A stretch of DNA of 64,000 nucleotides from assembly GCA_964016885.1 (NCBI GenBank), contig OZ024741.1, forward strand, positions 17,050,001 to 17,114,000. The letters run 5' to 3'. Under the pieces are notes generated by a model, which was not told where the DNA came from, did no database searches, and saw nothing but the letters and a program-made list of their open reading frames with translations. Below are positions 1-64,000 of the stretch, one piece after another. A program made the translations under genes and the position numbers. How positions within the stretch are numbered: position 1 is the first letter of the stretch; every line of letters begins with the position of its first letter. Source of the DNA: Eledone cirrhosa (Eukaryota).

Positions 1-46
1 ACTACACCATAAATCTAATCCATGCAGGAATAAATTATGAGGGAAT

Positions 47-167
<121 letters not shown>

Positions 168-233
168 AAAAACATGGGAAGAAAGAGGAATACTGCGTGG
201 TTGCACATGGGTTACATATTATAAAATTAGTCC

Positions 234-269
<36 letters not shown>

Positions 270-313
270 GGACTAATATATATATATATTTATTAAGGGA
301 CTAATATATATAT

Positions 314-685
314 ATATTTATTAAAATAACAGATTAAAGTTTAAGCAAAGAATCGCTGCTTTCACCCTTAACGGGATCTTCTGAAACTAACAAAGTCAAT
401 CTGTAAACGTATTATATTCGTTTTTTCCCGTTCTTTGCCAGCGAACGTTTCCACGAACCAAAGTATCGTCTTCCTGTCTTCCTCCGGTTGCAACGGTTTT
501 TGAAATATCCAGTTCTGCGTTTACAGATTGACTTTGTTAATTTCAGAAGATCCCGTTAAGGGTGAAAGCAGCGATTCTTTGCTTAAACTTTAATCTGTTA
601 TTTTAATAAATATTTGCTCTACGGTTCTTATATATTTGATATATATTTTCCTTATCGAGCCCTCGTTGGATTTTATTATTATTAC
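314..685 (+). mobile_element. Fold-back PLE pLTR-like relic (family A) in (TA)n, with hammerhead-like motif
   Basis: Near-perfect inverted arms at ~314-409 and ~518-613, flanked by (TA)n. The same family recurs at 3025-3380, 15339-15415 and 24890-24990. Carries a hammerhead-like fold at 539-589. Confidence 0.65.
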
Positions 686-710
686 TATATATATATATAT
701 ATATATATAT

Positions 711-1430
711 AGTAAAAAATTGAACGGGAACAAAACAGAGAGGCAGTACGAACAAAGGTTTATTAGTTTCACGCTCTTGAGAGAGGGGTGGTGGTGGGGA
801 ACGACGTTTCGGGCATAAGCCCTTCTTCATGTGAAAAGTGTGTGGGAAGAGAGTTCCAAGGGTGTGTAGGGGAGTGGTGGAGAGACATATAGAAAAAAGG
901 GGGTGAGAGGAAACGGTACAAATGAAATTAAATATAAAAGCATGATAAAAATAAAAATAAAAATACACATGAAGTAAAACAGGTGGCGGAAGGGTGTGGG
1001 GCGTGTAGGGGTGGTGGCGGGTGGAGTGGGGAGAGGGAGGCGGGGTGTCCGAGCGGGGAGGGCTGAAGGTGGTGTGTGTGTGTAGGTGTACGTGTGTGTG
1101 TGTGTGTATGTGAAAGTAAGAGTTGGGGGAAGAACGGGGTTGCATGTTCAGGAAGAGGTGTGTGTGGGGTGGGGTGTAGGTCGGAGTGGGTGTGCGTGTG
1201 TGGATAGAGGGGTGGGGGGAGAGGATTCCGGAGGCTGAATGTGTAAATATGTGGTGGTACGCACCTGTGTGTGTGGTGTTTATGCGTGTTGTGGATGTAG
1301 GTGGCGTGTGGGGAAAAACATTTTTTGGGGGTGTATGTCAGTGGGTGAGTCCTTAAGGTAGTTCCGTAGACGATGTGGTAGAATGCTGAGTAATATCCTT
1401 GGGATTTGGTGGATTCTAGGGATCGATGTT
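711..1430 (-). mobile_element. PLE pLTR-like relic (family B) with degenerate minimal hammerhead
   Basis: The minus strand at 803-838 reads aTGAAGA-A-gggc-ttat-gccc-GAAA-CG-TC. The terminal segment is repeated at 26952-27022, with related sequence near 4060-4160 and 24765-24818. Flanked by (TA)n. Confidence 0.5.
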
Positions 1431-1527
1431 CACATATATATATATATAGAAAAGCTTCTCAAAGACTAGAACTGTTTCATCCGTGAGAAATCCTCCGTGT
1501 GGTTACCCCCGATTGAACCCGGAATAA

Positions 1528-1592
<65 letters not shown>

Positions 1593-1748
1593 AATGTCGG
1601 TCGCTGCAATACTAAAGAGAAGTATCCACTGTTATTTCTATCTATTATTATTCCACTTACGGAATTGGATCAGTTATAACAGGTGTTACAGGACATAAGC
1701 GGCAGAATAAGAAATTAAAGAAATTCAACAATGAAGACATTAAACCCG

Positions 1749-1812
<64 letters not shown>

Positions 1813-1879
1813 GGATATATATATACAGATATTTATATATATATATATATATACATATATATATACATATATATACATT

Positions 1880-2240
1880 CGGTATACAAGGATGCAATTC
1901 ACGTCTAGCACTCAACGCCATATTCCCAATGACAGGGGTGACGGAGTATATTAATAAAGATGAAAATGCGAAGTTGAAAATGTTAGAGTCCTTTATTAAT
2001 TGAGCCGTTATATATCAATGGCGATACACATCGTGATCTCTTCAGACAGCAAAAATTGATTAAAAGGTAACAGTTCTGAGGCAATTTTATTTGAAGGGGG
2101 CGGACAACTAAAGCAAAAACACCTTTTTTTTAGTCCGCTCCATTCCAAATAAAATTGCCTCAGAAATGTTACCTTTTAATCAATTTTTGCTTTTTGCTGT
2201 CTGAAGAGATCACGATGTTTATCGTCATTGAAATATATAT
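1880..2240. mobile_element. Head-to-head fold-back PLE pLTR-like relic with two hammerhead-like cores
   Basis: Inverted arms at ~2010-2107 and ~2131-2240. CTGAAGA at 2201-2207 (+) and 2039-2045 (-). Confidence 0.55.
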
Positions 2241-2849
2241 ATATATATATCAACACACACACATATATATATATATATCAACACATCAACACAAACATAT
2301 CTCTACCCCCGGAGGTTTCATCCAGGGGTAGAGATATGTTTTGATGATTTGGGTATGTTTATGTACATTTTTTCTTCTAACTTTTATTCTGTACCTAATT
2401 GTGTATGGTTAACTATATGTCTAGTCATTTTCTACAGGCTATCAGAAATACTAGGTAAATCTTCTGTGGCTGTGAATCGCGGATAAAGGGTATCATTTAT
2501 TTATCTATTATTTCTTCATAGGGATATTTTAAACTTATAACCTCGTTTAAATGATTTTTTATGTGGTTGATTATGCTGATTGGGAGAAGAAATACTCTAT
2601 ATATTTTATCTAATGATTCTATGGACTTACTTTCTTATATATTGCTCTGATTGTTGATTATTTAATTAATTAATTCGTCATTGAGCCACACCGTGAATGG
2701 TTGCCAGAAACCATATATATATATATGGCTCTGTCTAGTTTATGTGTATGTAAACTTCTAAATTTTATATATATATATATATATATGTCCCAACGCTCTG
2801 ATACCATAAACACTATAAACACAGAGCTGGCATATCTAAGAACTGACTA

Positions 2850-2905
2850 ACTGCCTGATGAGGTCATAGCCATTCAATGGCTTCAATCGAAATATATATA
2901 GCAGT
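2850..2905 (+). ncRNA. Minimal type I hammerhead ribozyme candidate
   Basis: actgc-CTGATGA-[stem II containing agcca/tggct, G-C closing pair]-GAAA-TATATA-TA-gcagt. Stem I is actgc/gcagt, stem III is palindromic, and the predicted cleavage triplet is AUA. Confidence 0.7.
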
Positions 2906-2956
2906 AAATAAAGGATTATAAGTTCATGCAATTGACTTATGTTTCGTCACTATATA

Positions 2957-3002
<46 letters not shown>

Positions 3003-3024
3003 ATTATATATATATATATATAGT

Positions 3025-3380
3025 AATAATAGTAAATTTGAAGACTAAAATCCAAAGAGGGCTTGATAAGGATAAATATATATCAAATATATATGAACCG
3101 TAGAGCAAATATTTATTAAAATAACAGATTAAAGTTTAAGCAAAGAATCGCTGCTTTCACCCTGAAACTAATAATGACGTATTATATTCGTTTTTCCCCC
3201 GTTCTTTGCCAAGGAACGTTTCCACGAACCAAAGTATCGTCTTCCTGTATTCCTCCGGTTGCAACGTTTTTTTGAAATATTCACTTCTGCATTCACAGAT
3301 TGACTTTGTTAGTTTCAGAAGATCCCGTTAAGGGTGAAAGCAGCGATTCTTTGCTTAAACTTTAATCTGTTATTTTAATA
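3025..3380. mobile_element. Second fold-back copy of pLTR-like family A
   Basis: Highly similar to 314-685 with different arm lengths; (TA)n on both sides. Confidence 0.65.
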
Positions 3381-3392
3381 TATATATATATA

Positions 3393-3892
3393 CTAGCATT
3401 AAAGCCCAGCGTTGCTCGGGGTCAGTAAGTTACCAAAGTTAGGTTGCACCACCCATTTTATGGCAGCACTTTTTTGTATGCCAGGCACTGGGTGAATGAA
3501 TTGCAGACCTGGACTGCTGAAGCAGGAGCTGCGCCAGCAGTGACAATTGTAGTTTCGCCTATGGATATTATCTCTGTGCAAAGAAGTGTTGAAATTTATT
3601 GTTTCACAGTACTTGCGCAACACGCGCGTAGACGATGCCAGCCGAACAACAGAGCTGCGATGGGGTTGTTCTGCTTGGTTGTCTAATGTGTGTTTTCTAA
3701 ATTTAAGACAGTAGGGAGCGGTGTGATATGGGGGAGAGTTAGCTTCTGTTTCTAGCAGGTTTAGTGACCTCATAGAGGATATGTTTTCTAAATTTAAGAC
3801 AGTAGGGAGTGGTGTGATATGGGGGAGAGTTAGCTTCTGTTTCTAGCAGGTTTAGTGACCACATAGAGGATATTATTGTGTATAGTAAATGA
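3393..3892 (-). mobile_element. Non-autonomous Helitron-like element
   Basis: The minus-strand 3' end is the hairpin cccgagc-aac-gctggg, then CTAG followed by T. Internal ~90 bp direct duplication (3690-3780 / 3782-3872). The 5' TC end near 3892 is tentative. Confidence 0.5.
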
Positions 3893-5474
3893 ACTGATAC
3901 TTTCTTCCACGTTCGTTTTAAAAAAGATTTATCGCTATTTTTTTTGTTGTTGAATAAATTTATCTGTTGCTTTTGAATAATTGTTGTTTCGTATGAAATG
4001 TAATAAGTTCTCTTTGTCATTGAAGTAAATAAATATTTGACCGTTCCACACTCAAAAACAAATAAAACAATACAGACACAGAGATGCAAAATACAAAGTC
4101 TTATTAGGTTCACGCTTAGTGGAAGTGGAGGAGTGTTCTACATTTCAGGTGGACGCCTTTCGCCAGGAAAGTTCAGTTAGGGAGAAAACAGGTAAGTCAG
4201 GTAAGTACCTGAAAGTTGTTACGTGAAAGTTAGGAAAAGATTGATATGTTGGGGTGGCGTGTGTATATATATGTGTGTATGTGTATGTATGTGTGTGTAT
4301 GTCTGTGTATGTGTGTGTATGTGTGTGTATGTGTATAGGAATGTGTGTGTGTATGGAGGTGGCAGTGGAGGAAAGCGCAATGAGTATCCTTATAGATGTG
4401 AATCAGAACAAAAGTAGTGTTGGTTAATCTAATGTGATATGACGTAGAAACTTTTGCTACGGGAGTGGCCCTTCTTCAGATAATACGTCGAGTCTATGTG
4501 TTTAATTCATTGAATTCGCCTCATTGTTGATTCAACCAGGCTTACCATCCGTGAAAACAGGATAAACGCAACAATTAATATGAATCATTATTTATGCCGT
4601 GTTGGTGTGATTTCTTCCTCTTTTTTTACTCCCCCTCTTTTTCTATTCACCACCCCCCTCTCTTTCCCAATAAAAGCCATATTAAACATATTTATAATTG
4701 AACCAAATGAGAAATAGAACGGAAATATATTTCTAAAAACCAGTTGTCACAACCCGCCTTTAAAACACATATTCCCACACATACACACACACATTTTCTC
4801 TCTCTCCCTCTCTCACACACTCACAATCTCACCCACACCCACACCCAAGCATATAATGTCATGTGGTGTTAATTGTCAATGGTAGCTTGTAATTCAGTGC
4901 AACCTGTTACACTTTCAATTCGTCAGAGACTACACTTTCACCAACATGTTAGCTTGGTTGCTAGAAACACGGCGGGACAAAACATGGCAGAATCTAGAAA
5001 TAATGCGCGGGGACATAGAAATACTCGAGATAGACAAGAGCGTTGTAATGTAACTTTGGGCGTTATAGAGGCAGAGTTCTTGTCAGATCCTAAATTATCC
5101 TAATCTCCGAAATCACCACCGGAAGATACCTCTCTCCTCTCTAAATTCTCAATCTTACGGGCGCGTGGCCACAGAAGGAAAACACTGAATTCAAAACCCT
5201 GCAGCCTCATGGGTCCCTTTGATTGGTTAAAGGTTTAAAGATGCAATTTATCCGATATAAGATCTCAGAATTTGGTGTGAACTAGTTGACTCATGTTTTT
5301 ATGCCATCGGTGTTTGTGGTTAGACCCCATATATTTCTTTTCAATGTCATCTGGTGTGTTATATTTGCTTGGCATACAACATCTTTACAGTGGACATGTG
5401 ATAGGATTATGGGTGGCGTCTTGTTCATATTAACTGATTTTTCACTGAAACGGCTTCTAGAAAACAAATCAATA

Positions 5475-6260
5475 ATATTGGTTTCTGATTTAGGCACACG
5501 GCCAGCAAATTTCGGGGATAGGAAAGTCGATGAAATCGACCCCAGTTCGTTACTGGTACTTTGTTTTATCGACCCCGTAAGGTTGAAAGGCAAAGCTACT
5601 TCGGCGAATAATAATAATTTCTAATGTTGGTAAACGGTTAGCAATTTCGGGCTGAGAGGAAAGTCGAATGTATCGACCCAAGAGCTTAACTGGTACTTTA
5701 TTTTATCCTCCACCAAAGGATAAAAGGCAAAATTGACATCGGTGGGAGTTGAACTCAGAACATAAAGAGCCATAACTAAATGTCACAAGATATTCTGTCC
5801 GGCGCTCTAACGATTCTGCCAGTAATGTTGAGTTAGGGGATAGATAAGATCCTATCGTATTTATTTCGATCATATATCAGTGTGTCTAAGAGGTTCGTTT
5901 CAAAAGCGCATATGTCCTCCACACAACTAGGACAATTATTTGAACATCAATGGTATGATATTTTCTAGTGAAGTTCTACCACAAGCTGGGTTAGTGGCTC
6001 CGAACCCAAACTTAATGTTTCCATTGGCAACTCAGCTCTAACAGACAGGTTTACATGAATAACGGTTTCGGCACAAGGCCAACAATGTTGGGGACAGGGA
6101 AGTCAATTACATTGACCCCAGTACGTGACTTATTTTACCTGCTTTATTTTATCGATCCCGTAAGGATGAAAGGCAAAGCTAACTTGGGTGGTATTTAAAC
6201 TCAGACCGTAAAGGGTAATTCTATGCTGCAAAGTATGGTGTTCGACACTCATCATACTTT
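5475..6260 (-). mobile_element. Cluster of older Deu/Nin-domain tRNA-derived SINE copies
   Basis: Three diverged copies (5475-5605, 5625-5822, 6065-6260) carry the reverse complement of GCCTTTCATCCTTACGGGGTCGATAAAATAAAGTACC. Confidence 0.7.
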
Positions 6261-6783
6261 GCAGCACATTTTCTGTAGAATAGCTATTTATATCACTTCC
6301 TATTGTATTTAATTTCGTGCATTCACCTTGGCGTGAAAATAATTTGTAGCACATAAGACAAGGTGTAGTCTTATAAAACCCGTTGTTTTATATCGCATGA
6401 AAACTTTCCACATTAATCTTAATATATCATGGCAAAACATCCATTTATTGTAGTTGTATATCGAAGTAGGTGTCTACTTAATACATACATAGAGGTGGAA
6501 AATATTTCTCAGTGAAGGCTCACCGTTTATTATAGTAACTACATGGTTATGAAGGTTGGCAAAGATGTTAGTGGTACATAAAAACGGGATTATTTAGCAA
6601 AGAAGCCGTTTATTCTCGATAAATGAGAGAATATTTACATTAGTTAGAGAGGAAAGATATGTTGGCCTCCATCACAGAGTCAACAGAGTGGAACTCTAGA
6701 AGACAGGAAGGTATTAAGAAATATCATATTTAATTTATATTACCGCTGGGATTCCAGATGTGTAGGTTATTGTATATATGTGA

Positions 6784-6872
<89 letters not shown>

Positions 6873-6925
6873 TATATACATATATATACATATATATATA
6901 TATATTGGAATATCCCAATATCACC

Positions 6926-6984
<59 letters not shown>

Positions 6985-6985
<1 letters not shown>

Positions 6986-7150
6986 GAAGTAATTCCGTCG
7001 GAAAGGTCCAGGAAAAAAGAGTGCTCTATGTAGGTTACAGAGCTTAATAGTTATGTAATAAACAACATAAGATAATTATTTCATTTACCAGTGGTTTCTT
7101 GAAAGCAAACAAAATTTGCTTTCAATCATCAGAATGAAAAAATCCTGGTG
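6985..7150 (-). mobile_element. PLE pLTR-like relic in (TA)n carrying an intact hammerhead
   Basis: Flanked by long (TA)n tracts. Its 3' part (gctctgt...acatagagcactctttttt) is related to 28513-28628. Confidence 0.6.
7079..7139 (-). ncRNA. Type I hammerhead ribozyme
   Basis: The minus strand reads TTTCATT-CTGATGA-TTGAAAGCAAA-ttttg-TTTGCTTTCAA-GAAA-CC-act-GG-TA-AATGAAA. Stem I is 7 bp, stem II is 11 bp, the core is intact, and the triplet is GUA. Confidence 0.85.
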
Positions 7151-7500
<350 letters not shown>

Positions 7501-7928
7501 TTAGTTGGTACCTGTTATTACTGCTGTTGTTGTTGATGTTGCTTTTGGTGGTGTCTGTTACGTGTTCGAAAACAAACACAAGTTTAGTCCTAAGACTACA
7601 GATAAAAAAGCTAACCATGAAGATCCTGGTTAGTTTCTCTATAAAACAATGTATAACATTTTATAACAATGTGAAAAAGGAACTTACGGACCAATTGAAC
7701 ACGTATCAGGACATGCAACAACAACATTAATATATTATTTTATAATATTTCTCTAACAATTGCTTAATAGGTGAAGTGTTAATTGGCTGAGATCAATCTC
7801 TGATCTCAGATACTCAATATATCGCCTAGGATTTCTGGTAGAAATTTGGGCGCTGCTTAAATAATAATAAAAATGGTTTCTGATTTAAGGGAGGGAAATG
7901 TCGATTAAATCAACCACAGAATAATAAT

Positions 7929-8116
7929 TGTTTCTACTTTTGGCACAAGGTCAGCAATTACCCCCAGTACATTACTGGTACTTTATTTTATCGACCCCAT
8001 AAGGATGAAAGGCAAAGTTAACCTCGATGGGATTTGAACTCAGACCGTAAAGGGACGTAACTATGCTAGAAAGCATGGCGTCCAACCCTCTACCGATACT
8101 GCCAATTCACCGCCCT
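7929..8116 (-). mobile_element. Young short-form Deu/Nin-domain tRNA SINE
   Basis: B-box GAGTTCAAATCC, Nin-like core and an apparent TSD agaataataat; nested in an older SINE. Confidence 0.8.
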
Positions 8117-8523
8117 ATAGAATAATAATGAAAAAGAACAGAAACCAATAGGAAGTGATACCCCATGAAAATGTTGTGTCGTTGGGAGTTTTCTCACTTC
8201 GCCCACTGCGGTCGGGAGGAAACTATGTAAAAGTATGTTTACTTAAAATATAAAAGCAAGTGTATCAGTTGAACAAATAATTTCTTTAATGGGGTAAACA
8301 GTCGTAATAATTGTTCCAACTTGTAAGCTATAACAACAATATGGTCCTTTTTTTCCCCTCCTGGAGTCTTCATGGCTACTGTTTTGATTCTAAAGCTCTT
8401 TTAGTTTATTAATTTGGTGGGATGTTAAGTAGGGTGGGAGGTTTATACTAAGTTGTACAGCCCCTCTCTCTCTCTATATATAAATATATATACATATACA
8501 TCTGTGCGTATATATATCATACG

Positions 8524-8556
<33 letters not shown>

Positions 8557-8635
8557 TTATATATATATATATATATATACATACATATATATGTATGTAC
8601 ATATATATATGTATATATGAATATATGTTACACAT

Positions 8636-8666
<31 letters not shown>

Positions 8667-8675
8667 CATATATAT

Positions 8676-8754
<79 letters not shown>

Positions 8755-8924
8755 CCCGACCTCTATACATAGAGACCCTCCCAGTACAGAAATAATAGAC
8801 TGGCCATTTTTTTTTCTCATTTAATTCCTATCCATTTTTTTCCTGAACAGTTTCATGTAAAAATATAAAAACATTCATTCCATCTCCATTTTGCTGTAGT
8901 AAAAAATTTAACAGATTTTAAAGA

Positions 8925-9365
8925 CTTTGGCAGAATCGGTAGAGTGTCGGCCAAGATGTTTTGTGGTATTTAGTTACGACATTCTAATGTTCTATGTTCA
9001 AATCCTGTGAAGGTCAAGCTTTGCCTTTCATCCTTACGAATAAAGTACCAGTAATTCACTGGAGGGACGATTTAATCGACTTTTCCCTACCCCTAAAATT
9101 GTTGGTATTGTGCCTAAATCAGAAACTATTATTATAGTTTTAGGGGACCGTGGATTAGAAACAATCGGTAGATCATCGGATAAAGTTCCTGGTTGTGTTT
9201 GTTACGGAAGATTTACATTCTAAGTTGAAATCACATTGAGTTCAATTTTGTATTTCATTGTTCTGGAAGTGATAAAAGTACCAGTTGTGTACTGGGTCAA
9301 TATAATCAAGTAAACTCCCCATCTCCTACACAACATAGCTGGTTTTGTGCTTATGCTAGAAATTG
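8925..9365 (+). mobile_element. Two tandem older Deu/Nin-domain SINEs
   Basis: tggcagaatcggtagag...gttcaaatcc...gcctttcatccttac...aaagtaccag, followed by a more degenerate copy from ~9150. Confidence 0.6.
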
Positions 9366-10517
9366 TTAAAAACACGGTAGTATACATGCACACACACACA
9401 CAGACACACACAGACACACACACACACACACACAGACACACATACACACACAAACACAGCCACATACACACAACCACAAACACACATACACACATGTGTT
9501 AAGCTAACTTTGTTATGTAAAATTGGGGGGTTTGCTGTGTATTCTAATTTTTTGTATATTAGCCACCCCCTCCCCCAGGTCCAAATCCAACCCTAGACAC
9601 AGTCACCTGATGTACTCACTACTCCTCATTTTGATGTACCTACATTGACTGATACCCCAGAACTAATATCACATTAAAGACCCGCAGCCCACCCCCATCC
9701 AATCGAATTCTTATTCCTCAGAACTACACCTCTCCCTATTTGGTCACGTTTCTTTTGCAGCCATAAATTAAGGGCCAGTCGTTCAATCTGTTCAATCGGG
9801 ATGACTAGCACCCTCAACAACTCCTGCCGTTGGCCCAATGGTTATAGTTGCTGACTCGTCCTCTTTCGACAAAATATTGATTCTATTCATTTCTAATGAA
9901 CACATGGCAGCGAATATGGCAGAGTATTTAAAACATCCGATGGAATGCTTCGTGGTATTTGTTCCAGTTCTGTTCTCTTTGAGTTCAATCCCACTGAGAT
10001 CAACCACCGAGGTCGATAAAAAAAGTACCTGTCCAGTACTGGGGTTGTGAAGGCGCATGGCTTGCAATCGGATGGTTGTGAGTTCAATTCTCGGACCGGG
10101 TGATGTGTTGTTTCCTTGAGCAAGACACTTTGTTTCACGTTGCTCCAGTTTACTCAGCTGTAGAAATGAGATGATAGGACTGGGATCCCTATCATTAAAT
10201 AACCCAAGACACCTCTAACGAGATATACCTTGGAGGAGGCCAGCTAAACCTGCATAGGTGTGAGCTGTAACAACAACAACAACAACAACAACTGGAGCTG
10301 ATTCTTCCGTTATATCTTCTTCTCTCTTACTTTTTCACACACACTTTCTCCTTTTCTAGAAGAAATTGGAGAGGGATGGGCTCCACCGGGTTGAATACCC
10401 AAGACTCGCCGCATGTCACGACGGCGCCTCTAAGTCTCCATCAGAAGTCATAGGTCAAGCAGAACATATCACACAAGGCTTACAATTTTGTGGGGGTTAG
10501 GGTACAGTCGTGTAAGA

Positions 10518-10840
10518 AGGCGCGTGGCTTCATGGTTAGAGCATTTGGTTTGCAAATGAGGGGTTCTGAGTTCGATTCCCGGACCGGGTGATGCGTTGTG
10601 TTTTTGAACAAGACACTTTATTTCACGTTGCTCCAGTTTATTCAGCTGTAGGAATGAGTTGTGACGTCACTGGTGCCAAGCTGTATCGGTCATTGCCTTT
10701 CCCTTGGACAACATCGGTGGTGTAGAGAGGAGAGACTGGTATGTATGGGCGACTACTGGTCTACTACAAACAAACCTTGCCCAGGCTTGCGCCTCAGAGG
10801 GCAATTTTGTAGGTGCAAAACCCATGGTCATTTGTGACCG
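10518..10840 (+). mobile_element. CORE-like tRNA-derived SINE
   Basis: A-box tggcttcatggttagag, B-box gagttcgattcc and a CORE-like ttgaacaagacacttt. A partial copy lies at 10049-10170. Confidence 0.6.
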
Positions 10841-11437
10841 ATGGAGGCCTTAAAAAATGGGTATAGTCGATTATACCGACCCTAGTATTTGACTGGTACT
10901 TTATTTTACTGACCCTGAAAGGATGAATGTCAAAATCAGACAGAGCAGGTCTGAACTCAGTATATAGTATGAAACTATTCAAGACATCCCTGTCCGACGT
11001 TTTGGTAACTCTGGCATTCAGCGTCCCTTTTACAGTCTAAATAATTAAATAAACAAACAAATAAAGATACAGCACAGTCTAATCATGTTTTAGCACTGGG
11101 TGGAGGGGAACTCACACATATCACTAATTTATATATTTATCACCCCTAGGGCTAATAAAGCAGCGGACTTGGAAGGAGTAGGGAGAAAAGAGGAGATGGG
11201 AAAGGAAGGAAGGAATGAAAATAGGGTTTTAGATATGTTTGGTTTGTGTTGATGCTATTTAATTAAAATCTCCCTGGCACTCATAATTCATGGGCCGGCA
11301 ACGCCCACCCTTCTAACACAGTCTCCACCCGATCACTACCATCTACCATCTCTATCTAACATCCAAACACAAACTGTAACCACTACACAACCGCTACCAG
11401 TTACCAACTCAAACACCTAGACACAATTTATAATCAC

Positions 11438-12050
11438 GACCCAGCCAACCATCCAACCAGCCAACCATCCATCCAGACAACCATCCAGCCAACCATCCAA
11501 CCAGCCAACCATCCATCCAGACAACCATCCAGCCAACCATCCAGCCAACCAACCATCCATCCAGACAACCATCCAACCATCCAGCCAACCATCCATCCAT
11601 CCATCCATCCATCCAACCATCCAGCCAACCATCCATCCAGCCAGCCAACTATCCATCCAGCCAACCATCCAGACAGCCAGCCAACCATCCATCCAGCCAA
11701 CCATCCAACCAACCATCCATCCATCCATCCAGACAACCATCCATCCACCCATCCAGCCAACCATCCAACCAACCATCCATCCATCCAGCCAACCATCCAT
11801 CCATCCACCCATCCAGCCAACCATCCATCCTGACAACCATCCATCCATCCATCCATCCAGCCAACCATCTAGTCAACCATCTATCCAGAAACCCTCCAGC
11901 CAGCCAGCCAACCATCCAGTCAACCATCCATCCATCCAGCCAGACAACCATCCATCCAGCCAGCCAGCCAGCCAACCATCCAGTCAACCATCCACCCAGC
12001 CAGCCAAACAACCATCCAACCAGCCAGACAACCATCCAGCCAACAACAAC
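11438..12050. repeat. Compound (CCAT/CCAG/CCAA)n tetranucleotide repeat
   Basis: Visible 4-bp period; produces the spurious MDGW ORFs. Confidence 0.9.
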
Positions 12051-12149
12051 TGAACCATTCACCACCCAAACATAGCCAATAACCCCACCATTTACCATCT
12101 GTCTAATAACAACCACTGTTACTCTTACACACCACCCAGATAACACCAA

Positions 12150-12690
12150 GGCACAACCACTGTTAGCTACCACTACAACACATACCACTGACCTCTCTGA
12201 CCAAAACAACCAAACAACCAACCACCACCACCACCACCACCACCACCCCACCACCACTACTCTCACTACCACTACTACTACCACAACCACTACCATTACT
12301 ATCCCACCACCACCACTATTAATACCACCTCCACAACCACCTTCAGCACCACCTTCACTCCAATTACCCGTACTTCTCCCCTCTCCCCCACCACCAACAA
12401 CACCATCACCACCATCACCCGTATTTCCCACCACCACCATGACCACATCTACCACGAAGACCGCCACCACCACCACCATCACTACCACCACCACCACCAT
12501 CACTACTCCAACACCACCACCACAACCAGCAACACCATGACCACCATTACCACTACTACTTCACCACTATCACCCGTATTTCCCACCACCATGACTACAT
12601 CTACCTCCCCCATCACCACCACCACCACTACCACCACTACAACCACCAAAATCATCACCACCACCACCACCACCACCATCACAGTTACAT
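12150..12690. repeat. Degenerate (CAC)n microsatellite
   Basis: Visible trinucleotide period. Confidence 0.85.
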
Positions 12691-12891
12691 AAATGTTATA
12701 CAACTGACCCCAGGGCTGTTGTACTTACCCCTCTTCCCATTTCACCTCACTAATTTAGCCAACTCTCGTTAAAGGTTACACACACACACATATTACACAC
12801 ATGCTACACACACACATATATTACACACACAAATATGTTCCACACATTTTTGTGTGTGTGTATAATGTATGTAAATAAATAGTTATATATA

Positions 12892-13330
12892 CTAGCTGAG
12901 TAGCCCGTCGTTTCCGGGAAATAATCACAATATTATGCGTTTATTTCAAATTTTGTTTTATTCCACGTCAGACCATCTCTTCCCTGAAGTATAGTCCCCT
13001 TGATAAGGACGGATTTCTTTATTAATTGGGTCAATTTATAAACAATGTTTGTTGTTTTTCCATCTGGTGCATAGATGTAAAGATTTTTCTGACTTCCTAC
13101 TCTTGAACATCCAACGTAAAGCTGACAATAGGTGAAGCAAGGCTCTTCAACGTGTAAACCTGCAATCGAAAATGTTTGTCCTTGTGATTTGTTGATGGTC
13201 ATGGCTAAACTAAGACTCACTAGAAATTGAACTTGTTTGAATTGATATGGGACATCAGTGGAGATAAGAGGAATTCTTGGAACGAACACATCCTCAATCA
13301 AAAGTATATATATTTCTTTCACACTGCCAC
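12892..13330 (-). mobile_element. Helitron 3' fragment with RepHel Pif1-type helicase C-terminus
   Basis: ORF 12933-13322 has AMTINKSQGQT and QLYVGCSRV (Pif1 helicase motifs V and VI). The 3' end has the hairpin cccg-gaaacga-cggg, then CTAG followed by T. Confidence 0.9.
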
Positions 13331-13614
13331 ATTTTGAACTGTTTTCATGAATGTTAATTTTTATTGTGATATCTTGGTGAAGGATTTATGTATTACTTGT
13401 TCTTAACATTATTTTGAGTTGATTATATCAGCATTTTAATAAACTCTGATGACACCCGTGGTATATTCACTAATCGCGAATTATTAAATAAAATAATTCA
13501 CTAGAGGTAACGTAACCAGGATAGAAACAATTGTCAGTATATAAATGTCTACCTTAGTTCTTTGGTTTATATAAATATATCTGTATATATAATATATATA
13601 TATATATAATACAA

Positions 13615-13760
13615 AAAAACGAAAAATCAGTGATGCATCTAGACTCATTTTATTGCATGTTACAATTGTTTCGCCGGCAGATAGCTCGAGACATGATCAT
13701 TGTATGGATCTGCCTGATTCTATAACTGCGGGTTCTTCGGACACATGCAATGCTTTCGGA
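13615..13760 (-). mobile_element. pLTR-like family D with long-stem-II hammerhead-like fold
   Basis: The minus strand reads tgt-CCGAAGA-(~62 nt)-GAAA-caattg-TA-aca. A homologue at 27265-27490 has its own short inverted arm. Confidence 0.55.
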
Positions 13761-14036
13761 ACAAATTTTCTCATTGGGGTGTTAGCTTAAAAAAACCCCT
13801 TCAAAAAACATCTTCCACTCTTGTCTTGCCATTGGCTGTTGTTTTTCTACGTCATCATAAATTCTGGTCAATATTTGCTGCCACACTGGTCATCAGCTAC
13901 TCTCCGTCCGACACACTTCAATGGACTCATGCTGGGTTTGGTATCTCACAAGTCCGCTCACACTCGCGAATATATACCCACACACATATAAATACACATA
14001 CACATACACGCATATACACGCATATTATATATATAT

Positions 14037-14108
<72 letters not shown>

Positions 14109-14304
14109 GCTTCTACAAGACTAGAACTGTTTCATACGAATGCAACAGTTCTAGTCCTGTAGAAGTCATTTCCATATATAATAAAGATGCCTATACTCTA
14201 CCAATGTATATAGTACATTTTTAAACCGTGGTTACCTTCCGTAATAATTCGGAAACCTACACACACGCACACATATTTATATACAGGTGTATGTGTGTAT
14301 GTGT

Positions 14305-14415
<111 letters not shown>

Positions 14416-14741
14416 ATAAACTCAAATAGTCTTTTAAAATTAAATAGCACAAAGAAAGGAATATTTCAGAGCCGTGTAATACAAATGAATATATGAGAGG
14501 GATAAACACTGATACAAGTATACATCTGTTCGCATTGCAAATGACCAAGTTAGCTTGATTGAAAAATACTAATTAAAATAATACGGTTTGCCTGTTTCGA
14601 TTTAAAATAATAAATCAATAAAAATAAACCTATATTGGCAAAATATATATATTATACGTCTTACGTGTGCACGTATGTGAATTCAGTAAATCTGATGATA
14701 TGAAAGATTGCTTCTCATGTAATACACACACACATACGCAA

Positions 14742-14779
<38 letters not shown>

Positions 14780-15157
14780 GTGTGTGTGTGTGTGTCTATG
14801 TGTGCACGCGCACATGTATATATGTTGTATGTGCATGCGCAATTGTATGTGTATGTGTGAGTATGAGTGCATGTGTATATATGTGAATGTGTGTGTATGT
14901 GTGTGTAATAAATGATAATGAGGTTAACTGTCAGTTGTATTTCACATGTCTTTAAAGGTCCTTTAAGTTCCTTACATTGGTAGTTAACATTTCAACTGAT
15001 AAGAGTGAGGTGTAACCCCGAGAACACCTGAACACTCAATGATGACCTGACAGCCCTGTTTCTTATAGCGACCCCTTGGAGAGTAGAATATAAGTGTATT
15101 CCCACAGCACACATTGTCTCTGGTGTGTGTAGACACTATATATGTATATATATAATA

Positions 15158-15336
15158 ATTGTTTCTACTATTGGCACAAGGCCAGAAATTACCCAGTACA
15201 TTACTGGTACTTTATTTTATCGACCCCGTAAGGATGAAAGGCAAAGTTAACCTCGGCGGGATTTGAACTCAGAATGGCAAGGGCCGTAACTCTATGCGTC
15301 AAAGCATGGCGTCCGACCCTCTACCGATACTGCCAG
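15158..15336 (-). mobile_element. Young short-form Deu/Nin-domain SINE
   Basis: Nearly identical to 30976-31163 and 57876-58070. Confidence 0.85.
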
Positions 15337-15416
15337 TGAAGACTAAAATCCAAAGAGGGCTCGATAGGGATAAATATAGATCAAATATATAAGAACCCTA
15401 GAGCAAATATTTATTT

Positions 15417-15586
<170 letters not shown>

Positions 15587-15756
15587 TATATATATATATA
15601 GAGAGAGAGAGATGCGACAAAAACCACACACCCTCCATCTCAATTGTACTTTTGAAAAGCATAAGAACTGTGAAACCAGTAAAGAAACCAAATAAATATT
15701 CTTAAAAAGACTCCAGTTGCATTTTCGATTTCATCATTTCTCTCTCACTCACTCTC

Positions 15757-15838
<82 letters not shown>

Positions 15839-16905
15839 GAGAGAGAGTGTGTGTGTATGTGTACATTTATATACGTAAATAAGAATGTTATTGTTCCACT
15901 CAGTCTACTAACCGTTAGTAAACACCCTAAACCCCAAACTGTACTCATGACTCCTAACAAACCAAACCGCTACCCTCCGTCCAAATTTGGTAAATCAAAC
16001 TATGAAACGCGGACCACCCATCCTCCCAAACTCGATGTAACCGGACCACAACAGCCACCTAATGGGGAGACAGACGTTATCAAGCTACAGCTCTCATATT
16101 ACGTAGTTTCTATATAATAAAACCAAAGTTATTATCTGCAGCGACTATGACCCCATTAAATAATATGCCGTGCTCCACCTCCTCACGTTGTTTGTTGACT
16201 CGAAACCCTTAAACTATCCACTATACTCGTTTTAATTATTAGACTACGGCCATGCTGTGGCACTATCTTGTGATCATATCGACCCCAGTACTTATTTTTA
16301 TCGATCTGTATCATTTCGGACCGCTTACTTACGGAACAAAAAAAAAAACTACCTGCAACCGTAAACACATCACTGTCATCATCATCATGACTAGCACCAC
16401 CGCCGCCATCACCATCATCATCATCGCTACCAGCAGTAACCACAACTACCGCCACCACAACCACCACCACCACCTACAACTACCACTACCATTACCACAA
16501 CCACCATAGCCACCAGAACCACTACAACTCACCACAACCACTACCCCGTCCCCACCCTCACAGCACCATAGCTACCACACCACCATACCCACCACAACCA
16601 CCACCACCTACCACCACTACCACAACCCTCACCACCACTACCTACCGCCACTACCACAACACTCACCCCACCACCTACCACCACTACCACAACCCTCACT
16701 CTCACCCCCACCACCTACCACCACTACCACAACACTCACCCCCACCACTACCACCACTACCACAACACTCACCACTACACCCCCCCCTCACACCACCATA
16801 GCCACCACAACCACCATAAGAACAACATTCATTATGTTGTCTTAGTTAGCAGGTGGTGGTGTTTGAATACGTACAACTTGTTACTTGGTGGCTGACTGTG
16901 TGTGG

Positions 16906-16965
<60 letters not shown>

Positions 16966-17766
16966 TGTTTCTTTTATTTGCCACCAGGGCATCAAAAGTG
17001 GGACAAATACAATGGGGGGAGTTTACAAAACAAGGCGTCCTCAATAAGGAGGAGGCAATAACAATATATAAAAATAAAATAAAATATAACAAAAAATAAA
17101 ATGTATAACAAAGTCCTCAATAGAGAGGAGGCGCCTTGGGGGGTCGTACACACCCCCCCAAAAAGTATGCAACCCTTTTCCTCGGGAGCACAGAGAAGGG
17201 GTGCTCCCTTGGTCTTTCATCTTCCTCACCTATAGTCTGATGTAGAGTGAAGGCCCATTCACACGGGCCATTCTCGCCACTTTCACCCATCTTTCATAAA
17301 AACGGCTGGGATGCAGCACCTCTCTCTCCATCCTGATCCTTCTTCCGAAATGATATCGGAAGAAACGGACCAGTTGTTGGCCAGAGAGAAAGGTGCCTGA
17401 CCTCAGTCCTTTCAGACGCGTCCACCATACAACCTCTTTCGCCATGGCTATTACGCACAGAAACACCGCCTCTGCTTCATCTTTGAAGGGGGGAGGCAGC
17501 TTGATCATTACAATAGACTCGGTGGTCAACCGGATCGGTCCCACCCTTGACAGCAGTTGTTCGACATAGCCCCACAGATCGGCAATGTCCGAGCAGTGTA
17601 CCAATGCGTGTGCAACGGTTTCCTCGTCGCACACGCATCTGGGACAGATCTTTTTCGAGGGGTCCCTACCCGGGCGCCCGTGTCTGTAGAGCCTTTCTCG
17701 AACGAGCAGAGCCCTTCTGTAGCATTGCCAGGGACCTCTGGAAGTTATCCATGGGTCCCGGGCTGG

Positions 17767-17767
<1 letters not shown>
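16966..17767 (-). mobile_element. Tx1-clade non-LTR retrotransposon, 5'-truncated copy A
   Basis: Encodes the ORF2 C-terminal zinc finger (CPRC...ETVAHALVHC) and stops at 17230. The 3'UTR is homologous to 47585-47815. (GATA)n on both sides. Confidence 0.9.
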
Positions 17768-17816
<49 letters not shown>

Positions 17817-17817
<1 letters not shown>

Positions 17818-20370
17818 TTCTTTATTAGCCACAAGGGCGCAACAAGAAAGGGGACAATACAAAGACATGCCGGGGATTTTACATACAGTCGTGTAAAAAA
17901 TATAAAAACAAACAATTTCAACAATCGAAATCCCCAATAGGGGGGAGGCGCCACAAATGGGTTGTTTAATACCCCGTCGATAGAACAACCCTCAACTCAA
18001 GGAGCGTGTTGTGCAAGTGCTCCTTTCTTCCTTTTGCTCTCTTCCTCAACCTACAGGCTTATAAACAGAGAAGGCCCAATCACTCGGGCCATTTTCGCTT
18101 CATTCACCCACCTTTCAGTAAATTTACTGGGGTGCAGTGCCTCTCTCTCCACCCTGATTCTCCTTCTAAAGTGATACTTAAAGAATGGAATCAATTGTTG
18201 TCCGGAGAGAAAGGCATCTGTCCTCAGTCCTCTCAACCTCGTCCACCATATAACTTCTTTCACCATAGCCACCGTACAGAGGAAAACCACCTCTCTTTCG
18301 TTTTTGAAAGAGTCTGGCGGTTTGATCCTTACTATGGACTCGGCAGTCAACTGTATTTGTCCCATACGCGACAGCAGTTGTTCTGCATAGTTCCACAGGT
18401 CGCTTACGCCCGGGCAGTGTACAATTGCGTGCAGAACTGTTTCAATGTCCTGCGCACATCTTGGACACGTCCTCTTGGAAGGATCCCTGCCAGGGCGTCC
18501 GTGCCTGTAGATCTTGTCACGAACCGGTAGAGCTCCTCGGTAGCACTGCCAGGCCAGGGACCTCTGGAAGTTGTCCATAGGTCCCGGGCGGAAAGTCCTA
18601 CCAAACATACTGGTGAGCTCATCGTCTTCGACGCCCAGAGTCTCTCCGAGCACGTCGTCGCCCTTGTAACGTACAATCCCTCTATAGAATGTCGAAGTGG
18701 AGTATCCACTGATTGCTGCGCCCGCTTGCCAGAGGACTGTGAGCGCCTGAGCGCATTCAATGTGCCAGGCGCCCATCGTTTTCGGTCTTTTCTTCACCCA
18801 GGACTGCAGCTCCGTTAGCGAGACGAGCTGTGGGAAAGCCTGTCTCACAAACGGTGCCCACACCGGTTGGGGGTCGGTGAGGAATACCTGGAGATGCCGC
18901 AGCCTCAGCGCATGTTTGCGCATCATCAGCCACGGCATTCCCAGCCCTCCGTTGGAAGGGTGCTGACAGCAGACGGATCTCCTCACCAGCGGAGCCTGCT
19001 TCTTCCACAGAAACTGGAAGAGCATGCGTTCCATCTTGGCGAGGTGTTCACGGGGACAAGGTACGACAGTCAAGCGGTAGTAGATGACGGACGCTATGAA
19101 AGTGTTCGCCACCTCCGCTCGACCTTTCAAGGACAGTTTGCACTCTGCCCACTTCTGAGTGAGTGCAAACACCTTGGCCGTGACCTCGTTCCAGTTTTTC
19201 TCCACCTGGAGGTCTGGACCGAATCAGACCCCGAGCAATTTCACCGGTCCGTCCGTCCAGCGTCCAACGACGCTGTCGGATGTCATCGGTTTGCCTCTCC
19301 ATGTACCGAGTTGCAAACCGACAGACTTATCTGGGTTTAGTTTTGCTCCCGTCAGCGTTTCGTATTTTTTCAGTATGTTGCCGATCACCCCGATTTCCGA
19401 GGTGCTCGACACCATTACCGTCATGTCGTCGGCATAAGCCGACGCCGCTTTGCGCAGTCCCGGTTCTAGGGGGATGCCCTGCAACAGCTCCAATTTCCGC
19501 AGTAGTGGCTCTAGAGTCAATACATACAGAATGGAGGAGAGAGGGCATCCCTGTCGAATGGAACGCGTGATTGCGAACGGCTCCGATAGGTAGCCGTTCA
19601 CCTTGACCCTCGAGCAGATGCTGGTGTGCATCGCCTCGATCCATCCTCTGAACACGGGACCGAAACCGGCCGCCATGAGAACCGCTTCCAAGTATCGATG
19701 GTCGACCCTATCGAATGCCTTAGACTGATCCAAGTTGATCAGAGCCCCACCGAAGCCGGGTTTACTACCCACCCTCTCTATGATGTATCGCATGAGGTGG
19801 AGGTTGTCGTGTATGGACCTGGTCGGGATTGCACACGTTTGCGCTTTCCCTACCAGGTTCTCGACGACAAGCGCCAACCTCGTCGCTAGCACCTTGGCCA
19901 AAATCTTTAACTCTGTGTTGAGCAGAGTTATGGGCCTGAAGTTGTTAATTTCGTCCCCCTTGTTCTCGTCTTTCCTGATCAGCATTACTACGCCCTTGCC
20001 TGCAGAACTGGGAATTCTCCCGTTCTGCTGCCAATTGCAGTAGACGGCTTCGAGGACGCCAGAGAACAAGTCCGGCATGCCTATGTAAAATTCGTAGGGT
20101 AGACCATCTAGACCGGGTGACTTGCGTTTCCCGCAGCGGCCCAGAGCGTCCCGTATCTCAGTGTCCGTGATCGGTCTTTCGCAGAACTCGGCGTCCGTGT
20201 TCGAGAGACGCGGCAGGCCGTCGAGGTATGAACTAAAGTCCATTGCCCCGTTCGGCTCACCGTCGTTCTGCTCAAACAGTCGCGCAAAGTGCCGCTGAAA
20301 GGCCGCGCACATTTGCTTGGGGTCAAGTAGCACGCGTCCGTTTTGGTCTTTCAAAGACCGAATCGTGGAT
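17817..20370 (-). mobile_element. Tx1-clade non-LTR retrotransposon, 5'-truncated copy B
   Basis: Contains RT (QGCPLS, YADD) and the C-terminal CCHC finger; (GATA)n on both sides. Confidence 0.93.
18051..20370 (-). pseudogene. Tx1 ORF2 (RT plus zinc finger), 5'-truncated, one in-frame stop
   Basis: ORFs 19224-20393 and 18051-19205 are in frame and split by a TGA where copy C has TGG (VKLLGV*FGPD). Motifs KSPGLDG, FRPITLLN, DQSKAFDRV, YADD. Confidence 0.92.
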
Positions 20371-20484
20371 GATAGATAGATAGATAGAAACACAGTTAGG
20401 TAGATAGATATATTGATAGATAGTTAAATATATATATATGTGTGTGTGTGTGTGAGAGAGAGAGAGAGTGTGTGTGGTGTGTGT

Positions 20485-20515
<31 letters not shown>

Positions 20516-20522
20516 TGAGTGA

Positions 20523-20575
<53 letters not shown>

Positions 20576-20863
20576 TGTGTGTGTGTGTGTGTGTGATGTG
20601 GAGAAGGGCAGAAGCTAGGGAGTGGGGTGAGTGCAATAGTTGTTCCTTGTGAAGTCAGGAAGAGATGAGAGGGAAAACCTCTGTTAAAGCTGTCCTCAAA
20701 ACTAATCTAATTCTTTAACGACACACTACTTTCAGGGGTTTAAAAATAACTCGTACACACATACACACATGTATGTATGTGTCTATGTGTATGTGTATGT
20801 ATGTATGTATGTATATATGTGTGTATGTATGTATGTAAAGTATGTATGTTAGTATGACGTGAA

Positions 20864-20900
<37 letters not shown>

Positions 20901-21296
20901 CCTAAATGAGTACATATATGTGTGTGTCCGTGTAAATAGAGAAAAGAAAGGACCACACACACATGAACTCATGAGCACTCACACACTCTCACACACACAC
21001 ACACACGCTAAACCCCCCCCCCCCACTTACAGAGACACACGTACACAGTCAGTATGACAGTGCGAACTAACGAAATGGTATGCCACTGTAGATGGAGGAA
21101 TTTCTGGAGTTTTGTTGCTGTAATCACAGCAAGATGATGAATAGCATACATCAAAGCACTTCTTTAGTTTACCTACACTTAGTGTATATATATATATATA
21201 TATATATATACGATATATATATATATATATATGTGTGTGTATGTATATATGTGTATGTATATAAGTCTATATATACACATATATACTTACATACAT

Positions 21297-21404
<108 letters not shown>

Positions 21405-22142
21405 ATATATATGTGTAAATATATATATATATATATATATATACATTCACACAGAGAGATAACAGGAAGGATAAAGGCAAAGGAAAGATAAAAAGACCCA
21501 TATATATATATTTATTTTACTGTTTTAGTGAGGGAGAGAATGATAGTGCCCTTGACCCTTTCCATGGCCTCCCAAATTGATGCTAAGTGGGAATGGAAGA
21601 AGGTATTGTCTTCTACTAAAGGTACCCATATGTTGTTGTTACACCAGACGACGAGTCTATCGCCCAAGTAGTCCACAGAACTATTTACATTCATAATGTA
21701 AAGGAACGAAACAAATGCTGTAAAGCATCCTGTCTGACACTCCAACAACTCCACCGATCCACTGCAACGGATGTCTCTAGATCTGGTCTTTGAAATCAAA
21801 TTCTTCAAACTATAACATCAACTGGAAGATCTTTGAAGAATCAATGTGTTATATACAAATGTTAGTAAAAGATATGAACTCTGCATATAGGAGAACACAC
21901 TGATTCTTAAAAAAAATCGCTAGAACCAAATCTATATTAAGAAGCTAAGTCTGAGGATTTGGGAAAATATATGCATGTTGTAAAATTTATTTTGACGAGC
22001 TGGACACCGATGCCTCGATCGCATATATGTCTATCTGTGTGTTTAACTGGCCCAACATTTCATAAGGGGGGCATACAACCTCCTTAATTTATCAGTCACA
22101 GCCCTTTGATCAAATCACTATTTGAAATATGTGCGTCTCAAA

Positions 22143-22435
22143 GTAAACGGGTCCTATCAGAAGCAGCCGTTTCCAACTGATCCGGTTGGATTCCCAAGCT
22201 AGACCAGCCAAGCTCATGGATGTTATCTAACCGTCTTGATCGGAATCTACCTCTTGGTCGCATGTCGGTTGGTTTTGGTCCAGTGTTTCTTTCCTGAGAT
22301 ATTCTAACCACATTTCCATAGTATCGCAGCTGTGATCTTTCAATTCAGAGAAGTAGTGGCTCTACCTGGAGTGACTCTCTCATCTCCGAGCTATGCATTT
22401 TATCGACTTACATTACTCCAAGAACCATTCGGAGG
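22143..22435 (-). mobile_element. Degenerate RTE-clade LINE ORF C-terminus (Expander/Rex3-like)
   Basis: Manual minus-strand translation: LRMVLGV*..MRESLQVEPLLL*IERSQLRYYGNVVR..RPRGRFRSR..LGWSSLGI, typical of RTE C-termini. Confidence 0.75.
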
Positions 22436-23473
22436 AACCCCATTTCTGCCACTTGTATTCGCGATCGTATTCTAGGGTAAAATAAATAGATATATATCTA
22501 TCACAATAGCACGAAGTACTTCATGCAAGTCTAGTACTGCAACATCGTACCACTAACTACTTACTGGGGTTAAACAGTAACACAGTATATCTCTATGGAA
22601 TTCTATATTGAGGTGGCGAAGATCGAACAGCTTCATGAGGGGAGTCAACAATAGTTCAATACGATCAGTGTCTTAACGATCATCAAATCACCCAATAAAG
22701 ACATCAAAGTTATTGATACATCTCACAAATTAATTATGTTCATCAACAAACATTAATACAGCTAACAATAAACAATAGTACGGTCAGTCGGTAACAACAC
22801 TAAAAATGGTGATATTTACCTAAACCAACGCGAGTTTCACCAACTTATATACTTACAATTTACCTCCTTACTTATAGACATACAAACACATACTTCTACA
22901 CATATATACATAAACACATACATACCTCTTCACATATATACAAACTATATATATACATATACACACACATACGTACAAAATATACATACATATTTGGATG
23001 CATATATATATATATATATATAGGCATTGGTAAAATATAACGTCCGGGAAAGTGAAACTAATTTTTATGACAAGTGAATGTGTTTTTTTTTTTTTTTTTA
23101 CACTGAAAATTACGATACAGTTTGTTTATTTACAACAGGTCTCTATAGTGATATGGTGCTAATTAGTATTGCGTGTGTGATTATTTTCTCTTCTATATAT
23201 ATGTGTGGGTGTGTATATGTGTGTATATATATGTGTGTCTGTATGTATATATATATATATATGTGTGTTTGTATATATATATGTGTTTGTGTCATCATCA
23301 TCGTTTAGATGTTTTTGTAATATCTTGCCAAAGTTGGCACCAACTATAAACAGATTAAGGCGGGGTCATAAAAAGGACAGATAATGATAAGGGATTTGGG
23401 TAAAAACATCTAAACGATGATGATGACACAAACACATATATATATACAAACACACATATATATATACATACAT

Positions 23474-23525
<52 letters not shown>

Positions 23526-23528
<3 letters not shown>

Positions 23529-23753
23529 CAAACGGCACGGACACTCTATCTCAAAATTATTTTTGAAAAGCATTTAGAAATGCGCAACCGGTAAAAACTT
23601 AAAAGCTTAAAACCACAACTGAATACTAACCCATACAATCACTAATACTCTTTTATTCCTAATTAAACCATTTTTCAACTGTGAACAATTTGTCAGCATT
23701 TTCTATTCCGTTTACCAATATATAATAACTTGTGTGTTACACCTCTATTCTTT

Positions 23754-23757
<4 letters not shown>
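23526..23757 (+). mobile_element. Solo 3' pLTR fragment of the Neptune PLE at 59018-61344
   Basis: Nearly identical to 61118-61344, with the same 3' end ctattcttttaac followed by (TA)n. Confidence 0.9.
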
Positions 23758-23787
<30 letters not shown>

Positions 23788-24814
23788 AAATATATAATAT
23801 ATACATATATATAACATATATATATATATATATAAAATATAAAATATATACATATATATATATAGCAAAAGGATGAAGACTAACATGGTCGGCTGTACAA
23901 AAGGATTTATTTACATTATTAACAATTGTTTCATTAGTCCGGTCTGTCTAAAAGTCGCTGATCGTTATCCTATATATATATATATATTGGAAAATGTGTG
24001 TAATCCTTGGTACAGTTAGGTATATTAAGACAGGGGGGAAGAAAAAATGGCTTCACTTGTGCTTTCAACAAATTTATTTTCTTTACAAAATCCAAAAAGA
24101 ATTTTTCTTAAAAAAAATTATTTTATAAATTAAGTTGTTGGTTGTTGGTTAGGTCTTAGGAGTTCTTGGTTAACGTAGGAGGTATTGTTTCGTTTTTAGA
24201 AAGACTTTTCACGCTGAGGTGCGCTTGTCAAACTGATGTGTATGTGGTGTGTTGTTCTATATATAGGGATTTAACATGTCTGTGGTGTGGTGGGGGTTTC
24301 TTTTCTCCCCCTTTAATAAGTGCATGGGTGTAGGTGTGTTGAAAAAGTGTTCATAGCAGTAATGAGTTGAGACGGTGAGTAGGGTTGGGTGGGGAGAAAC
24401 TTAGCAAGTGCGGCCTGCCCCGGTCATTCTCGAAAAATTCCTTTATTCAGGGGAAAAAGCTTTTAGCATCGCTTTTGTGTTGAGAATGGTCACAGGCAAA
24501 TCGCACCTGTCAAGCTTGTGAATAATTATTTTTTTCTTTTTTTCCTGAAGAATCTTTCTACGTCCATCCCAAAGTTAGTCCTTTGTTCAACACACACATA
24601 TATATGTGTGCATATATGTACATACACACACGGGCATATGTAGGAATATATAGGTACACACCATCAATCACACACCCCTGTACAAATACATACACAAAAA
24701 CATATAGAGACACATATAAAAATATATATATATATCGACTTTTCTGTCCCCTTTTCCTTTCCATATAAAGCGTGAAACTAATAAGACTTTTTGTACCTGT
24801 TTTGTCGTTACCCG

Positions 24815-24884
<70 letters not shown>

Positions 24885-26200
24885 CAATAATAATAAATTT
24901 GAAAATTAAAATCCAAAGAGGGCTCGATAAGGATAAATAAAGGGCGAAAGCAGCGATTCTTTGCTTAAACTTCAATCTGTTATTTTAATAAATAAATAAA
25001 TAAATATATATATATACATATATGCATACATACTTACATAGATACATGATAGTTGCCCCTCATTATCGAGTATGGCCATTGCACGAGAAAAAAAAAAAAA
25101 ATATATATATATACACACACATACACATACATATACATATACATACACATATATTAATAACAATAATAATAATAATAACAACAATAATAATAACGACAAC
25201 AACAATAATAATATACAGTATACATATATATATACACACACACGCGCACACGATAGCAACTAACAGCGCTGCGATCGAATGTGGCTTTTTAGCCCAGCCA
25301 ATGATCTAAAATGTCTTGCACAGAGTCGGCAACCAAAACATTCACTGGGAATAGTCGGCTGTGGTTGGAGTTCGTGTACTTTTGCATAGATACATACCTA
25401 CCTACATACATACACACACATATACATACATGCACACACATACACACACATATACATACATACATACATGCATACACAGATACAAACATACATACATACA
25501 TACACACATATATACATATATACATATATACATACCTACATAATGTACGTATTCAGCTGTTTATGTTCAAATTCTCATGTCTATAGTTTCCGGTTAGTCA
25601 CTACCCCTCGATCTATGCAATGTATGCCCCCCCCCCACACTCACACACACGCGCGCGCGCACGCACACACACACACACAGACACACACACACACAAACAC
25701 AAACACACACACACACAAACACATACACACACATACAAACACACACAAACACACACATACACACACACACACACACAAGTGTTTGTATATGTGTTATACA
25801 TATTCTTTTATGTTTGTATATATATATATATATACATATACACACATATATGTGTGTGTGTGTATATATATGTGTGTGTGTATATATATATATGTGTGTA
25901 TATATATATGTGCGTGTGTGTGTGTGTGAGTATATGTGTATATATATTCATGCAGACACACATCGACGTATGTCACACACCCACACACATATGTCAGTAT
26001 GTATGTGAATATGTTATAGATATTTGTTTATGTTGGTATACACACGCACATATACACACAAACACTGACACACACACACATATATATATATATCTACGCA
26101 GACAGACATGGACATATAACTCACATACAAACACAAACACATGCAGACACACATGAACGTATAAAACGCACACAGAAACATCCACACATACAAACACATA

Positions 26201-26293
<93 letters not shown>

Positions 26294-26685
26294 TTACACC
26301 CACACCCACACATTGTTCAACACATCTCCGTGTTTTCATTATGCTAATTTCTTGCTATAAAAACACGGTTGATAAGTGTTTGGTGGCCATCTAAAATACT
26401 CTAGCTCTCACAATATAGGGGGTGGTGTGTAGATAACTGACGATGGCGGCGGGGGTTAAGTGTTTTCAACTACTCGTTAATAGACGCCAACACTAATCTT
26501 CACAGTATGGGGTACACCAACCACCCATGTATCTACCACACTATCAGTTTGTGATTTTAAGAACACGAGATATGTTTAGAGTTGAGGGATTTCTTTACAT
26601 TTGTCTGACGTAATTTTTTGTTTTTAGTACATCGTTAATCGTAAACCGACATCTAAGCATCTCAGATGTGCTTTGGTTTGCCGTG

Positions 26686-26725
<40 letters not shown>

Positions 26726-26744
26726 TATATATTTAATATAGAAA

Positions 26745-26796
26745 GGCATTCTAGAAGACTAGAACTGTTTCATTCGGGAGAAATCATCAGGAAGCC
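26745..26796 (-). ncRNA. Type I hammerhead candidate (family E), slightly mutated
   Basis: ggcttc-CTGATGA-t-ttc-tccc-gaa-t-GAAA-cag..ttc-TA-gaatgcc. Sister copies at 14105-14170 give ttg/ctg-TA-gaagcc, completing stems III and I. Another copy is at ~1450-1500. Confidence 0.55.
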
Positions 26797-27021
26797 GACC
26801 GTCCAAGTAATGTGGTGGTATTTATATATTTTCTGGTGGTAGGAGAGGGTGGAGATTAGGATGGGTGGAGGTCATTGGTTGATGGGTTTAAAGAAAAGGG
26901 AATTCTTTAAAAACTATATTTAGGATAACAAAGGCATATATATATATATATAGTAAAAAATTGAACGGGAACAAAACAGAGAGACAGTACGAACAAAGGT
27001 TTATTAGTTTCACGCTCTTGA

Positions 27022-27057
<36 letters not shown>

Positions 27058-27218
27058 CGAAGGAAATGTGGTAAGGAACCAAGTGGACCATAACGCACCA
27101 AAGTACTCAAGAGTGGGTAATAGGAACGAGTAGGACCCCGACGGCTGAGCTCAAGCCGTCGGGGTCCAGAATTAGCCGTCGAAACGGCTTGAGCTCAGCC
27201 GTCGGGGTCCTACTCGTT

Positions 27219-27268
<50 letters not shown>

Positions 27269-27513
27269 GAAAAATCAGTGATGCATCTTGCTCCGTAATC
27301 ATTAGACGTGTCCGTCGAACCTGCAGATCCAGAATCAGACAGATCCAAACAATGATCGCGTCTCGAGCTGCCCGCCGGCGAAACAATTGTAACACACAAT
27401 AAATTGAGTTCAGATGCATCACTGATTTTTCGTTTTCTATTTATCATACTCTGCTCTGTAAGAGCATAGGGTGCTCAATCGGCATACCGCCTATGGAAGC
27501 ATCTTAGCTACCA

Positions 27514-27580
<67 letters not shown>

Positions 27581-27582
27581 CA

Positions 27583-27662
27583 CAGGGTGTTCCCAAAAAA
27601 CGTATACACACTTTGTATTAGAATGCTGTTGAAGTAAGTTTACATTTTTGGGGGACACCCTG
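27583..27662. mobile_element. 80-bp Tc1/mariner-type MITE
   Basis: TIRs cagggtgttcccaaaaa / tttttgggggacaccctg, with TA on the right flank. Confidence 0.75.
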
Positions 27663-28175
27663 TATATATATACACACATATATATACAAGAATATATATA
27701 TATATGGAGTAAAGTTACTCGATAAAGTGAGTATCTGGGAGATGAGGGAGTCAATCCAGATAGTCATTACTTTTATATATACGTAAACAAGACCGTTGTT
27801 GCTACAACCGGTCTATTCACCACCAATAACTACCCCAAATATATATATACACTTACACAACGTATATATACACTATATAAATATATAGAACAAACGCAAG
27901 CTATCATCAAATGCCCTATATGTAAACAATGTACTCGGAAAACAAAGCCAACAATAAACAAAACATCTATTGGACATGACCGACGGATTACAAAATGTTA
28001 CACTGGTAAAACCGAGCCAGTCATGAACTAAATGTCTATATTCCTATATCAGATATCATCTATATAACCCAACACCTAACTCACTCTAAATATGAGTATG
28101 GGGGAGACGGGCGTTTTCAAGCTGCAGCCGTCAAATTACGCAGTTTCTGTATAAGAATAGACATTAAATATTAGG

Positions 28176-28354
28176 ATTGGCAGTATCGGTAGAAGGTCGG
28201 ACACCATGCTTTGCAGCATAGAGTTACGCCCTTTTATGGTCTGAGTTCAAATCCAGCTGAGGTTCACTTTGCTTTTCATCCGTACGAGGTCGGTAAATAA
28301 AGTACCAGTAATATACTGGGATAATTGCTGGCCTTGTACCAAAAGTAGAAACAA

Positions 28355-28358
<4 letters not shown>
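28176..28358 (+). mobile_element. Short-form Deu/Nin-domain SINE
   Basis: Same consensus as 57876-58070. Confidence 0.8.
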
Positions 28359-28411
<53 letters not shown>

Positions 28412-28442
28412 ATTAGAAAGTGAACAACACAAAATATAACTA

Positions 28443-28510
28443 CTCGATTACCAAAGGTTTCTGGATCCCAGATAATATTAATATACGTCTGGATCGTTCA
28501 TCAGACAGAG
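28443..28510 (-). ncRNA. Type I hammerhead candidate within fold-back relic 28411-28628
   Basis: ctctgt-CTGATGA-ac-gatccaga...tctgggatc-ca-GAAA-cc-ttt-gg-TA-atcgag. The opposite arm has acggag, which pairs fully with ctctgt. Confidence 0.65.
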
Positions 28511-28642
28511 ATGAAACCTTTGGTAACGGAGTAGTTATATTTTGTGTTGTTCACTTTCTAATTAAATAGCTCTGTTCTATACATAGAGCACTCTTTTTTA
28601 CTTTGCTTTTTCTTCGGAATTACCTAACGAATATATATATAT

Positions 28643-28719
<77 letters not shown>

Positions 28720-29239
28720 TTTTCATATATTAAGGCACTCTCCATGCCAATGGATCTCCCTGTAAGGTTCCCCATCCTATCTAAGGTAGGAATTGAATCT
28801 CGAATACATTCTGCATCAATTCAATATTCTTACTTATTCCTGCAACGATGGAGAAGTAGAAACCCTATATCTATATATCATTGTGTATACATAGATATTA
28901 ATTATACGAATTTCACCGAATATTATTTGAAGAATTTGATGTACAACTCTCTTGAAACATGTGTAAGAAATTAAAAATGATTTAAAAGCTAATTTCCCAT
29001 CTATATATTTCACTATATCTACTCTGTGTTTATGTCTGACAACTCTTTCTCTTTAAGAATCTACTTTCTCTTCAAACCAATATAATATATAAACACTTCA
29101 GCTAATTCTGAAAGGACTTGGCAGTTATATCATATACAATTTATCTACATACATTTGCACTTTGTATATATAATTCTACCTTTGATACACAGACACGCGT
29201 ACACACACATACACACACACACACATAATATATATAGAT

Positions 29240-29270
<31 letters not shown>

Positions 29271-29520
29271 ACCTTCTTCAGAGAAGAAGCTTAGCGAACT
29301 ATCAACTCGCTTTGCTGAAACATTATAGCTATGTTGTAAAAAAATGAATAAATAAACTAATACATATTTACTCCATAAAAACAGTTCTGTCTACCTTGAT
29401 CACTACATCTGATATACGAGATCTATTATGAGAAATTACTCAATTATCTATAATCATTCTCTAATTCCCTGTCAACCAGGAGTCAGTCAAGAAAGTGACA
29501 TTCCTCCTATTATAATAAAA

Positions 29521-29727
29521 AAGCGGGAGAGCGTCGGACAATATGCTTTGCGGCATATAGTTACGGTCTTTTATGTTCTGAATTCAAATCCAGCTGAGGT
29601 TAGCTTCGCCTTTCATTCTTACGGGGTCGATAAAATAAAAGTACCAGTCACACACTGGAGTCGGTTTAATCGACTTTCCCCTCCCCCAAAATTGCTGGCC
29701 TTGTACCTATATAAGAAACCATTATAA
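29521..29727 (+). mobile_element. Long-form Deu/Nin-domain SINE
   Basis: Nin-like core plus the 3' segment. Similar copies at 30414-30615 (+), 31500-31715 (-), 48712-48890 (-), 53366-53525 (+) and 58077-58280 (+). Confidence 0.75.
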
Positions 29728-29971
29728 TAAAATCATATATTTGATATTATTTTATTGATATCTATTTTTGTAACACTGCTTGCTGTAAATTACATATAAA
29801 CTTATATAAGGTAATTATATATATATATTAGTATTGGTGTTCTGAAATAGCGATGTATACATGAACGTACACGTATGTATAGTACATTTGGTAATATACT
29901 GTATGTTTAATTAAAAACATTTAGAAGACTATTCGCTATGAGTTTTAAAGTAGTGACTATGTCACTTAATT

Positions 29972-30069
29972 ATTCTCGGCAAAAACAACAGAGAGTGGCC
30001 GACAGACAGTCTGTTTCTCGCTTGTAAGTGTTTATCAAGACCACACACTCAGTTGCCTTTGCCGAGAAT
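29972..30069 (-). ncRNA. Type I hammerhead candidate, U3-A8 core variant with extended stem I
   Basis: gtggtc-TTGATAA-a-cactt-ac-aagcg-a-GAAA-CAGAC-t-GTCTG-TC-ggccac, with a distal helix attctcggcaaa/tttgccgagaat. Lies in the repeat 29828-30385, which has direct and inverted duplications. Confidence 0.65.
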
Positions 30070-30975
30070 TATAGAGGCTGGATTCTTATAGAATTCCAGT
30101 AATAATCAGGAGCTGATTATACAGAGCGATTGCCGGTCCAGCAAAAATTAGGTATTAGGATTGGTGCTCTGAAATAGCGATGTATATATGATGTATGTAT
30201 AGTATATTTGGCAATATACCGTATGTTTAATTAAAAACATTTTGAAGACCATTCGCTATGAGTTTTATTTTCGCCGAAAATAAGTAAGTGACATAGTCAC
30301 TACTTTAAAACTAATAGGGAATGGTCTTTTAAATATTTTTAATTAAACATACGGTATATTGCCAAATATACTATACGTATATTTATATAAAGGTATTACA
30401 TATACATACAGATGGGGCGGTGGTTTGGCAGTGTCGGTAGAGCATCAGGAACTATGCTTTGCTGCAGAGAGTTATGAGTTCAAATCCCACCGAGGTTAGC
30501 TTTGTCTTTCATCCTTACGGGGTCGATAAAATAAAGTACCAGTCACACACTGTGGTTGATTTAATCGACATCCACCCCCAAATTGTTGGCCTTGTGCCGG
30601 TAGTAGAAATCATTATATATATACACACGCCCGCACTCTCACACATATGGGTGAGTAAGTAGGAGTGCGTTTGCCTACCTATTTAATAACATTGATAATT
30701 AACAACACTAGCAGAAAAACCACCCTCGGGTGGTGTTCTGCTAGCATGTGTAGTGTGTATATTGATATTATACGCAAGTATATATACATGTAGATAATCG
30801 TATTCGTAATTGACAATATCCACAGAAATTGAACGAAGACTGCGTTACACTGTCTTATGTAATCAGTAACGTAATCCATGATACATTAAAAATAGACGAT
30901 ATTATATATAAACTGTATTAGGAGAAAATTAGTGACAGAAATATATGAATGTTTTTATAAGTGTTATAATATAAT

Positions 30976-31163
30976 TGTTTCTACTTTTGGCACAAGGCCA
31001 GCAATTATCCCAGTACATTACTGGTACTTTATTTTATCGACCCCGTAAGGATGAAAGGCAAAGTTAAGCTCGGTGGAATTTGAACTCAGAATGGCAAGGG
31101 CCGTAACTCTATGCGCCAAAGCATGGCGTCCGACCCTCTACCGATACTGCCAATCCACCACCC
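30976..31163 (-). mobile_element. Young short-form Deu/Nin-domain SINE with 21-bp TSD
   Basis: TSD ttataagtgttataatataat at 30955-30975 and 31164-31184. Confidence 0.9.
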
Positions 31164-32786
31164 TTATAAGTGTTATAATATAATGGGCGCTAACCGGAAG
31201 TGTTGACATTTGAAAATTTTAAAGAATTGAATCTTAGAATAAGCAACAAAATTATTTATATTTAATCAAGAACAACGAAATTTAGTAGATAAATTATGTA
31301 ATATTCATTCATTATTTATTCAAAGTAATCCAACTTATTTTACTAACGGGATAACAAAATATATTCTGGACGCAGTCCCGCACTCTTCTCTTTATTACAG
31401 TTAAGATAGCTAAATTTCTTTAATTAGAAATTATCGAATCTGACGCGGAAAATTTCGAAATCGCTCCTAACCAGACCCTAAAATTCCCTAACAAATATAA
31501 TGGTTTCTAATTTAGCCACCAGGCCAAGAATTGTAGAAAAAGGGAAAGTCGATTACTCCAACCCCAGTACGTGACTAGAACTTTATTTTATTGACTTCCA
31601 GAAGGATGAAAGGTAAAGATGACCTCGGTAGGACTTGAACTCAGAACGTAGAAAGTCGTAACTTAGATTCTACAAAGAGTTTTGTCCGACGCTCTATCGA
31701 TTCTGTCAATCCACAGCTTTACTATAAGAGTTTGGGAAATAACGACAGTGATCTCACATGATTGGACATTTCTTATTTTTCATAAATATTTCACTTGGTT
31801 CACGTTATTCAAGCAAACTACTTTTAATGTAAGTAGCGGGGGGTCGTATGACTTATGTAGGTTAATACACTTTATATGATCTTAGGTTTGCAGTATTAAA
31901 CCTAAATGTTTAGAGAGATGATGAGTTAGTATTAACGACAAACGTCAGCAGACCTATATACGTATATGAGAGATGTTTATTCTATCGAGCTGAAAATAAC
32001 TGTCATCAACTTAACTACAGTTAACTTTATTCATGTTTCACACTGTTTAACCTCTAACTTACCACATGAAAATCTTATTTATACCAACAGAGGATTATGT
32101 TACACTATAATAGAATTGAAAACTCCATTGATAATATTTGTTGAAAGGATTTCTAGTTGGTTTTCAAATACAGAAGTCTTTGTTGAGGCAATCCTTTATG
32201 GAACCTTAAGAGTGAGTGCAATCAATGTATAAATTACACACTACCCCACCCCCTCATACTAAGAGAAAGCTCTGTAATATCATATAGTTCACACCTTTCG
32301 TCTCACTTAATGTCAAACCTAATATCACCTTCTCTCCCTAATAAACAAACACTTCCCAACCAACCATAAATAAAGATATTTAAATCACAGAATCTTAAAT
32401 TTAGGTTTAGTTTGCAGCAGAAACACGAAGAACACAATGTCACATGACCCCTCTCACTGTCTGCCGAGGCAGAAGAAACATCAACGTATGACAACTAAAT
32501 GGTGTTAGTCTGAATGAAGAAAAAAAGGAAATGAATTATTGCCTTTAGCGTTTCGGAGGTTAATCCTTCATCAAAAAAGAAAAGAATGCGGAAGATGAAA
32601 GAAAGAGAAATAAAACGGAAAAAATGAAAGAAAGAGAAACAAGGGAAGAATAGAGAATGGTGAGAATTATACACAAAGAGGGCGGGTGTATTGTAGGGGT
32701 GGGGGAAAACCCTGTCCTGTGAAGTAGCATCAGAAAGGTGTGGTGTGTATAATAATAATAATAATAATAATAATATATATATATAC

Positions 32787-33500
32787 ATGCGTATGAGTAA
32801 GTGTGTGTCTGTGAGGGTGTATGTGCGTGTGTGTGTGTGTATGCGTATGAGTAAGTGTGTGTATGTGAGTGTGTGTGTGTGTGTATGCGTATGAGTAAGT
32901 GTGTCTGTGAGTGTGTGTGTGTGTGTATGCGTATGAGTAAGTGTGTCTGTGAGTGTGTGTGTATGCGTATGAGTAAGTGTGTGTATGTGAGTGTCTGTGT
33001 GTGTATGAGTATGAGTAAGTGTGTGTATGTGAGTGTGTGTGTGAGTATGCGTATGAGTAAGTGTGTGTATGCGAGTGTGTGTGTGTGTATGCGTATGAGT
33101 AAGTGTGTATGTGAGTGTGTGTGTGTATGCGTATGAGTAAGTGTGTGTATGTGAGTGTGTGTGTGTGTATGCGTATGAGTAAGTGTGTGTATGTGAGTCT
33201 GTGTGTGTGTATGCGTATGAGTAAGTGTGTGTATGCGTATGAGTAAGTGTGTGTATGCGTATGAGTAAGTGTGTGTATGTGAGTGTGTGTGTGTGTATGC
33301 GTATGAGTAAGTGTGTGTATGTGAGTGTGTGTGTGTATGCGTATGAGTAAGTGTGTGTGTATGAGTGTGTGTGTGTGTGTATGCGTATGAGTAAGTGTGT
33401 GTATGTGAGTGTGTGTGTGTGTATGCGTATGAGTAAGTGTGTGTATGTGAGTGTGTGTGTGTGTATGCGTATGAGTAAGTGTGTGTGTGTGTGTGAGTGA
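32787..33500. repeat. Minisatellite of GTATGCGTATGAGTAAGT plus variable (GT)n
   Basis: Many tandem units visible. Confidence 0.9.
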
Positions 33501-33569
33501 TGAAAATGATGAACAATGTGAAAGAAATGGAAATTTGAGAAGAATTTTAATGGAAAAAATAATTCACTA

Positions 33570-34238
33570 ATGATGGTGATGATGATGATAGTGGTGGTAG
33601 TGGTGATGGTATGGATGGTGGTGATGGTGGTGGTAAAGGTGGTGGTGGTGGTGAAGGTGGTAGTGATGATGGTAGTCGAGGTGATGGTGGTGATGATGGT
33701 AGTGGTGATGTTGATTGTAGTGATGATGGTTGTAGCGATGGTAGTGGTGGTGGTGGTGGTGGCTATGGTGGTGGTTGTGACGATGGCAGTGGTGTTGATG
33801 GTGGTGGTGGTGATGGTGGTGATGATGATGGTAGTGGTGGTGGTGGTGATGGTGGTGTTGGTGATGTTGGTGGTGGTGGTGATGGTGGTGGTGATCGTGG
33901 TGGTGATGATGGCAGTGGTGGTGATGGTGGTGGTGATGGTGGTGGTGATGGTGGTGGTGTTGGTGGTGGTTGTGACGATGGCAGTGGTGTTGATGGTGGT
34001 GGTGGTGATGGTGGTGGTGATGATGATGGTAGTGGTGGTGGTGGTGATGGTGGTGTTGGTGATGTTGGTGGTGGTGGTGATGGTGGTGGTGATCGTGGTG
34101 GTGATGATGGCAGTGGTGGTGATGGTGGTGGTGATGGTGGTGGTGATGGTGGTGGTGGTGGTGTTGGTGGTGGTGGTGGTGGTGATTATGGCAGTGGTGG
34201 TAGTGGTGATGGTGGTGGTGGTGATGGTGGTGATGGTG
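33570..34238. repeat. Degenerate (GGT/GAT)n with an internal ~195-bp duplication
   Basis: Landmarks ttgtgacgatggcag and gatcgtgg each occur twice, ~195-198 bp apart. Confidence 0.85.
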
Positions 34239-34684
34239 AAAGTGTGTGAAGAAGAATGTCGAGAACAATGAATGAGGTGAAGAAATATTACCCCCCCCCC
34301 CTCCACTTCCACCAAAACTATCCGAAAGTCTTGGAGTTGAATCTGTATTAGCTGCAGGGTATATATAGTGTGTGTGTGTGTGTTTCTGTATTAGTGTGTC
34401 TATGTGTATGTGTGTGTGTGTGTTTGTATTTGTTCGTGTTTTTTTGTATGTGTGTTTGTGTGTGTGAGTGTCTACGGGAATGTTTGTGTGTTACACTATA
34501 TCTGTGTTAGGGTGGTACTGTTATTGCCACAGCTTCTGGTAGTGATGGCGTTCATAAATAGAACCCCCCCCTCTCTCTCTCTCTCTCTCCTTCATCTTCT
34601 CTGTCTTTTAAGGAAGTGTTCTTTCGGTAAAAGTCTGCCATGTTTGCTTAGCACTTGTCTTCTCTGCCAATGACACTTGGAACA

Positions 34685-37600
34685 ACCACACGACCACAGC
34701 ACCACACCACCACACGACCACACCGCCACAGCACCACAGCACCACACCGCCACAGCACCACACCACCACACCACCACACCACCACACGACCACAGCACCA
34801 CACCACCACACGACCACACCACCACACGACCACACCACCACAGCACCACACCACCACACCACCACAGCACCACACGACCACAGCACCACACCACCACACG
34901 ACCACACCACCACACGACCACACCGCCACAGCACCACACCACCACACCACCACACCACCACACCACCACAGCACCACACGACCACACCACCACAGCACCA
35001 CACCACCACACGACCACACCACCACACCACCACAGCACCACACCACCACACGACCACACCACCACACGACCACACCGCCACAGCACCACACCACCACACG
35101 ACCACACCACCACACGACCACACCGCCACAGCACCACACCACCACACGACCACACCACCACACGACCACACCGCCACAGCACCACACCACCACACGACCA
35201 CACCACCACACCACCACACGACCACACCACCACAGCACCACACCACCACACGACCACACCACCACACCACCACAGCACCACACCACCACACGACCACACC
35301 ACCACACCACCACAGCACCACACCACCACACGACCACACCACCACACGACCACACCACCACACCATCACACCACCACACGACCACACCACCACACGACCA
35401 CACCGCCACAGCACCACACGACCACACCACCACACCGCCACACCACCACACCACCACACGACCACACCACCACACGACCACACCGCCACAGCACCACACG
35501 ACCACACCACCACACCGCCACACCACCACACCACCACACGACCACACGACCACACCACCACACCATCACACCACCACACGACCACACCACCACACGACCA
35601 CAGCACCACACCACCACACGACCACACCACCACACCATCACACCACCACACGACCACACCACCACACGACCACACCGCCACAGCACCACACCACCACACC
35701 ACCACACCACCACACGACCACACCACCACACGACCACAGCACCACACCACCACACGACCACACCACCACACGACCACACCACCACAGCACCACACCACCA
35801 CACCACCACAGCACCACACGACCACAGCACCACACCACCACACGACCACACCACCACACGACCACACCGCCACAGCACCACACCACCACACCACCACACC
35901 ACCACACCACCACAGCACCACACGACCACACCACCACAGCACCACACCACCACACGACCACACCACCACACCACCACAGCACCACACCACCACACGACCA
36001 CACCACCACACGACCACACCGCCACAGCACCACACCACCACACGACCACACCACCACACGACCACACCGCCACAGCACCACACCACCACACGACCACACC
36101 ACCACAAGACCACACCGCCACAGCACCACACCACCACACGACCACACCACCACACCACCACACGACCACACGACCACAGCACCACACCACCACACGACCA
36201 CACCACCACACCACCACAGCACCACACCACCACACGACCACACCACCACACCACCACAGCACCACACCACCACACGACCACACCACCACACGACCACACC
36301 ACCACACCATCACACCACCACACGACCACACCACCACACGACCACACCGCCACAGCACCACACGACCACACCACCACACCGCCACACCACCACACCACCA
36401 CACGACCACACCACCACACGACCACACCGCCACAGCACCACACGACCACACCACCACACCGCCACACCACCACACCACCACACCACCACACGACCACACC
36501 ACCACACCATCACACCACCACACGACCACACCACCACACGACCACAGCACCACACCACCACACGACCACACCACCACACCATCACACCACCACACGACCA
36601 CACCACCACACGACCACACCGCCACAGCACCACACCACCACACCACCACACCACCACACGACCACACCACCACACGACCACACCACCACACCGCCACACC
36701 ACCACACGACCACACGACCACACGACCACACCACCACACCACCACACCACCACACCACCACAGCACCACAGCACCACGCCACCACACGACCACTCCACCA
36801 CACCACCACACCACCATACGACCACAGCACCACACCACCACACCACCACACCGCCACACCACCACACCACCACACCACCACACCACCACAGCACCACACC
36901 ACCACAGCACCACACCATCACACGACCACACGACCACAGCACCACAGCACCACACCACCACACCGCCACAGCACCACACCACCACACCGCCACACCACCA
37001 CAGCACCACACCATCACAGCACCACAGCACCACACCGCCACAGCACCACACCATCACACCACCACACCGCCACACCACCACACCATCACACCACCACACC
37101 GCCACACCACCACAGCACCACACCATCACAGCACCACAGCACCACACCGCCACAGCACCACACCATCACACCACCACACCGCCACACCACCACAACGCCA
37201 CAGCACCACACCATCACACCACCACACCGCCACACCACCACAACGCCACAGCACCACACCATCACACCAGCACACCGCCACACCACCACAACGCCACAGC
37301 ACCACACCATCACACCACCACACGACCACACCACCACACCACCACAGCACCACACCACCACACCACCACACCACCACACCACCACAGCACCACACCACCA
37401 CACCACCACACCCCCACACCACCACACCACCACACCACCACAGCACCACACCACCTCAGCACCACACCACCACACCACCACACCACCACACCACCACACC
37501 ACCACACGACCACACCACCACACGACCACAGCACCACAGCACCACACCACCACACCACCACACCACCACGCCACCACACCACCACACCACCACAGCACCA

Positions 37601-40600
37601 CAGCACCACTGCACCACACCACCACACCACCACAGCACCACACCACCACAGCACCACACCACCACACGACCACACCGCCACAGCACCACACCACCACGCC
37701 GCCACACCACCACACGACCACAGCACCACACCACCACTCCACCACACCACCACACCACCACACGACCACACCACCACACCGCCACAGCACCACACAACCA
37801 CACCGCCACAGCACCACAGCACCACACCACCACACCACCACACGACCACACCACCACACCACCACACGACCACACCGCCACAGCACCACACAACCACACC
37901 GCCACACCACCACACCACCACAGCACCACACCACACCACACCACCACACCACCACAGCACCACACCACTACACCACCACACCGCCACAGCACCACAGCAC
38001 CACACCACCACACCACCACACGACCACACCCCCACACCCCCACACCACCACACCACCACACCACCACAGCACCACACCACACCACCACACCACCACACCA
38101 CCACACCACCACAGCACCACACCACCACACCACCACACGACCACACGACTACACCGCCACAGCACCACAGCACCACACCACCACACCACCACACGACCAC
38201 AGCACCACACCACCACAGCACCACAGCACCACGCCACCACACCACCACACCACCACAGCACCACACCACCACAGCACCACACCACCACAGCACCACACCA
38301 CCACACCACCACACGACCACACCACCACAGCACCACACCACCACAGCACCACAGCACCACACCACCACACCACCACAGCACCACACCACCACACCACCAC
38401 AGCACCACACCACCACACCACCACACCACCACAGCACCACACCACCACACCACCACAGCACCACACCACCACACCCCCACACAACCACAACACCACACGA
38501 CCACATCACAACCACACCACACCACCACAGCACCACAGCACCACACCACCACACCACCACACCACCACAGCACCACTGCACCACACCACCACACCACCAC
38601 AGCACCACACCACCACACCACCACAGCACCACACCACCACACCACCACAGCACCACACCACCACACCACCACACCACCACAGCACCACAGCACCACACCA
38701 CCACACCACCACACCACCACAGCACCACTGCACCACACCACCACACCACCACAGCACCACATCACTACACGACCACACGACCACAGCACCACACCACACC
38801 ACACGACCACAGCACCACACCACAACAGCACCACACCACCACACCACCACACCACCACACCACCACAGCACCACACCACCACACCACCACAGCACCACAT
38901 CACTACACGACCACACGACCACAGCACCACACCACACCACACGACCACAGCACCACACCACAACAGCACCACACCACACCACACCACCACACCACCACAC
39001 CACAACAGCACCACACCACACCACACCACCACACCACCATACCACCACATCACCACACCACCACACCATCACACCACCACACCACCACAACACCACACCA
39101 CCACAGCACCACACCACCACACCACCACAGCACCACACCACACCACACGACCACAGCACCACACCACCACACCACCACAGCACCACAGCACCACACCACC
39201 ACATCACCACACCACCACACCATCACACCACCACACCACCACACCACCACACCACCACAACACCACACGACCACAGCACCACACGACCACACGACCACAC
39301 CACCACACGACCACACGACCACACCACCACAGCACCACACCACCACACCACCACACCGCCACACCACCACACCACCACACCACCACACCACCACAGCACC
39401 ACACCACCACAGCACCACACCATCACACGACCACACGACCACAGCACCACAGCACCACACCACCACACCGCCACAGTACCACACCACCACACCGCCACAC
39501 CACCACAGCACCACACCATCACAGCACCACAGCACCACACCGCCACAGCACCACACCATCACACCACCACACCGCCACACCACCACACCATCACACCACC
39601 ACACCGCCACACCACCACAGCACCACACCATCACAGCACCACAGCACCACACCGCCACAGCACCACACCATCACACCACCACACCGCCACACCACCACAA
39701 CGCCACAGCACCACACCATCACACCACCACACCGCCACACCACCACAACGCCACAGCACCACACCATCACACCACCACACCGCCACACCACCACAACGCC
39801 ACAGCACCACACCATCACACCACCACACGACCACACCACCACACCACCACAGCACCACACCACCACACGACCACACCACCACACCACCACAGCACCACAC
39901 CACCACACCACCACACCCCCACACCACCACACCACCACACCACCACAGCACCACACCACCTCAGCACCACACCACCACACCACCACACCACCACACCACC
40001 ACACCACCACACGACCACACCACCACACGACCACAGCACCACAGCACCACACCACCACACCACCACACCACCACGCCACCACACCACCACACCACCACAC
40101 CACCACAGCACCACTGTACCACACCACCACACCACCACAGCACCACACCACCACAGCACCACACCACCACACGACCACACCGCCACAGCACCACACCACC
40201 ACGCCGCCACACCACCACACGACCACAGCACCACACCACCACTCCACCACACCACCACACCACCACACGACCACACCACCACACCGCCACAGCACCACAC
40301 AACCACACCGCCACAGCACCACAGCACCACACCACCACACCACCACACGACCACACCACCACACCACCACACGACCACACCGCCACAGCACCACACAACC
40401 ACACCGCCACACCACCACACCACCACAGCACCACACCACACCACACCACCACACCACCACAGCACCACACCACTACACCACCACACCGCCACAGCACCAC
40501 AGCACCACACCACCACACCACCACACGACCACACCCCCACACCCCCACACCACCACACCACCACACCACCACAGCACCACACCACACCACCACACCACCA

Positions 40601-42070
40601 CACCACCACAGCACCACACCACACCACACGACCACAGCACCACACCACAACAGCACCACACCACACCACACCACCACACCACCACACCACAACAGCACCA
40701 CACCACACCACCACACCACCATACCACCACATCACCACACCACCACACCATCACACCACCACACCACCACAACACCACACCACCACAGCACCACACCACC
40801 ACACCACCACAGCACCACACCACACCACACGACCACAGCACCACACCACCACAGCACCACAGCACCACACCACCACATCACCACACCACCACACCATCAC
40901 ACCACCACACCACCACACCACCACACCACCACAACACCACACGACCACAGCACCACACGACCACACGACCACACCACCACACGACCACACGACCACACCA
41001 CCACATCACCACACCACCACACCACCACACGACCACACGACCACACCACCAGACCACCACATGACCACATGACCACAGCACCACACCCCCACACCACCAC
41101 ATCACCACACGACCACAGCACCACACCACGACACCACCACACCACCACATCACCACAGCACCACAACACCACACCACCACACTACCACACGACCACAGCA
41201 CCACACCACCACATCACCTCACGACCACAGCACCACATCACCTAAGCACCACACCACCACACCACCACATCACCACACCACCACACCACACCACCACACC
41301 CCCACACAACCACAACACCACACGACCACATCACCACCACACCACACCACCACAGCACCACACCACCACACCACCACACCACCACACCACCACAGCACCA
41401 CATCACTACACGACCACACGACCACAGCACCACACCACACCACACGACCACAGCACCACACCACCACAGCACCACATCACCACACGACCACAGCACCACA
41501 GCACCACACCACCACATCACCACACGACCACAGCACCACACCACCACACCACCACACCACCACATCACCACAGCACCACAACACCACACCACCACACTAC
41601 CACACGACCACAGCACCACACCACCACATCACCTCACGACCACAGCACCACATCACCTAAGCACCACACCACCACACCACCACATCACCACACCACACCA
41701 CCACACCCCCACACAACCACAACACCACACGACCACATCACAACCACACCACACCACCACAGCACCACAGCACCACACCACCACACCACCACACCACCAC
41801 AGCACCACATCACTACACGACCACACGACCACAGCACCACACCACACCACACGACCACAGCACCACACCACCACAGCACCACACCACCACACCACCATAC
41901 CACCACATCACCACACCACCACACCACCACACGACCACAGCACCACACGACCACACCACCACACGACCACACCACCACACGACCACACCACCACACCACC
42001 AAATCACCACACCACCACACCACCACACCACCACATCACCACACGACCACAGCACCACACCGCCACACCA
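34685..42070. repeat. 7.4-kb octamer satellite (ACCACACC / ACCACACG / ACCACAGC variants) with higher-order duplications
   Basis: 8-bp period. ORF-track offsets show duplicated blocks at 944 bp, 2505 bp and 415 bp. Confidence 0.95.
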
Positions 42071-42318
42071 ATCTGTTTTTCTGTCTTTCTGTCTGCCTAT
42101 CTATCTATCTATCTTGATAGAGTAAGACACGCTTCACATCGGCTCCGCTATTGCATCAGGATTTACCCTTACTATAGTAAGTACCGGATAAATTTTTCAG
42201 TGCAACACATTTGGAACACTAACCCCTGTTATTTAGGGAAACATTTTTGCATTTACCCCCTTTTTAGGGGGTAAAATAAATATCTATTTTTTTGCCGAAA
42301 AATTTCTTTCTTGGCAGC

Positions 42319-44159
42319 ATGGCGGAAAAGATGGCAGACATGTCTGCCATTAGCTCTGCCACGCCCCCCAAGTCTGAAGAACAAAACATAATTACAACAA
42401 AATTAGACAACGAAACAAACAAGGAAAATGAAAAAACAAATGTTAAGGAAAATGAGCAAACGGAAAACAAACAAACAGAAAATAATACAAATAACAACAG
42501 GGCAACTTTCGCCCAGAAAACAAAACAATCCATTACATACACACCAATTGACCTAACGGCCGCCAGAGAAAAACTGGCCGAAGCAAAGAAACACATTGTT
42601 TTGGGGGAGAACGGAATGTTTTCCATTAACCCCCCCCCCCCCCAGAATTCAAGAAAGCGATAACAGAGAACACAGTTCTCTTCAGAACAATCCTAAACCA
42701 AACAAGAAAGCCAGCACAGCCCAGCCAAATGGAGATAGAGTTGGTCCTAAAAGACTATATGAAGAATATTCTCTTCATACGAAAGGACCGACTCTATGGC
42801 AGCATTTCGGTCCTAACAAAAGACAAGGAAACGGCGGAGAAGCTTTCCCTAAGCCCACTCTCATCGACAACATACAGCTTCTATCCCTCCTACATGGGTA
42901 GAAGAACACAGAGAGTAAAAATACAAACAATGCTGCCCACAATGGACTTCTGGTGGGCTATTGCTGGCTTCATAGACATGGGCGAGGACACAGTGCTGTC
43001 AATGGGGAAGGCATCCGGAGATGCGTTCCTGGGAATGGGCCTCGACCTACTAGTCCAAATGAGGCCCGAAAGAATAGCACAAATGCCGGATCGCATCTGG
43101 CTGGATGAGCTCACCCCAATAGATATAATTGTAGAGGGGAGAAGACCAGCATGCTATTTATGCACGGAAAGGGGACACATTAAGGCTAACTACCCGAAAC
43201 GTATCCCCCCAAAAGGACTATTGCCCACACCCATCACAGACAGTACACCAACACCACCCACCTCCAAAAATACACTAATACCACACACAGCAAACAAAAT
43301 ACAAACACCACCAAGCACAACACAAACATCACCACCACCAGCACCAAACACAAGCACGACACAAAAATCACCACCACCATCACCAACACAAACACCACCA
43401 CCACCATTACCAACCACAAGCACGACACAAACAGCACCACCACCACCACAAAACGCATTCCAAACAAAAAAAAAAAAAACAGCAACAAATCTACCCCTCC
43501 CGCAAAAAAACAACAACCAGACACGACGTCCCTCCCACCTAGCGCTGAAGAGTTTCCCCCAACTTCTGAAGAAGAAGGAGGAGAAACCTTCAGACAAGTT
43601 AAAAGAAAAAAAAGAAAGCACGCACCCAGCACACCACAAATAACCCACACACAAACACCAACTCCAATAAAAAACACCCCACCCTCAACAAACAAAAATA
43701 AATCTGCGCCTCCCCTCTCCGAAACATTGACAGCATCACAAAAAAAAGACATTGCAATACACATATATAAATAAAAAAAACAAAAAACTGTTTAAATTAA
43801 TAAACAATAGCCCTTTGGTGCAGACCGAAGGGCCAAACTTTATCTCAACAGAGAACTTCACCTATTTAAAAATGATAAAGGTCCCTCTGGACCTTTATCG
43901 TTCCTTAAAAGAACAATTTAGACAGGACGTGAGCCCCCCCTGTTTAAAACCGTTAAATCGCGTCCTCTTGAAAGATTTCCCCATAACCTCCCCTCTCCCC
44001 GACACAACTCCAAACACCCCAACCCCACCACACTCGGGCACCCCCACACCACCACAAAACATCCCTCCACCCAACACACCTGACGCCATGGGAATTACAC
44101 AGCCCGGAGAGGTAGGTGCTTTTCTTTCTTCACTTTCAACACCAAAAAAGATCAGTTGA
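42319..44159 (+). pseudogene. Tx1 ORF1 (gag-like, zinc knuckle, Pro/Thr-rich), frameshifted
   Basis: ATG at 42319. Frameshift in the C homopolymer at ~42630-42643 and probably in the A run near 43470. The knuckle CYLCTERGHIKANY is CX2CX4HX4C with the last C changed to Y. Confidence 0.75.
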
Positions 44160-47100
44160 GAGTTGGCTGTTTGAACGCGCGTGGCCTGGGCTCAGCTTGG
44201 AAGCAAGCAAAGCTACTAAGTGACCTCAGGTCACGAAGTATAGATGTGATGGTTGTTTGCGAGAGTCGGATCAGCAGCGTGCGACAGCTGGCTCCCGCCT
44301 TCGATGACATTGAGATGCACGCATCTCTGTCAACCCGGAGGCGGGGGGGGGGAGTTGCTGTACTACTGGATAAACGTCTGGCTCTCGACGTACAGATTGT
44401 TCACTCGGACCCGGGGGGTCGAATACTGGTGCTGGACGTCGGAGGCGGTGAAGGCGGGGCTTTCAGACTGGTCGGTCTTTATGCCCCCTTCGGGGCTGAA
44501 AGAGCCGACTTCTTCCAGCGACTGGAGACTTTTCTAGGAACGTCGCGTTCCCTGCTTTTAGTGGGGGACTGGAATGGAATCCTAGATGCGCGTTGGGACT
44601 ATGCAGGGGCATGTCCCGATAGAGGGGGGTGTAGCAGCCTCAAAGGGTTACTCGATTGATTCGACCTGGTCGATAGATTTCGACTAGATTGTCCAACTGC
44701 GCCAACCTGGACCTGGGCAAACCGCAGTGGACAATCTAGATCGTACCTAGATAGGTTTTTGGTTAGGAGTAAGGATAGGGACGTATTTAGTTGTCCAGAA
44801 TTGATCATGGTTGGCTATTCAGATCACAAATTAGTGACCTGCGTGGTCACCCTTGATAGAACGCATAGACAGGGTCCCGGTTACTGGAAGATGAACTTGT
44901 CCTTGCCGGCAAAGAAAGATTACAGGAACCGGATTAGTAGCTTAGTTAAGATGCGGTTGACGGGAGCGATCGTCAACAGTAGGTGGTGGGTATCTCTAAA
45001 GAGAGAGATTAGAGTAAGTTCGATAGGTTACAGTAAGGAACTAGCGGCGAATAGAAATAGGAAGGAAAGGGAGTTAACAGATAAACTAGAAGAGGCGATT
45101 AGGAGCGGAGACGTAGCCAGAGTGTTAGCGGCGAGAACGGCGTTGAGCCAGTTCTTTGACGCGAAGCACGAAGGCTGCGTTGTCCGAAGTAAAATACGTG
45201 CTTTAGGAAACGAGGGGACCAAAGCTGTTAGCTGGGCCCGCGTGACAGAAGCCAAGAGTGGGATTAAATCCACCATTCGGTCTTTGCGAGACCAGGATGG
45301 ACGGGTGATCCTTGAACCTGAACGGATGTGCCAGGCCTTTCAAAGGCACTTTGCTCGATTGTTCGGAGGGGGCGTGGGGCCAGACGGGGATGTGGACTTC
45401 GGTCCATACCTCGACGGTCTACCGCGTCTTTCGAGCGGCGAAGCGGAGTGCTGCGAAAGGCCAATCACAGCCACTGAAATCGGGGAAGCGCTCAGCCAAT
45501 GCAGCAGACGCAAATCTCCGGGTCTCGATGGTCTACCATACGAACTTTATTTAGCTATGCCGATCTTGTTCTCCGAACTCCTCGAGGCTATCTATTGCAA
45601 CTGGCAACAGAACGGGAGAATTCCCTGTTCTGTGACCAAGGGCGTGGTCACGCTAGTGAGGAAGGACGAGAGCAAGGGGGACGACTTAAGTAACTTTAGG
45701 CCCATAACTCTGCTGAATGCAGAGTTACAGATTTTGGCCAAGGTGTTGGCGAAGAGGTTGGCGCTTGTGGTGGGTGGTTTGGTGGGAGACGCGCAGACAT
45801 GCGCTATCCCGTCCAGGTCCATTCACGACAACCTCCACCTCATGCGATACATCATAGAGAGGGTTGGCAACGAACCCGGCTTTGGTGGGGCCCTGATCAA
45901 CTTGGATCAATCTAAGGCGTTCGATAGGGTCGACCATGGTTACCTGGATGCGGTGCTAGCGGCGGCGGGCTTCGGACCCGTTTTCAGGGGCTGGATTTCT
46001 GCCATGCACAGTGGCAACATCTACTCTAGGATTAAAGTAAACGGCTACCTCTCGGAGCCGTTTCAAATCACCCGGTCCATCAGACAGGGGTGCCCCCTCT
46101 CCTCCCTTCTGTACGTATTGACTCTCGAGCCACTGCTGCGGAAGTTGGAGTTGCTGCGGGGCATACCCCTGGAACCGGGATTGCACAAAGCGGTCTCGGC
46201 CTATGCCGACGACGTAACAGTAATGGTGGCGGACGCCTCGGAAATCGGGGCGATCGCCACCCTACTGGAGGAATACGAAAGGCTGACGGGGGCTAGGCTG
46301 AACCGGGACAAGTCAGTCGGTTTGCAACTCGGAACGTGGAGGGGCAAACCGATGCCGTTAGACGGTGTCGTCGGGCGGTGGACGGAGGGCCCGGTGAAGC
46401 TGCTCGGGGTCTGGTTCGGACCGGACCTCCAGGTGGAGAAGAATTGGGGCGAGGTGACGAGCAGGATGTTTGCGCTGACCCAGAAGTGGGCCAAGTGCAA
46501 ACTATCACTGAAAGGTCGGGCGGAGGTGACGAACGCTTACATAGCGTCCGTCATCTGCTACCGCCTGACCGTCGTGCCTTGCCCCAAGGAAAAGATCACC
46601 ATCATGGAACGCATGCCCTTCCAGTTCCTCTGGAAGAAGCGGCCTCCCATGGTGAGGAGATCCATCTGCTGCCAGCACCCTTCGAAAGGAGGGCTGGGTA
46701 TGCCGTGGCTGTTGATGCGTAGGCACGCATTGAGGCTACGGCATCTACAGGTATTCCTCACCGGTCAGCCGGTGTGGGCCCCGTTTGTGAGGCGAGCCTT
46801 CCCACAGCTCGTCTCGCTCACCGAGCTGCAATCCTGGGTGAAGCAAAGACCGAGAAAACTGGGCAACTGGCACACCGAGTGTGCCCAGGCGCTCACGGCT
46901 ATCTGGCAAGCGGACCCGACTGTCAGTGGAGAATCCACCTCGACATTCTATAGAGGGCTGGTGGCTAGCAGGGGCGACGACACCCTTGGAGAGTCGCTAG
47001 GCATGGAGGAGGACGAACTGGCCAGCCTGTTATGTAGAACTTTCGGCCCGGGACCCATGGACAACTTCCAGAGGTCCCTAGCCTGGCAGTGTTACCGGGG

Positions 47101-47584
47101 GGCTCTGCCCGTTCGAGAAAAGCTCTACAGACACGGGCGCCCGGGCAGGGATCCAGCGAAAAAGATCTGTCCCAGATGCGTGCGCGACGAGGAAACCGTT
47201 GCGCATGCACTGGTACACTGCCCGGGCGTTGCCGATCTGTGGGGCTACGTCGAACGACTGCTGTCGCGTGTGGCGCCGATTCGATTAACCGCCGAGTCTG
47301 TGGTGAACATCAAGCCGCCGCCTCCCTTCAGAAACGAAGCTAAGGCGGTCTTTTTGTGCGTAATAGCCATGATGAAAGAGGTTGTGTGGTGGACGCGCCT
47401 GAAAGGTCTGAGGTCGGGTGACTTTCTCTCCGGCCATCACCTGGTTTACTTCTTCCGATACCACTTCGGAAGAAGGATCAGGATGGAGAGAGAAGTGCTT
47501 GGCCCCAGACAGTTTTATGAAAGGTGGGTGAAAGAAGCGAGAATGGCTCGTGTAAATGGGCCTTCTCTCTACATTGTTCTGTAG
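44156..47584 (+). pseudogene. Tx1 ORF2: APE endonuclease, reverse transcriptase, CCHC finger; one in-frame TGA
   Basis: LNARGL, VGDWN, YLDRF and SDHK (APE); QGCPLS and YADD (RT); CPRC..HALVHC. ORFs 44156-44659 and 44759-47584 are in frame and split by TGA at 44657-44659. Confidence 0.93.
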
Positions 47585-48170
47585 GTGAAGAAGTGAAGAG
47601 GAAAGGGGGAGCGCCTCCTCTCTGGGCTTCCACCGCGAAAAGGGTTGCACACTTTTCGGGGGTATGTGCAATCCCGAACACGCCCCCTCCCTTTTGAGGA
47701 CTTTTTATTATTATATTATTATTGTTATTCCTTTTTCTTTACTCGATTTATGTAAACTCCCCCACTGTGTATTTGTCCCCTTCTTTTGTGCCCTCGTGGC
47801 AAATAAATAGAAATTTATCTGTCTGTCTGTCTGTCTGTCTGACTGCTTATCTGTCTGTCTGTCTGTCCTATGTCAATGCCTGTAAGCATGTTACCAAATC
47901 TGAATTTAAAAGATGTTTGTTTCAATATATGAAGCCCACACCACTGTGTTGTGGTGGGTTGGAGGATGTGGGAGTGGTGGTGCTGGTGAAGAAAGTAGAA
48001 ATAGTGGGGTTGAGATGGGCCGTGTGCGGGGTTAGGGACGAAAAGGGGTAGGGGTGTGAATGGGTGTTAGTTCCTTTATTCATAGTTGAAAATTCTATCA
48101 AGTTTGGAATAAAAAAAATGATAAATCGTAATGAAGAGATAGATAGATAGAAGGAGAGAGAGAGAGAGAG

Positions 48171-48273
<103 letters not shown>

Positions 48274-48904
48274 GTGAAGGAGAGGGAATCTGGAATAAAA
48301 CTTTCTAATTTAAATCGAAAAGTGAATAATTGAAATACAATTTTGAAAATAAAACAAAATGAAAATAAAAATATATAAAATATATAACTGAACAATTTCT
48401 GTGAGTTGGAAGGAAATTTGGAGAATATTTGGAGAAAATTTGGAGACAATTTGAATCATATTTGAATGAAATTTAAATGGAATTTGAAGGAAATTGAGAA
48501 AATTTGGAGAAAATTTGAACGAAATTTGAAGAAAATTTCATTTAAGATGAAAATTTCGTTAGAGTTTCGTTTCTATTATTCGGAATAAATTAAAAAATTT
48601 AAATTAGATAAATCATAATCAGAAAGATTGGAGGAGCCATAATGTAATGTTAACAACAACAACAACAGTAGCAACAACAACAACAACAACAGTAATACTA
48701 ATAATAATGATTTCGAATTTAGGCACAAGACCGGCAACATGGCAGAAAGGCAAAGTTTATTAAATCGACGCCAGTACGTGACTGGTACTTTATTTTATCG
48801 TCTCCCAGATCGATGGAATTTAAAGTTAACCTCTTTGAAACCAGAATGTAAAGAATTGGAACTTAATGCTGCAAGACGCTCTACAGACTCCTTGAATAAT
48901 AACA

Positions 48905-49068
48905 ATGATGATGACGATGGTGATGATGATGATGATGATGACGATGACGATGATGATGATGATGATGACGATGACGATGACAATGATGACGATGACGATG
49001 ACGACGATGACGATGACGACGATGACGATGACGATGACGATGACGACGATGACGATGACGACGATGAC

Positions 49069-49100
<32 letters not shown>

Positions 49101-49209
49101 CGATGACGATGACGACGATGACGATGACGATGATGATGATGATGATGACGATGACGATGATGATGATGATGATGATGATGATGACGACGATGACGATGAC
49201 GATGATGAT
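48905..49209. repeat. (GAT/GAC)n microsatellite
   Basis: Pure GAY triplets next to a SINE. Confidence 0.9.
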
Positions 49210-49584
49210 GAAGAAATCTGAAATCTGAAATTTTCACAATTTCTATTTTAACTCAATTTTCTCTTTTTTTTTTCTAAAATGAAATTATACTTTGAGTTGA
49301 GAATTAAATTACAAAATCGAAAAAAATAATAATAAATCCTAATTTTAGGATCTTTAGGATCCATATTTAGCTGGCAATATTCAGCCAATTTATTTGAAAG
49401 ACGTATACACACATACACATACATACATATAATTATATACCTCACACACACATATATATATATATATATACACGCACATACATATATATATACACACACA
49501 CGTGAACCTAATACTAACACTTTGTACTGCACTCTTCGTTATTGTTTTTGTTTTCTGTTTTAACTTATAGATATATATAAATAT

Positions 49585-49615
<31 letters not shown>

Positions 49616-49728
49616 AATATATATTGTTATACTTGGGGAGGGTCATATTTGTGTAATATTGCCAGAATTAATAACAGAACACACTCACTGTTTGGTTGGT
49701 TTTCGCTTTTCGCTTCTGTGTCTTTTAT

Positions 49729-49817
<89 letters not shown>

Positions 49818-49985
49818 AATATATATTTCGTTTCTGAATTTGTTTAGGAAATGTGGTAAGGAACCAGGTGGACCATAACGCACCAAATTCAATTTATTAT
49901 ATATTATAAATATATAATAAATTGAAGTGAAAGCAACTGGTGCGTGTGTTTCTTATTGGCAACATGACCCTCCCAAAGTATAACA

Positions 49986-50030
<45 letters not shown>

Positions 50031-50040
50031 TTTATATAAA

Positions 50041-50085
<45 letters not shown>

Positions 50086-50301
50086 AAGTATGACCCCGAC
50101 GGCAGAGCTCAAGCCGTTTCGACGGCTATTTCTGGACTAAATTAGAATTTTTTCAAATAGCCGTCGAATCGGCTTGAGCTCTGCCGTCGGGGTCATACTT
50201 TTTCCTATTCCCACTCTACTACACTAAGTATTGAGTACTCTGGTGCGTTATGATCCACCTGGTTCCTTACCACAATTCCTTTGTTATATATATATATATA
50301 T

Positions 50302-50334
<33 letters not shown>

Positions 50335-50336
<2 letters not shown>

Positions 50337-51170
50337 CGAAGGAAATGTGGTAAGGAACCAGGTGGACCATAACGCACCAAAGTACTCAATACTTAGGGTA
50401 GTAGAGTGGGTAATAGGAACGAGTAGGACCCCGACGGCTGAGCTCAAGCCGTTTCGACGGCTAATTCTGGACTAAATGAAAATTTTTATCCTGGTATATG
50501 AATAGCCGAGCTTATATATATATATAAATTATTTCGTATTAGTCTCGGGACTCTGAATTATTATTTCGTGGTAGTTTCTTTAGTATTTTGGCCCCCTACT
50601 TGTTGACCCGTCACCGTAAGATATACTCGGTTGATTACTAATACCTCTTAAAAGGGTCTCATTATAATTCCGTCCCACCTAGTAAACCTTTCTATAGTCT
50701 AGCAGTACCAGTGAGAGACTTGATAGCTGTCCTTAGGTTATAGTAACCAGAAATTGTTTTTTTTTAAATATTTAATTGTTTTTTTAACATTCTCGGTATT
50801 CTTCTATATATTTACCCCATATTGTTTTACTTATTGTTTCGACTTCCCTCCCCCTCCCTAGTATACTTCCTTGACCTCCTGCCCTGCTCTAGTTGGCACT
50901 ATCAACGCACTACTGGGTTTCCTCCAACCCCTCTCTCTCTTTCTTCTACTGGGAGGTTCAGCTACCCTTTCCTTCCACAAATTGCCATGATAGAATTATG
51001 TGTCTCAACAACAAACTTTTGACCAATCCTTGTGACAATCACTTTTACCATATATGGAATTACCCCCTGAGAAGCTCGGCTATTCATATACCAGGATAAA
51101 AATTTTCATTTAGTCCAGAATTAGCCGTCGGAACGGCTTGAGCTCAGCCGCCGGGGTCTTACTCGTTCCT
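50335..51170. mobile_element. pLTR-like family C, inverted pair
   Basis: 50335-50512 (-) and 51062-51170 (+) are inverted homologues. Another fold-back copy is at 50092-50285. Confidence 0.65.
51062..51157 (+). ncRNA. Type I hammerhead-like fold, family C (mutated copy)
   Basis: acccc-CTGAGAA-g..cggcta...tagccg..c-GGAA-cggct-tgagctc-agccg-CC-ggggt. Sister copies have GAAA and GTC. Confidence 0.55.
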
Positions 51171-51325
51171 ATATATATATATACAAGCGCACACACACAT
51201 ATAATTATTGTTATTGATATTACAGTTTCATGCCGAATATACGTTGTTCACTAAAGTTATTGAAACTAGCAACTAAACTATTTATACCCAATAAGTACAG
51301 GATTATATATATATACATGTTGGAG

Positions 51326-51590
51326 AAATAAAGAGAAAGTGACGTCCGAACGAGTATCTTACACTTCCAACTAATTTACCTCCGCCTCTGAGTCCTGGTC
51401 TACAGGATGGAGAAGACATTGTCCCGGGGGGGGGGGGTGAGGATGACGTGCTGAAACAGCCACTCCACTTTGCTGATCTCGCACCTACGGGCAGCCAACT
51501 CCACTCTGATAGCAGTGAGTAGGGAGGGATATGGTCCAGTAGGAGGTCAAGAATGCTGTAAGTCTCCACTGCTACAGGCTCTATCAACCT
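51326..51590 (-). mobile_element. Putative RTE LINE 5' region fragment
   Basis: Homologous to 53990-54230, which on the minus strand is followed by a decayed APE-like start (GVWNIT, similar to GTWNVRT). Confidence 0.35.
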
Positions 51591-51848
51591 AAGAGTAGTC
51601 GATACTTGGCCAGGTTTTGTTGTTGCTGCTCTCCAACATCGTAAGTGAACTGTAATCTTCTGTCAAGTCTATTTCTAAATATTTGGTAGATCAACCACAT
51701 TGTATTTTGTTGTTATTCCCTGTATAGTCAATATTTTCATTAAAGTATTTTTCTTGTTGTTTCTGTTCTTTCTTTTTACGGTATTGGATATTTGAATTAG
51801 TAAATGGAATTTCTCTGTAGCGCTCAATTGGCTGTGTGTTGCTCTATA

Positions 51849-52045
51849 CGAGGGTGGGCTGAAAAGTTAAAAGGCTGACAAAGAAGGAATGGTGTTAGAG
51901 CTGTGAAATCTTGTATACATTAATTTCAACTCTTCTTATTAATAACTACATTGTTTCTTTCTTGGGACTATGCCGAAAAATAAACCTCATTTGGTTATTT
52001 AAAGAGAGGGTCTTGGCTAATCTACGTATTTTCAGCCAGCCCTCG
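51849..52045. mobile_element. Mariner-derived MITE
   Basis: TIRs cgagggtgggctgaaaa / ttttcagccagccctcg with a TA TSD on both sides. Confidence 0.85.
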
Positions 52046-52719
52046 TAATACGTGCTAGGTACGAACATGTATTGAATATTGTGTCAATATTGAAATGGCC
52101 AATATCCAGATACTTCAGTTACCAGATATATTTGGATAAAGTAGGTTTATTTCTCATTCCTTTTCTTCTTGAAGATAGAATTATGGCTTTTAAATTTACA
52201 CTCCTTCATATTGAAAAAGACTTCGTTTCTGTGTAAAATTCTTTAGAAGTTACTTTCGCCTCTTAGATAATTAATTTCGTTAAGTATTTTCCATTAAAAG
52301 ACAAGTCTCCTGTGACCTACAATTAAATGTCGTTTCCTGGATGTTGTTTTTATTAAACAACTTCTGGTGATTGAACTTGATTAGGTGTTGTTTATCTTTA
52401 TAGGAAAGATACGTCGCTTCTAGCTATATTGGAGTCTATATTATATATATATAAAGAGAGAGAGAGGGGGGAGAGAGTGAGAGAAAGCTACGCACATCAC
52501 AGGGTTTGATATGATGGTATTTCCATATGTACTCATATTTTATATACTACCGTATACACACACACACACAACACACACACACACATATATATATTCGTTT
52601 ACACACACACACACACATTTATATATACATATGTACTATGTACTCATACACCTAATATATGTGTGACTTACACTCACCCACACACATACAGTGAGCCTGT
52701 GTACAGATTAAAAATGCGG

Positions 52720-53100
52720 TAAATTTATAGAAGAACCCGCCCCACTCGATATCAGTGGGAAGACATTTTTTCCCTCATTTTTTTTTTATTTGCTTTCAAC
52801 TAATCTAACTTCCAGAATTCTCACAATCGACTTTTTTTTCCAAGAAAACGGAGGTTGTAGGGAGGGTGCACCCCCCCCCCCCGAGATCACACGCGAAAAA
52901 GAAAAAAACAATCGTAGAGAAAATTCCAAGGAGGAGGTGTTAATCAGGGGAATCCACCTAAACTCCTCCGTTTTCCTGAAAAAAAAGTCCATTGCAAGCA
53001 TCTTGGAGGTTAGATTAGTTGATAGCACGCGGAAAAAAAAAAAAAAAAAAGAGAACAATATTTTTCCCCACTGAAATCGAAGTAGGTTTTCTATAATAAT
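52720..53100. mobile_element. Old fold-back MITE with long imperfect inverted arms
   Basis: tcgatatcagtggga..tcaactaatctaacttcca..gaaaacggagg versus cctccgttttc..tggaggttagattagttga..cccactgaaatcga. Confidence 0.6.
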
Positions 53101-54537
53101 ACCAAAAATACTATATAGTAATCTGAGCAACATTTCCAAGATAAAGGTTCCAGCGGGACTCGTACATCGCACTTGTGCTATATTGCTATAGTGAGTCACC
53201 AACCACGTAATACACAACACAACATCAGTACGCTTCCTTTTCAAACATGACCTTATATAAATGTTCAGCTTATCTTTAACCCTTTTGATACCAAACCACT
53301 TGAAACTGCCCCTGGTTCTACATAAGTTACGTAACTGCTTGTTTTAAAGAGTTTATATTTTTCTAAGGCGAGGAATTGGCAGAGTCGTTAGAACGTCAGA
53401 TAGAATGATTTGTGGTATCGTTTCGGCTCTGTGATCTCTGAGTTCAAATCCCGCCGAGGTCAACTTTGCTTTTATTCCATTCCAGATTAATAAAAAAAAA
53501 GTAACAGTCTAGTATTGTGGTTGATTCTTCCTTTATATTTCTTTCTCCCACATTCTATTCTTCTCTGGAAGAAATCTGCTGTGTTCAGACCAGGAGATCT
53601 GGAGAAGAGATGGGCTCCACCAAGTCTAAAAATACCCTAGAGACGCCGTATGTCAATATGGTGCCCCTACGTTTCCCTCGGGTGTGATGGGTTCATACAT
53701 ATATATTTTTCTAAAAATCTTCCTTCATAATTTTATGTCAGCTTAACTAAGAGAGACTTATATTTGTAAATCTCTCCAAATTCTTGATTATTATACCCCC
53801 GCTCCAAATGAAAATAATAACAGTGTTAGTCATCAGAAATGTGGTTAAAGAGTTTGTATTTGTCTGAAAACACTCCATCGAATGTTTACCTAAGAATCTT
53901 TCTTAAGTTATGTTCCAAACACCAGCTGAAGATGAAAAAGTTAGGCCCCCAGTCAGTCTATCTCCAGTGGAGAGTCATAGAATTTTAAAGAATTAGAGAG
54001 AAAGTGAAGTCCGAACGAATATCCTCTACCTCCAACTAACTTACCCTTCGCCTGTGGGTCCGAGTCGACAGGATGGAGAATACATTGCCTCAGAGGACGG
54101 CAAGGGAGACCGCTGAAACAGCCAGTCAACCTCACGGGGCTCGCACATGCAGACAGCCAACTCCGGGGTGCCAAGAACGCTGGAAGTCTCTACAGCTACA
54201 GACTCAACAACAAATCTATCTCGGAGTGGCCGATAAGTTATACTTCTAAATCCCTCCAAATTCTTCATTATTCAAAAACAAATCATAGGCAATGTTTTTC
54301 AATGTTAATGAAATGGTTAAATGACTATTTTCACGGCCACATGTACCTCCCAGCTAAATGTCTTAATACGCCAACCATGTAGCACTGAGAAGTCAAGTTA
54401 TGTCAGCTAATCTTAAACATGGCGACCTATCACATCCTTTAAATCTATGTTTGTAAGGGGAGTTAACCCCAATAATTTGAACCAATCCAGTTAAAAAAGC
54501 TTTTTTTACGTGAGATTTGTCATTATTTAGCAAAAAC

Positions 54538-54623
54538 TTTGCCTTTCATCCTTACGGGGTCGATAAAATAAAGTACCAGTAATGCACTGGTAAATGGCTG
54601 GCCTTGTGCCAAAAGTAGAAACA
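54538..54623 (+). mobile_element. 5'-truncated short-form SINE with 16-bp TSD
   Basis: attatttagcaaaaac at 54522-54537 and 54624-54639. Confidence 0.85.
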
Positions 54624-55889
54624 ATTATTTAGCAAAAACATACATACATACAAACACACATACATACATACACACCTACATACAAACATGCATATATACA
54701 AACATACACATATATATACATACATACACACTTACATACATACACATCTTATACACTCGCATATACATACACATAATACCTATATACATATATACACATA
54801 CACACATACATACATACCCACACATCGTATACACTCGTATATACATATAAACATACATACACACACATATATACAAACATACATACACACACACATATAT
54901 GCATATATACATATATACAAACATACGTACATACGTACACACATATTACACACTCACATATATATTAGACACACATATATATACACATATACACACATAT
55001 GTCTTTCAAGAGGTGAGTGTATATATTTGCATATTTGTAAAGTTTGTTTATGAGAGTGTGTTTCAACATTTGAAGGTGTGTAAAAATTATTGCCTTAAGA
55101 TGAGTAGGTGTGTGTATGTGTGTATGTGTGTGTGCATATGTATGTATTTGTTTGTGCATGTGTATATGTATGTGTATGTGTTCGTCTCTGTGTGTATGTA
55201 TGTATGTATGTGTGTATGTGTGTATATGTATGTATGTATGTATGTATGTATGCGTGTATATATGTATGTGCGTATGTGTATATATGTATATGTGTGTATG
55301 AATGCGTATATATATGTATGTGTGTATGTGTATATATGTATATGTATGTATATGTATGTATGTGTGTGTATGTGTATGTGTGTATGTGTATATATGTGTA
55401 TGTGTGTATGTGTATATATGTGTATGTGTGTATGAATGTGTGTGTATGTCTATGTGTGTATATGTATATGTATGTGTGTGTATATATGTATATGTATGTG
55501 TGTATATATGTATGTGTATGTGTGTATATATGTATGTGTATGTGTATATATGTTTGTGTATGTGTGTATGTGTGTATGTGTGTGTGTATGTGTATGTGTG
55601 TATGTGGATATATGTATGTGCATGTATGTATGTGTGTGTATGTGTATGTATGTCTGTGTGTGTCTTAATTCATTCTGGTTGGTTGGACTTTAACTCAAAC
55701 ATAATAAACAGGAAGTGTCACCCCACACACACACAATAGAACTGCATACACATATTCACACATATACGTCACACACACACACACACACATACGCCACACA
55801 CACATCATACATGCATGTACATCACACCCACACACATCACATACACAGCACAACCACATACACATACATTAACCACATCACACGTAACG

Positions 55890-56530
55890 TATACATCATA
55901 TATACATCGTATATACATCATATATACATCGTATATATGATGTATATACATCATATATACATCATATATACACTATATACACATCATATATACACTATAT
56001 AAACATCATATATACACTATATATAGATCATATATACATCGTATATACATCATATATACGCTATATATACATCATATATACGCTATATATACATCATATA
56101 TACATCATATATACATCATATATACACTATATATACATCATATATACACTATATATATATCATATATACATCGTATATACATCATATATACACTATATAA
56201 ACATTATATATACACTATATAAACATCATATATACACTATATATAGATCATATATACATCGTATATACATCATATATACGCTATATATACATCATATATA
56301 CGCTATATATACATCATATATATACATCGTATGTACATCATATATATGCTATATATACATCATATATACACTATATATACATCATATATACTCTATATAT
56401 ACATCATATATACACTATATATACATCATATATACATCAAATATACATCGTATATACATCATATATACACTGTATATACATCATATATACACTATATATA
56501 CATTATTTATACACTATATATACATCAACT
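55890..56530. repeat. (CATATATACAT/CAC)n minisatellite
   Basis: ~11-13 bp units visible. Confidence 0.85.
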
Positions 56531-56780
56531 ACATCACACATACATACGTCGTATAAAAATAACACACACACCCATAGATTACACCTCACATACACATACA
56601 TCAAACAACATACACATAGACACAAACAGAAACACTGACAACACACACATACACAAACAAACACCACACAACACACTCATACTAATTACACACTATGGTT
56701 ATGTGAGTTACACACTTTATGTCCATCTATCCCCCTCTCACTTCTCCCTCCCCTTACATAACATAGTATAGTTCTCTCAC

Positions 56781-56839
56781 CCCAGGCGCCAGTTTTGCGA
56801 GGTACACAGAATCACATTTAACACAGAATAAACAAGTGT
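56781..56839 (-). CDS. Candidate internal exon of an unidentified host gene
   Basis: tag|...|gtgaga boundaries; 59 nt; reads (D)TCLFCVKCDSVYLAKLAPG in frame with 57051-57110. Confidence 0.3.
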
Positions 56840-56916
56840 CTACGTATGTATTATACAGTGTATGTGTGTGGTGTGGCGTCTATGTGTGTGTGTGTGTGTT
56901 AGAGAGAGAGAGATAG

Positions 56917-57025
<109 letters not shown>

Positions 57026-57050
57026 CTAGCTGGTGGGTTTTATTAATTAC

Positions 57051-57110
57051 CTTGGTACTGCGAACCCTTCACACACATTGATGTGGGTCCCTTATTGAGG
57101 TTAAACAGAT
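57051..57110 (-). CDS. Candidate internal exon of an unidentified host gene
   Basis: cttttgtgggttcctgcag|60 nt|gtaatt; phase 1-1; reads LFNLNKGPTSMCVKGSQYQ. Confidence 0.35.
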
Positions 57111-57205
57111 CTGCAGGAACCCACAAAAGCACTACAGAACCAACTGCCAAGTTTCACTGTGATACGCAAAGACATGCACACACACACACACACATATATA
57201 TATAC

Positions 57206-57257
<52 letters not shown>

Positions 57258-57409
57258 GTGTGTGTTTGTGCATGTCTTTGTGTACATGTATGTCTTAAGC
57301 TATATAATTTGACACAGTGAAATTATATATATATATATAGTATATATATACATACATATATACATATATACATGTATATATATACATGTATATATATACA
57401 TGTATATAT

Positions 57410-57472
<63 letters not shown>

Positions 57473-57875
57473 CATGTGTGTATATGTGTGTGTAATATAT
57501 ATGCATACATAATTAATGCTCTCTCTCTCACACATACACATGCACACAGAGGCCTCGAGAGAAGGAGAGAGGGAGAGGGAGAGGGAGGGAGAGAGAGAGA
57601 GAGGGGGGGGGGGGGGTCTTCAATCCAAACACTGAACCGGAATGTTGCTACAGAGTCAACATCTCCAACCGTACCCAAGAGCCAGGTGGTGGCATTTAAC
57701 GGGATTACGGATTAAGCCGCCCACCCATACTATCTACTTGCTAAGAAGAACATGGACATTTATATACGAAAGTACTTAATACTTCAGGAAATAGAGCTAA
57801 ATATGTTAATGGTTAATTATATATTCATTACTATATTTACGTATATTATTATTATCATTATTATCATTATTATTA

Positions 57876-58070
57876 GGGCGGTGGATTGGCAGTATCGGTA
57901 GAGGGTCGGACGCCATGCTTTGGCGCATAGAGTTACGGCCCTTGCCATTCTGAGTTCAAATCCCGCTGAGGTTAACTTTGCTTTTCATCCTTACGAGGTC
58001 GATCAAATAAAGTACCAGTAATGTACTGGGTAATTTCTGGCCTTGTGCCAAAAGTAGAAACAATTATTAT
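57876..58070 (+). mobile_element. Full-length short-form Deu/Nin-domain tRNA SINE
   Basis: A-box tggcagtatcgg, B-box gagttcaaatcc, Nin-like core and an (ATT)n tail. Confidence 0.88.
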
Positions 58071-58941
58071 TATCAAGGGGGGTATTTTGGCAGTATCTAT
58101 AGAACGTCAAACAAAGTGCTTAGCGCCAGAGTCACGGCCCTTTACGTTCTGAGTTAAAACCCCACCGAAGTTAGCTTTGCCTTTTATCCTCATGGGGTCT
58201 TTAAAATAAAGTACCAGTAATGTACTGGGGTCGATTTAATCAACTTCCCCGTCCCCTCACATTGTGGACCTTGTTCCTCAGGTCTGCAAGAAAAATGGCA
58301 CCTATTTCGTGGTGGCGGTGGTGATGATGATGGTATGGGGGTGGGATGTTGGTGGTCATGGTGATGATGGTGGTGGTGGTAGCGCTGGTGATGGTATGGG
58401 GGTGGGATGTTGGTGGTCATGGTGATGATGGTGGTGGCGGTGGTGATTGTATGGGGGTGGGATGTTGTTGGTCATGGTGATGGTGATGGTGGTGGTGGCT
58501 CTGGTGATGGTTTGGGGGTGGGATGTTGGTTGTCATGGTGATGATGGTGATGGGGGCGGTGGGGTGGTGGTGGGATGTTCATGGTCATAGTGATGGCGGT
58601 GGTGATAGAATGGGGGTGGGGTGATGGTGGTCATGGTGATGTTGGTAGTGGGGGCGGTGGGGTGGTGGTGTGATGTTGGTGGTCATGGTGATGGTGGTAG
58701 TGGGGTGGTGGGGTGATGTTGGTGGTGGCGATGGGGTTGACGGTATATTTTCTCTATTTTCTCTATTCTCTGTTAGTGTTAGACGTAATTCCTTTATTGA
58801 CTAATTATGTAATCCACACAAGATGTCACCAGGACCTTACCTAATCAGGGCCTTGAAATATATAATGAAACTTTAAAGGAATAATTTTAATCGAATCAAT
58901 TAATTAATTAATTACACACACACACATATATATAATATATT

Positions 58942-59017
<76 letters not shown>

Positions 59018-59021
<4 letters not shown>

Positions 59022-60264
59022 TAAACGGAATAGAAAATGCTGACAAATTGTTCACAGTTGAAAAATGGTTTAATTAGGAATAAAAGAGTATTAGTGATTG
59101 TATGGGTTAGTATTCAGTTGTGGTTTTAAGTTTTTAAGTTTTTACCGGTTGCGCATTTCTAAATGCTTTTCAAAAATAATTTTGAGATAGAGTGTCCGTG
59201 CTGTTTGCTCTGATCTGATTAGTTTTGGGAATTCTACCTGTTTTTATGTTAAAAAAGTGGCTCCAGCGTTACTTTGGTGTTGCAAAAATTCTTGTGGTCA
59301 AAACAATTTTGATTGGTCGGTAGAGGTCATGTGAATGTAAAAAATTGATTTTGCGCCAAGACTGTTTTTATGGACACAAAGATTGTTTAATATTTACATC
59401 TACACTACTTTTCAACTGGTTTCATCTAGATCACCATAAACTGTCATATTTGTGGATGTGTATAGGCCTTCATTTGGAAATAAATGTTCCTGGTTGAAAT
59501 TTAGTTTGATCAAAAAGCTCTTCCATACATCTCCACACACAACCCCCTCAACAATGAGGCCTTTGACACCATCCTCCAGAACATCCCTGTGTTGAAAAAG
59601 GACCATAGAATGAACCAAATTCTACGAACACACGATATCATAAAGAGCAAAAGACAATCTAAGTCAATGAAAAACATCCTAACACATGCCAAAGTACTGC
59701 CAACCACAACAACGAAACCCATAGTAAAAAAATGCGATAGACCCAACTGTGGCATTTGCATCAACCTAATAGAGGGTTCGGAATTCTATTTCAAAGATGG
59801 ACAACGTTTTATAGTAAAACACAATTTCACATGTGCATCGGAAAATCTAATATATGTATTAACTTGCTCAGGTTATCGAGAACAATACATAGGCCAGACC
59901 AAAAACAGCCTCCGCCAACACATGACTGTGCATAGATCCCAAATTAAAATACGGGAATACAGGAAAATACCACTGAGTGAACACATTGATACCTGTGCCG
60001 CCCCAAATCGTGCCGCCCCAAATCATCCCAACTTCAGAATCTTTCCCCTCTACAAATTTAAAGATAATGCCACCCACACCCAGCGCATCAGCAAGGAATC
60101 TTACTTCATTAACAAATACGGACCCCGTCTAAACACTTCTCTCTAAGACGAACCCACAACATACACACGTCAACATACATACCTACATCAGCACACATCT
60201 CTACCCACATATAAACACAATGACATACGTAAACACACATGCTCTATGGTGCAACACAAAAAAA

Positions 60265-60316
<52 letters not shown>

Positions 60317-60652
60317 ATATATGTATGTGTATATATATATAGTGAATATCATTTCACACCTTTTATTGTTAAGATTTTTGATGTTCTATTAAGAGAACCG
60401 ATTTTACTGAAAAAATCGAATAATGTACACCATTTTACCAGGGGGAAAAAATACTGGTCCCCCCCCCCCACATATATACACACACACATACACACGCGTA
60501 CATTAACATAAAAAGAGACTTATACACACACACACACACACACTTCTCCGTATAAGACAAAAGCTGAAAAATATCTTTTGACATGCTAAAATACCCCCAT
60601 TGCTATCAGACACATTCTTACTGACCATCCCTGCTACCACGAATTACTCTGC

Positions 60653-60721
<69 letters not shown>

Positions 60722-61340
60722 ATCTTAATAGTCCTTTAACACACATCCCTGCTAACCATTATCACAACATCGAACACCTTACTACTACTACACACACACA
60801 CACACACACACATATTTGTTGTGAAAGAGTCATTTCTCAATCTTGGCGCAAAACCAATTTTTTATTCACATGACCTCTACCGACCAATCAAAATTGTTTT
60901 GACCACAAGAATTTTTGCAAACACCAAGTAGCGCTGGAGCCACTTTTTTTTACATAAAAACAGTCTTGGCGCAAAATCAATTTTTTACATTCACATGACC
61001 TCTACCGACCAATCAAAATTGTTTTGACCACAAGAATTTTTGCAACACCAAAGTAACGCTGGAGCCACTTTTTTAACATAAAAACAGGTAGAATTCCCAA
61101 AACTAATCAGATCAGAGCAAACAGCACGGACACTCTATCTCAAAATTATTTTTGAAAAGCATTTAGAAATGCGCAACCGGTAAAAACTTAAAAACTTAAA
61201 ACCACAACTGAATACTAACCCATACAATCACTAATACTCTTTTATTCCTAATTAAACCATTTTTCAACTGTGAACAATTTGTCAGCATTTTCTATTCCGT
61301 TTACCAATATATAATAACTTGTGTTACACCTCTATTCTTT

Positions 61341-61344
<4 letters not shown>
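59018..61344 (+). mobile_element. 5'-truncated Neptune-type Penelope-like element with inverted pLTR
   Basis: ~355-bp apparently perfect inverted repeat (59018-59372 / 60953-61307) enclosing a GIY-YIG ORF. The sense copy has a ~35-nt 3' tail. (TA)n flanks. Partial pLTR tandem duplication at 60841-60960. Confidence 0.92.
59505..60146 (+). pseudogene. PLE ORF C-terminus: linker, Cys motif and GIY-YIG endonuclease
   Basis: LPYISTHNP, CDRPNCGIC, NLIYVLTC..YIGQT, KESYFI..PRLN. The expected catalytic Arg appears as His (LRQHMTVH). RT is absent. Confidence 0.9.
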
Positions 61345-61382
<38 letters not shown>

Positions 61383-61554
61383 TAAAATTATATATATATA
61401 TATATATATAATATATATATAATATATATATATAATATATATATATAGGAACGAGTGGGACCCCCCACTCGTTCCTATTACCCACTCTACTACCCTAAGT
61501 ATTGAGTACTTTGGTGCGTTTTGGTCCATCTGGTTCCTTACCACATTTCCTTCG

Positions 61555-61594
<40 letters not shown>

Positions 61595-61622
61595 ACAAGG
61601 ATCGGAATTAGAGTATTCCACA

Positions 61623-61698
61623 CTTGCTGACTGAGGACCCTGTGGACTTTTACACTACACATTTCAGTGGCGAAACGAAATAGATTCGTATCAGCAAG
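61623..61698 (+). ncRNA. Type I hammerhead ribozyme candidate
   Basis: CTTGCTGA-CTGAGGA-ccctg...cagtggc-GAAA-CGAA-ataga-TTCG-TA-TCAGCAAG. Stem I is 8 bp, stem III is 5 bp, the triplet is GUA, and the base of stem II is imperfect. Confidence 0.78.
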
Positions 61699-62641
61699 CT
61701 TATAGTTATAAGGTTGGTAATTTAAAACTCTACTTCGGAGATTTGTTCTTTCTATTTAATTGCTCACCTGTAGGTGTTGTTTTCCATACAGTAACGGTTA
61801 AACTCACATGTAATAATTCTTTACACACATCTCACTGTGTAACACACTTCTCTCTGTGTAATATATTTGTATGTATGTATGTATGTATGTATGTATGTAT
61901 GTATGTATGTATGTATGTATGTATGTATGTATGTGTGTATGTATGTATGTATGTATGTAGGGGTCACTCTTGAGTGCTACTGGTAACATGTAACCCAGTA
62001 CAACCTGTCGCATGATCGGGTCGTAGGCGACTAAAACAAAACCTGACAAAGGGCGGAAGAACTCATAAGAGTGAACGGCCATCCAAAAGTGTGTAAATAT
62101 GTATATATACATGTACATATGTATATGTGTATATACATGGGTGCATGTGTATGTATATGCGCGGGGACATAGAAATAGTCGGGCTGAACACCCGATCGCG
62201 CGGTTAAACCACTGGGAGTGAAGGACCCCTAGCCTTTGTCAGGGCATTCTTCTAGGAGAAGGCAACTCAGGAAACTGGGATAACTCAGATATAAAACCTG
62301 CGGCTCAGTAGTTACAGATGATGTTGATCTTTTCTTCTTTTCAGGTTATAGCTACTGTCTCTCAGAGAGTGGGATTGGCTCAGTGCACAGTCTTTCCTCA
62401 CTTTAAAACATATCTTCACGCTCAGGCATTGCACGATAGAATTAATTGATAATTATTAATAATGGTATATCGTGCAATGGCCATACTCGATAACGAGGGG
62501 GCAGTCATCATCATCATGTATATAAACATAGAAGCACGGACATATTCACACATATGACTCATTATTTAGCCTTAATAAAATGAATATTTAAACTCTATTT
62601 CAGTATTGAGTACTCTTTTTCCTCGGCTGTCAACTACATAC

Positions 62642-62681
<40 letters not shown>

Positions 62682-62959
62682 GCGTGAATTCAATTTATGG
62701 CAGTGGTTCGGAACATCCCCACCGTCATCAATCTCCACTAACAACATCACACCAACCGACGAGGACCCCTCTACATAGACATTTGATCTGCTTAAAACAG
62801 CAGCTAAATTTCCCAGAAAGCACCTCCTAACTTTGTTAAAAGCAACAAATAAAATAACAGCCAATGTACCAAGAGGTGGTCACACCTGGATTGGCTTTTG
62901 ACTGTCAATAGGCTTTATGAATGTCAGGAGTTAAACAATATTAACACTCACCTTTACCA

Positions 62960-63740
62960 TAGCTACTGCTAATACCACGACCACCACCACCACCACAACA
63001 ACCAAAACCTGCACCACCACCACCACCACCGCCACGACCACCACCACCACAACAACAACCAAAACCTGCACCACCACCACCACCACCGCCACGACCACCA
63101 CCACCAACACCACCACCACCACCACTACCACCACCACCACCACCACTACCATCACCACCACCACCACCACAGTCACCACGACCACCGACACCACTACCAC
63201 CACCACAGTCACCACGACGACCACCACAGTCACCCCTATATCATCACCACCACCACCACCGTCACCCCCTCGTCCCCGCCCCCACCATCACCACCAATAC
63301 CCCCCCCCCCACAGTCACAATGACTACTAACACCCCCTACCCCATACCACCACCACTACCAACACTCTCCCCTATCCTATCACCATTAAGGTGTTCTGAA
63401 ATCTGTGTCGACTTGATGGTGACACGGATTATAAAACCTTGTGGACTCGGTGGCAGTGTGGAGTCGGTAGAGTAACCAGGGCTATAGAAAAGAGAAGCAA
63501 CAACAACGACAACAACAACAGCAACAACAACAGCAACAACAGCAACAACAACAGCAACAACAACAGCAGCAGCAACAACAGTAACAACTAACACAACAAA
63601 AGCGGTAAAAACAACTTTAACAACAACAACAGTTACAATAACTTCTACAATAACAACATCAACGACTGTCATCAACGACTGTAACAACAACGGTGACAAC
63701 AACAACAGTAACAACAAACCCAGCAACAACATCAATAACA
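62960..63740. repeat. (CAC)n and (CAA/CAG)n degenerate microsatellites
   Basis: Tracts at 62975-63360 and 63497-63740. Confidence 0.8.
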
Positions 63741-63826
63741 AAACCTACCATTAGTTCGAGGTGACTGGGTACTTATTACACCCGATAACCTACCAACATT
63801 GATATAGAAACATAGATATCTATTAT

Positions 63827-64000
63827 ACTTTCTCCAGCCACAACCTGGTGCAGTCTACGACTAACCCAGGTTCTGCTGCACCAGGTCGGGCTGAGGAGGC
63901 CAAACTCTTCAAATACCGGTCACTCTCCGACAGGTTTGCAGTTGTACCCTTGGCAGAGGAGATTTCTGGTGTCCTCGGCCCTAGGGCTACCTCCCTACCC
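63827..64000 (+). mobile_element. CRE-like non-LTR retrotransposon fragment (restriction-like endonuclease region)
   Basis: Manual translation TFSSHNLVQSTTNPGSAAPGRAEEAKLFKYRSLSDRFAVVPLAEEISGVLGPRA fits the AExxKxxKY...PxAxExxGxxG pattern of RLE domains. Runs off the window end. Confidence 0.65.

What the first reader, a model, noticed from the sequence alone, without database searches (positions are those of the whole stretch)
7079..7139. Essentially perfect type I hammerhead ribozyme on the minus strand
Seen: 7-bp stem I, intact CUGAUGA and GAAA, perfect 11-bp stem II, ACC/GGU stem III and a GUA site. The only deviation is U-A at the base of stem II. A diverged relative at 28443-28510 keeps the topology with entirely different stem I and II sequences (tttcatt/aatgaaa versus ctctgt/acggag), which is natural covariation. 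This is the best candidate for live self-cleavage.
Basis: partly seen in the sequence, partly recalled or inferred. Interest (0 to 1): 0.78.

Follow-up and report, generated by a model that had tools for sequence, protein, structure and literature searches.

The report
Penelope retroelement hammerhead with end-marking hairpins
This is a real hammerhead (self-cutting RNA) motif, but it is one of about ten thousand related copies left by a known kind of jumping gene and is predicted to cut poorly on its own; the less ordinary part is a pair of small conserved hairpins behind it that likely tell the element's reverse transcriptase where to start copying.

Summary
The hammerhead at 7139-7079 (minus) is there as described and is not chance. 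It is not a stand-alone ribozyme. It sits in a 170-bp, 5'-truncated 3' end of a young Hydra-clade Penelope-like retrotransposon, inserted in (TA)n. The genome holds 10,676 pattern matches; sister copies run into an RT/GIY-YIG ORF with the Hydra motifs. Stem III is a 3-bp hairpin inside a 9-nt palindrome, the type reported to cleave weakly and as a dimer or with protein help, so "perfect" and "best candidate for live self-cleavage" are overstated. The U-A at the base of stem II is not decay: this pair is relaxed across the clade. New here: across Hydra-type elements from marine metagenomes the hammerhead is followed by two copies, about 62 nt apart, of a bulged hairpin (GCUC-Y...R-UN-GAGC-ACU) with a compensatory pair, and copies end just 5' of one hairpin or the other (35 of 36 unbiased copies). 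The hairpins likely position reverse-transcription start sites, which would explain the Penelope "tail". Activity and expression are untested.

The parts
6983..7153 (-). 5'-truncated 3' end (solo pseudo-LTR) of a Hydra-clade Penelope-like retrotransposon, family A; both ends blurred by a few bases of TA microhomology
   Evidence: 98-99% identical dispersed copies; sister copies L002, L017, L021 continue into the RT/EN ORF
7079..7139 (-). Type I hammerhead motif
7133..7139 (-). Stem I, 5' strand (pairs with 7085-7079)
7126..7132 (-). Core CUGAUGA (C3-A9)
   Evidence: intact in 40 of 40 family copies scored
7099..7125 (-). Stem-loop II, 11 bp; U10.1-A11.1 at its base, G-C two pairs further out
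   Evidence: pair probabilities 0.65-1.0; C.A 24, U-A 15, C-G 1 of 40 copies
7087..7098 (-). Core GAAA and stem III; 7095-7087 is a 9-nt palindrome with a central C.C mismatch, predicted to pair between two molecules
   Evidence: hairpin +0.4, self-duplex -8.2 kcal/mol; active dimer -35.6 vs -26.6 for two monomers
7085..7086 (-). Predicted cleavage site, 3' of GUA (A17 = 7086)
   Evidence: sequence plus hammerhead numbering; not tested
7044..7050 (-). Short-end site (about +39 from the cut): where many family copies and inverted arms stop; inferred first RT start site
   Evidence: loose ends at 7047 running into (AT)n in public contigs
7018..7043 (-). Hairpin 1 (GCUC-U...A-UA-GAGC-ACUCU), conserved across Hydra-type elements
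   Evidence: also visible in published Hydra-1_Ajap, Hydra-2_Ajap, Hydra-2_Amil consensus text
6979..6983 (-). Long-end site (+103 to +107): end of this copy, 2-6 nt before the place where hairpin 2 begins in read-through copies; inferred second RT start site
7151..7350 (.). (TA)n target microsatellite, 5' side of the element
6788..6982 (.). (TA)n target microsatellite, 3' side of the element
28410..28628 (.). Fold-back solo end of a second Hydra family (B): inverted arm ending at the hairpin-1 site, direct arm ending at the hairpin-2 site
28443..28510 (-).
28569..28594 (+). Hairpin 1 of family B

Best explanation
The motif is the hammerhead of a Hydra-clade Penelope-like retrotransposon, carried in a truncated 3'-end copy inserted in a TA repeat, and it is predicted to cleave only weakly unless two copies pair or the element's protein helps. 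Shown: the motif, its dispersed young family, the link to an RT plus C-terminal GIY-YIG ORF with Hydra motifs, the palindromic stem III, and two discrete 3' ends each lying just 5' of a conserved bulged hairpin. Inferred: a tandem master element is transcribed through hammerhead, hairpin 1 and hairpin 2 into the next ORF; the ORF protein binds a hairpin, nicks (TA)n DNA and starts cDNA at a UA-containing site 0-6 nt 5' of the hairpin on RNA that is not cut at this hammerhead (the copy spans the cut site); early termination left this 170-bp copy. Inferred from other PLEs: the hammerhead processes tandem transcripts as a dimer through the stem III palindrome and is not needed for the insertion step. 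This solo copy most likely has no role of its own.
For: Family and ORF link; 22 of 150 scored protein hits lie in stop-free frames of 711-718 aa; all 7 loci fetched hold a 714-718-aa ORF with RWK, DKT, YRDD, CxCx5C, CxxC and CxH, the Hydra signature of PMC8557442; that ORF is 93% identical to the one behind a family-A hammerhead. Dimer: energies; the fourth stem III pair, which was not required when hits were picked and cannot close a 1-2-nt loop, is complementary in 42 of 45 foreign hammerheads with 26 double changes. U-A is not decay: it is in the intact-ORF subfamily; only 76 of 10,676 genomic matches have C11.1; U.U 24, G-C 17, A-U 4, G-U 3, C.A 2, other 2 of 52 foreign cores; U.U forms are in File S2 of PMC8557442. 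Hairpins: 41 of 46 foreign tails vs 278 of 9,200 shuffles; fifth pair C-G 36 or U-A 27 of 68; 123 sense vs 4 antisense regex hits. Ends: 35 of 36 unbiased copies at -12..+2 (31 at -4..+2) of a hairpin; 9 of 10 same-contig foreign pairs at -5..0. Two internal RT start sites and a dispensable, protein-assisted hammerhead were shown for the Anolis PLE.
Against: No cleavage, binding or expression data. Clade assignment rests on motifs and by-eye likeness to Hydra-1_Obim, not on a tree; Pfam gave no family for the ORF pieces or their relatives at curated cut-offs and PDB no match. The intact-ORF subfamily is 4.1-4.6 kb, longer than the '<3 kb' typical of Hydra. Helix III here has three pairs and ViennaRNA puts it at about 0.5 in the isolated 61-mer, so some monomer cleavage is possible. 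A TA dinucleotide lies within 8 nt before 42 of 43 first and 20 of 26 second hairpins, so microhomology both blurs the ends and could contribute to their choice. The C-G/U-A change partly follows hairpin 1 vs 2 (25 U-A/14 C-G vs 2/20). In this copy the lowest-energy fold of hairpin 1 has no bulge. One cross-contig pair (L165/L166) diverges 37 nt past hairpin 1, unexplained.
Confidence: 0.8

Rival explanations
1. One reading: this copy is an efficient monomeric ribozyme that cuts a transcript of this locus in the cell, possibly with a host role.
For: Intact core, 7-bp stem I, 11-bp stem II, a stem III one pair longer than the 1-2 bp of most animal hammerheads; near-active fold is the lowest-energy fold of the bare 61-mer. 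The U-A form is better paired than the C.A form of 24 of 40 copies.
Against: A local hairpin that buries C3-U4-G5 out-competes stem I once flanks are added; no G10.1-C11.1; no evident loop II/stem I contact; PLE hammerheads tested so far were weak or protein-dependent; the copy is one of thousands and shows nothing special; no host exon was evident in the window or 10 kb either side.
Confidence: 0.1
2. In these lineages the hammerhead fold is kept as a protein-binding or folding element and hardly cleaves at all.
For: The 10.1-11.1 pair is freed in the whole group and some families have two mismatches there; inserted copies span the cut site; cleavage was dispensable for insertion and no reads ended at the cut in Anolis.
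Against: All catalytic core positions are kept in 45 of 45 foreign motifs aligned (partly by selection) and across at least five families here; position 17 is A in this family; one internal duplicate in the long 3' UTR has drifted to GUG while the terminal copies keep GUA.
Confidence: 0.15
3. The twin hairpins do not position the reverse transcriptase; ends are set by TA microhomology or by endonuclease recognition of the tail as DNA, and the hairpins serve transcription, translation or packaging.
For: TA precedes most hairpins; the Drosophila Penelope tail was needed for endonuclease recognition as DNA (as summarised in PMC11167929); both hairpins lie in the 5' UTR of the downstream ORF.
Against: The family-A tail has 14 TA sites but ends fall only at the ones before the hairpins; end position follows the hairpin while its distance from the cut varies from 34 to 70 nt among hosts; variable loop length and a one-sided bulge fit a single-stranded fold better than a duplex site.
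Confidence: 0.3

Closest known systems
Hammerheads of Hydra-clade Penelope-like elements (Craig et al. 2021, PMC8557442, File S2), closest by eye Hydra-1_Obim of Octopus bimaculoides
   Same: Type I topology near the 3' end; four-pair stem III palindrome around one base (ACCA-N-UGGU in Hydra-1_Obim and here); often no G10.1-C11.1; (TA)n target; ORF motifs RWK, DKT, CxCx5C, CxxC, CxH.
   Different: A different family (its core motif was not found in the supplement); longer stem II; intact subfamily 4.1-4.6 kb with a microsatellite-filled 3' UTR; the paper's main text does not mention a hairpin or stem-loop in the tail.
Minimal hammerheads of metazoan PLEs (Cervera and de la Pena 2014, PMC4209133)
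   Same: In pLTRs, mostly as solo copies or close inverted pairs; long helix II; palindromic 15.2-16.2 region; proposed to work as dimers with low activity.
   Different: Here a 3-bp helix III can form; no unpaired base between 9 and 10.1; G10.1-C11.1 absent.
Poseidon PLE of Anolis (PAc; Frangieh et al. 2024, PMC11167929)
   Same: Two internal RT start sites 3' of the hammerhead that define the optional 'tail'; AT-rich target; copies span the cut site.
   Different: PAc starts within one AC-rich stem loop inside the ORF and its tail is of the 30-40-bp kind; here the tail is about 62-65 nt, lies before the ORF, and each end sits 5' of its own copy of a clade-wide hairpin.
Non-LTR retrozymes of animals (preprint 10.64898/2026.07.22.740005; PMC7229834 seen as listing only)
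   Same: Non-coding, type I hammerhead, derived from PLE pLTRs.
   Different: This copy is a single truncated end of an ORF-bearing family, not a tandem array.

Membership tests
Type I hammerhead ribozyme (broad) | Core CUGANGA, GAAA and NUH | tested here: met
   CUGAUGA, GAAA, GUA
Type I hammerhead ribozyme (broad) | Three helices, stem I open | tested here: met
   model of 45 foreign motifs gives 30.8 bits; covariation in relatives (hits were picked for pairing, so the percentages are inflated)
Type I hammerhead ribozyme (broad) | Mg2+-dependent self-cleavage 3' of H17 | not testable with these tools
   needs an assay
Canonical fast hammerhead (schistosome/viroid type) | G10.1-C11.1 pair | tested here: not met
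   U-A here; C11.1 in 76 of 10,676 genomic matches
Canonical fast hammerhead (schistosome/viroid type) | About 4-bp helix II whose loop contacts helix I | tested here: not met
   helix II is 11-12 bp; no Rfam hammerhead hit at E<=10; other tertiary contacts not tested
PLE minimal hammerhead (Cervera 2014) | Palindromic helix/loop III region | tested here: met
   9-nt palindrome, self-duplex -8.2 kcal/mol
PLE minimal hammerhead (Cervera 2014) | Extra unpaired base between A9 and G10.1, and G10.1-C11.1 | tested here: not met
   two bases on each side before the first G-C pair
Hydra-clade Penelope-like element | Single ORF, RT with C-terminal GIY-YIG endonuclease | tested here: met
   on linked copies, not the window copy: 714-718-aa ORFs; RT and EN read from motifs, Pfam gave no curated hit
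Hydra-clade Penelope-like element | RWK motif and DKT in place of DKG | tested here: met
   present in all full ORFs of 7 loci
Hydra-clade Penelope-like element | CxCX5C linker; CxxC and CxH around conserved E and N; no CCHH | tested here: met
   no cysteine between the two halves of the GIY-YIG core (read by eye)
Hydra-clade Penelope-like element | Hammerhead near the 3' end and insertion into (TA)n | tested here: met
Hydra-clade Penelope-like element | Generally under 3 kb | tested here: inconclusive
   hammerhead-to-hammerhead unit 4.1-4.6 kb in 5 loci because of a microsatellite-filled 3' UTR; the paper says 'generally'
Hydra-clade Penelope-like element | Placement in the Hydra clade on an RT tree | not tested
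   reference proteins seen only as supplement text; likeness judged by eye
Non-LTR retrozyme | Tandem units each with a hammerhead | tested here: not met
   single copy in the window and in L001

The most novel reading that the evidence does not exclude
Hydra-clade Penelope-like elements carry a clade-wide, duplicated RNA signal, a bulged hairpin GCUC-Y...R-UN-GAGC-ACU set about 45 and 105 nt behind the hammerhead cut site, that docks the telomerase-like reverse transcriptase and fixes where it starts. Two hairpins give the two start sites, hence the optional 'tail' and the asymmetric inverted pairs. It would be a portable 25-30-nt cis element for internal target-primed reverse transcription, and the hammerhead beside it a natural class that has given up the G10.1-C11.1 pair.
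Probability: 0.55. Interest if true: 0.65.

Novelty: new member of a known kind. Interest (0 to 1): 0.4.

Why it matters
The hammerhead alone adds little: hammerheads in PLE pseudo-LTRs, and in the Hydra clade, are published. Two things could matter. First, how PLE reverse transcriptases choose internal start sites is open since the 2024 Anolis work; the twin hairpins give a short, conserved, mutable candidate signal with a prediction (move the hairpin, move the end), and young intact ORFs exist to test it with. Second, the group shows at large scale that position 10.1-11.1 is free in these ribozymes, which explains why Rfam models miss them and offers natural variants for testing whether protein or dimer formation replaces that pair.

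Tried and rejected
Rfam: whole window at E<=1 listed only microsatellite-driven miRNA-type hits among the 150 of 236 shown; the 171-nt region gave no hammerhead family; four foreign loci gave nothing at gathering score. Pfam on 4 ORF pieces and 6 relatives: no family at its cut-off. PDB sequence search with the family profile: nothing. Viral contigs: no relative. Sequencing runs: no RNA holder listed; the four runs laid were contigs of unrecorded kind and say nothing on expression or cleavage. MAFFT did not align the hairpins' 5' arms, so pairs were counted on anchored sequences in scripts; 7 of 68 automatic hairpin calls were left out, 67 as mis-paired, and the unfiltered count (63 of 68) is the one to use. 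Cross-contig end comparisons (18 of 28 rows) mostly measure divergence and were not counted. I first read the G-C pair two steps out from the core as a new '2x2 loop' hammerhead class; rejected, because 10.2-11.2 is paired in 52 of 52 foreign cores (partly by selection) and such motifs are in File S2. A retrozyme reading was rejected (no tandem). The loop-III scan showed the native loop is only 9th of 64 for dimer gain, so energy alone does not prove selection for dimers. Lunse et al. 2017 could not be read; it may already describe these core variants.

Full report
1. Observation. The minus strand at 7139-7079 holds a complete type I hammerhead: 7-bp stem I, CUGAUGA, 11-bp stem II with U-A at its base, GAAA, a 3-bp stem III with a 3-nt loop, and GUA with the cut between 7086 and 7085. 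A descriptor scan found 2 hits in the window (this one and 2855-2900 plus); 0 of 200 shuffles gave a strict hit and 12 of 200 a loose one. Rfam's hammerhead families do not detect it. A model built from 45 hammerheads of other organisms scores it 30.8 bits (E about 5e-7, rough calibration), the best in the window.

2. What it belongs to. The window lies in a 3.0-Gb, microsatellite-rich genome. The 166 bases around the motif have 1,369 first-look candidates; the 40 scored are all full length, 39 of them other copies at 98-99%. Copies sit in (TA)n, often as inverted pairs, and several carry more upstream sequence, so the window copy is cut short at its 5' side. L002, L017 and L021 run on into an ORF with 1,222 relatives among 3,996 candidates in the protein collection. 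Of 150 scored genomic hits of its N-terminus, 22 lie in stop-free frames of 711-718 aa. All 7 loci fetched hold such an ORF with RWK, DKT, YRDD, CxCx5C, CxxC and CxH. These are the features given for the Hydra clade of Penelope-like elements (PMC8557442, section 11). The closest named element, by eye, is Hydra-1_Obim (supplement passages); no tree was built. An intact ORF is 93% identical over 307 aa to the one behind a family-A hammerhead and is framed by two hammerhead-bearing repeats 4.1-4.6 kb apart. A relaxed pattern finds 10,676 related motifs against 1 for the reversed control, in at least five families with different, self-complementary stems I and II. The 28410-28628 element is a second family (2,873 candidates, 39 other scored copies at 88-93%).

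3. Is it 'perfect' and live? Stem III alone is marginal (+0.4 kcal/mol), but its nine bases are a palindrome (self-duplex -8.2), and the active dimer is 9 kcal/mol below two monomers. Among 45 foreign motifs the fourth stem III pair, which cannot close a 1-2-nt loop and was not required in picking them, is complementary in 42, with 26 double changes. This is the architecture for which monomers showed no and dimers low activity (PMC4209133, parts 1-2 of 4 read; review PMC6765202, passages). The one full-length PLE tested had a hammerhead that cut only with protein and was not needed for insertion (PMC11167929, passages and half of the main section). With flanks, a local hairpin that buries C3-U4-G5 competes with stem I (probability 0.03-0.28 in element-sized folds, about 0.01 with the TA flanks). 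Against this, the bare 61-mer folds close to the active form, so some cleavage at high Mg2+ is quite possible. The U-A pair is not damage: family A has C.A 24, U-A 15, C-G 1 of 40, the intact-ORF subfamily has U-A, only 76 of 10,676 matches have C11.1 while 7,695 have G-C two steps out, and foreign cores have U.U 24, G-C 17, A-U 4, G-U 3, C.A 2, other 2 of 52. U.U forms are already listed as canonical in File S2 of PMC8557442. That G10.1-C11.1 matters for rate is recalled, not shown by a call; two papers opened for it gave no rates.

4. What lies behind the hammerhead. Family-A copies stop at two places, +38 to +42 (13 of 44) and +101 to +103 (31 of 44) from the cut (this set is biased to the long end by the query). 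Each place lies just before a hairpin beginning GCUC and ending GAGC-ACU; hairpin 1 is in the window copy (7043-7018) and hairpin 2 follows in read-through copies (227 matches, control 0). In 78 metagenome loci found by protein, 59 had a hammerhead. Of 46 distinct cores with long enough tails 41 had hairpin 1 and 27 a second call, against 278 of 9,200 shuffled tails; the pair above the two-base bulge was C-G 36 or U-A 27 of 68 calls, the bulge began with U in 65 and ACU followed in 56. The next two pairs also exceed shuffles (41 and 36 of 61 vs means of 20 and 16, after 7 calls were dropped; related sequences inflate such counts). The strict motif occurs 123 times on the sense and 4 times on the antisense strand; spacing is 55-83 nt, median 62. 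In copies picked by the hammerhead alone, 35 of 36 end at -12 to +2 of a hairpin (19 at hairpin 1, 16 at hairpin 2; 31 within -4 to +2; 1 had no reference; two pairs are arms of one insertion), and 9 of 10 same-contig foreign pairs end at -5 to 0, the tenth being a contig end. Over all fetched own-genome copies it is 108 of 111. The same hairpins are visible in published sea-cucumber and coral Hydra consensus text. Caveats: TA lies within 8 nt before 42 of 43 first and 20 of 26 second hairpins, so microhomology blurs and may help choose the ends, though 14 TA sites in the family-A tail are available; the compensatory change partly tracks hairpin 1 versus 2; in this copy an unbulged register is equally open.

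5. Mechanism. Shown: motif, family, ORF link, palindrome, two ends, hairpins. Inferred: a tandem master is transcribed through the junction; the ORF protein binds a hairpin, nicks (TA)n and primes cDNA just 5' of it on RNA uncut at this hammerhead; use of hairpin 2 for one end and hairpin 1 for the inverted arm gives the 62-65-nt tail. The window copy started at the hairpin-2 site and stopped after about 170 nt. The hammerhead likely trims tandem transcripts as a dimer or with protein help. Nothing suggests a role for this solo copy; no host exon was evident nearby.

6. Known versus new. Hammerheads in PLE repeats and in the Hydra clade are known; this is a new family member. I did not find the twin hairpins in print: the words hairpin and stem-loop do not occur in the main text of PMC8557442, and searches listed no paper on them. 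Figures are not visible to me, Lunse et al. 2017 was not held, the supplements of PMC11167929 were not read, and Repbase notes are outside the library, so prior notice is possible. The preprint on retrozymes was read in part 1 of 5. Two earlier AI notes touch this: one files a Hydra hammerhead as ordinary, one guesses that hairpins after a PLE RT mark its start; neither is support.

7. Verdict. Real motif, ordinary identity, activity overstated; the associated hairpin pair is the part worth a test. Interest 0.4.

Noticed in passing
window 2848-2907 (+): A second, unrelated type I hammerhead-like motif with G10.1-C11.1 and an A/U-only palindromic stem III, followed after about 55 nt by (TA)n; 22.4 bits with the Hydra model. 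Probably the end of another PLE family.
   Followed up: partly
window 61624-61697 (+): Weaker hammerhead-like motif (CUGAGGA ... C-GAAA, longer stem III, GUA), next to (TA)n; 14.8 bits, E 0.07.
   Followed up: no
window 336-390 (-) and 3309-3363 (+): Two copies of a repeat end with a degenerate hammerhead-like core, ending in (AT)n; 16.4 bits each.
   Followed up: no
window about 7350-7480 (-) and 50205-50415: Another abundant repeat end that stops in (TA)n directly upstream of the finding; at 50205-50415 it forms an inverted pair around (TA)n. It recurs beside many fetched loci.
   Followed up: no
window 59505-60146 (+): 213-aa frame with a CxxxxCxxC linker and a GIY-YIG core containing two cysteines: the endonuclease end of a Neptune-like PLE, by motif only.
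   Followed up: no
window 42630-47584 (+) and 17230-20423 (-): Two non-LTR (L1/Tx1-like, label recalled) elements with endonuclease and RT frames; the plus-strand one has a 974-aa open frame.
   Followed up: no
L209-L211, L213, L215, inside the long 3' UTR: The young intact-ORF subfamily carries an internal second hammerhead copy about 400-500 nt after the stop codon, with GUG at the cleavage triplet: a dead duplicate, or a possible dimer partner in cis.
   Followed up: partly
L246 (G000:C2:169702700-169703700): A tandem array with a 183-bp period made of hairpin 1, hairpin 2 and the 5' UTR but no hammerhead; suggests the hairpin region alone can be copied repeatedly.
   Followed up: no
L020 about 2050-2350 (+): A distant Hydra-type family in the same genome whose two hairpins both end in GAGC-UAA(U/A)U instead of GAGC-ACU, so the 3' flank changes in concert within an element.
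   Followed up: partly
window 12933-13385 (-): Helicase-like fragment (motifs of Pif1/Helitron type, label recalled).
   Followed up: no

Follow-up and report, generated by a model that had tools for sequence, protein, structure and literature searches.

The window analysed here, a stretch of 64,000 nucleotides (G000:C2:17050001-17114000) within a 3.0-Gb genome, holds three 5'-truncated copies of one LINE family, A, B and C, which are 74-78% alike and whose ORF2 stops adjoin three stretches of hairpins (HP1 to HP3). The features of these copies and of their 3'UTRs are as follows:

16906-16965, minus strand: tail and target repeat of copy A, (TATC)15
16973-16991, minus strand: HP4 and AAUAAA of copy A
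17014-17027, minus strand: predicted distal pseudoknot strand of copy A
17038-17053, minus strand: duplicated HP3 inside the linker of copy A, common to the A/F2 subfamily
17114-17208, minus strand: HP3 (17114-17129), HP2 (17141-17175) and HP1 (17184-17208) of copy A
17233-17763, minus strand: copy A, a short 5'-truncated ORF2 end that begins directly after the tail of copy B
17767-17817, minus strand: tail of copy B, (TATC)13, lying between B and A
17821-17838, minus strand: HP4 (3 bp in this copy) and AAUAAA of copy B
17871-17883, minus strand: predicted distal pseudoknot strand of copy B, CCCCG, matching loop CGGGG
17931-18024, minus strand: HP3 (17931-17946), HP2 (17959-17991) and HP1 (18000-18024) of copy B
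18054-20370, minus strand: copy B, 5'-truncated ORF2 (RT, zf-RVT) with one in-frame stop
44084-47584, plus strand: copy C, 5'-truncated ORF2 (APE endonuclease, RT, zf-RVT) with one in-frame stop (44657-44659)
47607-47631, plus strand: HP1 of copy C
47642-47674, plus strand: HP2 of copy C (predicted pseudoknot stem 1)
47657-47663, plus strand: G-run in the HP2 loop of copy C, predicted 5' strand of the long-range helix
47685-47700, plus strand: HP3 of copy C
47701-47750, plus strand: U-rich linker of copy C, of a length that varies between subfamilies
47751-47763, plus strand: distal A-tract and C-run of copy C, predicted 3' strand of the long-range helix
47773-47779, plus strand: conserved UUGUCCC box of copy C, without a covarying partner
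47789-47807, plus strand: terminal hairpin HP4 (4 bp, 5-nt loop) and AAUAAA of copy C
47816-47867, plus strand: microsatellite tail and target of copy C, TATC and then TCTG units

Motif matches for this LINE number more than 21,000 genome-wide, and four ORF2-end patterns account for 14,785, 6,521, 807 and 563 matches in sets that overlap slightly. A full-length copy (L097) carries a 702-aa frame with a CCHC knuckle, C-X2-C-X4-H-X4-C as read by eye, and an ORF2 of 1,138 aa with APE endonuclease, RT and zf-RVT domains (PF03372, PF00078 and PF13966). In a comparison with solved structures, the RT falls in the L1 group and not with R2 (177 bits for human L1 ORF2p vs 75 bits for R2), and the nearest named homologue, at 66%, is from Argonauta hians, which points to an octopod host. 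On these sequence features the family is classified as an L1/Tx1-type LINE, the Tx1 label being assigned by anatomy and not by RT phylogeny. The family includes many near-identical full-length copies, and passages of PMC13282606 give L1-Tx1 families of Octopus vulgaris as recently active.

Full-length copies also occur in head-to-tail arrays with a spacing of 5.7-6.9 kb, each inside the microsatellite tail of the next one and with mixed subfamilies within arrays (C3:29927762-29939567, C3:309882193-309899929 and C1:55423957-55449902). In addition, the window contains a 7.4-kb array (34685-42070) of the 8-mer ACCACACC, present in 922 copies with 85% matches; this array yields stop-free frames of more than 2,100 codons, and no test run here indicates a gene.

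The tails of the LINE copies are identical to the microsatellite in which the copies sit, and copies nest in one another's tails, A and B being flanked by TATC on both sides. Among 151 distinct 3' ends, 146 continue into TATC-like (79) or ATT-like (67) repeats, which points to a repeat target preference; one end is poly(A) and four are of other kinds.

In order to compare 3'UTRs across the family, we collected 231 ORF2-end matches in 160 loci together with the window; 213 had a full 3' end, and the 169 distinct sequences among them formed 38 clusters. From 24 clusters, 25 representatives were picked, and the 14 clusters omitted consist of near-duplicates or visibly deleted or decayed copies, an omission that favours intact structure. 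The hairpin alignment A4 comprises 22 representatives; the other three, which have a short HP1 and were misaligned by MAFFT, were reused as held-out tests and in a second, structure-blind alignment of 13 sequences (A5). A single genome supplied all the sequences, and the assignment to lineage groups was made by eye with the UTRs in view. An ORF2 tree supports F0, F4 and F13/H/I as groups and separates F8 from B. At third codon positions of ORF2, the A, B, C and ATT lineages are just 48-71% identical, so the pairing described below has outlasted heavy neutral change.

A preliminary description of this DNA had proposed three covarying hairpins after the ORF2 stop as a structured RNA. All the HP1-HP3 stems it quoted are found in their places on the LINE sense strand of A, B and C, together with the second HP3 of copy A (17038-17053). 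The CGCC before HP3, described as invariant, is constant in these three copies, whereas other subfamilies carry other letters there; likewise, the 6-nt loop of HP3 is kept where the stem is CUC/GAG, but subfamilies with CCCC/GGGG often slip to a 4-nt loop in the energy model. HP1 lies after a purine-rich spacer, about 20 nt past the ORF2 stop, and is reduced to 5 bp in one lineage, while the HP3 loop reads YCUAUU and is near-invariant. HP1-HP3 cover no more than the 5' half of the conserved 3'UTR, which extends over about 230-300 nt.

The three copies of the window alone are no proof of structure, because singly they fold no better than shuffled sequences (z of -1.16, -1.29 and -0.30 for A, B and C); HP2 does not appear in the minimum-energy structure when A or C is folded by itself. 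The 25 representatives, folded singly, give a median z of -1.7, the same as for the reverse strand. The case for structure rests on comparison across subfamilies. In A4, 90.5% of 528 stem cells are paired vs 83.6% after shuffling, with 0 of 500 shuffles as high in a comparison that ignores the relatedness of the sequences, and 35-58% of cells are paired when partners are slid. Two-sided changes are present in 10 of the 24 pairs (HP1 4, HP2 5, HP3 1), and RNAalifold predicts all three helices unaided, HP3 in a slipped register. Covariation, when put to an R-scape-like test with a tree-based null, holds in part: pairs 59-81 in HP2 (E 0.016) and 104-113 in HP3 (E 0.049) pass, but none does in HP1, and a test over all 5,671 column pairs finds none significant. 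At the level of single pairs the support is therefore modest, 2 of 24 proposed pairs passing, and HP1 receives none. When the window is searched at E<0.05 with a covariance model of A4, the matches are A, B, C and the extra HP3 and no others. The short-HP1 lineage is recovered by a model from whose training it was left out: its 3'UTRs make up 12 of 15 among the matches listed (E 3e-7 to 0.04). The proposal of a structured RNA without an Rfam match in an L1/Tx1-type 3'UTR is supported by the 22-sequence comparison and by the Rfam searches given below.

Three A-type copies (L039, L044 and L006) show an extra tandem duplication of the 3' half of HP3 and the linker; as aligned, the linker tolerates insertions. 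Upstream, the final codons of ORF2 (MARVNGP; window 17266-17249 on the minus strand, 47546-47563 on the plus strand) could form a GGCCC/GGGCC hairpin; it is inseparable from protein constraint, and no partner for it stood out among 120 segment pairs.

A pseudoknot between the HP2 loop and the CGCC-pyrimidine tract had also been put forward. This candidate has no partner specificity in a swap test (9,244 of 20,000 swaps equally good, rank 213/720) and was dropped. The HP2 loop covaries instead with a block 74-122 nt after the end of HP2 and 49-77 nt before AAUAAA, which lies outside the span first described. When each loop is paired with its own block, the energies sum to -316.1 vs -262.5 ± 10.0 for swaps, with 0 of 20,000 as good; one of the 25 blocks was mis-anchored in this test and placed correctly in the scan of segment pairs. 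Over six lineages, own loop with own block ranks 1/720, and two control windows are null. Among the 120 segment pairs scanned, only the stem of HP2 itself (z -6.5) and loop with block (z -4.9) rank 1/720. The strands are matched by lineage: loop GGGGG goes with block CCCCC in A and C, CGGGG with CCCCG in B, GUGGGGU with ACCCCAC plus a further GGAC/GUCC in F4, UGGGC-UUUCU with AGAAA-U-GCCCA in F0, and UGUGG-UUU with AAA-CC-CACA in F13. Taken together, these comparisons make the HP2 loop look pseudoknotted with the distal block, a partner different from the one first proposed.

In A5, which was aligned without regard to structure, 77% of the cells of the pseudoknot are paired and 4 of 11 pairs show two-sided changes. 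Pair 67-229 is UA in seven sequences and GC in three, with none unpaired, and pair 66-230 is GC in nine and UA in two; the UUU/AAA run of three U-A pairs is near-invariant, and two positions pair in just 3-4 of the 13 sequences. With the pseudoknot strands engaged, HP2 forms with P>0.5 in 24 of 25 sequences vs 13 of 25 when they are free, partly by construction, the G-run being blocked; under this condition HP3 keeps its local pairing in 21 of 25, frequently with the register slipped. Some results speak against the pseudoknot. Of 15 held-out copies, most of them old, 11 have a best downstream window (out of 112-196) that overlaps the block, but the own loop does better than a shuffled loop at p<0.05 in only two; in L147, L154, L142, L131 and L158, the own block pairs no better than the blocks of others.

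Beyond the distal block, the 3' end is ordered as UUGUCCC box, HP4, AAUAAA and (TATC)n or (ATT)n tail. HP4, which was missing from the preliminary description, is a conserved terminal stem-loop adjoining the repeat tail. It is found in 25 of 25 representatives with 3-4 bp and a 5-nt loop, its pair 284-295 (A5) is GC in nine sequences and AU in three, and AAUAAA follows it directly in 24 of 25. No covarying partner for the UUGUCCC box stood out among the 120 segment pairs; a pairing of the HP3 loop with AAUAAA, considered in the same scan, did not stand out either and was discarded. In a small sample of 30 ends checked for a SINE-like partner sharing the tail, no SINE head was found: 25 reach more than 500 nt into ORF2, four are short truncated or decayed ends and one is unassigned.

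Rfam searches gave nothing near the gathering score for copies A and B (best 27.6 bits vs 75) and no match at E<=0.5 for the 3'UTRs of five other loci. A first metagenome scan for distant relatives found none. Among 80 distant LINE loci (25-36% identity to a homologue), many of whose contigs stop short of the 3'UTR, no sense-strand 3'UTR matched model R1 (best 13.1 bits, E 0.21). The tails of two divergent homologues, used as queries against the genome, reached at most about 40% identity, so that no closer family of theirs came to light. Contigs from two runs of one study, compared with copy C with a view to expression, are uninformative about RNA ends, and a motif taken from a loose end in that comparison has 0 matches in the genome. 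The openly accessible literature on LINE tails and octopus repeats that we covered yielded no description of this structure. Structured LINE tails are already known, a pseudoknotted one included; the novelty lies in finding, in an element of L1/Tx1 type, a UTR with four hairpins and a predicted long-range pseudoknot whose strands covary by lineage.

A LINE 3'UTR is selected only via the copies that retrotranspose, and therefore the fold must help the RNA to be made, to survive or to be copied. The roles suggested in the preliminary description, namely ORF2 binding, stability and 3' processing, are still the right candidates. The 3'UTR appears to keep the pairing of four hairpins and a long-range helix and, on balance, we lean toward the idea that the predicted pseudoknotted fold serves ORF2p as the handle for its own RNA and for the start of TPRT. 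In such a mechanism, the RNA would fold as an H-type pseudoknot with HP2 as stem 1 and loop with distal block as stem 2, which extends to the 3' end of the loop and could stack on HP2, compacting the UTR and looping out HP3 and the U-rich linker. ORF2p would bind this fold, reading the HP3 loop and HP4. The endonuclease would nick a strand of (GATA)n or (AAT)n repeats; the 3' end of this strand would anneal to the matching RNA tail and prime copying, and copying would then unwind HP4 and the pseudoknot. An A.C mismatch near the base of HP2, present in 25 of the 30 nearest C-type copies, counts against this model, as the subfamily that bears it nonetheless has many near-identical, long-ORF copies.

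The main rival, possible if on the unlikely side, is that the fold serves 3'-end formation or RNA stability, by presenting UGUA and AAUAAA to the cleavage-polyadenylation machinery, by stopping read-through in tandem arrays or as a triplex-type shield of the 3' end; it may act jointly with recognition by ORF2p. UGUA is a CFIm site, and the final 80 nt of the 25 sequences contain it 61 times vs 23.6 ± 4.2 in shuffled ones, a count that is not independent because the sequences are related. The position of AAUAAA directly after HP4 in 24 of 25 representatives and the head-to-tail nesting of copies are in line with this notion, and excerpts of PMC13541005 describe some retrotransposon RNAs as shielded from deadenylation by triple helices. 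The inserted ends, however, carry a poly(A) run in only 1 of 151 cases, the U-tract is missing from the B and F4 lineages, and the Rfam searches with copies A and B and with the five other loci turned up no ENE family.

A role in translation, be it in ORF2 termination, in passing nascent ORF2p to the RNA that encodes it (cis preference) or in avoiding decay, is very unlikely: the purine-rich spacer and the position of HP1 after the stop are kept in all subfamilies, as this role would have it, but HP1 is statistically the weakest helix, with only 5 bp in one lineage, and the best-supported helix reaches within 50-75 nt of the 3' end. Slightly less credible again is the idea that the complementarity reflects the inheritance of one ancestor and the composition of G/C runs, with no selection on RNA structure. 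The weak single-sequence z-scores, the few individually significant pairs and the shuffled-loop control, which mostly fails in old copies, would suit such an origin; two-sided changes in HP1, HP2, HP3, the pseudoknot and HP4, the partner-specific match of segments 75-120 nt apart, of which control segments show none, and the pairing kept while synonymous sites have far diverged all argue against it. Ribozymes are known in other non-LTR elements, yet self-cleavage of this 3'UTR, which would free the element RNA from read-through transcripts and be useful given tandem nesting, is the least probable reading and finds no support in the sequence despite a pseudoknotted multi-helix fold, since no such family matched in Rfam (E<=10 for A and B, E<=0.5 for five other loci), few unpaired positions are invariant and a cut inside the UTR would take away the 3' end needed for copying.

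Recognition of the fold by ORF2p, the reading we favour, has its closest precedents in other non-LTR elements. According to excerpts of PMC11601368 and of the review PMC12503042, A-clade R2 proteins bind a pseudoknot-hinge-stem in the 3'UTR, and insertion is broken and restored as the pairing is broken and restored. As in the avian and turtle R2 elements of PMC11601368 (excerpts), a pseudoknot, here predicted by comparison, is followed in a non-LTR 3'UTR by a small 3' stem that immediately precedes the priming end, and divergent sequences have an architecture in common. The R2 module in those excerpts is, however, compact, about 65 nt, with a 6-nt hinge and an RLE-type protein, which is not what is found here: the present strands lie 75-120 nt apart, with HP3 and a linker rich in U between them, and belong to a LINE of APE type that has two ORFs, an AAUAAA and a microsatellite tail.

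With regard to HP4, PMC4176376 reports that zebrafish ZfL2 ORF2p binds its cognate 3' terminal stem-loop. HP4 fits the terminal stem-loop with compensatory changes beside a repeat tail seen in the stringent tails of ZfL2-1/2 and UnaL2 (PMC4176376, in part) and of monocot L1 (PMC3747384, in part), where the stem-loop is recognized in cis by ORF2p. Those tails are described as a single stem-loop, often common to a SINE, whereas four hairpins and a long-range helix are found here, with no SINE partner in 30 ends.

An H-type pseudoknot is also used with a reverse transcriptase in telomerase RNA, whose P2b/P3 pseudoknot contains a U.A-U triple helix (bioRxiv 10.1101/2025.10.01.679706 and PMC13541005, both in excerpt). 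The short-HP1 ATT lineage has a layout resembling the one in those excerpts: loop 1 is U-rich, and stem 2 contains a UUU/AAA run beside which one base is unpaired. Unlike telomerase RNA, the present 3'UTR lacks a template repeat within the fold, has a very long loop 3 and matches no telomerase family in Rfam. The A and C types have a U-tract without a U-A run, and the B and F4 lineages have no U-tract; because B and F4 lack those features, the triplex likeness stays a lead. The likeness of the short-HP1 ATT pseudoknot may extend to finer features of the human telomerase sequence. In a bolder and clearly improbable version of the model, this L1/Tx1-group LINE would load its RT on a long-range, telomerase-like triple-helical pseudoknot, with the UTR folded back to place HP4 and the tail at the active site and the strands co-evolving as a subfamily-specific lock of RNA, protein and target.

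The wider question is the way in which LINEs of the L1 group select their own RNA: mammalian L1 reads poly(A), and recognition by structure has been reported chiefly for R2 and L2 and, in addition, for a single L1 lineage of plants. In this regard, the naturally swapped strand pairs and the near-identical full-length copies offer a ready-made test of stringent recognition in the L1 group, and the 3'UTR could be put to use as a defined template module in tools that direct insertions to microsatellites.

As to the target, excerpts of PMC4494074 describe the Tx1 elements Kibi, Koshi and crocodilian Tx1 as inserting into simple repeats. The present family resembles them in simple-repeat insertion and in its L1-group ORF2 but, unlike them, targets (TATC)n and (ATT)n; the passages of that paper that were searched hold 0 mentions of UTR, stem or secondary structure. 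The tail and target repeat tracks lineage, being mostly (TATC)n where ORF2 ends in GPSL and mostly (ATT)n where it ends in GPTL. These lineage-linked tails suggest a switch in endonuclease specificity that would be mappable. One copy (L012, about 2615-2640, plus strand) ends in a poly(A) run with TATC repeats behind it, which hints at polyadenylation of the transcripts after AAUAAA and at priming that usually takes place inside the repeat. In addition, a recurring repeat with a tRNA-like head lies directly 3' of the (ATT)n tail in L284, L290 and L306; it is probably either a SINE with the same target or a common neighbour.
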